Shown: positions 1-64,000, counted from the stretch's first letter. The stretch is 64,000 nucleotides of DNA from Candidatus Latescibacterota bacterium (GCA_965205485.1 OZ242180.1:4736001-4800000), one strand, 5' to 3'. Translations and numbers: made by a program. The notes: generated by a model not told the origin, from the letters alone.

Positions 1-1
1 C

Positions 2-445
2 GTACCGTCCGGTCGGGCTTCGATCGCCCCAGAAGAGCGAATCCACCCGGTCCGCCTGCGTGATCGCCAGTGCGAGATTCGGTCTGTCGAGGCCGAAGTC
101 CGAGAGACGGGCCTCGCCCCTCGCGATGCGGACGCTGTCCGCCACGACACGCTCAAGGTCCAGGAACCGCAACGTCCGGATCAATCCAACGATTTCGCCG
201 CGGTCGCCGCCCGTGGCAACGGGTTGCAGAATTCGCCACGTGTTTTCCGATTTCCGCATGACGATGGTTGTGTCGCCCCGGTGAACCGTCAGTGCGCTGA
301 CCGCGCCTTCTTTCAGGTCCAGCAGGCGTCCCGCCCTGACACGGGCCATGTAACGCTCGTCCGCGCCCCGGATTTCGTAAAAGTAGACAAAACCGGCCAG
401 CACCGCCAGAAGCAGCACGAGACCACCTGTCGTCTTTAGATTCAT
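2..445 (-). CDS. DUF4340-like protein (Gld-type ABC accessory), runs off the window edge
   Basis: Own translation from ATG at 445: MNLKTTGGLVLLLAVLAGFVYFYEIRG...W...P...LSDFGLDRP. N-terminal anchor and FGL motif; follows the GldG-like gene. Confidence 0.75.
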   Translation of the reverse strand, partial: MNLKTTGGLVLLLAVLAGFVYFYEIRGADERYMARVRAGRLLDLKEGAVSALTVHRGDTTIVMRKSENTWRILQPVATGGDRGEIVGLIRTLRFLDLERVVADSVRIARGEARLSDFGLDRPNLALAITQADRVDSLFWGDRSPTGRY

Positions 446-492
446 GCAAATTACCTGCCGTGCTGCTGTTTATACCGGTTCGCGGCCGGGCG

Positions 493-1860
493 TCAGCGCC
501 GCCTGCGCCAGACGCCGATCCCGACAACGACGGGTATGGCCGGAATGACGACAATGGAGAGCCATGAAAGCCACAGGAGGTCCTCTGCCGTCATCACGAC
601 GCCCCTGAAGGCCCACATCTTGGGCCGGATGGAGATGAGATCTCCCTCTTCCATGAGCCAGCTCACCGCGTTCATGAACAGGTCTCCATTGCCTACCGTG
701 TCGAAGAACTCGTTGCCCGCAAAGTCAGAGTCTCCGAAGACGACGATCCGGGTGTTCCGCAGTCCCACGTCGGATGGAAAACGACGAAATTTCGGTCTGT
801 CGAGCGCGGCGACCGCGACGGACGCCGGGCCCTGCAGGTCCCGCCCGGGATCGAAGACCGGCGAAGCGTCGGGCAGCCTCTCTTCCCGCCAGCTGTCGCG
901 CGGATGGGTCGTCACCAGATCCTGAACCTGTATACCGGTGGTGTGTTCGCGACGGGCAACGGAACGCGCGATTCTGTAGAAGGTCCTCAGATTGCGGCTG
1001 CGGTGTTTTTCCGTAACCGGATGCCGTGCGTACCAGACCGAGCCCGGCATCGTGGGGTCTCCCGGTCCCCAACCCAGCACGTAGTCGTTGTTGACTTGTA
1101 TACCCCATCCCGCCAGCAGCGACTCGAGACCCGTTTCGCCGGCCGGGTCGAGCATGAACAACCCGGAACCGCCACCGGCGAGATAGTTGCGGATCGAATC
1201 CGCTTCGACCCGGGAGAAAGCAGCCGTCGGTCCGGCCACGATCAGCAGGTCGCAATCCGCCGGCACGCCCTTCCCGGCATCCAGGACAAGGGTGTCCCGA
1301 ACCCCGTACCCGGCATCACGCAGCGCCTGCCCGACGCGGATGAAATCCCCTTCCGGCGCCTTCAGCGTCCGTTCTCCGTGCCCGGTCGAAAAATAGACGG
1401 TTTTATCACGTTTCCGAACGACTTTGGCCACCGCATTGGTCAGATGATTCTCCTCGGTTCCGAAAACCCGTTCCTCCCGTGCATCGGACAACACCACCGA
1501 GACGCGCGGTTTGCCCACCCCGTATCGCCTGGCTTCACCGGGATGTACCGCCGGATCGACCATTTTAAAGGTGAATCGCCCGGAGTGGTAGGCGTAGGCC
1601 TCGAGTCTTTCCTTGAATCCGGCGGTTTCCGGGTCGGTTTCGTGGAAAAACGCCAGAACGTGCACATCCGTCGTCAGAGAGTCCAGCAGCGTCGCGGTCT
1701 GATCGGACAGGCTGTGCATTCCCCCCTCGGTCACGTCAATCCGGTGGTGATAGCGCGTTGCGAGATAGTTGATCGCAACCATGATCGCAAGCAGCGCAAG
1801 AACCGCCACGAGTGTACTCGAACCGTACCTCACCCAGCGGGCCCTGAAGAAACCGGTCAT
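493..1860 (-). CDS. GldG-like ABC transporter auxiliary component
   Basis: N- and C-terminal TM helices, 'RIDVT...SLS..T', 'VYFSTGHGE', 'RIVVFGDSDF', 'GNGDLFMNAVSWL'. Confidence 0.85.
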   Translation of the reverse strand: MTGFFRARWVRYGSSTLVAVLALLAIMVAINYLATRYHHRIDVTEGGMHSLSDQTATLLDSLTTDVHVLAFFHETDPETAGFKERLEAYAYHSGRFTFKMVDPAVHPGEARRYGVGKPRVSVVLSDAREERVFGTEENHLTNAVAKVVRKRDKTVYFSTGHGERTLKAPEGDFIRVGQALRDAGYGVRDTLVLDAGKGVPADCDLLIVAGPTAAFSRVEADSIRNYLAGGGSGLFMLDPAGETGLESLLAGWGIQVNNDYVLGWGPGDPTMPGSVWYARHPVTEKHRSRNLRTFYRIARSVARREHTTGIQVQDLVTTHPRDSWREERLPDASPVFDPGRDLQGPASVAVAALDRPKFRRFPSDVGLRNTRIVVFGDSDFAGNEFFDTVGNGDLFMNAVSWLMEEGDLISIRPKMWAFRGVVMTAEDLLWLSWLSIVVIPAIPVVVGIGVWRRRR

Positions 1861-1863
1861 GCT

Positions 1864-2640
1864 CTATCGCCTCCAGCGGCGCGATTCAAGCGCGGCGTGC
1901 GTTAGAAACAGAAAGAAGAACGTGAACGTCAGAAAGAAAATCACGTCGCTGCTGTCGACCACGCCGCGCGCCATATCCCTCGTGTGATCGATCAGCGACA
2001 GATAGAAGAGAACGGTTGCCCACTCGCGCCCGATAAGCTCGGGCGAATACCGGACGACGAACAGCAGAAGAAGGAGGACGAACGCGATGACCACGGCGAC
2101 GATCTGTTTGTCCGTGAGCGAGGAGGCCAGAATGCCCACGCTGATAAACGACCCGCCCAGCAGCAGGATCGCGGCGCCCGCGGAGAGTACCCGCGCCCAG
2201 TTCAAGTCGCCGTAAAACGAGACCACGATGATCAATGAAAGTAGCAGCAGTTCGATGATGACGTACAGACCCAGGCAGGCCGCGAATTTGCCGAGTATGA
2301 CCTGCCACGTGGTCAGAGGCGACGTCATCAGGAGTTCAATCGTTCCGGAACCTTTCTCCTCCGCGAACAGCCGCATCGTCAGCATTGGCGTCACCACCAG
2401 CCAGACGAGGCACTGGCTCAGGAAGAAATGAAACACGACGTCCTCGTTCACGTTCGGCGGATCGACGCCATGCTCCTGATGCTGAAACGTATAATTCAGG
2501 CACTTCGCCCGAAACTCCACGATCTCGTTCTGGAAGAGATATCCCATCATCACCAGGAAACCCGTCGCAACCACGTAGGCGATCGGGGACCCGAAGTAGG
2601 AACGCATTTCCTTCCGGAAAATCGCGGCGATATTTCCCAT
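1864..2640 (-). CDS. ABC-2 permease (GldF-like)
   Basis: 'IFRKEMRSYFGSPIAY', 'LTMRLFAEEKGSGTIELLMTSP', 'LGKF', about 6 TM helices. Confidence 0.9.
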   Translation of the reverse strand: MGNIAAIFRKEMRSYFGSPIAYVVATGFLVMMGYLFQNEIVEFRAKCLNYTFQHQEHGVDPPNVNEDVVFHFFLSQCLVWLVVTPMLTMRLFAEEKGSGTIELLMTSPLTTWQVILGKFAACLGLYVIIELLLLSLIIVVSFYGDLNWARVLSAGAAILLLGGSFISVGILASSLTDKQIVAVVIAFVLLLLLFVVRYSPELIGREWATVLFYLSLIDHTRDMARGVVDSSDVIFFLTFTFFFLFLTHAALESRRWRR

Positions 2641-3575
2641 CAGGGGCTCTCCTCCTCGGATGTCGTCAATTCGTGGAATATGTCCTCCAGTCTCGCCGTT
2701 ATCGGCCTCAATTCGACCAGCCCCAGGTCCCGTTCCACCAGCCTGGCCGCAATCGCCGGACGCATGTCGGAATCGCCGGAAACGTCGACCTCCAATGCCC
2801 GGTCTTCGCTTGCATGCCCGACGCCAACCACACCCGGGACGCCACCGATGGCGTCCGCGGCCGCATTCAGGTCGCCCGATACCGCCACGTAATACCGCCG
2901 GTTGCCCGACGCCCGCGCCGTGAGGTTCTGCGGCGTATCCACCGCCGCGATCTGACCCCTGTTGATGATGATCACGCGATCGCAGGTCATTTCCACTTCG
3001 GGCAATATGTGCGTGCTCAGAATCACCGTGTGTTCCCGGCCCAATCCGCGGATCAACCGGCGTATCTCCTGAATCTGGTTGGGGTCCAGTCCGATCGTCG
3101 GCTCATCCAGGATAATGACGTCCGGATCGTGCAGAATGGCCTGGGCGATACCCACACGCTGGCGATAGCCCTTTGACAACTGGCCGATCAGCTGTTTCGC
3201 CCGATCCGCTATCCCGCACCGTTCCATCGCGGAGTCCACCCGCGGCCTCCGGTCCTTTTTCGGCACGCCCTTGATCTGCGCCACGAAATCCAGATACGAC
3301 CGCACGTACATGTCGCTGTAGACAGGCGGATGCTCCGGCAGGTACCCGATGCGCCGCTTGACCTCCATCGGTTCGTCGAAGACGTCGAATCCGGCCACGC
3401 GGGCGGTCCCCATCGTAGCAGGCTGATAACACGTCAGAATGCGCATGGTCGTGGTCTTGCCCGCACCGTTGGGACCGAGGAATCCGACCACCTCCCCCTT
3501 TTCGACCGTAAATGTCAGGTCCTTGACCGCAACGAGCGACCCGTACTGCTTGGTTAAATGATCGACCTCGATCAC
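2640..3575 (-). CDS. ABC transporter ATP-binding protein (GldA-like)
   Basis: Walker A GPNGAGKTT, signature LSKGYRQR, Walker B IILDEPT, H-loop STH. Confidence 0.95.
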   Translation of the reverse strand: MIEVDHLTKQYGSLVAVKDLTFTVEKGEVVGFLGPNGAGKTTTMRILTCYQPATMGTARVAGFDVFDEPMEVKRRIGYLPEHPPVYSDMYVRSYLDFVAQIKGVPKKDRRPRVDSAMERCGIADRAKQLIGQLSKGYRQRVGIAQAILHDPDVIILDEPTIGLDPNQIQEIRRLIRGLGREHTVILSTHILPEVEMTCDRVIIINRGQIAAVDTPQNLTARASGNRRYYVAVSGDLNAAADAIGGVPGVVGVGHASEDRALEVDVSGDSDMRPAIAARLVERDLGLVELRPITARLEDIFHELTTSEEESP

Positions 3576-3618
3576 AACCGCCTCCTTATCAGGCCGTTGA
3601 AAGAGACCATCCGGGCTG

Positions 3619-4500
3619 CTATGCCGCGATCTGTTGCGCCCGTTTACGGAAGAAACGCATCAGCGCGTCCACGTACGTCTCCTCTGTATGAATATCGACA
3701 CGGTCGATGCCGACCGAACGGAACACCCGGTCCCGCCGTTTCTCCGCCCTGTCGTTCAGCTGCCTGAAGAGATAGCGGAACTCCCGGTCGGATGTGTCCA
3801 CCAGTATCTCTCTGCCTGTTTCAGCGTCTTCCAACTCGACGAGTCCGACGTCCGGCAATTCACGTTCCCTCGGGTCCTGGAGCACAACCGCGATCAGGTC
3901 GTGCCGCTTTCCGGACACCCGCAATGCGGCCTCATAGCCGGACGCCAGAAAGTCGGAGACGAGAAACACCACGCTCTTCCGCTTGTTGACCCGGTTGAGA
4001 TAGTCGAGCGCCGCGCCAATGTCCGTGCCGCGACGACGGGGCCTGAAGTACAACAACTCACGGATCACGCGCAGCACGTGCATCCTGCCCTTTTTGGGCG
4101 GGATGAATACTTCCACGTCGTCCGTGAAGACGATCAGGCCCACACGATCGTTGTTTTGTATGGCCGAGAATGCCAGCAGGGCGCAAATCTCGACCCCGAT
4201 TTCCCCCTTCATCTGCGAGACCGTACCGAAGTCACCGGATGCGCTGGCGTCCACCATCAACATCACCGTCAGTTCGCGTTCTTCGTCGAACACTTTGACG
4301 AAGGGATGTCCCATCCGGGCGGTGACGTTCCAGTCTATCGACCGGATGTCGTCTCCCAACTGGTACTCCCGCACCTCCGCGAACGCCATCCCCTGCCCCT
4401 TGAAGACGGAATGGTACTCTCCGGAGAACACGGTGTCGACCAGGTACCTCGTGCGCAATTCGATGCGTCTCACTTTCTTGAGTATTTCGGCGGGAATCAT
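3619..4500 (-). CDS. DUF58 domain protein (MoxR-associated)
   Basis: 'FAEVREYQLGDDIRSIDWNVTAR', 'VDASAS', 'VSDF'; adjacent to MoxR. Confidence 0.93.
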   Translation of the reverse strand: MIPAEILKKVRRIELRTRYLVDTVFSGEYHSVFKGQGMAFAEVREYQLGDDIRSIDWNVTARMGHPFVKVFDEERELTVMLMVDASASGDFGTVSQMKGEIGVEICALLAFSAIQNNDRVGLIVFTDDVEVFIPPKKGRMHVLRVIRELLYFRPRRRGTDIGAALDYLNRVNKRKSVVFLVSDFLASGYEAALRVSGKRHDLIAVVLQDPRERELPDVGLVELEDAETGREILVDTSDREFRYLFRQLNDRAEKRRDRVFRSVGIDRVDIHTEETYVDALMRFFRKRAQQIAA

Positions 4501-4504
4501 CGCG

Positions 4505-5500
4505 TCACGGCACCTCGACGTGGTCGAATATCCGGCGGACGATTTCCTCCGAATCGACTTCCTCGGCTTCGGCCTCGTAAGTCACAATCACCCGATGGCG
4601 GAGGATGTCCAGGCCCATGGCTTTCACGTCCTCCGGCGTCACGTAACCCCTGCGCCTCAGAAAGGCGTGGGCCTTGGCGGCGCGGGTCAGGAAGATCGAG
4701 CCACGCGGCGAACACCCGTATTCGATCAGGGCGTTGAGATCGTGAATCCCGAAGGCCGCCGGATCCCTGGTCGCCAGCATCAGGTCCACGATGTAGTCCT
4801 TGATCTTGTCGTCGACGTACACACGGTCGACGACCCCGCGCGCCCGGATGATATCTTCGGGACGGACCACCTGGTTTGCCGCGGGGGGATCCCCGCTCCC
4901 CATCCGGTCGATAATTTCACGTTCCTCCTCACGCCGCGGATAGGTAACCCGGACCTTCATCATGAAGCGGTCCACCTGCGCCTCGGGAAGGGGGTAGGTC
5001 CCCTCCTGTTCTATGGGGTTCTGCGTGGCAAGGACGAGAAACGGATCGTCCATACGAAACGTCCGGTCTCCGATGGTCACCTGGCGCTCCTGCATCGCCT
5101 CGAGCATGGCGCTTTGGACCTTGGCGGGCGCCCTGTTTACTTCGTCTGCGAGCACGAGTTGCGCGAAGACCGGACCCTTCTTGGGCACGAATTCACCGGT
5201 CGCCTGGTTGTAGATCATGGTGCCGATCAGATCCGCGGGCAACAGGTCGGGTGTGAACTGAATTCGGCTGAACGAGGCCTTTATTACCCGCGCCATCGTC
5301 GTAATGGTCAGCGTCTTTGCCAGACCGGGCACGCCTTCGAGCAGCACGTGGCCGTTGCACAGCAGCCCGATCAACAGCCTTTCAACCATGTGCTGCTGAC
5401 CTACGATGACCCTGCCCACCTCGCCCGTCAGACGCTGGACAAACGCGCTCTCACGTTCCACTTCATCGTTCAGTTGCTGTATATCGGCTGCGATCATCAT
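4505..5500 (-). CDS. MoxR-family AAA+ ATPase (start may be 5500 or 5521)
   Basis: 'HVLLEGVPGLAKT', 'RIQFTPDLLPADLIG', 'DEVNRAPAKVQSA', 'ATQNPIEQEGTYPLPEAQVDRF'. Confidence 0.95.
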   Translation of the reverse strand: MMIAADIQQLNDEVERESAFVQRLTGEVGRVIVGQQHMVERLLIGLLCNGHVLLEGVPGLAKTLTITTMARVIKASFSRIQFTPDLLPADLIGTMIYNQATGEFVPKKGPVFAQLVLADEVNRAPAKVQSAMLEAMQERQVTIGDRTFRMDDPFLVLATQNPIEQEGTYPLPEAQVDRFMMKVRVTYPRREEEREIIDRMGSGDPPAANQVVRPEDIIRARGVVDRVYVDDKIKDYIVDLMLATRDPAAFGIHDLNALIEYGCSPRGSIFLTRAAKAHAFLRRRGYVTPEDVKAMGLDILRHRVIVTYEAEAEEVDSEEIVRRIFDHVEVP

Positions 5501-5699
5501 CTTTGAATCCCGGAAAGCCAAATGAAAAAGAACACCGGACGGATTCCATGTAAACGGATACCGTCCGGCCGGGTTGTATTGGAGAAATGATGAGAAACCA
5601 TGGCTTCACGAACTGATTGACAGCTTGAATCGGTGAGTGAACTCGATTCGGGCGCGGCGGCATGAAACTCGTTCCGAACACGCCACACCCGTTTCCTGT

Positions 5700-6191
5700 T
5701 CAGTTTATGCCAGTGGCCGAGGTCGAATCGACGGGAAACCACTCCTCGGGCGGCTTTCCGAGATTCCGGATTGAAATGGCGGCATCATCGTACAATTCCG
5801 ACTTCGGAAACATATCGATGACTTTCTGATACGCTTCGCGGGCTTTTTCAAACTTACCCTGGAGGTCGTAGGCGTAGCCAACCATGAATTGGGCCTGGTC
5901 GGCATACCGGCTTTCAGGGAATCGCCGAACCAGCGTCTCGTAAGACTCGATGGCCTCGTCGAATTTATGGCGATTCAGGAGCACGCGCGCCAGCGCGTGA
6001 AGCACGAGGTCCGCCCTTGGATCATCCGGATAAAAATCCAGGAATTTCTTGAGATGCGCTTCCGCCTGTGAATAGGTTTCCTCTTTGTGAGTCGCCGCCT
6101 CGCCTTTTGAAAATAGCTCGTCCGCGGACTCGCGGGCGCACCCGAGGAGAAGGGAGGCCGCCATTCCGAGAACCCAAGTCCACCGGATCAT
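5700..6191 (-). CDS. TPR lipoprotein (BamD/YbgF-like repeats)
   Basis: Lipobox LLGC; repeated '...YP.S..A..A' TPR units; SD AAGGAAGGAG upstream. Confidence 0.8.
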   Translation of the reverse strand: MIRWTWVLGMAASLLLGCARESADELFSKGEAATHKEETYSQAEAHLKKFLDFYPDDPRADLVLHALARVLLNRHKFDEAIESYETLVRRFPESRYADQAQFMVGYAYDLQGKFEKAREAYQKVIDMFPKSELYDDAAISIRNLGKPPEEWFPVDSTSATGIN

Positions 6192-6214
6192 TCTGAAATT
6201 CCGCTCCTTCCTTA

Positions 6215-6376
6215 GAAGCTGTATTAAAATTCCCAGCGGTCTTCGCGCGGCTGCAAACGCGTCGGTCTGCGTTGGTCGAATCCACCCTTATCTTTAGATA
6301 GGGGCGAATTCGCCCGCCTGGACCGACACCTTTTCGCTCGCGCTCGGGAACTCACCGGCAATTCTAATACAGCTTC
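6215..6376. mobile_element. Palindromic MITE-like element, copy 1 (162 bp)
   Basis: 17-bp terminal inverted repeats GAAGCTGTATTAAAATT/AATTCTAATACAGCTTC flanked by TTA...TTA; three more copies in the window. Confidence 0.8.
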
Positions 6377-6668
6377 TTATTAGACAACACTTCAACCGAA
6401 TCCGGGTTCCGAAATTCTGAACGCCCGTTTCGAAGGGGTCCGCCCCTGCACGTCGCGGCGCGCGCCTGCCGTCCACACCCGCAAGAAGCCCGCCGGAAGG
6501 CATATCCGCTCCCGGCCTCCACGCAGTCGGAATCGGTTATTCATATCTTCTTTATTTTAATGAGGATAATTCAAGACAAGGGCAGAGCGCAAATCTACAG
6601 GTTTGCGCATCGGGAGTCAAGCGTTTTTTGCAGAATCCCACGTATCGACGCCGGCTTGCCCTTTACGT

Positions 6669-7742
6669 TCAGGGCGTGACCCGACCGGGCACAACCACGA
6701 CGTAGATCTGGCTGACGCCAGTCCGGTCCGAGGTATAGATGACCCGTTTCCCGTCAGGGCTGAACGACGGGTGCGGATGGGACCACTGGGGTCCGTACGT
6801 TTCGGGCCTGGTCTTGTCGTCATCCTCGGGGACCGTCTTCGCCCACTGAGTTCCCCCATTCGAACTGCCTGGAAAACACAGGGTTTCGTGCGCTCCGGTC
6901 CCGGGGTCGATCAGCTGCAGCCCGATATCGGGACACGTGGTGTCACACACAATGAGGGATCCGTCCCGCCGGGGCGAAGGATGCCAGGCGTTGAAGGAAG
7001 CGATGGTCCTGTCTTCGTCCTCCCCCACTCCGATACCCCGCAGGGCAAACGGCCAATGCACGAACATCACTTCATCGGAGTGCCCCAGAAAGGTCTCGTG
7101 CGTTATCCAGACCGACCTGTCGTGTACGAACAGCGCGCGTTCCGCGCTCCCGTCAATCCTTACTTCCCACATGCGTTGATTCACGTCGCTCGAGTACAGG
7201 ATCAGGTCGGGGTCGACCGGGCAGACCTGAACGTGGCCGACGGCGCGGGGCGGTTCGCACACCACGCGGAATCCGGACCCGTCGGTCTCCACCGCGACCA
7301 CCGCCGACGCTCCATCACGGTGCCATGAGGTCACCAGGCGCGCGCCGTCTGACGAAAGACTGCATCCGCCCGCGCTTCCGCGCCCGAAATCGGCGAGAAC
7401 CGACTCCTCGAACGTGTCTAAGTCTACGGCGCGTACCTGTCCGCCCGCATTGTAGAATACCCTCTGCCCGTCTCGCGAAGGGCAGGCGGCGAAGCCCCCG
7501 AACCCTTCCGTATCGGTCAACTGCGTGATCGTGCCGGCCGCCTCGTCCATTTTGAAGAGGTCGGGTTTCCCGGAGCGATACGAGGTAAATACAATGGTCT
7601 TTCCGTCCGGCGTCCACGACGGGTTCGAAAAGTACAGATTGTGACTGATGGCGGGATGATCCGTCATCTGACGGATCGATGCACCCGTTCTCTCGTCCGT
7701 CAGTCTTCTCGTCTCGGAAGCGAATGTGCGTCCTTTGCCCAT
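6669..7742 (-). CDS. Oligogalacturonate lyase-like / PD40 beta-propeller protein
   Basis: Start MGKGRTF; 'HNLYFSNPSWTPDG', 'THETF', 'HPHPSFSPDGKRVIYTSDRTG'. Confidence 0.8.
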   Translation of the reverse strand: MGKGRTFASETRRLTDERTGASIRQMTDHPAISHNLYFSNPSWTPDGKTIVFTSYRSGKPDLFKMDEAAGTITQLTDTEGFGGFAACPSRDGQRVFYNAGGQVRAVDLDTFEESVLADFGRGSAGGCSLSSDGARLVTSWHRDGASAVVAVETDGSGFRVVCEPPRAVGHVQVCPVDPDLILYSSDVNQRMWEVRIDGSAERALFVHDRSVWITHETFLGHSDEVMFVHWPFALRGIGVGEDEDRTIASFNAWHPSPRRDGSLIVCDTTCPDIGLQLIDPGTGAHETLCFPGSSNGGTQWAKTVPEDDDKTRPETYGPQWSHPHPSFSPDGKRVIYTSDRTGVSQIYVVVVPGRVTP

Positions 7743-7780
7743 AACGTAATCTCCGAAACCTGGCGTTTCCGGGGCGTTGG

Positions 7781-8980
7781 CTAACGCTTCGGAAAGAACA
7801 CGTCCACGCACGCTTCCACGTCGAACGGATCGCACCCGTATTCCCGCGAGAAGCGTTCAAGCAGCCTCGTTTCCCGCGACGTGGGTTCCCGCAATGGCAG
7901 GTCCACCGGCTTCCCTCCCAGCCGCCCGGATTCGGCCACCGCCAGTTCGATCTCGATATCCTTCCGCGCCCTGTATCCATCATATCGCGTCGGAACGTCG
8001 TCCAGTACCGCCCTTGCAATACTGTCCATCTCCTCCACGATCGCCAGCCCGCGGGGAGACGTCCGGTACTGCGGCCACGGATTCAGCCACACCACCGGCG
8101 GGTCGGTTTCCACCACCATCCGGTCCAGCACGTGCGTCCCGTCCACTTCGCGCGTCTCCGTCCTGATGGGACAGACAGTGGCTCGCCCGCCACTCAGACG
8201 CTGCGCTTCCGTGGTGGTATGCACGTCATCCTCGACAATCGTCCCGGTGGTGCCGTCGACCTGAAACAACGTCTGGCTCTTGCGTCCGAGCGCCTGCCCG
8301 TGATACATGGAAGAGTAGGACATCACGGCCAGCGCGCCGTTCGCGAACTCGACCAGATCCATCGTCCAGGATTCCGTTTCGTATTGCCGGATGTCGCTTA
8401 CGTTTACCCTGGGAATCGGCGAATTCATCGCCAGGCCGGTAACGCGCACGGCCTCGGAATCGCACGCCATCGCACGGACGTTGCTCACGATGTGGTAGCC
8501 GCCGGTCTGAAAGAGGGAGAACACCCGCAGGACATCCCCGATGTGCCCGGCCTCGATCGCCATGCGTTTCATCAGGTGCATGGGTTCCCTGCAGAACTGC
8601 TCGGCCACCTCCAATTTCACCCCGCCGCGTCTAGCGGCTTCGATCAGGACGTCGGCAGTCTGCAGCGTTGGGGAGATCGGGGTTTCCACGATCAGATTCA
8701 CGCCGCGCTCAGCCAGGTACGCGCCGACGGCGTGGTGCGAATCGCCGGGCGTACTGATCGCCGCGACGTCGAGGTCTTCATTCGCCGCCAGGTCCTGGAC
8801 CCGCGAATAGGCGGGCACCCCGAATTCCGCGCCGACCGACCGCGCCTTCCCCTCGTCCACGTCGCATACGGCCGCCAGTTCGAACACGTCCGACATCATG
8901 CGGATCGCGGGCAGCCGCACGCCCAGTCCCCGGCTGCCGCATCCCACCTGCGCGATCCTGAGTTTGCGATCCTGGGGCAT
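7781..8980 (-). CDS. Gfo/Idh/MocA family oxidoreductase
   Basis: 'LRIAQVGCGSRG', 'AAVCD', 'ISTP..SH', and ETP in place of the usual EKP motif. Confidence 0.88.
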   Translation of the reverse strand: MPQDRKLRIAQVGCGSRGLGVRLPAIRMMSDVFELAAVCDVDEGKARSVGAEFGVPAYSRVQDLAANEDLDVAAISTPGDSHHAVGAYLAERGVNLIVETPISPTLQTADVLIEAARRGGVKLEVAEQFCREPMHLMKRMAIEAGHIGDVLRVFSLFQTGGYHIVSNVRAMACDSEAVRVTGLAMNSPIPRVNVSDIRQYETESWTMDLVEFANGALAVMSYSSMYHGQALGRKSQTLFQVDGTTGTIVEDDVHTTTEAQRLSGGRATVCPIRTETREVDGTHVLDRMVVETDPPVVWLNPWPQYRTSPRGLAIVEEMDSIARAVLDDVPTRYDGYRARKDIEIELAVAESGRLGGKPVDLPLREPTSRETRLLERFSREYGCDPFDVEACVDVFFPKR

Positions 8981-9033
8981 CGCATCCCCCTACTCACTGG
9001 TTAATCTCAATTCGAAAAAGACAACCGTCAATT

Positions 9034-9060
9034 TACCACAAAAAGCACAAAAGGCACAGA
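9034..9060 (+). repeat. Three degenerate 9-mer tandem units (ACCACAAAA AGCACAAAA GGCACAGAA)
   Basis: Read directly; lies at the left border of the low-GC islet. Confidence 0.6.
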
Positions 9061-9116
9061 AGGTGTCGGTGCGAAAACGGGGTACTGAGGTCGTACATGT
9101 GAATGGAGTTTCGGTT

Positions 9117-9202
9117 CACGTCCAGAGACTTGGTGTATCCTGGTAATCCGCTGCCTAATCGTCTTAATCAACTTGCACATATTCGATTTAACGTCCACGA
9201 AA
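9117..9202 (+). repeat. 86-bp dispersed repeat, copy A
   Basis: Ungapped hand alignment to 24631..24716, 70/86 identical. Confidence 0.75.
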
Positions 9203-9300
9203 GACGACGAATCAAGGCTAAAACACCATCGACGAGACACGGAGATTTATTCGCAATCCTGCCGACCACGCGGGGCATCCCGAAATATACAAAGCCTGCT

Positions 9301-11343
9301 TCAGTCTCGGAGAAACCTCAGCCAACGACTCGGGCGCCTCACCCGCCGATTCAGGAACGATTCCAGCCGGTCGCGTTTCAGTACGATCTGGTCCGCTACG
9401 CTGGCGGTATCGTCCAGGATCCAGTCTGGAATATCGCTTTTCATCCGGCTCGATGCCATAATGTCCGCCGCAATGATCACCGTGTCCCCGGTGAGGGTCC
9501 AACTGCCGGATGGCGGCTTGCGTTCGCGACTGTATTTGTCAAAGTGCAGCAGGTTCGCGAGTATGAGGCGAGGCCTTTCAAATGCCCGTTCCTGATACTC
9601 ACTTAAGGTCATCGGAGAACACCAGGCGGGCATTACGACGCCTGGAGGCAGGTTCTCCTGGAAGATACGGCACAGGACAGATGATGACAGCTCAAGTGCG
9701 TCCACTTCATCGCCTTCCCTACCTCCAGACTTGAGCAGTTCATCCATTTCCGATAGCATATGCTTCAGATACGACTGGTAGAGCTCAGTACTCAGCCTTT
9801 CGCGAATAGATGCGACTGACCTCTGGAGTCTTCGCCGGGCCGTGGGATCGTCACCCGGCAAAGACGTCCTCGTATAGATCATGAGACATCGTTTTACGAT
9901 TTCCGGAAGAAAGCTTCGAGCATCGGCATTCATGGAAAGCGCAAAACACGGGTACTCAGAATAGGTGATGGTCTCATCTTTGATAATTTCGGGAGCGTGC
10001 CGGCTGAATCGGTCGCGCGTTACGTCATCGAAGACCACCGGAAATCGCCTATAGGATTCCTGCAACCCACGAAGGTTGCTTCGCGTGAAAAACTGCGTCT
10101 CGACGATTCGGGGATGAGAAAACATCGACGCCATCAGCGTTTCGATCAGGCTGCTCTTTCCACAATTGCTTTGCCCGTAGAGCACCGCGAACATCGGTTG
10201 GTCGAAACTGAAACGACTCCGCCGCAGGGCGGCATTTCGCAAGTCGCACATAAATGGTGAGAAATAGAACCAGCACATGAATGTGAAGTAATCGCGCTGC
10301 AATCGGGCAATATCACCTACAAAGCCATTCTCATAATTGCCGAAGAACTCTAACCAGGCGGCGACGTCACTCCTGACTTGAGACGGGTCGACGTCAAGGC
10401 TGAGTTCCTGGCCTGAGAGCGAGAAAACACCTCCGTTGCATGACAGATACGTCTTTGGTCCCTCATTTTCATGTCTGGTCGTGCGGATTCGCGTCATCTG
10501 CCTGACGATCGACGACGTGAATTTAATTATACCCTTTCTGTCGGGCCGGATGTCGGCCAGGGCCTGCCTGCGGGCCGGCTTGATGTGTTCAACCTGCGTC
10601 AGGACTCGAGGCACACTGTATTCGGGCTCGCCATCCTCTTCGGACGGCACGAAAATCGACACGCCGTTGTTGCTGCTCTCAGCCTCCTTCAGTGCAGGCG
10701 TCTCTTCTATTGGCAAGAGTTCCGCCGGAATGGGCTTTTCGCGCAGTGGTACTCTGCTCGAAGCGATGTCGCGAACCGCGCCATATTGCCGGCGATAATG
10801 GTCCCACGCAACGTCGTCGTTGTCGAACGCGATCAATGTTTCGGCCTGCCGCCCCGAGAACGCCGTCTCCGAAAGGTTGGCCGAGCCAACAACGACCCGA
10901 TGCAGTCCCTCCCGTTCCAGAAGGTAAATCTTCGCGTGCGCGATCGTGTCCTTGACGACAAAAAAACGGGCGGATTCATCCACAGCGCGATCATAGATGA
11001 ATTTCTTCCGTTCTTCGGACAGACCCTTGATACCCACGAAGCCTTTGTTCAGCTTTTCGTCCACGACGGCCTGGAACCCAAGCAGATCGGCAGCGTCACG
11101 AGGCAGAATGCCGCTGTGGCCGAAAATACATTCGAAATCCTCGTAGTCGTAGTCCCTCAGCAGCCTCATAATCATCGGTATGCTCGGCGTATACGTCAGC
11201 GCACGCATCGATGTGAAGCCCCCGAACAGGGAGTCCCTGTGGAATCTCTCCGAGCCGCTGGCGCTCGCGTAGACGACGTCCAGTCCCTCACTTTGCGTGC
11301 GGGCGTGTGGGTCATCGAGAGCGAGGTTTTGTTGGGTTTCCAT
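9301..11343 (-). CDS. PLD-family nuclease domain fused to a P-loop NTPase
   Basis: HAKIYLL...VVVGSANLS (single HxK PLD motif); Walker A GQSNCGKS, Walker B VVFDD, 'LSMN' sensor-like motif. Confidence 0.75.
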   Translation of the reverse strand: METQQNLALDDPHARTQSEGLDVVYASASGSERFHRDSLFGGFTSMRALTYTPSIPMIMRLLRDYDYEDFECIFGHSGILPRDAADLLGFQAVVDEKLNKGFVGIKGLSEERKKFIYDRAVDESARFFVVKDTIAHAKIYLLEREGLHRVVVGSANLSETAFSGRQAETLIAFDNDDVAWDHYRRQYGAVRDIASSRVPLREKPIPAELLPIEETPALKEAESSNNGVSIFVPSEEDGEPEYSVPRVLTQVEHIKPARRQALADIRPDRKGIIKFTSSIVRQMTRIRTTRHENEGPKTYLSCNGGVFSLSGQELSLDVDPSQVRSDVAAWLEFFGNYENGFVGDIARLQRDYFTFMCWFYFSPFMCDLRNAALRRSRFSFDQPMFAVLYGQSNCGKSSLIETLMASMFSHPRIVETQFFTRSNLRGLQESYRRFPVVFDDVTRDRFSRHAPEIIKDETITYSEYPCFALSMNADARSFLPEIVKRCLMIYTRTSLPGDDPTARRRLQRSVASIRERLSTELYQSYLKHMLSEMDELLKSGGREGDEVDALELSSSVLCRIFQENLPPGVVMPAWCSPMTLSEYQERAFERPRLILANLLHFDKYSRERKPPSGSWTLTGDTVIIAADIMASSRMKSDIPDWILDDTASVADQIVLKRDRLESFLNRRVRRPSRWLRFLRD

Positions 11344-11528
11344 TTCTTTAAGTTTTCAGATTAAGTGCTTTGAGAACCTTCATCTCGGTTTGCACGTCTC
11401 GTACGGATACCCGTTCACCACGTAGGGATTGGTGGGTTTTTCTTGGTTTCATTCATGAATCAAGATCAAGTACACCGCACCATTCTTAATAGCGAAATCA
11501 GTCATCGGACAGCCTAATGACGACGGTC

Positions 11529-12122
11529 TTACCTCGTGCAAAAGTAATCGCTCATGGGTTCGTCGTCCACGTAGATCCCAACCACGGTCGCCTTTATCTC
11601 CCTTCCTATATCATTTTTCAAATATATCGACACGACTGGCTCAAGGCTATCTATTGCGAAGCTTTGGTCGGTGTAAAGCTGCAATTGGTTCCTTATAGAA
11701 GGTGGTATAGCAAGCGAGAGAACCTGGTTTTCCAGTGAAATGACATTGATACAATCATCTCGGCTATATTTACCGTCTTTGTGTTTGTCAATAGCGATCG
11801 GTATGGAGAATTCAGCAAATGTGACGAAATTCTTCGAGTAGCACTCCTTAAACTCGGCGTCATTGAAGATGGTTGGAATTTTCGATTTCGTCTCAAGTAG
11901 CGAACTGGAGGGCTTCCTCGTGTCGCTAAAGTCATGGCATGAGGGGATTTCAGCGCGTACAGTGCCGAAAACGAGCGGATCGCCTTCGGTAGTTTCGGAC
12001 CCGCTCACGTCTGGCTTTAGCATACTCATCTTGACAGGGATGTCGATATGAATCTTGCAGCCCGCCACCGACGCCAAGATTGCTGCTGAGAGCACCCCAA
12101 TCATCGCATGTTTGCTCTTCAT
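11529..12122 (-). CDS. Hypothetical lipoprotein, 3' end possibly degraded
   Basis: SD GGAGG, MKSKH start, lipobox VAGC. Coding-like sequence (AITFARGKTVVIRLSD) continues in another frame past the stop. Confidence 0.6.
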   Translation of the reverse strand: MKSKHAMIGVLSAAILASVAGCKIHIDIPVKMSMLKPDVSGSETTEGDPLVFGTVRAEIPSCHDFSDTRKPSSSLLETKSKIPTIFNDAEFKECYSKNFVTFAEFSIPIAIDKHKDGKYSRDDCINVISLENQVLSLAIPPSIRNQLQLYTDQSFAIDSLEPVVSIYLKNDIGREIKATVVGIYVDDEPMSDYFCTR

Positions 12123-12193
12123 CCAAACCTCCCTGGTTCTTCTGTTCAACCCTTGCGAGGAGATGCCTCAGACCTCTAAGACGTGTTGTTGCA

Positions 12194-12364
12194 TCAATGT
12201 GACTGTACAATAGGCCGGTTGAGCGTTCTCAGCATCGAACTTGAACCAAACACCACAAAACCCGCCGTATAAGGGGTATATTCCTCTTTGGCTGCCTTAT
12301 CAACAAAACTGGGGTCTGTTAAGACTTTGCCGTTACCCGTTTCGACCTTGGTGTCCTCGCCCAT
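12194..12364 (-). pseudogene. Truncated copy of the XRE antitoxin gene
   Basis: MGEDTKVETGNGKVLTDPSFVDKAAKEE matches MGEEIKIEEGSGNVFTDLGFGEEEAKEE (65/84 nt identical); homology stops before the HTH. Confidence 0.75.
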
Positions 12365-12626
12365 AGTCTGCCTCCTCCTGCATTTACTATGGATCCCTAC
12401 TTATCAAAGCGAGGCGCCTCTCCAAGATTTGGTCGGCAAAGAGTCCAAGTAGCGTCTAAGGATCCTCTCAGATGCCTCTAACCGAAACTTCCTTTTTTGA
12501 GACTTCTGCGAATCTGATAGAATAGCTACGCAGATCATGTGTGTCTGCTTCAGGTAGAGCTCTGTCCGAAACAAACCACGGCACTACGCAAATGACGGAC
12601 TTATTTCGAAAACAACAACGCCAAAC

Positions 12627-13343
12627 TTAATTTGCTACGAGGTATAGATTCGCTTCTCGTTCGGCCTTTTCCTCGATGTATTGCAACAGAAACTCCCTTG
12701 CACCTTTTCTGCCGACATAACCGTAATGCAAATCATTCCATATCGCGACGACGCGCTTGTATGGTTCATTCCCTCTATAGATGATTAGGACCTCCAAGAG
12801 CGTTGTGCTGATGGTGAAAGCCGCAGCCGATTTATCTTCCTGCCATGCTGCTTCAATCTTGAAATCTATCAGGGGATTCGACGATTCCGACAATGGGACA
12901 TCGTATCGCCTAAGCGTAAGTTCGACTTTTTCTTTCGCACGCTGTTCGGAAAGTAAATCCTTTGCATGTTCGTTTAGAGTGACGAAGACGGCCAAGCTGT
13001 CGATCCCAGAAAAGCACGTCTTTTCGTTAGCAAGTTCTGCCGTCGACTCGGCGACGAGACTTTCCCAGGCCATAACGTAGCGCTGTGGAATTTCTGCAGG
13101 CACTTCGACCTTTTTTACGGACCTTTTTTCCACTACTACGGTATCGACCACCGCGACTGGCTTCACGATCACCTCTTTTACCAATAACGTGTCAACCACT
13201 GCAATTGTGTCCAAGACAATGACCGTGTCGATTCGAGCATCAACCGATTCGGATTGATCTTTTCGTTCTTGTCCAGAAGGTCGGCAACTGACCACAACTA
13301 GAAGAAAAGTAGCGAATGACGTCAAGAATGCGATTGATCTCAC
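12627..13343 (-). CDS. Hypothetical lipoprotein with VDT-rich linker
   Basis: Probable GTG start at 13343, hydrophobic stretch ending in VVSC, repeated DT.VV units, globular C-terminal domain. Confidence 0.6.
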   Translation of the reverse strand: MRSIAFLTSFATFLLVVVSCRPSGQERKDQSESVDARIDTVIVLDTIAVVDTLLVKEVIVKPVAVVDTVVVEKRSVKKVEVPAEIPQRYVMAWESLVAESTAELANEKTCFSGIDSLAVFVTLNEHAKDLLSEQRAKEKVELTLRRYDVPLSESSNPLIDFKIEAAWQEDKSAAAFTISTTLLEVLIIYRGNEPYKRVVAIWNDLHYGYVGRKGAREFLLQYIEEKAEREANLYLVAN

Positions 13344-13697
13344 GTGCAGGAGTATTGGCCACCGTCGGCCCTTATCTGGCTGCCTCCATTCGTGGTCACT
13401 AACCAAATGCGCACACCAAGAGCCGCTAAAACCTGTGCAGTTCCGCATCGCGCGAATCATTAGCTAGCGTGGCTTGGCTTTGCTCATCCGCAACCAGATG
13501 GGTGACAGAGAACGCGGGCGCACGCGTGATGAACAAATCACTCCCCCTTGAGCGGGAGTAGCAAAATCCGATCCGGCTCCTGGGCTGTCGACGAGCCAGC
13601 AACGGCGGATACGGCGCGTGGGCTACAACATCATACCGTATGCAAGCAGCACTATCAAACATGAACGCATCTTGCGTAGACGCCTTACTGTAAGAAT

Positions 13698-14024
13698 CTA
13701 AACCGCAATGACTTTCGTGGCGCGTTGGTTCCCAGGCCAATTGATATGGATGCTCACCTCGCAATTCAGGCGCTCGAGGAATCGCATCAGCCTTTCGACG
13801 CTGTAATTCGAAAACTTGCCGCGCTTGAGCCTGGAGATCTCAGGTTGCTTCACGCCCATAATCCTTGCGGCCTTCGTCTGAGTCAGCCGCCGATGTTTGA
13901 GAATCCGGAAGATTTCCGCACCGAGTTCCGCTTTGAGCAGTTCCTCCTTGGCTTCCTCTTCACCAAAGCCGAGGTCTGTAAAGACGTTGCCGCTGCCCTC
14001 TTCGATTTTAATCTCCTCGCCCAT
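13698..14024 (-). CDS. XRE/HigA-like HTH antitoxin (orphan)
   Basis: 'GSGNVFTDLG' N-terminus, HTH 'LTQTKAARIMGVKQPEISRL', 'YSVERL..FL..L'. Confidence 0.88.
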   Translation of the reverse strand: MGEEIKIEEGSGNVFTDLGFGEEEAKEELLKAELGAEIFRILKHRRLTQTKAARIMGVKQPEISRLKRGKFSNYSVERLMRFLERLNCEVSIHINWPGNQRATKVIAV

Positions 14025-14050
14025 GGTCTTCACTCTCCTGTTTCGTCAAA

Positions 14051-15151
14051 TCAACGCGCCAGCCAGGCGCTGAAGCGCTCGTTCATCTCGTCCAGGTGAT
14101 CGCTCCACCATTCCCAGTTGTTGTGCAGGGCGCGCTTCACGTTCTGAGGGCTGGTGGGCATGTGCGGGTTCATATCCACGCCCTTTTCGGCATGCGTCGA
14201 AATCAGCGCCATTGCCGAACGGCGCGTCGGACTGTATGAGATGTACCGGCCCACACCGGCGATGGCCCGCGCGCTTGTGGCGAAGTTGACGAACTTCCTC
14301 GCCGCTTCGAGGTTGGGCGTGCCCGCGACAATGCCCAGTCCGCCGGTATCGAGAACCTGACCGTCCCACACCACGACAAAGGGCTGGTCTTCCAGCACCT
14401 GCGCGTTGAAGATGCGACCGTTGTAGGCCGTACTCATAACGACCTCTCCGTCCGCCAGCATTTGCGGCGGCTGCGCCCCCGCCTCCCACCATACGATGTG
14501 CTCCTTGATCGTGTCCAGCTTCCGGAACGCGCGTTCCACGCCCGCGGGCGTGTCGAGCGCGGCGTAGACGGAGTCGATGGGTACGCCGTCGGCCATCAAC
14601 GCGAACTCCAGGTTCACCAGTGGAGATCGGCGCATGCCTCGGCGCCCCGGGAACTTCACCAGATCGAAAAAGTCTGCGATCGTGGCCGGTTTATCTCCCT
14701 TTATGTTGTCGTTGTTGTAAGCGTAGATTGTCGAGTAGAAGATCGTTGCAGGCCCGCAGTCAGTCAGCGTGCCGGGGACGAAGTCCTCCGCGGCGGGCGT
14801 ACCGTCCGCCCCCGCGGGGAGGGAACCCACGGCAATCGGTTCAAGCAGACCCTCATCGCAGCCGCGCACCAGGTCCGGAATCTCCAGGTCCACAACGTCC
14901 CAGTAGACGTTGCCCACGTCCACCTGCGCACGAATCTGCGCCAGGCCGCCGTTGTAGTCTTCCAGGTTAATCGCAATGCCCGTTTCGGCGGTGAATGTCT
15001 CGTGGTACCCATTGACGCACGCGCGGGCATAGGACCCGCCCCAGGAAACAACCGTCAATGGACGGTCATCGGCGGCGGCTCCGCCGGCGGTCAAAAAGGA
15101 CAGTCCTGCCAGCGACGCGATGCGAACGACCTTGCTTAATACGTCCTTCAT
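14051..15151 (-). CDS. ABC substrate-binding protein, PotD/PotF-like (paralog 2)
   Basis: Signal peptide; 'LTVVSWGGSY', 'WDVVD', 'FFDL.KFPGRR', 'AYNGR'. Confidence 0.9.
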   Translation of the reverse strand: MKDVLSKVVRIASLAGLSFLTAGGAAADDRPLTVVSWGGSYARACVNGYHETFTAETGIAINLEDYNGGLAQIRAQVDVGNVYWDVVDLEIPDLVRGCDEGLLEPIAVGSLPAGADGTPAAEDFVPGTLTDCGPATIFYSTIYAYNNDNIKGDKPATIADFFDLVKFPGRRGMRRSPLVNLEFALMADGVPIDSVYAALDTPAGVERAFRKLDTIKEHIVWWEAGAQPPQMLADGEVVMSTAYNGRIFNAQVLEDQPFVVVWDGQVLDTGGLGIVAGTPNLEAARKFVNFATSARAIAGVGRYISYSPTRRSAMALISTHAEKGVDMNPHMPTSPQNVKRALHNNWEWWSDHLDEMNERFSAWLAR

Positions 15152-15212
15152 AATGATTCCTCCTCGTCATCCGTTCCGACAATCTGCAGCCGGTCGTGAG
15201 TAACCGGCTGGT

Positions 15213-16313
15213 TCAGCGCGCCAGCCACGCGCTGAAACGCTCGTTCATCTCGTCAAGGTGATCGCTCCACCACGCCCAGTCGCTGCGCAGGGCGCGTTTC
15301 ACGTTCTCAGGGCTGGTGGGCATGTGCGGAATCATGTCCACGCCCTTCTCGGCGTGCGTCGCGATCAGCGCCATCGCCGAACGGCGCGTCGGACTGTATG
15401 CAATGTACCGGCCGACACCGGCCAGGGACTCCGCACTCGTGGCAAACCTGACGAACTTTCGCGCGGCTTCCAGGTTGCGCGTGCCGGCAACGACACCCAG
15501 CCCCGCCGTGTAGTAGACCTGGCTGTCCCACACCACCACAAAGGGCTGGTTTTCGAGCACCTGTGCATTGAAAATGCGCCCGTTATAGGCCGTGGTCATC
15601 GCCACCTCCCCGTCGGCCAGCATTTGCGGTGGCTGCGCCCCGGCCTCCCACCACACAATGTATTCCTTGATCGTATCCAGTTTTCGGAAGGCGCGGTCCA
15701 CGCCGGCGGGCGTGTCGAGCGCGGCGTATACCGAATCGATCGGCACCCCGTCGGCCATCAGCGCGAATTCCATATTCACCTGCGGCGAGCGACGCATGCC
15801 GCGACGGCCCGGAAACGTCTCCAGATCGAAGAAGTCGGCGATAGATTCCGGTTTCTCGCCCTGGAAATGTTTCCAGTTGTACGCAAAAATCGTGGAACCG
15901 AACAACGACGTCGGCCCGCAGTCCGTTATCGTTCCGGGCAGAAAGTCCTCCGCAGAGGGCGTACCGTCGGCGCCTGCCGGGAAGGATTCCACGTCCACGG
16001 GTACGAGCAGGCCCTCGTCGCATCCGGCCACGAGGTCGGCAATCTCCAAGTCCACCACGTCCCAGAAAACATTGCCCACGTCCACCTGAGCGCGTACCTG
16101 CGCCAGACCGCCATTGTAGTCTTCCAGATTGATCGGGATACCCGTCTGCGCGGTGAACCGCTCGTGGTAGCCCTTGACACACGCTCGCGCGTAGGATCCG
16201 CCCCATGAAACGACGGTTAGCGGCCGGTCGTCGGCGCCGGAGGGGATCGCAATCGTCAGAGACAATATAACCGCATACGCGACCGGCAGTATGATCTTGC
16301 CGACGTCGTTCAT
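15213..16313 (-). CDS. ABC substrate-binding protein, PotD/PotF-like (paralog 1)
   Basis: Same motifs and same length (366 aa) as the neighbouring paralog. Confidence 0.9.
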   Translation of the reverse strand: MNDVGKIILPVAYAVILSLTIAIPSGADDRPLTVVSWGGSYARACVKGYHERFTAQTGIPINLEDYNGGLAQVRAQVDVGNVFWDVVDLEIADLVAGCDEGLLVPVDVESFPAGADGTPSAEDFLPGTITDCGPTSLFGSTIFAYNWKHFQGEKPESIADFFDLETFPGRRGMRRSPQVNMEFALMADGVPIDSVYAALDTPAGVDRAFRKLDTIKEYIVWWEAGAQPPQMLADGEVAMTTAYNGRIFNAQVLENQPFVVVWDSQVYYTAGLGVVAGTRNLEAARKFVRFATSAESLAGVGRYIAYSPTRRSAMALIATHAEKGVDMIPHMPTSPENVKRALRSDWAWWSDHLDEMNERFSAWLAR

Positions 16314-17440
16314 GTCGCTTCCGCCTCGTCATCGGGGTCCAGCACCCGGCAGTCGGTGGGCGTCCAACCGATCCGGACCTCGTCTCCCACGAGCATCGCG
16401 CCGTGCCCTACGATGTTCGGAATCTTCGCGATGAAGTCCGAACGGCCGCAGACGTTCACGCGAACCCGCAGATGGTCGCCCAGAAAGGTGATGTCCTCGA
16501 TTCTTGCGTCGAGTTCGTTTGTGTACAGGCCGGGATCGGGCGAGATGGCAACCCGCTCGGGGCGGATCGAAAGCGTGGTGGCGTCACCCGGACCGCATGG
16601 CGCGACGCGCAGGGCGCTGACGGTCTGACCGCCCGTCTCGACTTCGCAGATGTCACCGTCGACGCTCCTCACGCGGCCGTGAAGACGGTTGTTCTCCCCG
16701 ATAAAGCGGGCGACGAACGAGCGTTCCGGCTCTTCGTAGAGGACCTCCGGTTCGGCAACCTGCTGGACGTCGCCTCCTCGAAGCACGGCGATCCGGTCCG
16801 ACATAACCATCGCCTCCTCCTGGTCGTGGGTCACGTACACCACGGTAACTCCCAGGCTCTTGTGGATACGCCGGATTTCGTACTGCATCTCTTCCCTCAG
16901 ACGCCTGTCCAGCGCGCCCAACGGCTCGTCCATCAGCACCAGGTCGGGCTCGAAGACCAGGGCCCGCGCGATCGCGACCCGCTGCTGCTGGCCCCCGGAA
17001 AGCTGCGACGGCTTCCGATCTTCAAGGCCGTCGAGACGGACCAGTTCCAGGGCGCGCGACACGCGTTCGCGGCATTCCTCCCCGTCCAGCCCGCGCACCT
17101 CCAGTGGAAAGGCGAGGTTGCGGCCAACCGTCATATGGGGAAAGAGCGCGTAATTCTGAAAGACCATCCCGATCCCGCGTTTGCGCGGCGGCAACTCGTG
17201 CACGGAACGACCGTTGATTCGTATCGCGCCCGAAGAGGGCGTTTCGAACCCCGCGAGCATCATGAGACACGTGGTCTTGCCCGACCCGGAGGGCCCGAGC
17301 ATCGTGAGGAATTCACCCTTCCGGACGTTGAGGTCGAGATCGTCGACGACAAGGGTGCGGCCGTCGAAGCTCTTGCTGACACCCTCGAACTCGACGTGCG
17401 CCGTCTCGTTTGCGTGCATTGGGGCGGCCTCTGGATCCAT
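16310..17440 (-). CDS. ABC ATP-binding protein, PotA-like
   Basis: GPSGSGKTT, 'MVFQNYALFPHM', LSGGQQQR, 'LMDEPLGALD', C-terminal TOBE region. Confidence 0.95.
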   Translation of the reverse strand: MDPEAAPMHANETAHVEFEGVSKSFDGRTLVVDDLDLNVRKGEFLTMLGPSGSGKTTCLMMLAGFETPSSGAIRINGRSVHELPPRKRGIGMVFQNYALFPHMTVGRNLAFPLEVRGLDGEECRERVSRALELVRLDGLEDRKPSQLSGGQQQRVAIARALVFEPDLVLMDEPLGALDRRLREEMQYEIRRIHKSLGVTVVYVTHDQEEAMVMSDRIAVLRGGDVQQVAEPEVLYEEPERSFVARFIGENNRLHGRVRSVDGDICEVETGGQTVSALRVAPCGPGDATTLSIRPERVAISPDPGLYTNELDARIEDITFLGDHLRVRVNVCGRSDFIAKIPNIVGHGAMLVGDEVRIGWTPTDCRVLDPDDEAEAT

Positions 17441-17491
17441 TTGCTTTCTGATTGGTGTGTTGTTGGCGCAGAATTGCCGATGCGCCGCGGC

Positions 17492-18316
17492 CTATCTCGA
17501 GGTGGAACGCCTTCGCATCCACTCAACGGCGAAGAGCAGCAGAACGGCGAAGACAATCAGAAACGTCGCCACCGCAAGGATGGTCGGGCTGATCTGCTCC
17601 CGGATGCCGGCCCACATCTGGCGCGGAATCGTACGCTGTTCGATCGCGGCCATGAATAGCACCACGACCACTTCATCGAAAGACGTGGCGAAGGCGAATA
17701 GCGCCCCCGAGATCACGCCGGGCGCGATCAGCGGGAGTTGAACGCGACGAAAGGTCCGCACGGGCCCCGCGCCGAGACTGGCGGCCGCGCGCGTCAGGTT
17801 GGTGTCGAAGGCGGACAGCGTTGCGGTCACCGTGATCACGACAAACGGGGTTCCCAGCGCCGCGTGCGCCAGAATCAGGCCCAGATGCGTCTGCGCCAGC
17901 CCCAGGTTCGAGTAGAAGAAGAACATGCCCGCCGCCGCGATGATCACCGGCGTCACCATGGGAGAAATGAGCAGTCCCATCGCAAGGCGCCGGCCGGGCA
18001 TGGCCGGGCTGGAAAGGCCCATCGCCGCGAGCGTACCCAGGCCGGTCGCCAGGACCGTGGAGGCGACCCCGATAATCAGGCTGTTGAGAAGCGCGCGCGT
18101 CCATACCTCGTTCTCGACGATCTGCCGATACCAGCGCAGCGAAAAGGCTTCGGCATCCAGACGCAGCATGCCCTCGGTAAAGGTGAAGTAGGGCTCCGCG
18201 TTGAAGCTCAGGGGTACGATCACCAGAATCGGTGCGATGAGAAACAGAAAGACCGCGGCACAGAAGCCAACGTAAAGACTACGTCCCACGCGTTCCCGCG
18301 TCCCGACGAACGCCAT
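17492..18316 (-). CDS. ABC permease, PotC-like
   Basis: 'FSLRWY', EAA-like loop 'AAASLGAGP', 'FATSFDE'. Confidence 0.92.
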   Translation of the reverse strand: MAFVGTRERVGRSLYVGFCAAVFLFLIAPILVIVPLSFNAEPYFTFTEGMLRLDAEAFSLRWYRQIVENEVWTRALLNSLIIGVASTVLATGLGTLAAMGLSSPAMPGRRLAMGLLISPMVTPVIIAAAGMFFFYSNLGLAQTHLGLILAHAALGTPFVVITVTATLSAFDTNLTRAAASLGAGPVRTFRRVQLPLIAPGVISGALFAFATSFDEVVVVLFMAAIEQRTIPRQMWAGIREQISPTILAVATFLIVFAVLLLFAVEWMRRRSTSR

Positions 18317-18317
18317 C

Positions 18318-19532
18318 TCAGCCCAACCTCATCCGCTCGATTCCCACCATGCGGTCGTAGAGCACATACAGCGCGCCTACGCATGCCAGCAGGATGCCGC
18401 CCAGCGCCGCGGCGAGACCCCAGTTGAGCGAAGTCTGCATATGGAAGGCAATCATGTTTGATATGAGCTGGCCGCTGCTTCCACCAACAAGCGCGGGGGT
18501 AATATAGTAACCGATCGCGAGGATGAATACCAGGAGGGATCCCGCGCTTACGCCCGGAAGGGTCTGCGGCCAGTACACGCGCAAGAAAGCCTGAAAGGGA
18601 CTTGCGCCAAGGGAGGCCGCGGCACTCATCTGAATGGGCGGGATGGCGCGCATGATCGAATAAAGCGGGAGAATCATGAACGGAAGCAGCACGTGCGTCA
18701 TCGCCACCAGAGTTCCGGTCATGTTGTAGATCATTGCCAGACGCCCGTCATCGCCGATCAGACCCGCAGCCACGAGCAGGTCGTTGAGAACGCCCTGCGT
18801 CTGCAGCAGCACGATCCAGGAGGTGGTTCGCACCAGCAGCGACGTCCAGAACGGGATCAGTACGAGAATCAGCAGCAGATTGCCGACACGCGGGGGTGTA
18901 TGCGCGATCAGGTGAGCAATCGGATAGCCAAGCAGCAGACAAAGCGCCGTGATGGTCAGGCTCACCCAGAGGGTCCGCCACAGCAACGGGAGGTAGATGC
19001 GGCGTTCTTCGGGCTGGCGGGCGATGGCGCCGCCAGGCAGGCTCTGAAGGTCGACGGCGTTCAGATAGTGACGTGAGGTGTATCGCTCCCCGGCGCTTCG
19101 GATTGCGTGCCAGGTTCGGGCATCGCCCCAGTCGGAGTCGATGCCGATCATCGCGTCTCGCCATGGTCCGCTGTCCACGCGCCGGAGCCGCCGCGCGCTC
19201 TTCGTCAACACGCTTCGCAGCCCGCCCTGGACCCGGTTCACGCGGCTGGCAATCTGCCCGAGGGTCCGACTCTCGCGTGCCTTCACGAGTTCGCGGGCGG
19301 CGGATGCGTAGACCGCCTCCGAGGGAGCGCCCCTGCCGTCCCAGTAGCTCAGCAGTTCGAGTGTACGCGGCATCGCGTCGGCGACCACGGGATCGTAAAC
19401 GCTTCGCACGAGCATGGTCCCTAGCGGGGCCGCAAAGGTGAAGCCGACAAAGGCCATCAGCGGCAGCACCAGCCCCGCCGCACGCAGCTTCGGACGGAGA
19501 TTCGGATTACTGATATTCAGGTTTGATCCCAT
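18318..19532 (-). CDS. ABC permease, PotB-like (start uncertain, 19532-19625)
   Basis: 'LLLGYPIAH', 'PFWTSLLVRT', 'LPFMILPLY', 'GYYITPALVGG'. Confidence 0.9.
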   Translation of the reverse strand: MGSNLNISNPNLRPKLRAAGLVLPLMAFVGFTFAAPLGTMLVRSVYDPVVADAMPRTLELLSYWDGRGAPSEAVYASAARELVKARESRTLGQIASRVNRVQGGLRSVLTKSARRLRRVDSGPWRDAMIGIDSDWGDARTWHAIRSAGERYTSRHYLNAVDLQSLPGGAIARQPEERRIYLPLLWRTLWVSLTITALCLLLGYPIAHLIAHTPPRVGNLLLILVLIPFWTSLLVRTTSWIVLLQTQGVLNDLLVAAGLIGDDGRLAMIYNMTGTLVAMTHVLLPFMILPLYSIMRAIPPIQMSAAASLGASPFQAFLRVYWPQTLPGVSAGSLLVFILAIGYYITPALVGGSSGQLISNMIAFHMQTSLNWGLAAALGGILLACVGALYVLYDRMVGIERMRLG

Positions 19533-19836
19533 ACAGAAGATGCATATTTTCAACTTCTTACGTTCTACCAACACTCGAGGATACTTCTGTCTGAATCTGT
19601 CGTCGCCTGGAGCGAAACCCGCCATTGACGACGGAGCGCCGCTTACCTTGATTCGTCATTTTTCCAGGACGTTAATTCGAATATGTGTCAGTTAAAAAGG
19701 CGATTAGACTGCTGATTACCAAGATACACCAGGACACTGTACGTGAACTGAAAAAATGTCCTTCATGACGACCATTTCGGCCTGTTTCGAAGGGTTTCGT
19801 CACGTTGCCGAGTTACGGCCTTTTTCGGAATAGAGG

Positions 19837-20412
19837 CTAACGATTGAACGTGGGGCAGTCGGTGAGCGTGGGCGCACAACCATCGGGAACCGGGACCTGA
19901 AACGCATTCAGGGTCTGTGCGACCAGACTGTAATAGCCCGCGATCCCGGTCAATTCCACGACTCCGGTCTTACCCACGGCTTCCTGAGCCGCGTTGAAGA
20001 CGTCGTCCGTAACGAACCGATTGTCGAGCAATTCGCTGACGTATTCGAAAACGGCGCGCTCGTCGTCGCGGCCGAAATCGGGCGCCCGACGGTGACGAAC
20101 CGCGTCGATAATCCTCTCGCTCAACCCGCTTTCCACGGCGAAGGGCTCGTGCAGAGACCACTCCACCTGGCAATCCCAGAATCGCGCCGTAACGAGGATC
20201 GCGAGCTCGCTGAGTCTCGACTCCAGGCTGGTGCGGTACCGGACGAATTCGCCCAGGCTCTGCGCGCGGTCCGCTAACTCCGGGCTGTGGAGCCAGATGC
20301 CGAACGGCCCGGCGATGCTGCCCCGGGTCTCAACGATGGCATCGTAAATCCGCGCCTGCTCCTCGTTCAGTTCATCGCGTTTTAACTGGCTTGGTCTGGC
20401 CACAAGTGACAT
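19837..20412 (-). CDS. Carboxymuconolactone decarboxylase/AhpD-like protein
   Basis: 'GPFGIWLHSPEL', 'ELAILVTAR', 'EWSLH', 'ELTGIAGYY'. Confidence 0.85.
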   Translation of the reverse strand: MSLVARPSQLKRDELNEEQARIYDAIVETRGSIAGPFGIWLHSPELADRAQSLGEFVRYRTSLESRLSELAILVTARFWDCQVEWSLHEPFAVESGLSERIIDAVRHRRAPDFGRDDERAVFEYVSELLDNRFVTDDVFNAAQEAVGKTGVVELTGIAGYYSLVAQTLNAFQVPVPDGCAPTLTDCPTFNR

Positions 20413-20512
20413 CCCCGGCAGAGTCGTGACAAAAGCCGTTCTGTGCACGAATTCGTCTGACCCATCAAACCCCGTTACTTCGTGTGACTGGACGCCACGA
20501 ATGGTCGGACTA

Positions 20513-20821
20513 TCATTCGGTATGCGGTATCCTACTCGTCGCGGGCTCTGTCTCAGGATTCATCCAGGCTGGAAGAGGGCTGCCTGTCGCCTCCGCATAC
20601 AGGGTCTCCGGTGCGATGTCTATCTCGTCGCCCCACGTCAGTGCCCCGAGATCCTTGTTAATTTTGAAGTTATGGAAAAACTCGAGATCCCGAAACTGCG
20701 AGAATACACCTTGCCTTTCCATGTATTTCGAGAAGTCGACGGTGCCTCGCCGGCCGTCATCGAACTCCAGCTCTATCAGATAACCACCCCGATAAATGGC
20801 AGAAACGACGTCATGAAGCAT
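20513..20821 (-). CDS. DUF2442 domain protein (antitoxin-like)
   Basis: 'LEFDDG..GTVD', 'LTWGDEIDIAPETLY'. Confidence 0.88.
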   Translation of the reverse strand: MLHDVVSAIYRGGYLIELEFDDGRRGTVDFSKYMERQGVFSQFRDLEFFHNFKINKDLGALTWGDEIDIAPETLYAEATGSPLPAWMNPETEPATSRIPHTE

Positions 20822-20834
20822 ACGGCGCTCCTTT

Positions 20835-21095
20835 CTACAGCAGCGGTTGTATCTTCTTCGGAGGTCGGTCGTTACGTGTGTCTTCCCAGTTGTTCATCAA
20901 TTCCGGTTGATGCTGAGACGCCCATTCAACGACCAAACCAAGCACCCGGGGAGGCAGCTTTCCCTCCAGAATCCGCAAAGTTGGAATCTCAATGGCCGCT
21001 CGATCTCAACCGTAACGCGCATGGAAATGCGACGGGTTGTGATCATCGTAATACATCGAGATGATTATACCGTAGAAACGGGAAATCTCAGGCAT
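20835..21095 (-). pseudogene. DUF4160 toxin-like gene with an internal stop
   Basis: Own translation MPEISRFYGIIISMYYDDHNPSHFHARYG*DRAAIEI...LEGKLP...VVEWASQHQPELMNNW; TGA at 21006-21008. Confidence 0.82.
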
Positions 21096-21177
21096 TTCAA
21101 TTCCGATTTGTCATCATAATGGTCTCAATTGTCCCGCTGGTCAGAACCTCATCAAGGCGTCTGAACGAATCTAAAAC

Positions 21178-21403
21178 TCACTGACTTGCCAATTCGACGG
21201 TCGACGTTGCCGGGGGCAGAGGCTTCCCGTCCTTCTGATATATCTCAACCGCCTCCTCTACAATCTGGCATAGATGATCAAAAACGGCCCTTTCATCGTC
21301 GCCGTGGCAGCCACCGTAAACCAGTCCCGGGCGCGCTGCCCCAATAGCATTGATCTTCTTCGGACCATTCAACAAATCTTGTGTGCCTGGCGCTGGGTTT
21401 CAT
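21178..21403 (-). pseudogene. HicB-like antitoxin with a +1 frameshift
   Basis: MKPSARHTRFVEWSEEDQCY..APG joins, in another frame, LVYGGCHGDDERAVF...DGKPLP; span is 226 nt (3n+1). Confidence 0.7.
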
Positions 21404-21425
21404 TTGGCTTCAATATCCTCTTGAA

Positions 21426-21659
21426 TTAAGAAACTATCTGAACATATGGTGTTACCTCAAGGTAAACCGACTCCGCGGTTGGTTCCGGTATCGGACAACG
21501 CTCTTGTTTCAATCCATCAAGGTGAAATTCAATGGCCTCCTTCATGTTCGCTTCCACTTCCTGCCGCGTGGAGCCGGTAGACACGCATCCGGGAAGGTCT
21601 GGAGAATACGCCGACAATCCGGTATCCGTTAATTCGATGACGATTAAGTACCTATTCAC
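21426..21659 (-). CDS. HicB-family antitoxin (no intact HicA recognised)
   Basis: 'YLIVIE...SAYSPDLPGCVSTGST..E...NMKEAIEFHLDGL'. Confidence 0.88.
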   Translation of the reverse strand: MNRYLIVIELTDTGLSAYSPDLPGCVSTGSTRQEVEANMKEAIEFHLDGLKQERCPIPEPTAESVYLEVTPYVQIVS

Positions 21660-21694
21660 ATCGTTCCTGTTTAATTTTGCGGTGGCGATCCCGC

Positions 21695-21841
21695 GAGCGA
21701 GGGCATCCTGCCCTCGACGGTTAATTCGCGCGGCTCCGGCGCCGTCAATTTCAATGTGATATCGGATACAAAGGAAACAGTAGGCCCTTGATTCAGGTAT
21801 TGATCGGTCACACGAAGTCCGAGGGCAGGATGCCCTCGCTC
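21695..21841. repeat. Inverted pair of REP-like palindromes
   Basis: GAGCGAGGGCATCCTGCCCTCG (21695-21716) and its exact reverse complement (21820-21841). Confidence 0.8.
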
Positions 21842-22208
21842 CGGATATTGGTGGATCATACCGTGAATGAGGTCAGATCGCTTTCGGTCCCAGGTCGCTC
21901 GTGTCCCGTGTAGCGACTACAGGGATTCTTGAGGTCCTGCGGCGACTCGCGCGAATGTAGACTGGTTGTCTTTTTCGACAGCGATTTTACAGGGATCTCC
22001 GGATAATTCGCCGGGGTTGAATATACTGGAATAAAGACATATAATAACGATAGATGGCCTCGAACAACCCCCACAACAATCCGAAACGACCCCGTAATCA
22101 ACTTCAACGTCCTTTGATTCGAATCACATCCCGCTACCCAATCAGAACAGCACTGCTGGTCAGCGGTTTCTATATTGAAAACAAGCGAAAGACAAGGAGA
22201 AAATCGAC

Positions 22209-22742
22209 ATGGCAATTCTTCTGGCACTTTTTTCAATCGTTCAAACGGCCGAGGCAAGTTCCAAAATGCAGCGGTTTCAATTGTATACTCGATGTCTCGG
22301 AGTACATCTCGTGGTTGAGGAACTACCGGACAATGCGGAGCGGATTAATCTTACAAGGGAACAAATAATAAAAGTTGCAATGGACAAACTGCAGAAGGCT
22401 CAATTGTATGTACCCAGGAAATTTGTCGTGGGCGCGCCGGACGAGATTCATCCCATCTTATACGTAAATGTCAACCTGAGCCGGACCGCTTTCAGTATTG
22501 GAATCGAACTACGAAAGGTTGTGTTGGACAACTACTCCAAACGGGAAGAGTATGCCGTTACCTGGCGAATTGGTACCGTGGGGGTACACGGATTTCGAAA
22601 TCAATTCATTTTGCGAATGGTCGATAAGTACACAGGCGTATTCATTGAAGAATGGACCAGGGTCAATAGGCCCAAATGTGCTGAAGACGATATGATCAAA
22701 CCAGAACAAGGGCCGATACAACCGCCTGTCAGGATCAAATAA
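22209..22742 (+). CDS. Hypothetical secreted protein
   Basis: SD AAGGAG, signal-like N-terminus ending in AEA; resembles the C-terminal domain of 12627..13343. Confidence 0.65.
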   Translation: MAILLALFSIVQTAEASSKMQRFQLYTRCLGVHLVVEELPDNAERINLTREQIIKVAMDKLQKAQLYVPRKFVVGAPDEIHPILYVNVNLSRTAFSIGIELRKVVLDNYSKREEYAVTWRIGTVGVHGFRNQFILRMVDKYTGVFIEEWTRVNRPKCAEDDMIKPEQGPIQPPVRIK

Positions 22743-22780
22743 TCGACTGATCAGTTCATCATCTGCACTAAGTATCCCTG

Positions 22781-23854
22781 TTACACCCGATGCGCTTCGA
22801 CGAAGTCCTGGTTCAGCGTGAGGCCGAGGCCGGGTACGTCGCTCATGTGGATCAATCCGTCTACGATCTGAAAAGGCGGATCGTAGAGTTGCGACCAGAT
22901 CTGGTACGGCTCGGTGTGCGGGCAGGCGGAAACCATCAGCCCGTTGGGCACGGCGGCGATCAGGTGGCAGTTGATCTCCGGAAACGAGGCCCCGTGGGGC
23001 GCAACGTAGACGTGGTGCGCCTCGGCCAACGCCGCCATCCGCAGGAGTCCGGTAAACCCGCCGCCGCCGATGATATCCGACTGGACCACCTGCAGGCCGC
23101 CGTCGACGATCAGGTGACGAATGCCGTACAGCGTGCCCTCGCCCTCGCCGCCGGCAACCAGCGACCCCGTGGCCTCACGCACCATCCGCATATGGGCTGC
23201 CTCGTCGTCGCCGCGCACGGGTTCCTCAATCCAGTATAGATTGTAAGGCTCGAACCGCCGCGCCATCGCCGCCGCCGTCTTCCCCTCCCACATCCTGTGG
23301 ATGTCGATCATCAACCTTGTGTCGTCCCCGAGCGCCCGGCGCGACAGCCTGACCTTTTCAAACGCGAGTTCCCGATCATCGTTCGACAGATGGAACTTCA
23401 CGGCCTTGAATCCCAGGTCCGCGTGTTTCCTGACCAGGGCGGCCACCTCTTCAGCGTTCTGGTGTTCGTAGCCGATTCCGTCCGCGTACGCGGTCACACG
23501 GTCCCGAAAGCCGCCCAGCAGCCGCCAGACCGGCTCGCCGCACGCCCTCCCGTACAGATCCCAGATCGCCACGTCCAGAGCGCCGATCGTGCCCATCGCA
23601 GCCCGGCCCGGGCCCCGAAAGCGCCACGCGAGATCGTACATCCGCTGCCAGAGCCGGGCCGGCCGGCGCGGGTCTTCGCCCACGAGCACGGGCGCGAATT
23701 CCCGCTCGATCAGGTCGGCGCTTCCACCCCTCCCAATGCCCACGAGCCCGTTATCGGCCCGGACAAGATGAAGGGGCCAGGTCCGCTTGACTCCCCGATC
23801 GGACGGCCCCCAGAAACAGGAAAGCGAAATCGTCTCAATGGATTCGATATGCAT
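22781..23854 (-). CDS. Mandelate racemase/muconate lactonizing enzyme family (enolase superfamily)
   Basis: 'ALDVAIWDLYG...PVWRLLGG', K.H at the KxK position, 'LMID', 'WIEEP', 'GGE', 'APH'. Confidence 0.92.
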   Translation of the reverse strand: MHIESIETISLSCFWGPSDRGVKRTWPLHLVRADNGLVGIGRGGSADLIEREFAPVLVGEDPRRPARLWQRMYDLAWRFRGPGRAAMGTIGALDVAIWDLYGRACGEPVWRLLGGFRDRVTAYADGIGYEHQNAEEVAALVRKHADLGFKAVKFHLSNDDRELAFEKVRLSRRALGDDTRLMIDIHRMWEGKTAAAMARRFEPYNLYWIEEPVRGDDEAAHMRMVREATGSLVAGGEGEGTLYGIRHLIVDGGLQVVQSDIIGGGGFTGLLRMAALAEAHHVYVAPHGASFPEINCHLIAAVPNGLMVSACPHTEPYQIWSQLYDPPFQIVDGLIHMSDVPGLGLTLNQDFVEAHRV

Positions 23855-23871
23855 GACTTCGGCTCCATTCT

Positions 23872-24297
23872 TCAGGAAGCAATACGTTTACGAAGGACCA
23901 CCCTGGTTCCGGCCGCACAGAACTGGTGCTGGACGTCATCCACCATGGCGCGCATCATCAGCAGGCCGCGGCCGGACGGATTCAACAGGTTTTCCTCGGC
24001 AAGGGGATCCGGTACCTCCGCCGGGTCGAAACCCGGACCCTGATCCAGGACGGCGATATGCAACATCCCGTCCACCACCGTGAATTCGACCGTGAACGGT
24101 TTTTCCCGCACGCCTTCATTTCCATGGAAGATGGCATTGTTCACGGCTTCCGTAAGCGCGATGGCCACCTCGTCGCAGGCATCCTCGCTCATCGCCAGAT
24201 CGGCGGTCACCTGTGCCGCTGTGTCCACAACCTTATGAAGAGACTCAACGCAACTGGGCAGTTGCAGACGCTTGACATCTCGAGATCCATTACCCAT
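23872..24297 (-). CDS. RsbW-like anti-sigma factor / HATPase_c_2
   Basis: 'EAVNNAIFHGN', 'DQGPGFDP', 'SGRGLLMM'. Confidence 0.9.
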   Translation of the reverse strand: MGNGSRDVKRLQLPSCVESLHKVVDTAAQVTADLAMSEDACDEVAIALTEAVNNAIFHGNEGVREKPFTVEFTVVDGMLHIAVLDQGPGFDPAEVPDPLAEENLLNPSGRGLLMMRAMVDDVQHQFCAAGTRVVLRKRIAS

Positions 24298-24472
24298 AGG
24301 CGCGTTCCCTCGTTACGTCCGGAGCCGCCGCTGACTGCCATCCGGACAGGCACGCATTCTCCGACGCGTGAAACCGGAAGCTCGAGGCGCCGGCGCGGAC
24401 GATCCGGGTGATTCTCCTTGACAATCCCGCTGCATGACGTTATCAAAGACGGCCACAAAAAACCTGAATGCG

Positions 24473-24597
24473 GGGAGAGGGGAGAGGGAAGACGGTAGAA
24501 GAAGCCCTTGCCCGATACTTTATTCCTTCTTGCCTCCGGCAGGAGAAGAGACTCCACAAGGCAGGATATCTCTCCCGTCTACCGTCTCCCGTCTACC
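24473..24597. repeat. Opposed blocks of degenerate 7-mer tandem repeats
   Basis: GGGAGAG GGGAGAG GGAAGAC GGTAGAA (24473-24500) faces CTCTCCC GTCTACC GTCTCCC GTCTACC (24570-24597). Confidence 0.65.
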
Positions 24598-24630
24598 CGC
24601 TTCCGACGGGATGGGAGGAGAGGTCACAAA

Positions 24631-24716
24631 CACGTCCAGTGACCTGGTTTATCCTGGTAATCCGCCTTCTCATCGCCTCTTTTAACTAGCACGTATTCGA
24701 ATTAACGTCCATGAAA
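24631..24716 (+). repeat. 86-bp dispersed repeat, copy B
   Basis: Aligns without gaps to 9117..9202. Confidence 0.75.
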
Positions 24717-24753
24717 ACTTACTAATCATTGTTAAGAATGGAGAAATCGCGTC

Positions 24754-25137
24754 ATGCAGAAAGAGGTGATTACCACCGATAGAGCCGCGCTTCCAGTGGG
24801 TCCCTATTCGCAGGCCATCAAAACGGGCGAACTGATCTTCGTCGCGGGCGAAAAGGGAATCGACCCCGCAACCGGCGCAATTGTCAGCGGCGGCATTGCC
24901 GCGGAAACCCGGCAGACGCTGGAAAACATCTCGGCGATCCTGGAGGCCGCGGGCGCCACGATGGACCACGCGGTCCGGACGGTGGTCTATATGACGGACA
25001 TATCCGAATTTGCCGAAATGAACGCCGTCTACGCGGAATATTTCCCGAACGACCCTCCCGGACGAAGCTGCGTGCAGGTGGTTGCCCTCCCTGCCGGAGC
25101 CAACGTTGAAATTGAAGTCACGGCGGTTCTGGCCTGA
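24754..25137 (+). CDS. RidA/YjgF family imine deaminase
   Basis: 'PVGPYSQAI', 'MNAVYAEYF...PPGRSCVQV..LP.GA.VEIE'. Confidence 0.92.
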   Translation: MQKEVITTDRAALPVGPYSQAIKTGELIFVAGEKGIDPATGAIVSGGIAAETRQTLENISAILEAAGATMDHAVRTVVYMTDISEFAEMNAVYAEYFPNDPPGRSCVQVVALPAGANVEIEVTAVLA

Positions 25138-25151
25138 CGATCGATTCGAAG

Positions 25152-25949
25152 TTAGAGACCGGAGAGAATTCCCTCGACGTATCCGCGTGTAAACGCAATG
25201 TCCCGGTCCACCTCGTCCGGCTCCTTGCCACCCACGCATTCGACGTAGAGCGGTCCGTCGAATCCGCCGCCGGCCAGTCCCGACAACACCGCATGGAAAT
25301 CCACAAGCCCGTCGCCCGGCGTCACCATCACATCCGGCACATCGTCAATTACCGTGCAATCCTTGATGATCCCCGTAGTTACCACGGGCGCCACTTCCGA
25401 GACGTCGGTCTCCGGCCGCAGCTCACCCTTCGTATAGTAGATGATGTTTCCCGGATCGAAACAGATGCCGAACGCCGCGTGGCTCACGTTGTTATTGGCC
25501 GCAAGCAGGTGGGACACCGTGAGACTGATGCCCCCGTGGGGCTTCATCGTGATGTTCACGCCGACCTCGTGCGCATGGGGCGCGGACTGCCGCATCAGCT
25601 CGAAATAGTCATCGAAGTGGGCTTCGTTGCTGGTGCCGCAATCCAGGAGCCAGGTCGTGCCAAGCGCAGCCGCATTGTCGATCAGCCGCTTGTAGGCGTC
25701 CACCGCCGACGCAAGCCCGTCGCCCAACTGCGTGCCTCCGATGAGCATCGAAGGAGCAACACCCGCGGCATCCGCCGCGTTCCGCACCGCGGCGACCTCC
25801 GCCGGGGAACTCCCGGGACCCACAGGCACCCGGCCTTCGTTTGCAAAAACCGCCACGTCCGAGTAACCGGCTTCCGCGATCCGACTGTAGGCTTCGCTGT
25901 AACTCAGTTGGCCGTAGGGCCGGGTCGTACATCCAACCGTCGTCTCCAT
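25152..25949 (-). CDS. Sugar phosphate isomerase/epimerase (xylose isomerase-like TIM barrel)
   Basis: 'KPHGG', 'FDPGN', 'IKD', 'PGDGLVDF', 'GFDGPLYVE'. Confidence 0.8.
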   Translation of the reverse strand: METTVGCTTRPYGQLSYSEAYSRIAEAGYSDVAVFANEGRVPVGPGSSPAEVAAVRNAADAAGVAPSMLIGGTQLGDGLASAVDAYKRLIDNAAALGTTWLLDCGTSNEAHFDDYFELMRQSAPHAHEVGVNITMKPHGGISLTVSHLLAANNNVSHAAFGICFDPGNIIYYTKGELRPETDVSEVAPVVTTGIIKDCTVIDDVPDVMVTPGDGLVDFHAVLSGLAGGGFDGPLYVECVGGKEPDEVDRDIAFTRGYVEGILSGL

Positions 25950-25993
25950 CCTGGACGCTCCTTTGTTGATTCGCTCGAATCACGACAGGTGCA

Positions 25994-26179
25994 GAAGCTG
26001 TCTTAAAATTCCCAGCGGTCTTCGCACGGCTGCAAAAGCGCCGGTCGGCGTTGGTCAAATCCACCCGTCGTACGAGATCGAGGCTGCGCTTGCTCGCCTC
26101 TCATAGGCGGATTTTCCCGCCTTGACCGCCACTTTTTCGCTCGCGCTCGGGAACTCGCCGGTAATTTTAAAACAGCTTC
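25994..26179. mobile_element. Palindromic MITE-like element, copy 2 (186 bp)
   Basis: Same termini as copy 1, flanks GCA/TCA; abuts the stop codon of the K+ channel gene. Confidence 0.8.
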
Positions 26180-26974
26180 TCACGACTCCATCTCACGTCC
26201 GCAGTGCGGACAGACGCCCTCCTCCTTCTTTCGCCGGTCGATCTCCCCGGCGAAACCGGAACCGAGAATGCCGGCGGGGAGGGCGAACATTCCAATACCC
26301 AGAAGCGCGATCACAGCGCCCAGCACCTTTCCCACGCCGGTTACGGGGTACGTGTCTCCGTATCCCACCGTCGTGAGCGTCACGATGCCCCACCACATCG
26401 CTGAGGGAATACTCGAGAAGGCATCGGGCTGGGCGCGGTGTTCGGCAAAATACATCAACGTCGACGCGATAACCAGCATGATCAGCAGGACGAAGAGCGT
26501 CACGACCAATTCGCCCCTGTGTTTCCGCAGCACATTGCCCAACGTCTGCAACGACGTGGAATACCGTCCCAGCTTGAACAACCGAAGCAGCCTCATGGCG
26601 CGCAGGACCCGCAGATCGACCGTTGTCACCAGAGGCAGATAGAACGGGAGGATCGCAATCAGGTCCACCAGGGCCAGGGGCGTCAGGAAATAACGCATTC
26701 GACCCCGAATGGGGCGGGAATACCGTCCGTCCGCGGTACACGACCACATGCGCAGCAGGTATTCAACGGTAAAGACACCTACGGAAAAGGCGTCGAATGC
26801 CTCGAACGCCCAGCGGTACGACGCCAGAACGGACGCCACTGTTTCCAGGATGACCGCCACGACATTAAGGACAATCAACCCCATGATGAACAGGTCGATG
26901 GTTCGGCTTTGCCGGTCGCCGGCCTGGGCTTTATCCAGGATTTCGTTGGTTCGTTCCTTAAACCGGTCTATCAT
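26180..26974 (-). CDS. 6-TM voltage-gated potassium channel (ion transporter)
   Basis: S4 'LRVLRAMRLLRLFKLGR', selectivity filter TTVGYGD, C-terminal CPHCG. Confidence 0.93.
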   Translation of the reverse strand: MIDRFKERTNEILDKAQAGDRQSRTIDLFIMGLIVLNVVAVILETVASVLASYRWAFEAFDAFSVGVFTVEYLLRMWSCTADGRYSRPIRGRMRYFLTPLALVDLIAILPFYLPLVTTVDLRVLRAMRLLRLFKLGRYSTSLQTLGNVLRKHRGELVVTLFVLLIMLVIASTLMYFAEHRAQPDAFSSIPSAMWWGIVTLTTVGYGDTYPVTGVGKVLGAVIALLGIGMFALPAGILGSGFAGEIDRRKKEEGVCPHCGREMES

Positions 26975-27143
26975 GGCGCCTCTTCAGATAAGGCCGATCG
27001 GGGTCGTCGCCAATGGCTCACGTAATATAAAGATAGGATGCAATCGTTCGAATGGAAACGTCTTTTTCCGATGAGCGCATCCCTGTCACGGATTCGCAAC
27101 CTCTGATGTCTTCACGACAGCCGGTCACGTCGACAGTCGACCC

Positions 27144-29114
27144 ATGAATCCGAAAACAATAGAAAAAAACAAGGCAATCGCGCCGGTACGAGTTCTGGCA
27201 GCGCTTTCGCTGGCTGCGGTTTTCGTCGCAATATTGCCGGCCAACCGGGATCGCGTCATTCATCAGCAGGTCGTGTCGGAGTTGCCGCTCCTGTCAAGAG
27301 CGCTGGGTGACGGCCCATGGCGGCTCGCGGACAACCAGGACCCACGCTGTCGTTCCGGTTTCGAGGAAGTACACCGCCGCCGAAAGACCCCCCTGCCCGG
27401 TGCGTCTGAAATTGTGGTTGGGTGCAGTCAAGACCCGGAAGGCCTGGTCCTGACCGCGTCAACAGCCTTGTCGCAGCGCCGGACGCGCCTGAAGTCCATC
27501 GACGGGTGGAGCCTCTATCCGCCGATTGCGGCGATTCTGGTGGCCATTTTCAGCGGACGCGTCCTTCTGGGACTGTCCCTGGCCGTACTCTGTGGAGGCG
27601 TCCTCACGGCCGGAGAAGCCCCGTTCCATGAAGTCCCTTTCGCCGCCTTCGAACGGGCAGCCGTAAATTACATCTGGACGCCGCTCAGATCGTCGTTTCA
27701 ACTCTACATTCTCGGCTTTACGGCCGCCCTGATCGGCATGGTAAGGGTAACGTCGCTGGCGGGGGGCAACCAGGGCATAGCCGCACTCCTTGCCAACAGA
27801 TCGGAAGGCGCGAAGTCCACACGATTGGCCGCATTCTTCATGGGGCTGGCGATATTCTTCGATGACTACGCCAATACGATCGTGGTGGGCACCACGTTTC
27901 GGCCAATGGCTGACCGGTTCCGGATCTCCCGCGAAAAGCTCGCGTACATCGTGGATTCCACCGCCGCTCCGGTCGCGGGCGTCGCGGTCATCAGCACCTG
28001 GATCGGATTCGAGGTTGGACTCTTCGGCGACCTCATGCGGGATCTCGGCACCGGCGTTTCAGGCTATCAGCTCTTCTTCCACGCCCTCCCGTTTCGATTC
28101 TACTGCCTCTTTACGCTTGCTTTCGTTGTCGCGTCAGCGTGGCTCCAGCGGGACTACGGACCCATGTACCGCGCGGAATACCGGGCAAGGACGACCGGAC
28201 AGGTGCTCCGGCCTGGGGCCACGCCGATGGCGGTACGCCGCAGCAGGGAGACCCTGCCCGCCGAGGGCGTCCGGCCCGCATGGTGGGCCGCGGCCGTGCC
28301 CGTTCTGATCGTCGTCGTCGCGGTCATCGGCGGCATGGCCGCGGATACCTGGAACGATCCCCACGTCCGGCCGATACGGCTGGCAAGCTCGCTCTTCAGT
28401 TTCCCGTACTGGACGGCATGTTTCTCCAACGCCGACAACGCGAGGGTACTCTTCCTTTCCGCCATACTGGGTTCCGCAGTCGCGCTCGTCATCGCGGTTA
28501 CCCGGCGGCGGCCGGCCGGAGGACCCGCCCCCATCCGACCGCTGACGGCGTTAACGACCTGGGCGCAGGGTGTCACTGGCATCCACTATGCCATCGCCGT
28601 CCTGATCATGGCCTGGGCCATTCAGGCGGTCTGCAAAGACATCGGCACGTCCACGTACCTCGCGGCAGCGCTGTCGCCGATCGCGGCGCCCGGCCTGCTG
28701 CCGCTGCTCATCTTTCTCCTGGCGGCTTCGGTCGCCTTCTCTATCGGTACGTCGTGGGCGACCATGGCGATCCTCATCCCCACCGCTGTTCCCCTCGCCC
28801 ACAGCATGGGCGGCTTCCCGCTCACCATTCTCGCCGCCGCCGCCGTACTGGATGGTGCAATCTTCGGCGATCACTGCTCCCCGATCAGCGACACGACCGT
28901 CATGTCCAGCCTCGCCACTTCATGCGACCATCTGGACCACGTGAGGACCCAGTTTCCCTACGCCCTGACCACAATGGGCATCGCCGCGCTCGCAGGGTAC
29001 GTCGGCGCGACGTTTTTCTATCCCGTGTGGTGCGGGCTGCTGATCGGCCTGGCGATCATTCCGGCGATCCTGATCGTATTCGGCAGAAACGCTGACAGGA
29101 ACTCCGACACGTAG
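27144..29114 (+). CDS. Na+/H+ antiporter NhaC-family protein
   Basis: 'IFFDDYAN', 'ISREKLAYIVDSTAAP', 'GTSWATMAI', 'GAIFGDHCSPISDTT'. Confidence 0.9.
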   Translation: MNPKTIEKNKAIAPVRVLAALSLAAVFVAILPANRDRVIHQQVVSELPLLSRALGDGPWRLADNQDPRCRSGFEEVHRRRKTPLPGASEIVVGCSQDPEGLVLTASTALSQRRTRLKSIDGWSLYPPIAAILVAIFSGRVLLGLSLAVLCGGVLTAGEAPFHEVPFAAFERAAVNYIWTPLRSSFQLYILGFTAALIGMVRVTSLAGGNQGIAALLANRSEGAKSTRLAAFFMGLAIFFDDYANTIVVGTTFRPMADRFRISREKLAYIVDSTAAPVAGVAVISTWIGFEVGLFGDLMRDLGTGVSGYQLFFHALPFRFYCLFTLAFVVASAWLQRDYGPMYRAEYRARTTGQVLRPGATPMAVRRSRETLPAEGVRPAWWAAAVPVLIVVVAVIGGMAADTWNDPHVRPIRLASSLFSFPYWTACFSNADNARVLFLSAILGSAVALVIAVTRRRPAGGPAPIRPLTALTTWAQGVTGIHYAIAVLIMAWAIQAVCKDIGTSTYLAAALSPIAAPGLLPLLIFLLAASVAFSIGTSWATMAILIPTAVPLAHSMGGFPLTILAAAAVLDGAIFGDHCSPISDTTVMSSLATSCDHLDHVRTQFPYALTTMGIAALAGYVGATFFYPVWCGLLIGLAIIPAILIVFGRNADRNSDT

Positions 29115-29121
29115 CCTGTTG

Positions 29122-30879
29122 CTACGGTTCTTCCACGCGGTGGTAGACGTTCAACGCCGGGTTTTCCAGTGTCCTGCGCCGGCCCGACGGCCACGTCACA
29201 ACCGCCTTCTCCAGTGTTGGATCGACGCCCAGCCCGAAATGCAGCCGTCTCTGGTTCTGCGACGAAAATCCACTGCCTCCCGACACTTCCTGCATCTGCT
29301 CCTGTCCGTTCCAGAACAGCCTCACCTGCGCCCCGATCGCGCTTCGATTGCTCGTCCCGCCCGCCAGTTCGAATCCGATCCACTGTCTTTCGGAACTCAC
29401 CGTGTTCCTGTATATCAGAAGCGGACCGCGCTGGTTGGCCACCACGACGTCCAGTACCCCGCGGTTCCAGAGATCCACGAGCGCGACCGCGCGGCCGTCG
29501 TACCGGTCGTCCACGCCGACAGCCGGAGCCGCGTCTTCAAACCGGCCCATCCCGTCGTTCACCCATACGCGCGCCCGCTGATAGCCGGCGAGGCTGCGTC
29601 CCTTCATCGCCGGCCAATTCTTCGCGTCCGAAATGATCGCCCTGTGTCCTCCTGCAACCTGGGAGAAATCGTACCAATAGCTATCCGACTCCGAGGCGGA
29701 CACGTAGCCGTTGGTCAGATACAGATCCAGCCGCCCGTCGTTGTTGAGATCTCCGAATTGCGCGCCGAAACTCCAGTCGCCCAGTTCCACGCCCATCACC
29801 TGCGCGAGGTTTTCGAACGCCAGGTCGTCGCCCTGCCGGGCGATCCAGAGATTGTTGCCCTGGAGCAGAATCCCCGCTTCCGAGATATTTGTTTCGTAAA
29901 TCGCCAGCCGGCCCTGATTCAACACGTCGCCGAATACCGCGTTCATTCCGCTCTTCGGCTGGTATCCGACGCCCGCCCGCCGTCCGACTTCCTCGAAGGA
30001 CTTCCCGCCGTGGTTCCGGTAGAGCTCCGATACGCCATAGTCGTTGGACAGGAAAAGGTCCGGGTACCCGGAACGGTTCAGGTCCCCCGCCGCCACGGCG
30101 AGGGTCCAGCGCCGGCTCCGAATGCCCACCCGCTCCGCGACGTCCTCGAACCGCCCGTCGCCCCGGTTGCGCATCAGGTACTTCCGACCGCCGTTCTCGG
30201 CATATTCGAAACTCTCCGGCATCATCCGGGTGGATTCAAGTTGCCACAGGTCCAGCACGTCCGGCCAGTACCCGGCGATGAACAGGTCCAGCAACCCGTC
30301 GCAATCGTAGTCCAGCCAGACGGCGCTGCCTGCGTTGACCCAGCCGGGCAACCCCGACCCTTCCGTCACCCGAACGAACCCTCGTCCCGCACGGTTGCGA
30401 AACAGCTCGGGGCGACCCCATTTGTATACGAACAGGTCTTCGAATCCGTCGTTGTCGTAGTCTCCCCAGACGGCACCAACGGAAACCCCGGTACCGGGAC
30501 GATTCAGATCCGCCACGCCCAGCCTTCCGGCCACGTCTTCGAACCGTCCGTATCCCAGATTGCGGTACAGCCGATTCGCGGAACCCTCGCCGCTGTTGGT
30601 CACGTAAAGGTCCTGCCAGCCGTCGCGGTCGAAATCCGCCACGGACACCGCCGCGCCCATAGCAGCGACGTGCGGCATTATGTGATTCAACTTCGCATCC
30701 AGCGTGGGTCCGCGGTGCACGAAATCGACGCCGCTCGCGCCCGCGACTTCCTCGAGCGAAAATCCGTAGTGTGCCGCTTCTTCGCGCAGCGGCCACAGAC
30801 CATATCTGCTGACGACGAGAATCGCCAGAAGCAGCGCGAAGACAGCGATCATGATGCCCTGGACCGTTCGTCGTGACAT
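29122..30879 (-). CDS. CRTAC1-family FG-GAP / ASPIC-UnbV protein
   Basis: Multiple 'D.D.DG..DL' repeats; C-terminal 'SNRSAIGA', 'LHFGLG', 'WPSG'. Confidence 0.9.
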   Translation of the reverse strand: MSRRTVQGIMIAVFALLLAILVVSRYGLWPLREEAAHYGFSLEEVAGASGVDFVHRGPTLDAKLNHIMPHVAAMGAAVSVADFDRDGWQDLYVTNSGEGSANRLYRNLGYGRFEDVAGRLGVADLNRPGTGVSVGAVWGDYDNDGFEDLFVYKWGRPELFRNRAGRGFVRVTEGSGLPGWVNAGSAVWLDYDCDGLLDLFIAGYWPDVLDLWQLESTRMMPESFEYAENGGRKYLMRNRGDGRFEDVAERVGIRSRRWTLAVAAGDLNRSGYPDLFLSNDYGVSELYRNHGGKSFEEVGRRAGVGYQPKSGMNAVFGDVLNQGRLAIYETNISEAGILLQGNNLWIARQGDDLAFENLAQVMGVELGDWSFGAQFGDLNNDGRLDLYLTNGYVSASESDSYWYDFSQVAGGHRAIISDAKNWPAMKGRSLAGYQRARVWVNDGMGRFEDAAPAVGVDDRYDGRAVALVDLWNRGVLDVVVANQRGPLLIYRNTVSSERQWIGFELAGGTSNRSAIGAQVRLFWNGQEQMQEVSGGSGFSSQNQRRLHFGLGVDPTLEKAVVTWPSGRRRTLENPALNVYHRVEEP

Positions 30880-30893
30880 GGCTCACTCGATGG

Positions 30894-33800
30894 CTATCTG
30901 CCGGCGTGCATCCGGGAAATCTCGGGCGTGACGTACCGGGTGTGGTAGTTCTGCCAGTCCGAAGGGTTGCGGCGGTAGACGGGGTCGTCCTCCAGCCGGT
31001 CCGGCGGCGTTTCGTACGACGACCAGGCGTGCGACGGCAGTGGCAGCACCGTCCCTGAAAACGCCGTATTGTAATCTCCGTCCTTTACCCAGCCGTCGCC
31101 CATCAGCACGAAATCCCGCACCCAACCGTCCGGCGGGGGCCCGGGATCGGGGAAGCGCATCACAAGCTCATCCCCGGCGTTCATGATCACGTACCGGTCG
31201 TCCACGTTCGCAAGCAGGGGACGCACATCCCCGAAGCGGGTGTGGTAACCGCTCAGGTCCCACCACCGCGGCGCCGTGCTAACGGCCGCGGAATACAGAG
31301 GGACGTCGGGAGAACGCCGATCCGGATGCGAGATCTCTGAAAACCCGCGGCCCCTCAGCGCTGCGGTCCGGGACCCGATGCGACGCGTCCTCACCGGCGC
31401 GCCGTCCGCGCGTGGAGCCCACGCCAGCCAGTCCCAGTAGATCTCGAGATTCGTCCCAAGGCGCAACCAGGTGGACGCCACACCCGTCAGATCGATCGCA
31501 ATCGTCTTGAATTTTCCGGCGGGAAAGCCGAGGTCCGGTTTCACGGATTCCCACGCGCCGTCCCTTCGCAGCGCGTCCAGTCGCAGCCCCTGTGGCCTGA
31601 CCTCCGCGCCATGCCCCATCGCGACGTTGATCGAACTGTCCGTCGGATAGATCCATCCGTGACCGATCAGCCACCCTCCGACGCTTTCCGCCGCCCGGGG
31701 CAGTTCGATTTCAACCCAGTGATCGGCAGCGACGCCCTGGTACTGTCCCACCTCGAAGGTGTCGAGGTAGCGCGCGTCTCTCGCGTTAACCGTCGCTGAA
31801 ACATCCCGTCCCGCGTCGTCCCTCGCAGCGTGGACGGCCACCGGTGTTCCCGTTGCAATCACCTTCAGCTCCGGCTGTCGCATCGCGAACCGCTCGTCCA
31901 CGAATACGGCCACGTCCGGCGGATGGTCCACAACCATCAACTCGACCCAGTCCACGAACTGGGTCTCCCACAGTTCGGAGGTGATGCGGATATCGTAAAA
32001 CCCGTCCCGCGCCGCCAGTTCCTCTCCCCGGATCAGGATCCAGTCCTCCGTCTGGGACACCCCGGCCGTCACCTGCGCGTTGATCCGCATCCCCAGCGGC
32101 GACCGCCAGAGAAAGTCCTTAATGAAGGCCATCTCTTCGCCATTGAACGCGAACACCCAGGGACAGGACCCCTTCAGACGCTGCTGCGCCAGAATCGTCT
32201 GATCGGCCGCCAGGTCGAACTCCGCCTGAACGGTTCCGTTCGGCCACTGCACCCGCACCACGTCCGCCAGGTCGTATTCGCCCAGACCGAAATGGACAAC
32301 AGGCGCCCGGATCGTCCGGCGCTGCGCCAGAAGACCGGACCTCAGCAACACCTCCCCGCCCAGCGCGTATGAGTTGATCCTCCCGTCCCCCCGGACCGCC
32401 CGCACACGCGGCCGCACGACCTGCCAGTGGTAGTTCCGGTCGCCCCGGTTCACGAGTAGCCGCGGCACCCCGTCGCGAGAAAGTCCCAGCAGGTCGAGGC
32501 GACCGTCTCCGGTCATGTCCGAGACCTCGAAGACCCGAACGCCGTTCGGCAGGCCGTTGCGACGCCAGGAGTTCTCCGCATCGCCCAGCCAGTAAACGCA
32601 TTCCGCCTCGCCGCTGGCGACCAGGTCCAGTTGCCCGTTATTGTCGAGATCGGCCAGAAACAGACGCGCCGGCGTCGAGAAAACCCGCGTGCCGACCAGC
32701 TCACGGACTTTCCAGCGGCCATTGCCGCGCGAGATCGACGATATCCCGCCGCGTCTGTTCAGGATCAACAGGTCCAGGCTGCCGTCGCCGTCCACGTCCC
32801 CGGACGCAAGCGCAACCGCCTCGTCCGGACCTTCGTACGAGCGCTCGAACGACCCGCTGCGCTCGTTGAGAAAGGCAACCAGCCGGCCCTGATCGTCCAG
32901 GAGCGCCGCATCGGGAACGCCGTCGCCGTCGAGATCCGTCCATTCAAAGGCCCGAATGCCCGGCACGCCCTCGAAGGGCCGGACGACCGCAAACGTACCT
33001 TCGCCGTTGTTGCGCAACACCAGGCATGCTTCCGGACCTCCGAGTACCAGATCCAGGTCCCCGTCCATCTCGATGTCTGCGGGCCACGCGCCCAGATAGG
33101 CTGCCGCGGTCACGCCGGCGTCGAGCCCCGCACTGTCGGTCACATCCTGCAGCGTCCCGCTTTCGCCCCGGCTGTACAGACGAACGCCGCCGCCACCCGC
33201 AACAACCAGATCCATTTCAAAGTCGTTGTTCCAGTCCACCGAAAGCAGACCGCGCTTGCCGACGCCTCCGGATGCTGGCGCTGGCACGGTCCTTCCCGAT
33301 GCGTCCAGCCAGCGCACGGAACCATCCACAGCCATCAGCGCGACCGGCGTATCCGCCCAGGCGATGCCAAGCATCGTCCCGCCCGCGGAAACGTCAAGGT
33401 TCTCCGAAACAAACGTGAGCGACGTATCCGCCGGCGCGGGGTCCGCGGACGGACTCCGCATCTTCAGGAACCGCCGCAGCGGTTCTCCCGCCGCCTGCGC
33501 GGGCAGCCGCACACGACTCATGTCGCGGCGGAACACCGGCGTTCGCAGCAGCGCGTTGTGCAGGAATGCCGCGTGCCGCGCTGCCAGCCTGAAGTCCGTT
33601 TCCGCATTCTCAAGCGCCTGCAACTGTTCTCTCGCCGCTTCCGGCCATCCGACGGTCCGTTGGGCGATCCGCGAAACGGACACTCTCAGCCCTTCGGCAT
33701 CCTGTGCCTTTGCCGCCAGTCTGATCCGTTCGAGCAGGAGCGCCTGATTCTCCGGCGACTCACCGAGCAAACCCTCCACCGCGGCAACGGCACCCGCCGT

Positions 33801-34250
33801 ATCTCCTTTCCGTTCCAGCTCACGCGCCAGCGCGTAGCCCGCCTTGAGTTGCCCCGCGCTGGCCAGACTCAATGCACGCCGAAGGTGAAAAACCGCTTCA
33901 TCCGCATGGCCGCGCCGGCTCTCGAATGTCCCCATCATGAATGCGAGCTGCGCGTTCTCCGGCGCGAGTCCCTGTGCGCGCTCCATCGATCTAATCGCTT
34001 CCTCGTCCCTGCCCAGTGAGAACTGCAAAAGAGCCAGATTCGCCCACCCCGCGGGCTCCCCGGGGACGTTTTCGGTCATCCGGGTCAGCGCGGCGGCGGC
34101 GCGTTCGTGGGCCCCAACGTCAAGGGCCGCAACGCCGGCATAAAAATCGGCGACCGCCTGCCGGTATGCCTCGCTGCCTGGCTTTGGAAGGCCGGTTTCA
34201 CATCCGGCCGACAGAGCGAGAAGTACAAGCGCTATAGACGTTTTACTCAG
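30894..34250 (-). CDS. TPR + FG-GAP + ASPIC/UnbV lipoprotein (probable CTG start at 34250)
   Basis: Frame is open upstream of the track ORF (34079) and encodes SKTSIALVLLALSAGC (lipobox); also TPRs, FG-GAP repeats, 'HFGLG', 'KGSCP'. Confidence 0.8.
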   Translation of the reverse strand: MSKTSIALVLLALSAGCETGLPKPGSEAYRQAVADFYAGVAALDVGAHERAAAALTRMTENVPGEPAGWANLALLQFSLGRDEEAIRSMERAQGLAPENAQLAFMMGTFESRRGHADEAVFHLRRALSLASAGQLKAGYALARELERKGDTAGAVAAVEGLLGESPENQALLLERIRLAAKAQDAEGLRVSVSRIAQRTVGWPEAAREQLQALENAETDFRLAARHAAFLHNALLRTPVFRRDMSRVRLPAQAAGEPLRRFLKMRSPSADPAPADTSLTFVSENLDVSAGGTMLGIAWADTPVALMAVDGSVRWLDASGRTVPAPASGGVGKRGLLSVDWNNDFEMDLVVAGGGGVRLYSRGESGTLQDVTDSAGLDAGVTAAAYLGAWPADIEMDGDLDLVLGGPEACLVLRNNGEGTFAVVRPFEGVPGIRAFEWTDLDGDGVPDAALLDDQGRLVAFLNERSGSFERSYEGPDEAVALASGDVDGDGSLDLLILNRRGGISSISRGNGRWKVRELVGTRVFSTPARLFLADLDNNGQLDLVASGEAECVYWLGDAENSWRRNGLPNGVRVFEVSDMTGDGRLDLLGLSRDGVPRLLVNRGDRNYHWQVVRPRVRAVRGDGRINSYALGGEVLLRSGLLAQRRTIRAPVVHFGLGEYDLADVVRVQWPNGTVQAEFDLAADQTILAQQRLKGSCPWVFAFNGEEMAFIKDFLWRSPLGMRINAQVTAGVSQTEDWILIRGEELAARDGFYDIRITSELWETQFVDWVELMVVDHPPDVAVFVDERFAMRQPELKVIATGTPVAVHAARDDAGRDVSATVNARDARYLDTFEVGQYQGVAADHWVEIELPRAAESVGGWLIGHGWIYPTDSSINVAMGHGAEVRPQGLRLDALRRDGAWESVKPDLGFPAGKFKTIAIDLTGVASTWLRLGTNLEIYWDWLAWAPRADGAPVRTRRIGSRTAALRGRGFSEISHPDRRSPDVPLYSAAVSTAPRWWDLSGYHTRFGDVRPLLANVDDRYVIMNAGDELVMRFPDPGPPPDGWVRDFVLMGDGWVKDGDYNTAFSGTVLPLPSHAWSSYETPPDRLEDDPVYRRNPSDWQNYHTRYVTPEISRMHAGR

Positions 34251-34539
34251 GTTCCAATCCCCCCGGAACGAGAACGTACTTTCTACCTTAAATCAGAAAG
34301 GCGGAACCGTAGCAAGACGGCGCCGCTCCTGAAAACGCCAAAACAGACAATATGGAATTGAGACGAGCCGCGCCGCTAACAGTCCGTTGATAAAGTCGCT
34401 CTGCAGGCGAGGCCGAGCCATTGTGGCCGAAGACAAGGCGTGCGACCGAGTCCCATCCTTCGATTCGGCGAGGGAGCACAACGCAGTATTTCGACCGCAA
34501 GGGCCGGCCGCAGCCCGGATGGACTTTTTCAACGGGCTG

Positions 34540-34998
34540 CTAAGGATCGGTAGTCCTGAAGGCACACCGATCCAGCGAAAGCGGCATATTGCGCACGAAC
34601 AACAATACCAGCGAACACGCGATCAGCAGCAGGTCCTGCACAAGCGCCGTATTGAGCGAGCCGCGAGTACCGTCCAACCCGAAGCAGCCGCAGTCGAGAT
34701 CCGCGCCCCGGTAGATGTTCACCGCAATGGCGATGCCGAACGAGGAGAGCAGCGCCAGGGCGGCAAGCGCGCCGCTCCGCGACCAGAAACCCGCCATCAG
34801 GCAAGCGCCCGCGGCGATTTCCATCCATGGCACGACAACGGCGAAGCCGTTAATGAACGCATTTGGAAGCACATTGTACGCGCGAACCGTCATTGCAAAA
34901 AGCGCCGGCTCCGAAATCTTGGCCAGACCCGCCCACATCAACACCCCGCCAAGCGCGAGCCGCAGGACGACCGGGATTCCGTACCGGACCTGATTCAT
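34540..34998 (-). CDS. MauE/DoxX-family membrane protein
   Basis: 'LRLALGGV..WAG..KI', 'PWMEI..G', 'DCGCFG'. Confidence 0.88.
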   Translation of the reverse strand: MNQVRYGIPVVLRLALGGVLMWAGLAKISEPALFAMTVRAYNVLPNAFINGFAVVVPWMEIAAGACLMAGFWSRSGALAALALLSSFGIAIAVNIYRGADLDCGCFGLDGTRGSLNTALVQDLLLIACSLVLLFVRNMPLSLDRCAFRTTDP

Positions 34999-35495
34999 GG
35001 GTCGACCCCCTTCGCCACAGGATATCCCGCGCCTGCCCAAGCCCCCCACCCATCGAAGAACGCGTGTACGCGCGTAAATCCGAAGCCGTTCGCGAGCAGG
35101 TGCGCCAGCCTGACGCTGGCCTGGCACCGGGCGCCGCCGCAGTAGGTGATGATATGCGCGTCCCTGGGAACGCCTTCGAGCTTCTTCCTGCCCTTCTCGT
35201 TCAGTTCGTGCGGCGTCAGGTTGACCGCACCCGGTATATGCCCGGATGCGTAAGCGCGCGGCATGCGAGCGTCCAGGAATAACGCGGAACCGGAGTCGTA
35301 AGCCGCTTTGGCGTCGGCAAGACTTGCACGGATTCCCTCAAGGTACAGGCTCCAGTTCACGTGTTCGGCCTGCGACACGTTCCTGGGCGTCTGAAGCGGA
35401 ATGCCGGAGGCGGACAGGGCGTTGTAAGCAAGGCCCGCGCCAGAACCGGCCAGCAGAATAACGATCGCCTTCAATACAAGCCGGAATCGAACCAT
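34995..35495 (-). CDS. Rhodanese-like domain protein
   Basis: 'FLDAR...Y..GHIPGAVN', 'YCGGARC', 'GWGAW..AGYP'; SD GGGAGG. Confidence 0.9.
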   Translation of the reverse strand: MVRFRLVLKAIVILLAGSGAGLAYNALSASGIPLQTPRNVSQAEHVNWSLYLEGIRASLADAKAAYDSGSALFLDARMPRAYASGHIPGAVNLTPHELNEKGRKKLEGVPRDAHIITYCGGARCQASVRLAHLLANGFGFTRVHAFFDGWGAWAGAGYPVAKGVDP

Positions 35496-35512
35496 CAGAA
35501 CGGCCTCCCTTA

Positions 35513-35722
35513 GAAGCTGTCTTAAAATTCCCAGCGGTCTTCGCGCGGCTGCAAAAGCGGCGTTCGGCGTTGGTCAAACCCGCCCGTCACACGAGATCGA
35601 GGCTGCGCTTGCTCGCCTCTCATAGCCGGGTATTCCCGTCGGCGCTGCGCGCCCCTCGCGCCTCATAACCGCCGCTTTTTCGCTCGCGCTCGGGAACTCA
35701 CCGGTAATTTTAAGACAGCTTC
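35513..35722. mobile_element. Palindromic MITE-like element, copy 3 (210 bp)
   Basis: Perfect 17-bp terminal inverted repeat, TTA...TTA flanks, extra internal hairpins. Confidence 0.82.
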
Positions 35723-35743
35723 TTAGATGAATCGTACGGTCTA

Positions 35744-35772
35744 TATATAACGTACACCGGTACGGCTGTCAA
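35744..35772 (-). promoter_or_regulatory. Possible sigma70 promoter reading through element copy 3 into the rhodanese gene
   Basis: TTGACA-17 nt-TATATA on the minus strand; the -10 is imperfect. Confidence 0.45.
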
Positions 35773-35795
35773 GCCTCGACGGGTCACCATCCGCT

Positions 35796-35824
35796 TTGAC
35801 AATTCCCATCGCATATGCTATTAT
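35796..35824 (+). promoter_or_regulatory. Sigma70-type promoter for the DegT operon
   Basis: TTGACA-17 nt-TATTAT with an extended -10 TG. Confidence 0.7.
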
Positions 35825-35972
35825 GCAACGCGTCAAAGAGCGGCAATCGCCTTCGCGAAGTACCTGCACAGACGGCCTGTTTGCGGCGCCGAATGCCTTC
35901 CGGGTCAATCGGGAATGCATACAATGGAAACGCTGCGATTCACAGGGCAACCATTCCGGGAGAACACTGGAT

Positions 35973-37262
35973 ATGTCTAAATCGGACCTGGCGCTGGATG
36001 GCGGCCCCCGGGCCGTGACCGAACCTCAGAATGACGGCTGGAAAACGGTTACGAGCCTGGAGAAACAATCCGTAATGAACGTGCTGGAAGGCGGTCTGGG
36101 CGATTCATATTCCCAGATCGACGGTTTTCAGGAGGAGTTCCGCGCATTCACCGGCTCAAGGTTCGCCATCGCGACCTGCAACGGGACGGCGGCCATCCAC
36201 TCTGCGGTCTTCGCATCCGGCGCCCGCATCGGCAAGGAAGTGATCGTGCCCTCCGTCACGTGGCACGCCAGCATCACGCCGATTCTGCACTGCGGCGCAA
36301 CGCCGGTGTTCTGCGACGCGGACCCCGGCACCTTCTGCGCGGACCCGGGGGATGCCGAGCGCCGGATCACGGAGAATACGTGCGCGATCATCGTAACCCA
36401 CGTATACGGCAACCCCGCACATATGGACGCATTCCGCGAACTCGTCGAAGGAACAGACATCACACTGATCGAAGACGCTTCGCACGCCCACGGCGCCCTA
36501 TGGAACGGCGCACCGGTGGGCTCTCTCGGTCACGTCGGCTGCTTCAGCCTTCAGGGTAGCAAGCCGGTCACCGGGATCGAAGCCGGCGTGGTCGTGACCG
36601 ATGACGAAGACCTCTACGACAGAATGTTGGCTCTGGGCCACTATGGAAGATGTGAAAAGGCTTTTGTCACCGACAGATTCCGGGACCTTCGAAACATGGG
36701 CCTGGGCATCAAGTACAGGGCGAATCCCCTGGGCGTGGCCATGGCGCGCGCGCAGCTTGAACGGTTGCCCGGGCTGAACGAAAAGAGGCGCGCATGGTTC
36801 GGGCGGCTGAACAGTAAGCTGAAATCCGTCAAGGGTATACATCCCCAGGCGACCTACCCGCAGGCGGCGCGGGGCGGACTCCTTCTGTATACCGGCACCA
36901 TCGATGCCCGGAACATCGGCGCCCCGGTATCCGTCATCCTGAAAGCGCTCGTGGCGGAGGGCGTGGCAACCACGCCGGCGATTACGCCCTTCGGTTACGG
37001 CGTGATGCATCTGGAGCCGCTCTTCAACGATTTCCCGTTCGGCGACCTTGGCGGTCCCTGGGGCGACCTTCCTCCAGACACGAGAATCCCCTGCAGCCGG
37101 GGCGATCTGCCGGTCAGCGAACGCATCCATGATTCAAGTTTCTGGCTGTCCACGCCTGTCGACCCCAACCCCGCGTGGGTGGACCAGGTTGCCGCGGCCT
37201 TTTCAAAAGTGGCGAATCACGGCGAGCGCCTCGCGGAAATCGCGGCGGACGGTGATTCCTGA
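35973..37262 (+). CDS. DegT/DnrJ/EryC1/StrS PLP aminotransferase
   Basis: 'LALDGGP', 'NGTAAI', 'IEDASHAHGA', 'FSLQGSK' (PLP lysine), 'G.KYR'. Confidence 0.93.
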   Translation: MSKSDLALDGGPRAVTEPQNDGWKTVTSLEKQSVMNVLEGGLGDSYSQIDGFQEEFRAFTGSRFAIATCNGTAAIHSAVFASGARIGKEVIVPSVTWHASITPILHCGATPVFCDADPGTFCADPGDAERRITENTCAIIVTHVYGNPAHMDAFRELVEGTDITLIEDASHAHGALWNGAPVGSLGHVGCFSLQGSKPVTGIEAGVVVTDDEDLYDRMLALGHYGRCEKAFVTDRFRDLRNMGLGIKYRANPLGVAMARAQLERLPGLNEKRRAWFGRLNSKLKSVKGIHPQATYPQAARGGLLLYTGTIDARNIGAPVSVILKALVAEGVATTPAITPFGYGVMHLEPLFNDFPFGDLGGPWGDLPPDTRIPCSRGDLPVSERIHDSSFWLSTPVDPNPAWVDQVAAAFSKVANHGERLAEIAADGDS

Positions 37263-37328
37263 GTTGGGTGCGCACGTCCGACGGTCCGCGACGCCGTTTC
37301 TGAAAACTCGAATGGAGATCGACTGCCA

Positions 37329-40300
37329 GTGAGCCCTTCCTGGACGCCACCGGAAACCAAGGGGCACCGGGTTGTCGCGTTTCCGGACCGGCCCCACGTC
37401 TGGATCGGCACGCGTACCATCGAAGAGATTCGCAGCCGGTACGCGGCCGGAGACGAGGAGGTCCGATCGTGGGCTGACAGGTCACTTGCCCTGGCCGAAA
37501 AATGGTCCGGCAAGTCCGATGCCTGGTACCTGGATACCATCTGGCATCGCGAGCCTCGCGGCATCTATACCTGCGCCTGTCCCATCCACCCCTTCAGGGT
37601 ACGGTACTACAGCTATTTCGACTGGTCCCTGGATGACCCGTGGCGGCTTCACTGTCCTTATTGCAGGTCGGAACGCCGCGAATACGCGTACTATCCCAAC
37701 CCCCGGTACCCGGACGACGGGGACGGCTGCTTTCCCACCAACGATGTGTGGCGCGAGGACCACGACGAGGCCTGGAGCCTGGCGCACGACGGCATCCCCT
37801 GGGACCATTGGGACGGAGAAGCCCACGGCTACGTCGAACCCACCAACGCTTTTTATTTCAAAGCGCTCTGCTGGATGAATTCTCTGCGGGAGCTATCCGG
37901 CAACGTCCTCCATCGCCTGGGTAAAGCCTTCCACGCCGCAAGGCTGAGGTCGGACTCCGATACGGCGGAAAGACACGCGCGCAAAGGCCGTGTCCTGCTC
38001 GTTACGCTTTCCAGAGCCTTCCTGGGCGACGCCTATCTTGCAGCACTTCTGGAAACATCCGAATTGAATCTGCGGAAACGCCTGGCCGATTTCTACGAGC
38101 CTGGTACGCCAGCGAAATCCTATTCCGGGTATCGCCTTCACGCCCCGTTCGATCATATCGAGGGGGACCCTGAACGACCGTTGAACGCGCCGGGAGACCG
38201 CTACGGTACCAAGGGCGCCTCGATCTATCCCGGCGTGTGGAACTGGAAAGCCAGCCTCGCCCAGGATCTACTTGTCGGTTACAGCCTGATTGCCGGAACG
38301 TTCGAAGAGGCCGAGGCCGACCTGAAAGCCGCCGCACTGCGCATCGTCACGTCCGTCGAAGGCGATTCACCGAAACTGGGGGACCGCGGCCGAAAACTCA
38401 AACGCGGCATTCTGGAATACACCCTCCATCCTTATACGCTTGTCACAGGCGCCGACAACCTTTCCTCCTCTACCCAGATGCCCAGGCTGCAACTCGGCCG
38501 CATTGTGGGCGACGACCGGATCATCGAAAACGTGGCCAGAGACATACTCTACTTTCTTCATAACTTCTTTACCGGCGACGGTCTGGGCAAGGAGGGCTCG
38601 CCCTCCTACACCAGTTGGGGAATCTCAAGCGTGATGGAGGCCATTCACGGCCAGCGGGGCGCATTTGACAGGAATGCCCCCTATTACGACGGGATCCTCA
38701 ACGGGATCAACATGCTTTCCCTGCCCGTCTTCAAGCACGGACTCGGCCAGTTCCTCAAGACCGGCTTCCCCGATGGCCGCCCCATCGCCTGGGAAGACTG
38801 TGTAATCAGGGCCGCCATGCCCATGGAGCCACTCGCCCTGGCCGAGACCCACGGGGGCGGTATCCCGGATGCCTACCGCGAATACCTGAACATCGATCCG
38901 GAGGGCGATCCTGTCGTCTCGCTGAAACTCCCCATGCCCCTCCCATCCCACCTGCTGGGCCAGAACCGCAAGGCCATCCTGCGCAGCGGCCAGGGCGACC
39001 GTACCCGCACGCTCTCACTCGACTACACCGAGCGTGTCGGTCATTACCATATGGCGCCTCTAAACCTCACGCTCTTCGCCATTGGTCACGAACTGGCAAC
39101 CGACCTCGGTTACATGGGATCCACTCACTTTATGACGGTGGATTGGATCAAGACCTTTCCCGCCCACAACACCGTCGCCATCCGCACCCGGGACGGCGAT
39201 CCAATGGGCACGGACAACCTCCGGGGAGACCTTCGGTTTTTTGCAGATCTGCCCGGCTTCAAGGCGATCGATGCCGCCGAGGAGGACGCAGACGAGCTCG
39301 GCAAAGTGCCCGGGGCCTGCCGCTACCAGCGCACTGTCGCCCTCATTGACTGTGACCCCGAAAACAGCTACGTTGTTGACGTCTTCCGCGTGAGTGGCGG
39401 CCACAATCACGACTGGACGTTACACGGCAATGGGCATCGTTTTTTCACCGAAGGCGTTAACCTGACGGATCGGCCAGACCCGTCGGAATCTCTCTACGAT
39501 TTCAGCGGATTTACGTTCACACCTTCACGCCGGACACCACGTGTCGGCGCCAGGTGGGGCACTCAGCGAGTTACGCAGCTCAGCGCCGGCTACAGCAACG
39601 GACCGTGGACGGCAACCTGGGGCGACGTTTCCGAATACCCGAACCCTGACAGCTCTCCGGAGATCGACACGGAAGCATTCCTGAAACTTCACATGCTTGA
39701 CGCGCCCGGATCCGAGATCATCGCCGGCACCGGCCCCGCACAGCGCTGGCTTGACAACCGCGACCTGGGCGAGCAGATGAAGCTGGTCACCGTCCGCCGC
39801 CGGAACAGTAACCTCCCGAACACGTTTCTGGCCGTCCATGAACCCTACCGCAACAGCCCGTTCATCGAACGGGCCAGCCGCCTATCCTGTGAGAATCATG
39901 AAGCCGAAGGGTTTCAGGTGACGCACAGCCGGGGTACGGATCTGGTCCTTAGCAATCCCTCCGGCGCGCCTTGTGAAATCTCCAATGACGGCGGCGAATT
40001 GCACAGCGACGGCGAACTCGCCTACGCGTCATTCGATGCTCACGGCCTCCGCATGCTTGCGATCATCGGCGGCACTTTCGCCGAAGCCGGCGGTCGCCGG
40101 CTCCAACCCCTGCCCACCATTGAAGGGCTGCTTACCGGATTCGACGACGTCGAAAAAACCCTGACGATCCAACCGGAAGCCGAGATTGCGGACCCCAACG
40201 CACTCCCGGAAAAGACCATCACCATACGTCATCGCAAACGTGCCTCCGCATACACCATCCGATCCGCCGAAAGGAGTCCTGACGGGGCCTGTACTCTGCG

Positions 40301-40640
40301 CCTGGACGGTTATCCGCACCTGGCCGTGGGCTATCTGCTTGTGACCGCGGTCGAAAAAGACCGAGCCTGGGTCGAGCCGCCGCCGGTCATCCAGGGCAAG
40401 GAAGATAACCTGAATATCTACAAAGCAGGACGGGATCGACGCCTTGTTTTCATCCAACCCCTGAACGACCGGGTCTCGGAAGACATTCTGGATGAGCGGG
40501 GCACGCGCATCCGAACACGGTACGCCCTGCGCCTCGACGCAGCAGAACACCTGTCCGCCGGTGATGAAATTGCCTTTTCCGCCCTGCACCCGGGCGTGGA
40601 TCGATTCCGCATCTTCGGATCGGGCCACTGGCAGCGGTAG
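37329..40640 (+). CDS. Large heparinase II/III-like protein
   Basis: 'DG...EGSPSY', 'FPDG', 'GHYH...LNL.LFA.G.ELATDLGY', 'AHNTV', 'YQRTVALID', 'YVVDVFRVSGG..HDW..HG'. Confidence 0.75.
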   Translation: MSPSWTPPETKGHRVVAFPDRPHVWIGTRTIEEIRSRYAAGDEEVRSWADRSLALAEKWSGKSDAWYLDTIWHREPRGIYTCACPIHPFRVRYYSYFDWSLDDPWRLHCPYCRSERREYAYYPNPRYPDDGDGCFPTNDVWREDHDEAWSLAHDGIPWDHWDGEAHGYVEPTNAFYFKALCWMNSLRELSGNVLHRLGKAFHAARLRSDSDTAERHARKGRVLLVTLSRAFLGDAYLAALLETSELNLRKRLADFYEPGTPAKSYSGYRLHAPFDHIEGDPERPLNAPGDRYGTKGASIYPGVWNWKASLAQDLLVGYSLIAGTFEEAEADLKAAALRIVTSVEGDSPKLGDRGRKLKRGILEYTLHPYTLVTGADNLSSSTQMPRLQLGRIVGDDRIIENVARDILYFLHNFFTGDGLGKEGSPSYTSWGISSVMEAIHGQRGAFDRNAPYYDGILNGINMLSLPVFKHGLGQFLKTGFPDGRPIAWEDCVIRAAMPMEPLALAETHGGGIPDAYREYLNIDPEGDPVVSLKLPMPLPSHLLGQNRKAILRSGQGDRTRTLSLDYTERVGHYHMAPLNLTLFAIGHELATDLGYMGSTHFMTVDWIKTFPAHNTVAIRTRDGDPMGTDNLRGDLRFFADLPGFKAIDAAEEDADELGKVPGACRYQRTVALIDCDPENSYVVDVFRVSGGHNHDWTLHGNGHRFFTEGVNLTDRPDPSESLYDFSGFTFTPSRRTPRVGARWGTQRVTQLSAGYSNGPWTATWGDVSEYPNPDSSPEIDTEAFLKLHMLDAPGSEIIAGTGPAQRWLDNRDLGEQMKLVTVRRRNSNLPNTFLAVHEPYRNSPFIERASRLSCENHEAEGFQVTHSRGTDLVLSNPSGAPCEISNDGGELHSDGELAYASFDAHGLRMLAIIGGTFAEAGGRRLQPLPTIEGLLTGFDDVEKTLTIQPEAEIADPNALPEKTITIRHRKRASAYTIRSAERSPDGACTLRLDGYPHLAVGYLLVTAVEKDRAWVEPPPVIQGKEDNLNIYKAGRDRRLVFIQPLNDRVSEDILDERGTRIRTRYALRLDAAEHLSAGDEIAFSALHPGVDRFRIFGSGHWQR

Positions 40641-40749
40641 CTTTCCGCCCCTGAAGGATGAAAGGGAGCCGTCGCATCAAAAAGGGATAACACATCTCGA
40701 TAAATACCCCTTGTTTCACGCCCCGGAATACGCGTCACGGAGAAAAGAT

Positions 40750-42504
40750 ATGTCCGATCAGTCATCTCACCACGCCATGGATCCCATCACTTTCGAAGTG
40801 ATGAAGAACGCGCTGCTCAACGCTACCGAAGAGATGGCGTATACCATACGCCGGACCGCTTACTCCACGAATATCAAGACCCGGGCGGATTTTTCGTGCG
40901 CCTTCTTCGATGCTTCATTCCGGGTTGTCGCGCAGTCCTTCTCGCAGCCGGCACATCTCTCGTCCCTGAAATCCGCCGTACCGATCGCGCTCCGGGAATT
41001 CGGCGCAGAGAATCTCGCGCCCGGCGACGGCCTCATCCTGAACGATCCGCATCGCGGAAGCAGCCATCTCAACGACATCGCCCTGATCGCACCGGTCGAC
41101 GCCGGAAAGACCAGGCTGGGTTACCTCGCCAACATGGCCCACCACGTGGACGTGGGGGGAAGCACGCCATGCAGCCTGGGCGTAAACCGTGAAATCTACC
41201 AGGAAGGCATCATCATACCACCCACGAAAATCGTGCGGCGCGGTGAAATCGACGAGAACGTACTGGGCCTCGTTCTGCAAAACGTGCGCGCGCCCCAGGA
41301 GACCGGAGGCGACCTGCGCGCACAGATGGGAGCAAACCTGGTTGGCGCGCGTCGCATCGCTGAACTGATCGACCGTTATGACGTCGCTCAGGTCGTGGCG
41401 TTTTTCGACGAACTGCTCGATTACACGGAACGGTGGGCGCGCCGCGAAATCGCGTCACTGCCGACGGGTGAGTATAAAGCCACCGGATACCGCGACGGCA
41501 ACGGACTCGACGACGAACCCGTCAGGATCGCCGTCACGGTCCGAATTCGCGAAGGAAACGCCACGCTTGACGTCACCGGATCCGCCCCGCAGCAGACCGG
41601 CCCGTTGAACGCCACCCGTGCGACGACCCTGGCGGCCATCGCGGTGGTCGTCAAAAGCCTGATCGATCCGCGCATCCTGGTCAACGACGGCCTCTACCGA
41701 TGCATGGAGGTGGCGGGACCCGATAATACTGTGCTCACCGCCACGTGGCCAGCCGCCGTGGTCGGCGCGTGGGAACTCGCGCAACTCACCGCCGAACTCA
41801 CCCTGACTGCCATGCACGAGGCATTGCCCGACAGAATTCCCGCCTGCGGAAAGGGCATTATCTGCAACCTGGGTTTTGCAGGCAACGATCCGCGAAAAAA
41901 AGCCTATTACTGCTACATGGAAACCGTTGGCGGCGGCAACGGCGCCCGGCCCATGAAAGACGGCCCCGACGCCATTCAGACGACCATCCACAACACCGAG
42001 AACGCCCCGATCGAAGAAGTGGAAATCAACTATCCCATCCGCTTCGCACATTACGGCCTGATCACCGACAGCGGCGGCGCGGGCCGGTTTCGGGGAGGCC
42101 TCGGCATCCGGAGGGACTTTGAGTTTCCCGACTGCGATACCACGTTCACCGTCCTCTCCGACGGCACCCGGTTTCCGCCCTGGGGGCTCGAGGGCGGCGG
42201 GGAGGGCCTGCCCGCGCGGTTCATCCGGGACCCCGAGGACAGTGCTGAAGCGTTGCCCTCAAAGTCCAGCATCACGGTTCCCAAAGGCGGCCGCGTGAGC
42301 GTGCAGACGCCGGGCGGCGGGGGGTTCGGCCGTCCGGACGGACGCGACCCCGAGGCCGTCGTGCGGGACGTGCGGGACAGGAAAATTTCACCACGCACAG
42401 CCCGGGAGACATACGGTGTGGTCTACGATTCAGCGAACTGGACCGTGGACCACGAGGAAACCGGGGTCCTGCGTCAGCGCATCCAGGAAAGTGAAACTCG
42501 ATGA
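40750..42504 (+). CDS. Hydantoinase B/oxoprolinase family subunit
   Basis: 'DPITFEV', 'DFSCA', 'NDP..G.SHLND', 'HHVDVGG', 'TPGGGGFG'. Confidence 0.93.
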   Translation: MSDQSSHHAMDPITFEVMKNALLNATEEMAYTIRRTAYSTNIKTRADFSCAFFDASFRVVAQSFSQPAHLSSLKSAVPIALREFGAENLAPGDGLILNDPHRGSSHLNDIALIAPVDAGKTRLGYLANMAHHVDVGGSTPCSLGVNREIYQEGIIIPPTKIVRRGEIDENVLGLVLQNVRAPQETGGDLRAQMGANLVGARRIAELIDRYDVAQVVAFFDELLDYTERWARREIASLPTGEYKATGYRDGNGLDDEPVRIAVTVRIREGNATLDVTGSAPQQTGPLNATRATTLAAIAVVVKSLIDPRILVNDGLYRCMEVAGPDNTVLTATWPAAVVGAWELAQLTAELTLTAMHEALPDRIPACGKGIICNLGFAGNDPRKKAYYCYMETVGGGNGARPMKDGPDAIQTTIHNTENAPIEEVEINYPIRFAHYGLITDSGGAGRFRGGLGIRRDFEFPDCDTTFTVLSDGTRFPPWGLEGGGEGLPARFIRDPEDSAEALPSKSSITVPKGGRVSVQTPGGGGFGRPDGRDPEAVVRDVRDRKISPRTARETYGVVYDSANWTVDHEETGVLRQRIQESETR

Positions 42505-44606
42505 GCGATCTATTCCGCATCGGAATCGACATTGGAGGCACGTTCACCGACGCCGTGGTGATGGACGAGAAATCCGGCGACTTCCATCCCGTCAAGGTCT
42601 CGTCCACTCCCGACGATCCCTCACGCGCATTTATGGAAGCGTATACCCGCGGCCTCTCCAACCGGGGCCTCACATCCGATCAGATCCGCTTTGTGGTCCA
42701 CGGCACCACGGTGGCGACCAACACGATCATCCAGCAAAAGGGCGCACGGATCGGCCTCATCGCCTCCGAAGGCTTCAGCGATCTCTTTGAAATCGCCTGG
42801 CAGATCCGCCCCAACCTCTACGACCTGAATTACGACAAGCCGCCTCCGCTCGTGCCGCGGCACCTCTGCATCGGCGTACCCGAACGCATCGACGCCCGGG
42901 GCGCGGTGCTTGTTCCTCTGGACGAAGCCGCCGTGGCCCGTGCCGCGCGTCAATTGGCGAAAGACCGGGTTGAAGCGATTCTCGTCTGCTTCCTGCACGC
43001 CTATCGGGACCCGACCCACGAACGGCGCGCCGCCGAGATCGTCATAGATGCATGTCCCGATCTTCCAGTCTGCATCTCATCCGACATCTGCCCCGAGTAC
43101 CGCGAATACACACGGGCCAGTACGACTGCAGTCAATGCCGCGCTGCTTCCCGCGGTGGGCGCCTACGTGGAACGGCTGGAGGACCGGCTCGGCAAGGTAA
43201 ACCCCGGCTCCGGCCTGTTCCTGATGACCTCCGGCGGCGGCATCATCGCCTCAGGCACGGCCAGACAGCAGCCCGTCCAACTCATCGAGTCAGGTCCGGC
43301 GGCCGGGGTCATCGCCGCAACGTACATCGGCCAGCTCGCCGGATTCAAAAACCTGATCGCGCTGGACATCGGGGGCACAACCGCGAAGGCCGCCCTCATC
43401 GAAAACGGAAGGCCGCGGCTGGCCGCCGAATTCGAAGTTGGCGACGCCGCCGTCGCAACCACCACCAGGGACAAAGGTCAGGGATATCCGGTAAAGACCC
43501 CAGTCATCGATCTGGTCGAAATCGGTTCCGGCGGCGGCAGCATCGGCCACGTCGATCCGGGCGGCGCGCTTGCCGTCGGGCCGCAATCCGCCGGCGCGGC
43601 GCCCGGACCCGCCTGTTACGGCCAAGGGGGTTCGGAACCCACGCTGACGGACGCAAACCTCGTTCTGGGCCGACTCAATCCCGATTATTTCCTTGGCGGC
43701 GAACTTCGTCTTGACGTATCTCTCGCGAGGCAGGCGATCGAACGGCGTATCGCCGGGCCGCTGAACATGAGTACTGAAGACGCCGCCTCGGGGTTGATTG
43801 AAATCGCCAACGCCAATATGACGGGCATCCTTCAGCTCGTTTCCGTCCAGAAGGGCGTGGACCCCCGCGCGTTCGTGCTCGTCGCTTTCGGCGGCGCCGG
43901 CCCCCTCCATGCCGCCGCGCTCGCAAAGGCGCTGCATATCGGCACCGTCCTCGTGCCGCCAAGCCCCGGCGTGACCACCGCGCTGGGTCTGCTCGTTACC
44001 GATCTGCGCCACGACTACGTCCGGACCTACATTTCAGCGACGGATGAACTGAATGTGGCCGTCCTTTCAGACATCTACAGCGAATTCGAAGCGCATGCGA
44101 CCCGCCTGCTGTTGAGCGAGGGCGTCTCCCGTTCCAACATCCGGTTCATCCGGGAGGCGGACATGCGATACACGGGCCAGTCCTACGAACTTCGAGTGCC
44201 GGTCGGCCGACTGTCGGATGACCTCCCTCGAGAATTGAACGCCGCTTTCTTCACGGTGCACCGGCGCCAGTACGGGTTCGCGACTCAGGATGAGCCCACG
44301 GAGGTTGTCAATGTCCGTCTCTCCGCCGTCGGCGCCGTCCCCCGCCCCAGCCGGCGGCAGGTTCCCGAAGGTGGACCCTCCGCCCGGAACGCCCTGAAGG
44401 CGGAACGCGACGTCCGAATGCCGGGCTCCGGGGGATTGGAGACCACGGCGATCTACGACAGGTATCGCCTGGAGGCGAACAACCGCTTCCCGGGCCCCGC
44501 CATCGTCGAGGAAATCGACTCTACAACGCTTGTTCCCCCCGGGTGTACGGTCAACGTCGACGACTACGGCAATCTCGTGATCGACGTCGGCCGAGCAGAG
44601 TCGTAA
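42501..44606 (+). CDS. Hydantoinase A/oxoprolinase family subunit
   Basis: 'GIDIGGTFTD', 'HGTTVATN', 'ESGPAAG', 'DIGGTT', 'FGGAGPLHA'. Confidence 0.94.
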   Translation: MSDLFRIGIDIGGTFTDAVVMDEKSGDFHPVKVSSTPDDPSRAFMEAYTRGLSNRGLTSDQIRFVVHGTTVATNTIIQQKGARIGLIASEGFSDLFEIAWQIRPNLYDLNYDKPPPLVPRHLCIGVPERIDARGAVLVPLDEAAVARAARQLAKDRVEAILVCFLHAYRDPTHERRAAEIVIDACPDLPVCISSDICPEYREYTRASTTAVNAALLPAVGAYVERLEDRLGKVNPGSGLFLMTSGGGIIASGTARQQPVQLIESGPAAGVIAATYIGQLAGFKNLIALDIGGTTAKAALIENGRPRLAAEFEVGDAAVATTTRDKGQGYPVKTPVIDLVEIGSGGGSIGHVDPGGALAVGPQSAGAAPGPACYGQGGSEPTLTDANLVLGRLNPDYFLGGELRLDVSLARQAIERRIAGPLNMSTEDAASGLIEIANANMTGILQLVSVQKGVDPRAFVLVAFGGAGPLHAAALAKALHIGTVLVPPSPGVTTALGLLVTDLRHDYVRTYISATDELNVAVLSDIYSEFEAHATRLLLSEGVSRSNIRFIREADMRYTGQSYELRVPVGRLSDDLPRELNAAFFTVHRRQYGFATQDEPTEVVNVRLSAVGAVPRPSRRQVPEGGPSARNALKAERDVRMPGSGGLETTAIYDRYRLEANNRFPGPAIVEEIDSTTLVPPGCTVNVDDYGNLVIDVGRAES

Positions 44607-44607
44607 A

Positions 44608-46236
44608 ATGGACCCTACCCTGGCAACATCGGGCATTACGTGGCAGCTCGTGGTTTTCTGCGGGCTTTCTCTTTCGGTGGGATGGGGCATCCGCGGCAAC
44701 TTCGGCCACGAATACGGCGCGGCCATTCCCGGTGCACTGGCGGCAATCGCCGCAGTGCTGGTTTCAGGGCGTCCCGACTGGCTGGCTCACGTTCACTACT
44801 TCGCCATGTTCGGCGCGCTCGGCTGGTCCTTCGGCGGCAGTATGTCATACATGGGCGTGGTCGGGTACACGCACTCCGGTCACCCGCCCTCTGTGCTTTA
44901 CGGATTTGCCAACCTGTTCGTCATTGGATTTCTATGGGCGTTTATGGGCGGCGCCGGAACCGCGCTGCCTGCTTTTCTCACCGGAGACCGGCTTGCGCTT
45001 TTCTTTGTGCCGTTGGCCGCAATCTTCTCGGGATGGGCGATTCAGTCTGTACTGGTCGACCTGTTATTCTCCGGTAAAGGAGCGTCCGGCAGACCCAGCC
45101 TCTCCTGGTACGATACCGACTGGCTGGCGACCCTGGTGGCGATGGCCGCCGGGTTGATCGTCGCAGCCGTTCGCGGAGGCTTCGATATCGCCACGGCCCT
45201 CGTGCTTCACCTTGCAGTGGGGTGGTACGTATCCTTTCTGCTGCTCGTCGTCGGCTTCAAGCTCCGGATGACGCCGCCGCGGGGCGATAACTGGGCCGGT
45301 TGCGTCGGGCTCGCTGCCGGTCTGCTGATCTTCTGCTGGCGTTACGACCTGGACGGTCTTGCGCTTGCCTCGCTGATCTCGGGGTTCATCGGAGGTGTCG
45401 GCTTCAGCCTGGGTCAGTTCCTGAAACTGCTGAATATCCGTACCGGATTGCAGACGAACTGGCACAGCGTCATGGAGCAGACCCAGGGTTTATTCCACGG
45501 GATCGCAGTCGCTGTTACCATGGGTCTGCTCTCGGTTATTGCTCCCCAGAATTCCAATGCGTTACCCATGCCGGCGTGGACGGGAACGTTCGCAACGGGT
45601 TTCGTTCTGATCGGCCTGACGTACCTGAACCACCGAAAGGCATCGCGAAACTGGGTAGAAAATGTCGCCTGCCTGCCGGAGAGACCCTACGGACTACCAG
45701 TAGCGGGCTGGTTTGTGCGGTCCAGGGGCTGGATCGGGTGGCTTGAACTGATTTACATCGCCATCGGCATCGCCGTCTTCTGGTTGATGCAGATACACCG
45801 CTCGCAGCCCCTTGCGTTCATACCGGAAACCTGGCTGGGCAAGGGCCAGCTTCTTTACCTGGTCTTTCTGTGGTGGGTCGTCAATTTCAATTTCGCCCTG
45901 AAGATCGTCGAATTCAGCCCCCGGCGCCTGGTAACCGAGGGTCTGATTACGTTCAACGCCATCGTCTGCACCGTCCTGGCCGCTTCCATAGCGCTCGCCG
46001 ACCCCGGATACGGTCCCACCATGCCGCTGGCGGACGCCAATTCCGGTTGGATCCGGGACACGATCCTCATCGGCCTGGCCGCAGCGACCGCCTTCACTTT
46101 GTGCCATTGGGGGCTTACCCACGCCCTGTTCGGCCGACGCCATATCCCGTTCGCCTTCCGTCACATCCGCTTTGGACCCGACGCCACGACCGGGGAGGAA
46201 GTGACGGAGTCGGGAAAGCCCTGGAAGTCAGGGTAG
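44608..46236 (+). CDS. Polytopic membrane protein of unknown function
   Basis: Many TM segments; 'GWGIRGNFGHEYGA', 'FGGSMSY', 'NWHSVMEQ'; starts 1 nt after the upstream stop. Confidence 0.75.
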   Translation: MDPTLATSGITWQLVVFCGLSLSVGWGIRGNFGHEYGAAIPGALAAIAAVLVSGRPDWLAHVHYFAMFGALGWSFGGSMSYMGVVGYTHSGHPPSVLYGFANLFVIGFLWAFMGGAGTALPAFLTGDRLALFFVPLAAIFSGWAIQSVLVDLLFSGKGASGRPSLSWYDTDWLATLVAMAAGLIVAAVRGGFDIATALVLHLAVGWYVSFLLLVVGFKLRMTPPRGDNWAGCVGLAAGLLIFCWRYDLDGLALASLISGFIGGVGFSLGQFLKLLNIRTGLQTNWHSVMEQTQGLFHGIAVAVTMGLLSVIAPQNSNALPMPAWTGTFATGFVLIGLTYLNHRKASRNWVENVACLPERPYGLPVAGWFVRSRGWIGWLELIYIAIGIAVFWLMQIHRSQPLAFIPETWLGKGQLLYLVFLWWVVNFNFALKIVEFSPRRLVTEGLITFNAIVCTVLAASIALADPGYGPTMPLADANSGWIRDTILIGLAAATAFTLCHWGLTHALFGRRHIPFAFRHIRFGPDATTGEEVTESGKPWKSG

Positions 46237-46351
46237 CATACCGAGCGTCAGCAAGGCAGCCTGGCCCAACAAATGTGGCGGACGTCCCGGCCCGTCGACG
46301 CCGAACCCTCCTGACCTTTCCGATATCGTCTCTGCACAGGAGACCGTTACC

Positions 46352-48704
46352 GTGAGAATTGCCGTCACAGAGAGCGTCTATTCGAACGACAGCTACGAAC
46401 CCAACCTGTGTACCCTCCAGGACGGCAAAACCTGCTGGACGGCCTGGGCGGCCTACGGCGCGGCGGGGTCGAGAACGTTTGTGCGGAAATTCGCAGGAGA
46501 AACCGCCGGTCCCATCCATCCGCTGTCCCCCAACAACGCCATGCAGACGCGTCCGATCTGCATCCCGAATGGCGACGAGGCAGTGTTTGTCTGGCTGGAA
46601 AAGATCGGCCGCCAATACGCATTCTGGACCCGCGGAAATGACGGGAACGGATTCACTTCCTGCCGGGAGCGCCACGTCCTTCCTGCTTCGGCGAAGGTCT
46701 GGGAGCCGCAGGCCCTCCTCGATGATAGCGGCGTGCTCTGGATCTGCTGGGCCCAGTCCGAAAAGGGAGAGAGCCGCATCCGGATCCTGAGAACCCTTCC
46801 TGATGGCATGACCTCGTCCTGGTCGGTCGGAGACGGGAGTCGATACAATTATCGTCCCAGGATGGTCGAATGGGGATCGGAAGGCGTCTATATTGTCTGG
46901 GACAGCTACGTCGATCGCACCTACGACGTTCTACGGCTGCGCCGTCGGTCCGGACGGCCCCCGGAAGACGGTCAGAGTCAGTTGCGACGAGGGATGGGAA
47001 AACAGGGCCAGCCTCTGCAGGGACGCGGGCGGAGCGCTCTGGGCGGTGTGGGTACACGGCGTGGACGTTATGTACCGGCGCAGCACGCTCCAGCAGATGT
47101 ACTCGCTGCGGGGCGCCCGGCTGGAAGGCCGGGAGTGGGTACCCCTGACGGGCCCTGACGGCGCGGCGGAAATTGCGCCGCTACACTACGGGCTCTTGAC
47201 GGAATTCCCCAAACCGCCCAATCTGGGACACATGGGAAGGCGGCTCTTCCCCGTCCTCAAGGCCGCGGAATCGGGCGGCGTCTGGCTCTTTTACGAGGTC
47301 AAGATGGACAGCGAGCAGGGCACGCTCACCTCCAGGGGTCGCCTCTTCGGCCACCACTGCAGGAACGGCGACTGGTCGGAACCCCTCTGCGTGGCGGAAG
47401 GGAACGTCTTCTATGAGCTTCCCCACAACGGCACGGTCGGCACCCGGGTGCACCTGATGTCCCAAGACATGATAACGGATGAACGATACCTGGAAAGCGC
47501 GCGCCTCGCCGCCGACCTCCCAGCCGTACCCGATGAAAACCGCCGAATCGACCTGACCGAATGGAACGAAGTCCGGCTGCCGTTCGAGAAACGGCGGCAC
47601 ACGACCCGGCCGCGCAATGAACTGCCCGGCGCGGAACGCGGAAAGTACCAACTCTTCTGGGTGGACCTGCACTGCCACTCGGCGGCATCCATCGAAGTGG
47701 AGGGCGAGCCGGATGAGTTGGGTCACTACGCCCGTGACAAGGCGCAGATCGACGGGCTGACCGTCTCCGACAACGACAGTTTCTGGAATCTGCCCACGCG
47801 CAGGAACGTGCGGCACCTGAAGGACTATGAGTGGGACTACGTAAAAGGCAACGCCATGGTCCTGAATGAACCCGGGCGGTTCGCCATGTTTCCGGGCTAC
47901 GAGATGACCATCACCGACCGGGTGGACTCCGGGCGGGACCACCGGTCCGTGATGTCGGACGATGACGAAATGGAAATGGACCTGCTCCACTTCAAATACA
48001 AGGAAGCCCACACGAAGGGCGAGCGGCATACCCACAAGGACACCCGGGAGTGCCTGGACTGGTTCAAGGAAAGGGGCTACCTGCCGCTCCCCCATCCCCA
48101 CAACGGAAAGTGGAACCTCTACGACACCGACGTCGAGTGGGGTGTCGACGTATGCGCCGGCTGGATGATTAACATCGACCTGTACGACGTCTATTTCAAA
48201 TACCTGAACGCGGGTCAGAAATTCGCCTTCACCGGCAGCGGCGACAGCCACCACCGCAACCCGGGCCTGAGCGGTGCGCTCACGGGCATCTGGGCCGACC
48301 GGCTGGACCGCGCCGCCTTCCTCGATGCGATCCGTGCCAGGCGCTGTTATGCAACGGCCGGCCAGAAGATCCTGATCGAATTCACGATCAACGATCGGAT
48401 GATGGGCAGTTCGGTTGTCGTCGTGGACGATCCGGTGCTGAAGTGGAGGGTCGTGGGTGAGGAGGATCGGGAGTACAACCTGCGCATCCACCGGGACGGG
48501 CGTCTTATGTACGACGAAAGGTTCACCGGGCGGACCCGGGGAGAGCGAAAGGAATTCCAGTTGCGCCGGTACCGCCCCGGAAAGCACTACTACCATCTCG
48601 AGGTCCTGTCACCCGACCCCATCCCCCAATATCCGGCCAACGTCGCTCACGCCATGGGCGCAAAGGGGTGGAGCACGCCTATCTGGGTGGAGACGTCAGA
48701 TTGA
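46352..48704 (+). CDS. Beta-propeller + PHP-like (DUF3604-type) metallohydrolase, +1 frameshift near 46930
   Basis: Two track ORFs join as YDV/YGC; span is 2353 nt (3n+1); 'WVDLHCHS', 'FPGYE', 'PHPH', 'GSGDSH', 'YATAG'. Confidence 0.7.
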
Positions 48705-48726
48705 CCGTCGTCGCGACCACGCCGGG

Positions 48727-48758
48727 AAAAAAAAGGACGGCCTTGACCGGCCGCCCTT
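48727..48758 (-). terminator. Intrinsic terminator after the Nramp-like gene
   Basis: Minus strand GGGCGGCC-GGTCAA-GGCCGTCC followed by T8. Confidence 0.7.
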
Positions 48759-48785
48759 GAGGAATTTTTCGACTGTTGAAAGTAC

Positions 48786-50130
48786 TCAACGCGTCCAGTT
48801 CAAATATAGATTGACCGCGGTAAAGTTGACGATCGCCCAGACCGTCAAGAGCAATGCAAGTTCCGTCCAGACGGACATTCTTTCCTCGTCCGCGGCGCGC
48901 ATCGCCAGGTGGACCACGCCGTAGGCCATTGGAATCAACAGCAGGTTGTTGGCGTTTGCCCCGATCAGCACCAGCGCAAGCGGGGTATCGGGGGTTGCAA
49001 TGGTCACGCAGAGCCACAGGAACGGGAAGGCGATCTGCAGCGACCGCAGCAGCCGAAGACGCACCGCTTCGTTATCCAGACCGGCGACGCCCGTCTGCCT
49101 GAGAAAATCGACGCTGATGCGCCCGGAACTGGCCGTGAACACCAGCAGCGTGGAAAACAGCGTGCAGAAAGCGCCGAACATGAACACGTTCTTTGTCCAT
49201 GGTCCGATGCTCTGCGTAAAGATCAATGAAACCTGTTCCACGACCTCCATGCCCTGCGGGACCACGTTCAGCTTCTTCAGAATCGAGGCGCCCAGCAGAT
49301 AGTAGGCGCAGGTAATCACCAGTGCGATCCCGGTGCACACCAGCGCATCGGTTTTCAGCACACGCATCCAGCCCCGATATCGCGCGCGCCACTCCGGCGT
49401 ATCCTCCCTCGGCCCCACAAAATCCGCATACCCTTTCTCCCGCACCCAGTAGGGATACATGAACAACTCCACCGCCGTCGCGCCTACGGACCCCATCACG
49501 GCCATGGCGACGAACGCCCCGTCCGCAGGCAAGCGCGAAGCGAAATCCCGAAAGCACCTCGGCGCCTCCCACGGCGTATGGCGTGGCCTGCATCGCGATC
49601 ACGGATCCGATGACGACCAGGCTGAAGCCCGCGACCAGAATCGTGATCATCCGCTCCAGGTCGGCGTACAGGCCCCGGTACAGCAGAATCGAGATTGCCG
49701 CGAAAACCAGAATGGCCCAGACATTGTACGGGACTCCGGGAAGGAGGGTCACCATCAGTCCAGCCACCGACCCCAGTATGCCGATGACGGCAATCATAAC
49801 GGAGAAATAACCCAGCACGCACAGCCATGCCGCCCAGGAAGTCTTCGCCAGACGCATCCCCGGCACGCGGTCCAGCACCTGAATCGTCGTACTGTTGTGG
49901 AGGATGCACTGGCGCCCGAGTTCCAGCTGGATGAAGAACTTGACCAGACAGGCCAGGATCACCCCCCAGAGGAAGACGAAGCCCACCTCCGCCCCCATGC
50001 GCGTGGTCACCAGCAGCTCGCCGGACCCGACCACCGAACCCGACACGACCACGCCCGGCCCGATATTCCGCAGCAAGCCTCCGACGCCCCGCGGCGCCTC
50101 TCGAACCGGCCGTCTGGCTTCACTTTTCAT
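48786..50130 (-). CDS. Nramp-like transporter, +1 frameshift near 49531
   Basis: 'IGPG..VSGS.VGSGEL', 'KFFIQLELGR', then 'YPYW..EKGY', 'TLFST'; span is 1345 nt (3n+1). Confidence 0.8.
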
Positions 50131-50176
50131 AGACTCTTCCCGTCAGGTTTTTGACATCGCACGGTTGGCGACGGGC

Positions 50177-50280
50177 GGGCGCCCACAAGGGGCGCCCCTA
50201 CAAAACCAATCATCCACGAGTTGAATTCTCCGGGTTCCGCACCGACGTTGCATTTGTAGGGGCAACCCTTGTGGTTGCCC
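50177..50280. repeat. GTAG-type REP doublet (REPIN-like)
   Basis: GGGCGCCCACAAGGGGCGCCCCTAC (50177-50201) is inverted relative to GTAGGGGCAACCCTTGTGGTTGCCC (50256-50280). Confidence 0.85.
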
Positions 50281-50320
50281 ACGCGGCGGCGCGGATATCG
50301 ACGATTCCCGGTGATCGTCC

Positions 50321-51655
50321 CTAATACACCGGCAGATAACGCTCGCGTTCCCACTGGTCGACGTGCAGATGGTACTCCGCCCACTCTTCGCGTTTGACCT
50401 GCACGTAATAGTCCGCATATTCCGTCCCGAGCGCCTCCCGGAGTACGTCGTCGGACGCCAGGTGATCGGCCGCCTCGGCCAGGGTACCCGGGAGCAGGTC
50501 GATGCCCCGCGCTCTCAATTCGCTTTCGGGCACCTCATAGAGATTGCCCTCGTTGCGTTCGCCCGGCTCCATGCGGTTTTCGATGCCGTCCAGCCCGGCC
50601 GCCAGCATGGCCGCGGTCGTCAGGTACGGATTCGCCGCCCCGTCGATCGCCCGGTTCTCGATCCGCCCCGCGTCCGGGATTCGGATCATCTGCGTCCGGT
50701 TCGATCCGCCGTAGGTGATGCAGATCGGCGCCCAGGACGCACCCGATCGGGGAGCGCCCCTCGTGAGGCGTTTGTAGCTGTTCACCAGCGGCGCGGACAC
50801 GGCGGAAATCGCCTTCGCGTGGTTGAGGATGCCCGCCATGAACCAGTAAGCCTCCTTCGACAGACCGTTTTCATCGCCGTCGTCGAGGAACAGGTTGGTC
50901 CTGTTCTCCGGGTCCCACAGGCTCATGTGATAGTGCGCTCCGCTTCCCGTGAGATGTGAAAACGGCTTCGGCATGAAGGTCGCGTGGTATCCGAGCCGCT
51001 CCGCGTTCACCTTCACCATCCATCGGAAGAACGTCTGCCGGTCGGCGGTCGTCAGGGCATCGGAAAAGGTCCAGTTGATCTCGAACTGGCAATTGGCATC
51101 TTCGTGGTCGTTTGCATAGGGTTCCCATCCCAATTCCTGCATATACCCGATGAGCGTGGTCATCACGTCCAGGTTGCGATGCAGGGTGACGAGATCGTAA
51201 CAGGGCTTCTCCAGCGTATCCATCGGATCGGCCAGCGCATAGTTCCCCTGGTCGTCTTTCTTCAGGAGAATGAACTCGGCTTCCACGCCCAGGTTCAGGC
51301 GATATCCCTTCGCCTCCGCCTTCGCGAGCTGCCGCTGCAGGATCGTCCGCGGACAATATCCGAAAGGCTCCCCCTCGACCTGGATGTTGCCCGCCACCCA
51401 CGCCGTATTCTTGCGCCACGGCAATACGGTCATCGAGTTGAAGTCCGGTATGTTCATCATATCGGAATCGTGCGGACCCTGCCCCATATTGCCCGCTGCG
51501 AAACCTGCGAAGCCCGCGCCTTCCGAGGCCATGTCGTCGAGGTGGGTCACAGGCACCACCTTGGCCTTGGGCATCCCGCTCATCTCCACAAACGAACACA
51601 GAAAGAAGTCGATTCCATTCGCGGCTACGAATTCTTTAACCTGGTCCAGCGTCAT
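50321..51655 (-). CDS. glnT: GlnT-type glutamate-ammonia ligase, probable gamma-glutamylmethylamide synthetase (GmaS)
   Basis: 'KAKVVP', 'GAGFAGFA', 'PCYD', 'NDHEDANCQFEINW', 'FMPKPF', 'NRTQMIRIP'; methylamine gene context. Confidence 0.88.
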   Translation of the reverse strand: MTLDQVKEFVAANGIDFFLCSFVEMSGMPKAKVVPVTHLDDMASEGAGFAGFAAGNMGQGPHDSDMMNIPDFNSMTVLPWRKNTAWVAGNIQVEGEPFGYCPRTILQRQLAKAEAKGYRLNLGVEAEFILLKKDDQGNYALADPMDTLEKPCYDLVTLHRNLDVMTTLIGYMQELGWEPYANDHEDANCQFEINWTFSDALTTADRQTFFRWMVKVNAERLGYHATFMPKPFSHLTGSGAHYHMSLWDPENRTNLFLDDGDENGLSKEAYWFMAGILNHAKAISAVSAPLVNSYKRLTRGAPRSGASWAPICITYGGSNRTQMIRIPDAGRIENRAIDGAANPYLTTAAMLAAGLDGIENRMEPGERNEGNLYEVPESELRARGIDLLPGTLAEAADHLASDDVLREALGTEYADYYVQVKREEWAEYHLHVDQWERERYLPVY

Positions 51656-51681
51656 CGTCAGTTCTCCCCACGAAATCTACG

Positions 51682-51912
51682 TTAGGATTTCCTGCCCTCA
51701 CGTTCAATCGCCGATACGAGCGAACCTGCCTCGGCCAACCGATCCGACTCGTCCGCATAAGTTGCATTCTCGTGTTTGATCTGCCAGATCGTGTACGCAA
51801 TCCACAGGACAACACAAACCACAAAGAGAGGAACCTCGTACCCGACGAAGGGATACATCGGTCCCACGTCGGCCGGATTCCCCGCCCACGTTTTAACCAA
51901 ACCCGTTCTCAT
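51682..51912 (-). CDS. Small single-TM membrane protein
   Basis: SD AAAGGAGG; MRTGLVKTWAGNPADVGPMYPFVG.E + TM helix + WQIKHEN. Confidence 0.72.
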   Translation of the reverse strand: MRTGLVKTWAGNPADVGPMYPFVGYEVPLFVVCVVLWIAYTIWQIKHENATYADESDRLAEAGSLVSAIEREGRKS

Positions 51913-51962
51913 CTGCGTCCTCCTTTGAAGCAACTCAGAAACTGCAAACGTGGATGTATAAC

Positions 51963-52197
51963 GCGAAGAAACGAGAATACGAAACGACGAGAATACGAAT
52001 AAACGAAAGGCAAAAAAGACGAGATTACGAGACGACGAAACGACGAAACTGCGAGAAGACGAAACTACGAGACTACGAGACTACGAAAAGACGAGACTAT
52101 GAAAAGACGAGTGATGTCCACGCTCTTTCGTAGTTTCGTACATTCGTAGTTTCGCAAAGCCAGAAGACGAACAGAAGAGAAACGAATAGACGAAACG
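51963..52197. repeat. Degenerate 8-mer tandem array (ACGARANN) with an internal inverted block
   Basis: 19 in-register octamers at 51963-52114, 4 inverted units at 52127-52158, then about 5 forward units. Confidence 0.9.
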
Positions 52198-52228
52198 TCC
52201 GTGGCTGGAATCAATTCAGGTTCCGCCT

Positions 52229-53914
52229 TCAGAACAGACCGACCGTGTGTCCGGCTTCATCATAATCGATCGCCTCGGCCGACGGCCTGCGCGGAAGCCC
52301 CGGCATTGTCATGACGTCTCCGGTATACACGACCACAAAACCTGCCCCGGCGGACACCCTCACGTCGCGGATGGGCACGTCGAAACCCCTCGGTCTGCCC
52401 TTCAATCCCGGATCCGTCGAGAGCGAATACTGGGTCTTGGCCATACAGACCGGAAGCCTACCGTGCCCCGCTTCCTCGAGCTTTGCGAACCGGGCTCTCA
52501 ACCGTTTGTCCCCCATAATATCGTCGGCGCCGTAGACTTCGCGGGCAACGATCCTGGCCTTGTCCCACAGGCGAAGACTGTCGGGATAGAGAAGCTTGAA
52601 ATCACGGGACGCCGTTTCCGCGGTTTCGACGACCGTTTCCGCAAGCGCCTCGGCGCCGGCCCCCCCTTTCGCCCAGTGTTCCGAAGGAACGATCGGCAGA
52701 TCCAGGTCGGCGCACCCGTCCCGTATCAGAGCGATCTCAGCGGGCGTATCGGAAAGAAAGCGGTTCACGGCCACGACCGCGGGCAGGCCGAAACGCCGGA
52801 TGTTTTCGATGTGCTTCCTCAGGTTAACGAGACCCTTTTCCAGCGCCGCCGGGTCGGCGTCCGACAGTCGCCTGAGGGAGGCGCCGCCATGGTACTTCAG
52901 CCCCCGGACGGTCGCCACGAGCACCACCACATCCGGACGGATACCGGCCTGCCTGCATTTGATATTCAGAAACTTCTCCGCGCCCAGGTCCGCGCCGAAT
53001 CCGGCTTCGGTTACGGTATACTCGGACAGACGCATCGCCAGCTTCGTCGCGATCACCGAATTGCATCCATGCGCGATATTGGCGAACGGGCCGCCGTGAA
53101 CGATGGCGGGATTGTTCTCCAGGGTCTGAACCAGATTCGGCTTTAATGCGTCTCTCAACAGAACGGACATCGCCCCGTGCACATTGAGGTCCGACGCCGT
53201 GACCGGTTCATTGGCTCGCGTATACGCCACGATGATCCGACCCAGCCGCTCCCGGAGCTCGTCAAGCGACTCGGACAGGCAGAAAATCGCCATCACTTCG
53301 GACGCGACCGTGATTTCAAATCCCGATTCACGAGGATAGGAGTTCCCCGTACCTCCCAGACCGACGACGACTTCACGAAGCGCGCGGTCGTTCATATCCA
53401 TCACGCGCTTCCAGAGTACGCGCCGGGGATCGATTTGCAGCCGGTTCCGGTGGTGGATGTGGTTGTCGATCGCGGCGGACAGCAGATTGTGAGCGACCCC
53501 GATGGCATGGATGTCGCCCGTAAAGTGCAGGTTGATGTCCTCCATCGGCGCCACCTGGGACATCCCCCCGCCCGCAGCGCCGCCCTTCATTCCAAAACAG
53601 GGACCCAGGGAAGGCTCCCTGAGACAGATTGCCGTGCGCTTGCCCAGCCGGTTCAGCGCATCGCCCAGGCCCACGGTCGTGGTTGTCTTGCCTTCGCCGG
53701 AAGGCGTGGGATTGATTGCCGAGACCAGCACCAGCTTGCCGGCGGGATTACCGGCAAGGCTGTCGTAGAAGTCCATCGAAACCTTGGCTTTGTGCCTGCC
53801 GTAGACTTCCAACTGGTCTTCCGGCACGCCCAATGTCTGCGCGACCTGACCGATATGGCGCAGACGCGCCCGCCTCGCGATCTCGATGTCCGGCAAACCG
53901 TCGTGTTCGCGCAT
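52229..53914 (-). CDS. fhs: Formate--tetrahydrofolate ligase
   Basis: '[15 protein letters not shown]', '[20 protein letters not shown]', '[14 protein letters not shown]', 'CMAKTQYS', 'MTMPGLP'. Confidence 0.97.
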
Positions 53915-53923
53915 GAAACCTTT

Positions 53924-55318
53924 CTAGCCGCCCGCCTGCGCTTCGTCGATTTCCGCCTGAACGAGTTCGTCTGCATCCGCCGTCTCGTTCTGAATGGACA
54001 CGTGATCCAGGCCCGCAAGTTCTATTCGACCCGGTATGCGCAAAACGCCAAGCTTTTTGAGGATCCCACCCAGGACGTAGCAGGGAAGAAAGCCCAGCAC
54101 GAAAAACATAATGACGGCTCCGAGCGTCTGTCCCCACGGCGTAATCGGAGCGTACTCGGGATTGGCGGCGGGGTAACCCCAGAGTACGAATCCCGCGACA
54201 ATCACCCCGATAACCCCGGCATAGCCATGTACCGCCACGGCGCCCACCGCATCGTCGATCCTGAATCTCTTCTCGACCCAATTGTGCAATTTGTACATGC
54301 AGAACGTGCCGAATGCGCCGATGAGCAGCGCCTGCATCGGATGGTACAGGTCGTTGCCGGCCGATGCCGTGATGATGCCGGCAAGTCCGCCCGAGAAGGT
54401 CCAGTACGGATCGCCTTTGGACACGAAATAGCCCATGATTAATCCACCGGCGAGCGACATCAGAAAGTTGAACGTGATGGCGCTGAGCGTCGTGGGCGTC
54501 AGGTAAATCGTGGTGGCGGAAAAGAACGCGCGGTCGCCGGCGGGATCCACGTCCATGATGGGCACGTTACAGGCAGCGTAGAAGCCCCAGAACCCCGTAT
54601 AGATCAGAAACAGACCGATAATGACCAGCCAGGTGTTTTGCGGCGGGAAGTTTCTGGGAGAACCGTCGGACCTGAATCTGCCGATCCGCGGTCCCAGGTG
54701 ATAGAGGATCGCCAGCGCGGACCCGCCGCTGATCGCGTGGATCACACCGGAGGCGTATGCGTCGTGGTATCCCAGTACCTGAACCATCCAGCCGTCGGCG
54801 GACCAGCCCCACGCCGCGTCGATCACCCAGGTAACCGATCCTACCAGCACGGCGAAAATCCAGAACGCGGCGGATCGGATGCGTTCGATGACCGCACCCG
54901 AAAGAATCGACCCCGCCGTCCATGAGAACAGCAGAAACGCCGCCCAGAACACGCCGTTCAGCCGCGCCCATAGCGCGGTGTCGTCTCCGGTCAGCCCGCC
55001 GCCGTGCGGCTTGCCACCCATATGCGTCCCCATCAGCTCATTCCAGGGCGTCGCCCACGCGGCTTCGATCAGCCCACCCGTGATCCCGGGTCCGTTCTGA
55101 ACGGCGAAATAGATCCACCACCCGAAGAAATAGAACGTGATGGTGACCAGAGGAATCAACATCGCGTTCTTCATGAGGGTGTGCATCATATTCTTCCTCC
55201 TGGACACGCCGACTTCGTACAGACAGAAGCCGACGTGGATGAGGAACATGAGCACGATACATATCCAGTAATAGAACTCCGTAAACACGACGGTCAATGC
55301 GCTGAGTTCGTTGTCCAT
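53924..55318 (-). CDS. amt: Ammonium transporter (Amt) family protein
   Basis: 'HVGF..YE.G..R.KN', 'SGAVIERI', 'LGPRIGRF', 'IDDAVGAVAVHG'. Confidence 0.92.
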   Translation of the reverse strand: MDNELSALTVVFTEFYYWICIVLMFLIHVGFCLYEVGVSRRKNMMHTLMKNAMLIPLVTITFYFFGWWIYFAVQNGPGITGGLIEAAWATPWNELMGTHMGGKPHGGGLTGDDTALWARLNGVFWAAFLLFSWTAGSILSGAVIERIRSAAFWIFAVLVGSVTWVIDAAWGWSADGWMVQVLGYHDAYASGVIHAISGGSALAILYHLGPRIGRFRSDGSPRNFPPQNTWLVIIGLFLIYTGFWGFYAACNVPIMDVDPAGDRAFFSATTIYLTPTTLSAITFNFLMSLAGGLIMGYFVSKGDPYWTFSGGLAGIITASAGNDLYHPMQALLIGAFGTFCMYKLHNWVEKRFRIDDAVGAVAVHGYAGVIGVIVAGFVLWGYPAANPEYAPITPWGQTLGAVIMFFVLGFLPCYVLGGILKKLGVLRIPGRIELAGLDHVSIQNETADADELVQAEIDEAQAGG

Positions 55319-55382
55319 CTAATCCCTCCGAATTGAGCGATAAGAATGCCCGACGCCCGCGACAGGCGCAATTCAGATCTTA

Positions 55383-55544
55383 GAAGCTGTGTTAAAATTC
55401 CCAGCGGTCTTCGCGCGGCTGCAAAAGCGCCGGTCGGCGTTGGTCAAACCCGCCCGTATAGACAAATATGCGCGGATTTTCCCGCCTTGACCGCCACTTT
55501 TTCGCTCGCGCTCGGGAACTGACCGGTAATTTTAACACAGCTTC
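55383..55544. mobile_element. Palindromic MITE-like element, copy 4 (162 bp)
   Basis: Perfect 17-bp terminal inverted repeat, flanks TTA/TGA; supplies the last codons and stop of the flavin reductase gene. Confidence 0.82.
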
Positions 55545-56032
55545 TGAGCCGTCCCGTCCGACATCCTGCGGTACTTTCCCTGGTAAAACAGGAGCGGACG
55601 ACCTGAACCCGCGTCGCCCGCTACGATTTCACCCACGAAAATATCGTGGTCGCCGGCCCTCAAGACGTCGGCCAGCATACATTCCACGTGGCCCAGTGCG
55701 TCCGTGAGGATGGGCGCGCCGGTCCGGATCGTCGTTGTGGCCACGTTTGTAAAGTCCTTTGGACCCGGTCTGGCAAACTGCGTTGAAACCGCTTCCTGAT
55801 CCTCGCTGAGGATATTCAATGCGAAATACCGGCTTTCCGTCAAATGGGCGTGCATCTGCGCCCCTTTGTCCACGGATACCATGACCAGCGGGGGCTCCAG
55901 CGAAAGCGAGGTCACGGCATTGGCCGTCATTCCCCTGTATTCGCCGCCTGCAACGGTCGTGACAACGGTGACGCCGGTTGCAAAACAACCCATAATCCGA
56001 CGTTGCTCCATCGGGTCGAAGGCCATTCCCAT
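55532..56032 (-). CDS. Flavin reductase (HpaC/RutF-like)
   Basis: 'MGCFATGVTVVTT', 'GMTANAVTSLSLEPP', 'GDHDIFVGEI', 'PLLFYQG'. Confidence 0.93.
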   Translation of the reverse strand: MGMAFDPMEQRRIMGCFATGVTVVTTVAGGEYRGMTANAVTSLSLEPPLVMVSVDKGAQMHAHLTESRYFALNILSEDQEAVSTQFARPGPKDFTNVATTTIRTGAPILTDALGHVECMLADVLRAGDHDIFVGEIVAGDAGSGRPLLFYQGKYRRMSDGTAQKLC

Positions 56033-56130
56033 TCCCTCTCAACGAGTGCGCCGTCCGCCACGAAACTTCCCCTCCCGTCCAGGCGGTTCCGCGCCGGCCG
56101 GGGAAGCATTGCCGGCCCCGGAAGCTGTAA

Positions 56131-58464
56131 TCAGGAACGAAGCCGCGTTTTGTCCGGATCGTAAAACGGAAACCGCACCACCCGCGCGGAAATGCGCTTC
56201 TGATGGCCGTCCAGCCTTCCCACCTCGACTTCCACTCCGATCGCGGCGTACCCGGTCGCGATCCGGCAGAGCGCGATGTTCCTGCCCAGAATCGGTGAGC
56301 GGGCGCCGCTGGTGATCACGCCAACGCGGCCGCGCCCGTCGTAGACGTCGTCGCCGGAGGCGACCGGTTCATTCCCGGATACCTCCAGCCCCACCAGCAC
56401 GCGTTGTGGATGCGACCGCCTTCGGATCAGCGCTTCTTTGCCGATAAAGTCGTCTTTCTTGCGCCTGAGCGGAACCGTGAAGCCGATCCCCGCCTCGAAC
56501 GGGTCCGTCTGATCGTCGAACTCACAGCCCGCGAAAACCAGACCGGCGTCGATTCGCAGCATGTCCAGGGCTTCCAGCCCCAGTGGTGTCAGGCCGTACC
56601 CCTGTCCCGCTTCCCAGATGGCGTCCCAGACCGGGTTCGCGTCGTTGGGATGGCACCATACCTCGTAACCCAGTTCACCCGTGTAGCCGGTCCGCGAGAC
56701 GACGACCGCCGGACCGTTTCCATCGCCGATTCGGCCCACCGTGAACCGGAACCAGCCCAATTCGGCCAGAGACGGGCGCGAAGGAGGGGTCCAGATGACG
56801 TCGCGAAGGATATCCCGGCTTCGGGGACCCTGAACGGCAAGATTATGGAGTTGATCGGTCGAGTTTCTGACCCACACCCGCAACCCGAGTCGACCCGCCT
56901 GTTCGCGCAGCCATTTGCCCCCGTAGTCGTCGCCGCAGATCCACCGGAAATTTTCGGGGCCCAGCCGGAACAGCGTGCCGTCGTCCAGCATGCCGCCGGT
57001 TTCGTAACACATCGCGGAATAAGTCACCTGGCCCGGAGAAAGCCGGCGAACGTCTCGCGTGAGCGTGTGCTGCAGGAGCGACTCGGCGTCCGGACCCAGG
57101 ACCTCGAACTTGCGAAGCGCGGACAGGTCCATCACCGCCGCCGCCTCGCGGCATGCGAAATACTCCTCGACGGCGCCCCTGCCGGTGTAGCACGAGGGCA
57201 GCCAGAACCCGCGATAGTCCTCGAAATGGCGGGTCAGGGCGGACGTGCGCGGGTGAAAAGCCGTCTCCCTGGTCAACCTGGGCTCGGCGTCTGCCGTCAT
57301 CCGGTGAGCAATCCCTGTGGAAAACCGGTACCGTTCAGGGTAGATGCGGACGTGAATCTCCGTTGGCTCCCAGCCGTTGGCCGGATCAATATCGTCCGGG
57401 CACGCGGACGACAGACACACAAGGTCCGTCGAGGCCTTCAACAGGACGTAGTCGCCCGGACGAGACCATGGCTCGTCCATGAACAGGACGTTATTCCCGT
57501 CGATTCTCGTATTGTAAAAGAAATTCACGGCCGGCCAGCCGCGCCGCGGGTGAATCGTATACGGGTCCAGTGCCGCGTTGAAGTTGTCCGTACAGTTGAC
57601 GTGACCCGGATAACCCATATCCTCGTAATATTTGGCGGTGCACGCAAGCGCAAACGTATCGTGCCGACCTACCGTATCCCGAACGACCTCGACCAGCGGC
57701 TGCATATCCTGGTCGTAAAACTTCGAATAGAGGCCCGGACCGGGATAGGCCGTGCCCATGAGGGTCCGCGTGGTGGTCGCATCCAGGCCACGCTCAACGC
57801 CACGCTGCAGTTGCCGGGCGTCGAACGCCAGAAAATCGGAACACTGGCGCCCGGCGACGTCGATCACCTGGATGAATTCTCCGGCTTTGACCTCAAAGGC
57901 GACGGCCGACGCCCTTTCCACCTCCAGATCCAGGCGCATGTCCCCCAGAGGCGCGGGCAGCGGGGGGCGTTCCGGCGTTTCCGCACTCGAGCGCCTGACC
58001 ACGACTTCCAGGTCCGTGGGTGGATCCTGGGCATCCACCCGCATCGGTCCGCCGGGCGCCGCAATCACGCAGACGGCGTCCCGATGCACGTCGAAGCGCG
58101 CTTCGGCGCCCGCTTCCGACGCTTCGCCGAAGACCTGCACCGCCCGCGCGCCACCCAGGTTGACGCCCCTGCGCCGCAGGGCCGCGTCGGCCGCCCGCGC
58201 GCTTTCATCCCCGCGCCGAAGCGCCTCCGCGAAACCTTCCATCGCACCGTCAGCTCGGAGACCCAGCCTGGCGGGATCGGCCCCGCCGTCAGGACCGAAT
58301 ACGCCCAGCTCGCAACGCTGGCGCCCCTCCACGTCCACGACCGCCAGCCGGTCGCCCTGCGACACCACCAAGGCGATCGCCCCGCCGCCCGGCACCCGGT
58401 AACGCTCCCTGCCCGGCGTCCATCTCAGCAGTCCCGTACCGGCCATTTGGACGTCTTCAGGCAT
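56131..58464 (-). CDS. tdm: DUF1989 + GcvT fusion, probable trimethylamine N-oxide demethylase
   Basis: DUF1989 'GRQCSDF', 'RHDTFALAC..KYY...GYPGHVNC', 'SSACPDD' (three-Cys site), then GcvT 'DLS.LRKFEV.GPDA', 'SRTGYTGELGYE', 'PFYDP'. Confidence 0.82.
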   Translation of the reverse strand: MPEDVQMAGTGLLRWTPGRERYRVPGGGAIALVVSQGDRLAVVDVEGRQRCELGVFGPDGGADPARLGLRADGAMEGFAEALRRGDESARAADAALRRRGVNLGGARAVQVFGEASEAGAEARFDVHRDAVCVIAAPGGPMRVDAQDPPTDLEVVVRRSSAETPERPPLPAPLGDMRLDLEVERASAVAFEVKAGEFIQVIDVAGRQCSDFLAFDARQLQRGVERGLDATTTRTLMGTAYPGPGLYSKFYDQDMQPLVEVVRDTVGRHDTFALACTAKYYEDMGYPGHVNCTDNFNAALDPYTIHPRRGWPAVNFFYNTRIDGNNVLFMDEPWSRPGDYVLLKASTDLVCLSSACPDDIDPANGWEPTEIHVRIYPERYRFSTGIAHRMTADAEPRLTRETAFHPRTSALTRHFEDYRGFWLPSCYTGRGAVEEYFACREAAAVMDLSALRKFEVLGPDAESLLQHTLTRDVRRLSPGQVTYSAMCYETGGMLDDGTLFRLGPENFRWICGDDYGGKWLREQAGRLGLRVWVRNSTDQLHNLAVQGPRSRDILRDVIWTPPSRPSLAELGWFRFTVGRIGDGNGPAVVVSRTGYTGELGYEVWCHPNDANPVWDAIWEAGQGYGLTPLGLEALDMLRIDAGLVFAGCEFDDQTDPFEAGIGFTVPLRRKKDDFIGKEALIRRRSHPQRVLVGLEVSGNEPVASGDDVYDGRGRVGVITSGARSPILGRNIALCRIATGYAAIGVEVEVGRLDGHQKRISARVVRFPFYDPDKTRLRS

Positions 58465-59858
58465 CACCCCTCGTCGGTTTCGGCCAGAAGCTCACGGGCG
58501 AGTTCCTTCTTGCTCCCGCCATCCATTTTCTTGAGTTCGTTTCTCAATAGCCGCTCGTTTACGGACTGGTTCCAGTAATCCAACGAGTCGAACCCAAGCA
58601 GCACGCTCTTGCCCACAAATTGGCGCAGGACCTCATTCGTGGGGCCCATCACCCAACCGGCCTTGCCGTCGCGCAGATACCGTTCGATTCCCAGGTCGGG
58701 CTTGTAACCCGTCCCCCCACAGGCATGCAGCATCTTGTCGGAGACGTTCGCCACGTTCTTCGCCGCCGTGAACTTCACCTGCCACATCCAGTGCAGCACG
58801 TCCGCCCTTGGCATACGGGAGAGATCCTCGTGGATCGACCAGTCGCACTGATTCGTAACGTCGTCCATCGCCCGGGCCATCAGGTAGACGAAGGACCGTG
58901 AGGTGTTCGTATCGATCACGGCCTCGCCCACGTAATCCTGGATGGTCGGATAGTCAGCAACCCGCATGCCCACGTCAGCGTGCCGCCTGGCGGTGGTGTG
59001 CCGCCTGGCGATATCGATCATACCCAGTGAAATTCCGTTCCAGCAGGCCGATGAGCACAACAGGAAAAACGGATCCACCGTCTCGTCGTTCGAATTCGCC
59101 CCGTCGCCCACGGGACCCACCAGCCTGCTTTCCGGCATCGTGACGTTGTCCACCTCCAGCGTGCCGGACTGATTCCCGCGCAGACCCAGGCCGTCCCAAA
59201 GGGACGGCTCCGCCTTCACCTCGTCGGCCATGACGAGAAAACAGGACAGATTCGAATAGTCACCGCCGAAATCAGGGCTTGTTGTCTGCACGATGTACCA
59301 GTCGGCAAAACCCGCGGACGTCGTCCACGACGCCTTCTTTCGCACCTTCCAGCCGCCATCCACCCGCTCCGCTCCCGACGATATCGGATACCAGAAATGT
59401 GAACCCGTTTCGGGATCCGAATAGGACAGCGTGCCCACCAGTACGTCTTTGTCGAGGCGTTTCATGAGGTCCTGAAGCGTCGTGTTGTCGTGCGCCCGGA
59501 ACATGGCGGCTGCGACAGCCCCGACGTGCATGGTATAACACATCGCCGTACTTGCGCAGCCGTAACGCGCGATCGTCTCCACCACCATCGCCGTACACGT
59601 ATGGTTCTCACCCAGTCCTCCCCATTCGCGGGGTACGTTCAGCCCTAGCAGGCCCAGAGAAGCCAGCGCCTCGAAGTTCTTCCGTGGAAACACGAGCTCG
59701 CGATCGCTCTCAACCGCATTGTCCCGCAGCGTCGTCCGGCACAGGTCGATCAGCTTCTCCTGGAGCGCCTCCTGTTCGTTCGTCAATACCCACTGGGGGT
59801 CCCAGTCGTAGTCGAGACCCCAGAACGCATCCGGACCCCACATCTTCGACTTGCTCAT
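58464..59858 (-). CDS. Acyl-CoA dehydrogenase-fold flavoprotein, possible flavin-dependent monooxygenase
   Basis: SD GGAGG; 'P.EWGGLG', 'SDPETGS', 'K.SWTTS', 'WDGLGLRGNQS', 'GGTGY', 'ERYLRDG'; no EG(T) catalytic Glu. Stop overlaps the tdm ATG (TGATG). Confidence 0.85.
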   Translation of the reverse strand: MSKSKMWGPDAFWGLDYDWDPQWVLTNEQEALQEKLIDLCRTTLRDNAVESDRELVFPRKNFEALASLGLLGLNVPREWGGLGENHTCTAMVVETIARYGCASTAMCYTMHVGAVAAAMFRAHDNTTLQDLMKRLDKDVLVGTLSYSDPETGSHFWYPISSGAERVDGGWKVRKKASWTTSAGFADWYIVQTTSPDFGGDYSNLSCFLVMADEVKAEPSLWDGLGLRGNQSGTLEVDNVTMPESRLVGPVGDGANSNDETVDPFFLLCSSACWNGISLGMIDIARRHTTARRHADVGMRVADYPTIQDYVGEAVIDTNTSRSFVYLMARAMDDVTNQCDWSIHEDLSRMPRADVLHWMWQVKFTAAKNVANVSDKMLHACGGTGYKPDLGIERYLRDGKAGWVMGPTNEVLRQFVGKSVLLGFDSLDYWNQSVNERLLRNELKKMDGGSKKELARELLAETDEG

Positions 59859-59906
59859 AACGCCTCCAGGCTGTTTGGTACGCCGGGTTTGCAACCCGGC
59901 CATGCG

Positions 59907-60314
59907 CTATCCGCCTTCGCCTTCGAGCTTGATTCCGTACGCGTCGCCAAGCTCCATGACGGGATGTTTTTCGGACATCTGGAACTTGACGAGCAGTTCG
60001 CGCGCAATCATGTCGCGCTCCTGCTGGTTGTCGGGCAGCGCCATATCTTCGGGCACCAGCACCCAGCCGTTGATGTTCCGGTCGAATACGGCGGGCTTCC
60101 CATCTTCGTATCCCATATGCACATCTTCCAGCCAGTTCAGGTCCCGCCACCCCATCGCCTCCATGTATCGCTTCAGGAGCGGCGTCAGCAGCGTATAGTC
60201 CGGCGGAAGGTTCACGTCGTACCGATATCCGATGTGCTGACCGATCTCCTTCTCGCGGTCCGAGTCAAGCCCCGTGGACTTCAGGTAGTAATTCACGTCT
60301 CTGGCTTCGTCCAT
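59907..60314 (-). CDS. Hypothetical protein (135 aa)
   Basis: SD AGGAG, soluble protein-like composition, co-oriented between mgsC and the flavoprotein gene. Confidence 0.75.
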   Translation of the reverse strand: MDEARDVNYYLKSTGLDSDREKEIGQHIGYRYDVNLPPDYTLLTPLLKRYMEAMGWRDLNWLEDVHMGYEDGKPAVFDRNINGWVLVPEDMALPDNQQERDMIARELLVKFQMSEKHPVMELGDAYGIKLEGEGG

Positions 60315-60396
60315 CGGATTCTCCTGATTCAGTATCCCGGAAAGTGGAGCGCAAGACCGGCGGTGTGCGTTGTGGTCTTCTTCCTTCTTCCGTCGT

Positions 60397-61761
60397 TCAA
60401 TACCGGTTCATCTCCGGATGGCCCACCGTATGGCGGGTGCCCGCAAGCGGCACCTCAGCCATGGCGGATGCTTCCATGGTCAGCGCCGCAAGATCTTCCG
60501 GCTCGAGGGAATGGACGTCGGTCTTGCCGCAGGCCCTGGCGAACATCTGGCATTCGATCGCGAGGGTATGCAGGAAATTGTAGACCCGTTCGGCCGCTTC
60601 GTCCGGGTCCAGGCGGCTCCGAAGCACCGGATCCTGGGTGGCCACGCCCACCGGGCACAGCCCGGTATGGCAATGATAGCAGTAACCCGCCGGAACGCCG
60701 ACCGTCCCCTCGTAATCCGCCTCCGGGATATCCTTGTTGCAATTCAGCGCAACCATCGCCGCGGTGCCGATGGCTACCGCGTCGGCGCCAAGCGCAAGCG
60801 CCTTGGCAACATCGGCCCCGTTTCGTATGCCTCCCGCATAGACGAGCGTAATCTCACCGGTCTTTCCAACGTCATCCAGCGCCTTTCTGGCCTGCCGTAT
60901 CGCCGCGATACCCGGCACGCCCGTCTCCTCGGTGGCCAGGTGGGGACCCGCCCCCGTCGAACCCTCCATCCCGTCCATATAGATGCTGTCGGGCCCGGTC
61001 TTGGCCGCCATCCTCACATCGTCGTAGACCCGCGCCGCGCCGAGCTTCAGCTGGATGGGTATCTGCCAGTTGGTGGCTTCGCGAATTTCCTCGATCTTCA
61101 GGGCCAAATCGTCGGGACCCAGCCAGTCCGGGTGCCTGGCGGGAGAACGCTGGTCGATCCCCGCCGGCAACGAGCGCATTTCGGCCACCTGGTCCGTCAC
61201 CTTCTGGCCCATCAGGTGCCCGCCGAGGCCCACCTTGCAGCCCTGGCCGATGAAAAACTCCACGCCGTCGGCAAGACGCATGTGGTGCGGATTGAACCCG
61301 TAGCGGGACTGAATGCACTGGTACAGCCACTTCTCCGAATACCGGCGTTCGTCGGGCAGCATTCCGCCTTCTCCGGAACAGGTTGCCGTGCCCGCCATCG
61401 TGGCCCCTCTCGCCAGCGCCACCTTCGCTTCGTAAGACAGCGCGCCGAAACTCATCCCCGTGATGTAAATGGGAATATCCAGCACCAGCGGCCGTTCGGC
61501 CATCGGCCCAAGCACTGTCTTCGTTTCGCATTTCTCGCGGTACCCCTCGATGACGAACCGGGTGAGCGTGCCCGGAAGAAACGTCAGGTCGTCCCACGAC
61601 GGGATCTCCTTGAAAAGCGCCATGCCGCGCATGCGGTACCGACCCAGATTCGACTTGATGTGTATATCGTCGATCACATGAGGCGGAAACATGAAATTCT
61701 TGCCCAGGACCTGTGGATTCCGTTCGATCCCTGCATTGCCGTTGTCCGAATGTGGTTCCAT
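60397..61761 (-). CDS. mgsC: FMN-binding glutamate synthase family protein, probable N-methylglutamate synthase subunit C
   Basis: 'GMSFGALS', 'GEGGM', 'GQGCKVGLGGHL.GQK', 'DQRSPARHPDWLGPDDL', 'CYHCHTGLCPVGVATQDP'. Confidence 0.82.
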   Translation of the reverse strand: MEPHSDNGNAGIERNPQVLGKNFMFPPHVIDDIHIKSNLGRYRMRGMALFKEIPSWDDLTFLPGTLTRFVIEGYREKCETKTVLGPMAERPLVLDIPIYITGMSFGALSYEAKVALARGATMAGTATCSGEGGMLPDERRYSEKWLYQCIQSRYGFNPHHMRLADGVEFFIGQGCKVGLGGHLMGQKVTDQVAEMRSLPAGIDQRSPARHPDWLGPDDLALKIEEIREATNWQIPIQLKLGAARVYDDVRMAAKTGPDSIYMDGMEGSTGAGPHLATEETGVPGIAAIRQARKALDDVGKTGEITLVYAGGIRNGADVAKALALGADAVAIGTAAMVALNCNKDIPEADYEGTVGVPAGYCYHCHTGLCPVGVATQDPVLRSRLDPDEAAERVYNFLHTLAIECQMFARACGKTDVHSLEPEDLAALTMEASAMAEVPLAGTRHTVGHPEMNRY

Positions 61762-62025
61762 TACGTCTCACTCCTGATTTGGCACACGGAGATGACCCCA
61801 TCACCCGGGGCGACGCTCCGACTGGCAGGCGTTCCTGTGATTCGCATTCATTATGGATGGGATTTCGCCAGATAATACGGAAAGGACGCGGGATCTCAAA
61901 GGAGGAAACGGTGCGGGGGCGAACGGGGATGGGTGCGTAGCCTCTGGTCAACGCAGGATCATCGAGTGGGGGTATGGATCGACATCGACAGGCGAACCGG
62001 GACGGCAAACACCGGAACCGGAGGC

Positions 62026-62772
62026 TCAATCGGCCTTCACCGAGACGTAGAGTCCCCGGCCCCGCATCAGACCGTTTTCGTCGTATCTCGGCCGCAGACC
62101 CGAATGCGCCATTATCTCGAGAAATCTCTCCCGGTCGAACAGGGCCATCTCGTGGGTGTCGCGGAAATACCGGGTGCCTTTTTTCGTAGAAAGGAGAAAA
62201 TGAAAATCGAGGACGGCCAGGTTTCCGCGGCGGCGACTCACGTTGTGCCTTGAGATTTTTACGCCGTCAGCTTCAAGCGTGGCTCCGTGGATCGATCCCG
62301 CAACGAACGTCTCTTTCGTGAAAAAGGGCTCGATAATCAGAATGCCGCCCGGTTTCAGATGTCTTGCAAAACAGGCGATCGTCCGTTTCAGGTTCCGATA
62401 CGTCCTGACGTAGGCGATCGAACTGAACAGACAGATGACCGCGTCAAAACGACGCTTGAGATTGAAGGACGTCATGTCCCGGGACAGAAATGTGACACCG
62501 GGTATTTTTCTGCGGGCTACCTTCAACATTTCCCGATTCAGATCCACGCCGGTGATATCGTAGTGGTCCCGCAGATATCGGGTATGCCCGCCGGTCCCGC
62601 ACGCGACGTCCAGCAGTGTGTTACCGTGCGACACACAATGTGAACGGATCAACTGATGAACCCGCTCCGACTCGGCCCGATAGTCCTTCCACTGATACAT
62701 GACGTCGTAAAACGGCGCCAGCTCGGCCCACATCTTCTCGGTTTCATTCAGCGTCAACCCGGCCTCCCGCAA
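62026..62772 (-). CDS. Class I SAM-dependent methyltransferase (TylM1/DesVI-like)
   Basis: 'YD..Y..KDY', 'LLDVACGTG.H', 'FDAVICLFSSIAY', 'HLKPGG..IIEPF'. Confidence 0.88.
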   Translation of the reverse strand: MREAGLTLNETEKMWAELAPFYDVMYQWKDYRAESERVHQLIRSHCVSHGNTLLDVACGTGGHTRYLRDHYDITGVDLNREMLKVARRKIPGVTFLSRDMTSFNLKRRFDAVICLFSSIAYVRTYRNLKRTIACFARHLKPGGILIIEPFFTKETFVAGSIHGATLEADGVKISRHNVSRRRGNLAVLDFHFLLSTKKGTRYFRDTHEMALFDRERFLEIMAHSGLRPRYDENGLMRGRGLYVSVKAD

Positions 62773-62807
62773 TTTGACGATATCACGCGGTGCAGCCGTT
62801 CCCGCTG

Positions 62808-63782
62808 CTACCGGGCGAAAAAGTGATACGTGGCGCCCACGTGTAGCTGATAATTGGAAGTCAGCTGGCTCTCATTCACATTCTGGTAAACAGGAAGCGG
62901 CAATCTCGCTTCCAGGCTCAGATTCTCCATCGCCCGTACGCCCAGTTTCGGCGCAAGATAGACCCAGGTGCCCCCACGTTTTCGGGCGATCTTTCCGTAT
63001 TGGAAAAAATCGCGGGCCGTGTGAACGTGGTTCAGGCTGAGACCCGCAATGAGCTTGTCCCCGTGGAGATAATCCATGGAAAAGATGCCTTGAAACTCGT
63101 TTCCGTATTTGTATCCGTATACATTCTCGCGGGAAATAATGCGGGTGAACAGCATGCCGGAGAAGAACAGGTTGTCGAACGAGCGCGAAAGACTGACAGA
63201 GAGAATGGGGTCCATGCTTCCGGAACCCACCTGCAGCAGATCGGCGAACCGCTCGCCGTACTCATCGACCGCGTGGGTCGACCCGTTCGCGAGCTTGACG
63301 CCTGCTGAAAAGAGCAGCCCGGGCAACGCTTCCGGCAGAGGCGGAGCAAAGTTCAACATCAGAACGACGTCGCCGAGACCGGCGGCGTGCCGGACGTACT
63401 CGCCGCCCAGATACTGGTTGTCGTACTGACCTGGAAGGAGGATTTTATCGTTGGTTATGGAACGAAACGGAAGCACCACGGCGGCGCCGAACCATTCCGT
63501 GACCCCGTAACTCGCGAATACGGATACCGTTGACATGCTGGTCACTTCCTGGTTGATGTTGGGTATCGGTCCGGTACCGAACTTCGCATCGCCCAGATAC
63601 TCGTATTCGTAATTCATGCTCAGAACCAGAAGGTCTTTCGAAATCAGACTGCCCTGCAGCATTCTCCCGCCCGGGAGCACGGGGCGGCGTCAACTCACGC
63701 CCGGCTGCGCCAGTACGAGCTGTTCCGTGAGAATCAGCTGGGCGAACAGAATCAGCGGAAAAACGTGTAACGAGCGTCTCAT
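62808..63782 (-). CDS. Putative outer-membrane beta-barrel protein with in-frame TGA at codon 31 (candidate selenoprotein)
   Basis: SD GGAGG, ATG at 63782, signal peptide ending in VLA-Q, TGA at 63690-63692, then the 290-aa ORF ('GLGD', 'QVGSGS.D', 'LP.YQNVN', terminal aromatic strand). Confidence 0.72.
63649..63689 (-). promoter_or_regulatory. Candidate bacterial SECIS hairpin
   Basis: 12 nt after UGA: CUCCC-GGGC-GGGAG stem-loop (63664-63677) with G-first loop; possible lower GCCC/GGGC stem. Confidence 0.55.
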
Positions 63783-63814
63783 GGTCGTGGATCCTCCAGC
63801 GACGTTATTTGCAG

Positions 63815-64000
63815 CTAACCCTTCAACGACTTTTCCAGAATTTTCCTGTATGTCCGAAACGAACGGTAACCCGAAAAAAGGACCTCGCCACGGGCATTGA
63901 CAATGACAACCGTGGGCGTCAAACGCGTCTCGAAGGCTTCGAACACCCTGCCATCCGAATCAATGTAGCTGTGCAGCGTTTCCTTTCTGTCCGCGAAGAA
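63815..64000 (-). CDS. C-terminal part of a TlpA/redoxin-like thioredoxin-fold protein (partial)
   Basis: Own translation ...YIDSDGRVFEAFETRLTPTVVIVNARGEVLFSG..., matching the cis-Pro 'PT.VI...G.V' motif. Confidence 0.65.
   Translation of the reverse strand, partial: FFADRKETLHSYIDSDGRVFEAFETRLTPTVVIVNARGEVLFSGYRSFRTYRKILEKSLKG

Follow-up and report, generated by a model that had tools for sequence, protein, structure and literature searches.

Trimethylamine (TMA) is converted through trimethylamine N-oxide (TMAO) and dimethylamine (DMA) to methylamine (MMA), as laid out in the available portions of PMC13390433 and PMC4543880, and a gap at the dimethylamine step is on record in the accessible part of PMC5520151. 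An ACAD (acyl-CoA dehydrogenase) fold, an external reductase and N-hydroxylation are features of group D flavin monooxygenases (PMC6165268 and PMC10696468, in the parts available; N-hydroxylation within the group in PMC6165268), and no group D enzyme forming a tertiary-amine N-oxide was found in the portions of the group D literature examined. The locus analysed here encodes an ACAD-fold flavoprotein likely to act as the oxygenase component in a two-component flavin monooxygenase of group D type that converts TMA to TMAO, replacing the FMO-type Tmm without being homologous to it. No description of its family was found in a literature search with most subscription papers and supplements lying outside it, nor is the family mentioned in the covered parts of PMC5520151, PMC13390433 and PMC9999580.

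The window, i.e. the whole stretch of 64,000 nucleotides that was analysed, originates from a Candidatus Latescibacterota bacterium (GCA_965205485.1 OZ242180.1:4736001-4800000). ORF and domain scans of the window confirmed the gene order on one strand, mgsC through glnT, given in the initial annotation; in minus-strand order, the locus consists of an MgsC-like gene, a 135-aa ORF, the ACAD-fold gene, tdm, a flavin reductase gene, amt, fhs and a type III glutamine-synthetase-family gene, presumably gmaS:

60397..61761, minus strand: MgsC-like FMN subunit (glutamate-synthase-domain gene), second paralogue (PF01645)
59907..60314, minus strand: conserved 135-aa protein, no Pfam or NCBIfam family
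58464..59858, minus strand: ACAD-fold flavoprotein, 464 aa, candidate TMA N-oxygenase (oxygenase component); Pfam ACAD N, M and C domains
56131..58467, minus strand: TMAO demethylase Tdm, 778 aa (NF053776, DUF1989, GCV_T and GCV_T_C)
55532..56032, minus strand: HpaC-like flavin reductase, 166 aa, probable reduced-flavin source (PF01613, E 5e-45)
55378..55549, no strand assigned: MITE-like repeat of about 168 bp with terminal inverted repeats, between the reductase gene and amt (86 genome matches of at least 120 bp)
53924..55318, minus strand: Amt-family channel (PF00909)
52229..53914, minus strand: formate-tetrahydrofolate ligase Fhs (NF010030, 868 bits, cut-off 652)
50321..51655, minus strand: type III glutamate-ammonia ligase, probably GmaS (TIGR03105, 591 bits, cut-off 470)

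Tdm passes its model NF053776 (1241 bits, cut-off 1100) and has the DUF1989, GCV_T and GCV_T_C architecture. The ACAD-fold gene starts with an ATG with GGAGG just upstream, in a reading frame that opens at 59903, and the junction between its stop and the tdm start reads GGGTGATG, so that the TGATG overlap noted initially is real. Five single-member records of ACAD-Tdm fusion proteins, along with similar fragments, were set aside, since a single indel at the overlap could create them. The Amt-family channel is a possible route for methylamine or ammonium, and amt adjoins the ACAD/tdm pair again in Latescibacterota, Acidobacteriota and cyanobacteria. Promoter and terminator scans gave chance-level results only, the plasmids searched for the ACAD-fold family contained no match, and the MITE-like repeat is considered incidental.

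The absence of tmm and dmmABC from the window, as originally noted, extends further: neither tmm, dmmC nor any FMO-like gene was found in the whole source genome (single contig, 97% complete). A TmoP or OpuAC-type binding protein was not found in this genome either; with no recognised TMAO importer, TMAO is therefore probably made internally. The genome contains one old-yellow-enzyme-like gene, a weak match for which no TMA dehydrogenase model was named. Because the TMA and DMA steps both lack a recognised enzyme in the source genome, both were examined.

The flavoprotein has Pfam ACAD domains only, without an NAD(P)H-binding domain of its own, which is a group D trait, and it scores under every NCBIfam cut-off, the best model (Rv1679/FadE16) giving E 3e-64. 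The C-terminal loop RDGKAGWVMGPTNE and the motif WDGLGLRGNQS are both found in the translation, and the loop is indeed without the EG(T) glutamate, G405 aligning with the YEGT glutamate of true dehydrogenases. This MCAD E376-equivalent position is a glycine in 329/329 bacterial rows of the family alignment, residue 264, which we take to be the helix-G base position of IVD/LCAD, is a phenylalanine in 97% of them, and none of the 329 rows has a Glu at 405 or 264. In alignments to solved ACADs, too, the catalytic glutamate of true acyl-CoA dehydrogenases is missing from the protein at both the E376-loop and the helix-G position. Ten positions (H111, D148, H154, W156, E259, W273, H293, W357, M404 and E409) keep their residue in 98% or more of the bacterial rows and 95% or more of the animal rows; a putative acidic and aromatic pocket could hold a small amine, and the invariant E259 is a potential base at an unusual position. 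The AlphaFold2 model (pLDDT 85) has an ACAD fold (Z about 40) with a C-terminal helical tail added past residue 426 in this family. In structure comparisons its matches to true dehydrogenases equal or surpass those to known oxygenases. Many true dehydrogenases match with Z 38-42 (rmsd 2.3-3.0 A over about 370 residues, 14-26% identity), so the fold alone does not reveal the reaction; of the known oxygenases, only 5z8t/5gj7 are among the top matches.

Since its best matches in both sequence and structure are true ACADs and E259 is invariant, the protein could be read as an atypical acyl-CoA dehydrogenase with E259 as base, or as a flavin-dependent Tdm accessory such as an N-oxide reductase; one paralogue clade adjoins CoA-transferases, and the reductase may stay with the tdm of tmm loci after the ACAD gene is gone. 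A non-oxygenase role of this kind is nevertheless very improbable. Both known base positions are without Glu, and no ETF or CoA ligase occurs among the recurrent neighbours scanned or is named among the 40 window ORFs scanned, in keeping with the initial annotation. Furthermore, tdm functions without the ACAD gene in 69 tmm-only genomes, and the fusions to an NAD(P)H reductase presented below would be unexpected for an ETF-linked dehydrogenase. As modelled, the flavoprotein fits the group D monooxygenases structurally, outside any named one.

A pattern scan of genome_contigs yielded 363 confirmed relatives, the best 80 of which (71-98% identity) belong to Latescibacterota, Acidobacteriota, Alphaproteobacteria, cyanobacteria, Melainabacteria and Caballeronia, with close relatives in Latescibacterota or Gemmatimonadota MAGs. 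The family forms one clade whose stem measures 0.98 changes per site (100% SH-aLRT) and separates it from the nearest shorter relatives; it is real, widespread and tight, uncharacterised and unnamed. Its cultured carriers include Caballeronia, Leptolyngbya sp. BC1307 and Virgifigura deserti, the last of which has tmm genes as well. Bacterial paralogues at 52-64% identity sit away from tdm; one paralogue clade is accompanied by a flavin reductase gene plus a dimethylglycine-dehydrogenase-like gene and another lies between Rieske oxygenases and CoA-transferases, and the family is therefore not confined to a single substrate.

Linkage to tdm was assessed in 160 ACAD loci, comprising the best 80 of the 363 relatives and 80 metagenome loci found with the Caballeronia protein. 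A tdm gene was present in 103/160 (55/63 among loci of at least 15 kb), dmmC in 18/160 and tmm in 1/160, which supports the co-occurrence with tdm expected from the initial annotation. Among 50 ACAD genomes, taken from 50 of 80 loci and chosen for spread over several phyla, a true Tmm was encoded in one; apart from the two in G024, FMO-like matches were excluded, seven being far below the NF058570 cut-off and five at no more than 30% identity. Burkholderiaceae were dropped as a test set, the ACAD gene occurring in 1/247 scored genomes.

The relationship to tmm was followed within two alphaproteobacterial orders. The Virgifigura order comprised 83 genomes, of which 73 were counted as tdm-positive and ten without a Tdm-level match were dropped; the second order comprised 127 genomes, 64 of them tdm-positive. 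In the former, 36 tdm-positive genomes have the ACAD gene only, 27 tmm only, five both and five neither, so that tmm occurs in 5/41 genomes with and 27/32 without the ACAD gene (Fisher p 4e-10). In the latter the figures are 6, 42, 2 and 14 (2/8 versus 42/56; Fisher p 0.009). These counts, in which many genomes are incomplete MAGs, overstate independence, because only three changes suffice to explain ACAD presence on a 36-row tdm tree; the expected anti-correlation with tmm is thus observed, with few independent events behind it. One unpublished genome in each order set (G111 and G442) does not alter the pattern. All 49 core-family genomes (at least 70% identity) of the two orders possess tdm (41/41 and 8/8).

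The seven genomes with both ACAD and tmm genes, in four of which the two lie within 3 kb, might be explained if the enzyme oxygenated some other substrate, a tertiary amine or sulfide such as a larger N,N-dimethylamine or DMS, to feed Tdm or to scavenge, with TMA a minor substrate. Neighbours that vary between loci (copper amine oxidase, PhyH, amino-acid transporters), paralogues adjoining a dimethylglycine-dehydrogenase-like gene or Rieske oxygenases, and the several paralogues per crustacean genome point the same way. Against this, Tdm, an enzyme of the TMA pathway, is the partner that stays constant, the ACAD gene is lost where tmm is present, and no recurrent sulfur-assimilation genes appear in 39 annotated neighbour representatives; TMA as a mere side substrate is accordingly given little credence, although DMS or DMA side activity would not contradict a TMA oxygenase.

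Synteny provides more direct evidence for the identity of the step than genome counts. The slot in the arrangement reductase-[ACAD or tmm]-...-tdm-greA is filled by the ACAD gene in four loci (L045, L046, L048, L057), by tmm in three (L117, L120, L123) and by both in L034, Virgifigura being the case in which the slot between the reductase gene and tdm-greA holds both. In a second lineage, the ACAD gene stands alone in L133, tmm is inserted between it and tdm in L129, and tmm alone is found in L124, L127 and L128. The operon tmoP-dmmA-dmmB-dmmC-ACAD-reductase-tdm occurs in L140 and, with an additional dmmD-like gene, in L149, and the ACAD gene directly follows dmmC, without tmm, in 17/80 metagenome loci and in Caballeronia. 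Such dmm-ACAD-tdm operons contain every enzyme of the TMA-TMAO-DMA-MMA route except the TMA-oxidising first one; since TmoP is named as a TMAO permease, those with tmoP could also use imported TMAO.

These operons bear on a different assignment, by which the flavoprotein would N-hydroxylate dimethylamine, the product of Tdm, to methylamine and formaldehyde in place of DmmABC. It agrees with the lack of dmm as well as tmm in the source genome, with the absence of a dmm cluster from 47/50 ACAD genomes (present in 3/50), with the predicted lack of co-occurrence in the two orders (0/41, p 0.005, and 0/8; 0/49 in total) and with the gap at the DMA step recorded in the accessible part of PMC5520151, and it would account for the seven genomes combining ACAD and tmm. 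For the dmm calls, seven of ten PF11927 matches were excluded, being at most 28% identical to clustered dmmC and without an adjoining dmmB. However, dmm is rare anyway, lacking also in 26/32 and 50/56 tdm-positive genomes without the ACAD gene in the two orders, so the ACAD gene does not fill a dmm gap. In addition, two Waterburya genomes carry both ACAD and dmm, the gene that replaces ACAD in its slot is tmm, and the 18/160 ACAD loci directly adjoining dmm genes, all without tmm, favour TMA over DMA as the substrate. Dimethylamine is thus less likely than TMA, and replacement of DmmABC appears improbable.

Evidence for a reductase partner of the proposed TMA oxygenase is of two kinds. A flavin reductase gene is present in 78/160 ACAD loci, within 1 kb in 50, and absent from 82/160, and a more distant bacterial subclade of the family is again accompanied by one. 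An HpaC-like reductase is also retained in six tmm-only loci, so that of the pairing originally suggested the HpaC-like reductase is a likely but not a dedicated partner. A reductase beside or fused to the oxygenase, as in group D, is thus found in these 78 loci and in the animal fusions, and is not exclusive to them.

The 135-aa protein, suggested initially as a further oxygenase component, was rejected in this role on synteny. It is 67-94% identical across 19 rows, and mgsC lies within 2 kb of its gene in 45/47 loci, the other two being short contigs; the gene occurs in eight loci with tmm and without ACAD, and is missing from 124/160 ACAD loci. Together with the mgsC-like gene it forms part of a second GS-like/mgsABC block, which in the source genome is split and exists alongside an ordinary mgsABC-mgdABCD-like set: a 59% identical mgsC paralogue lies at C1:3576591, and the GS-like gene with a second mgsA/mgsB, the partners of the mgsC-like gene of the window, at C1:3583153-3586446. 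Neither a family nor a usable Atlas match was found for the 135-aa protein, its model (pLDDT 71) matched nothing above Z 2.9, and the predicted complex with MgsC scored 0.00, which speaks neither for nor against an interaction. In G079, dmm genes occupy the place where relatives have the GS-like/mgsABC/135-aa block; the GS-like gene is missing in 3/6 dmm genomes versus 7/67 others (p 0.03), and 6/9 dmm genomes tested gave no match to the 135-aa gene. These thin hints allow the rather doubtful suggestion that the module is a Dmm-independent dimethylamine route.

A profile search and its follow-up also revealed dozens of animal relatives of about 770 aa, from mostly marine invertebrates, in which the ACAD domain is fused to a cytochrome-b5-reductase-like FAD/NAD(P)H module (PF00970 and PF00175). 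The records include decapods (Homarus, with three paralogues, Penaeus, Macrobrachium, Scylla, Panulirus, Procambarus, Cherax, Petrolisthes and Palaemon), other crustaceans (Oratosquilla, Armadillidium, Hirondellea gigas, Hyalella, Meganyctiphanes and barnacles), the annelid Owenia, Lingula, the corals Montipora, Porites, Acropora and Desmophyllum, and the chiton Liolophura. Hirondellea gigas is a hadal amphipod, and krill are likewise among the carriers. Many of these genes sit on megabase-size contigs, and one of the lobster fusions has the accession XP_042236428.1. The named animal sequences form a single clade within the ACAD-fold family; fusion rows in the tree are 47-65% identical to the window protein (36% for a long-branch ostracod copy), one lobster copy reaching 60% over 463 residues. 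The fusions support an NAD(P)H-fed oxygenase and are stronger evidence than the adjoining reductase that the flavoprotein needs reducing power.

Lobster and copepods are reported to oxidise TMA themselves. The animal fusion may, by hypothesis, make TMAO in invertebrates; its function is put forward only in this form because bacterial paralogues at a similar distance (52-64%) lie away from tdm, and because fusions occur in freshwater and terrestrial crustaceans too. A second, FMO-independent TMAO synthase common to bacteria, as a two-component system, and animals, as a self-sufficient fusion supplying TMAO as osmolyte or pressure protectant, is advanced tentatively, as a possibility short of an even chance. 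Crustaceans contain TMAO, the synthesis of which is credited to FMOs in the available part of PMC9511220.

The following mechanism for the TMA oxygenase would be compatible with these data, its substrate, chemical steps and residue roles all being inferred. The HpaC-like reductase, or another cellular reductase, would provide reduced flavin from NAD(P)H, which the ACAD-fold protein would bind together with O2 as a C4a-hydroperoxyflavin. The small amine might be held by the invariant D258, E259, D262, H154, W156, W273 and W357, and oxygen would be transferred onto its nitrogen to give TMAO. The translationally coupled Tdm would then yield dimethylamine and a folate-bound C1 unit, the latter to be handled by Fhs. 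Of the original proposal that an ACAD-fold two-component oxygenase replaces Tmm, the tdm linkage, the tmm anti-correlation, the missing catalytic Glu, the occurrence of tmm in the same slot and the reductase fusions all speak in favour, while the activity stays a proposal drawn from them.

Alongside Tmm, the ACAD-fold family probably represents another type of TMA N-oxygenase, and one that, unexpectedly, includes a self-sufficient branch in animals. If so, tmm-based surveys overlook TMA oxidisers in Latescibacterota, Acidobacteriota, Dongiales, some Betaproteobacteria and cyanobacteria, and a new reaction, from tertiary amine to N-oxide, would be added to those of the group D flavoenzymes. The animal fusion, a single soluble-looking gene, offers a candidate outside the FMOs for the way in which invertebrates make TMAO. 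A protein that shares 60% identity between a bacterium and a lobster, and has a name in neither, merits attention whichever substrate it uses.

Compared with described systems, the flavoprotein shares its fold and 14-26% identity with true acyl-CoA dehydrogenases of the MCAD, SCAD and IVD types, but has G and F at the base positions and a methylamine rather than a beta-oxidation context. Rv1679/FadE16 (NF049984) is the best-scoring named model, yet at 217 bits it remains below the cut-off of 600, and the family is set apart from its nearest shorter relatives by the 0.98 branch. With group D enzymes (DszC, HsaA, C2/HpaH and SfnB, isobutylamine N1-monooxygenase, and KijD3/DnmZ) it has in common the ACAD fold, the lack of a dehydrogenase base and an HpaC-like reductase; nevertheless, it scores only 49-70 bits against the DszC, HsaA, C2 and SfnB models, whose cut-offs are 431-850 (63/850 for DszC, 63/450 for HsaA), and E about 1e-11 against KijD3/DnmZ entries, weaker than against ordinary ACADs. 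KijD3/DnmZ and DszC, invoked as models in the initial annotation, are thus precedents for the chemistry but not close kin, scoring below ordinary dehydrogenases. DmmABC acts in the same pathway and is often absent where the ACAD gene is present, although it is an unrelated three-subunit enzyme co-encoded in 18/160 loci. Finally, Tmm (NF058570) would be matched in the proposed reaction, TMA + O2 + NAD(P)H -> TMAO, and is matched in the place beside tdm and in the same slot of sister genomes, whereas the flavoprotein has no NF058570 match, an ACAD instead of an FMO fold, and two proposed components where Tmm has one.

Two further genes recur near the ACAD-family gene, the candidate trimethylamine N-oxygenase, or near the TMAO demethylase gene tdm:

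L058:5362-5964 (relatives in loci L013, L115, L124 and L133): conserved unknown protein of about 200 aa
L122:10839-11588 (loci L116-L123): chemoreceptor gene with PAS and MCP-signalling domains

The former, for which Pfam and NCBIfam searches gave no match, recurs adjoining the 135-aa gene, the flavin reductase gene or tdm, and the chemoreceptor gene separates tmm from tdm in eight loci (L116-L123); in L182, L183 and L192 it is a neighbour of the ACAD gene. In three loci of the cyanobacterial genus Waterburya (L070:11523-12197, L066 and L078), the ACAD gene adjoins the DUF1989 part of Tdm alone; in other cyanobacteria Tdm is shorter (638 aa), and genes for a copper amine oxidase and a PhyH protein frequently lie alongside.

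ACAD paralogue clades (L216-L225, L229 and L230; 52-64% identity) lie remote from tdm, one being flanked by two Rieske oxygenases and CoA-transferases and another accompanied by a dimethylglycine-dehydrogenase-like gene as well as one for a flavin reductase. Five ACAD-Tdm fusion records of 850-1290 aa (P0271-P0275), each single-member, may represent either genuine fusions or the product of sequencing indels where the two genes overlap. In animals, a cytochrome-b5-reductase-like module is joined to the ACAD-family domain (P0122, P0327, P0349, P0362, P0374 and about 60 further records); the hosts are crustaceans, corals, Lingula, Owenia and a chiton, with several paralogues in each decapod genome, and these proteins are unnamed or mislabelled.

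Two other features lie in the window:

window 55378-55549: MITE-like repeat, some 168 bp long and bounded by terminal inverted repeats
window 48786-50130: Nramp-like transporter split between two frames that overlap, 49072-50130 and 48786-49532

The repeat, present in 86 near-full copies across the genome, supplies the stop and final codons of the flavin reductase. Close relatives carry a single 454-aa ORF for the transporter; its split here is a frameshift or sequencing error.

Two additional gene groups may serve a dimethylamine route or a missing demethylation step:

G000:C1:3574702-3586446 (same genome and contig) and window 59907-61761: a pair of paralogous mgsABC sets, along with two glutamine-synthetase-like ligases
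L024:13749-15086 and G000:C1:4111269-4112597: conserved DAO-family oxidoreductase of 446 aa

The second mgsABC set is split, its mgsC and 135-aa gene being located in the window, and this second set with its ligase could possibly provide a dimethylamine route independent of dimethylamine monooxygenase (Dmm). The DAO-family oxidoreductase, repeatedly present in ACAD/tdm clusters, is a further candidate for a missing demethylation step, and it scores far under the curated SoxB family-model cut-off.
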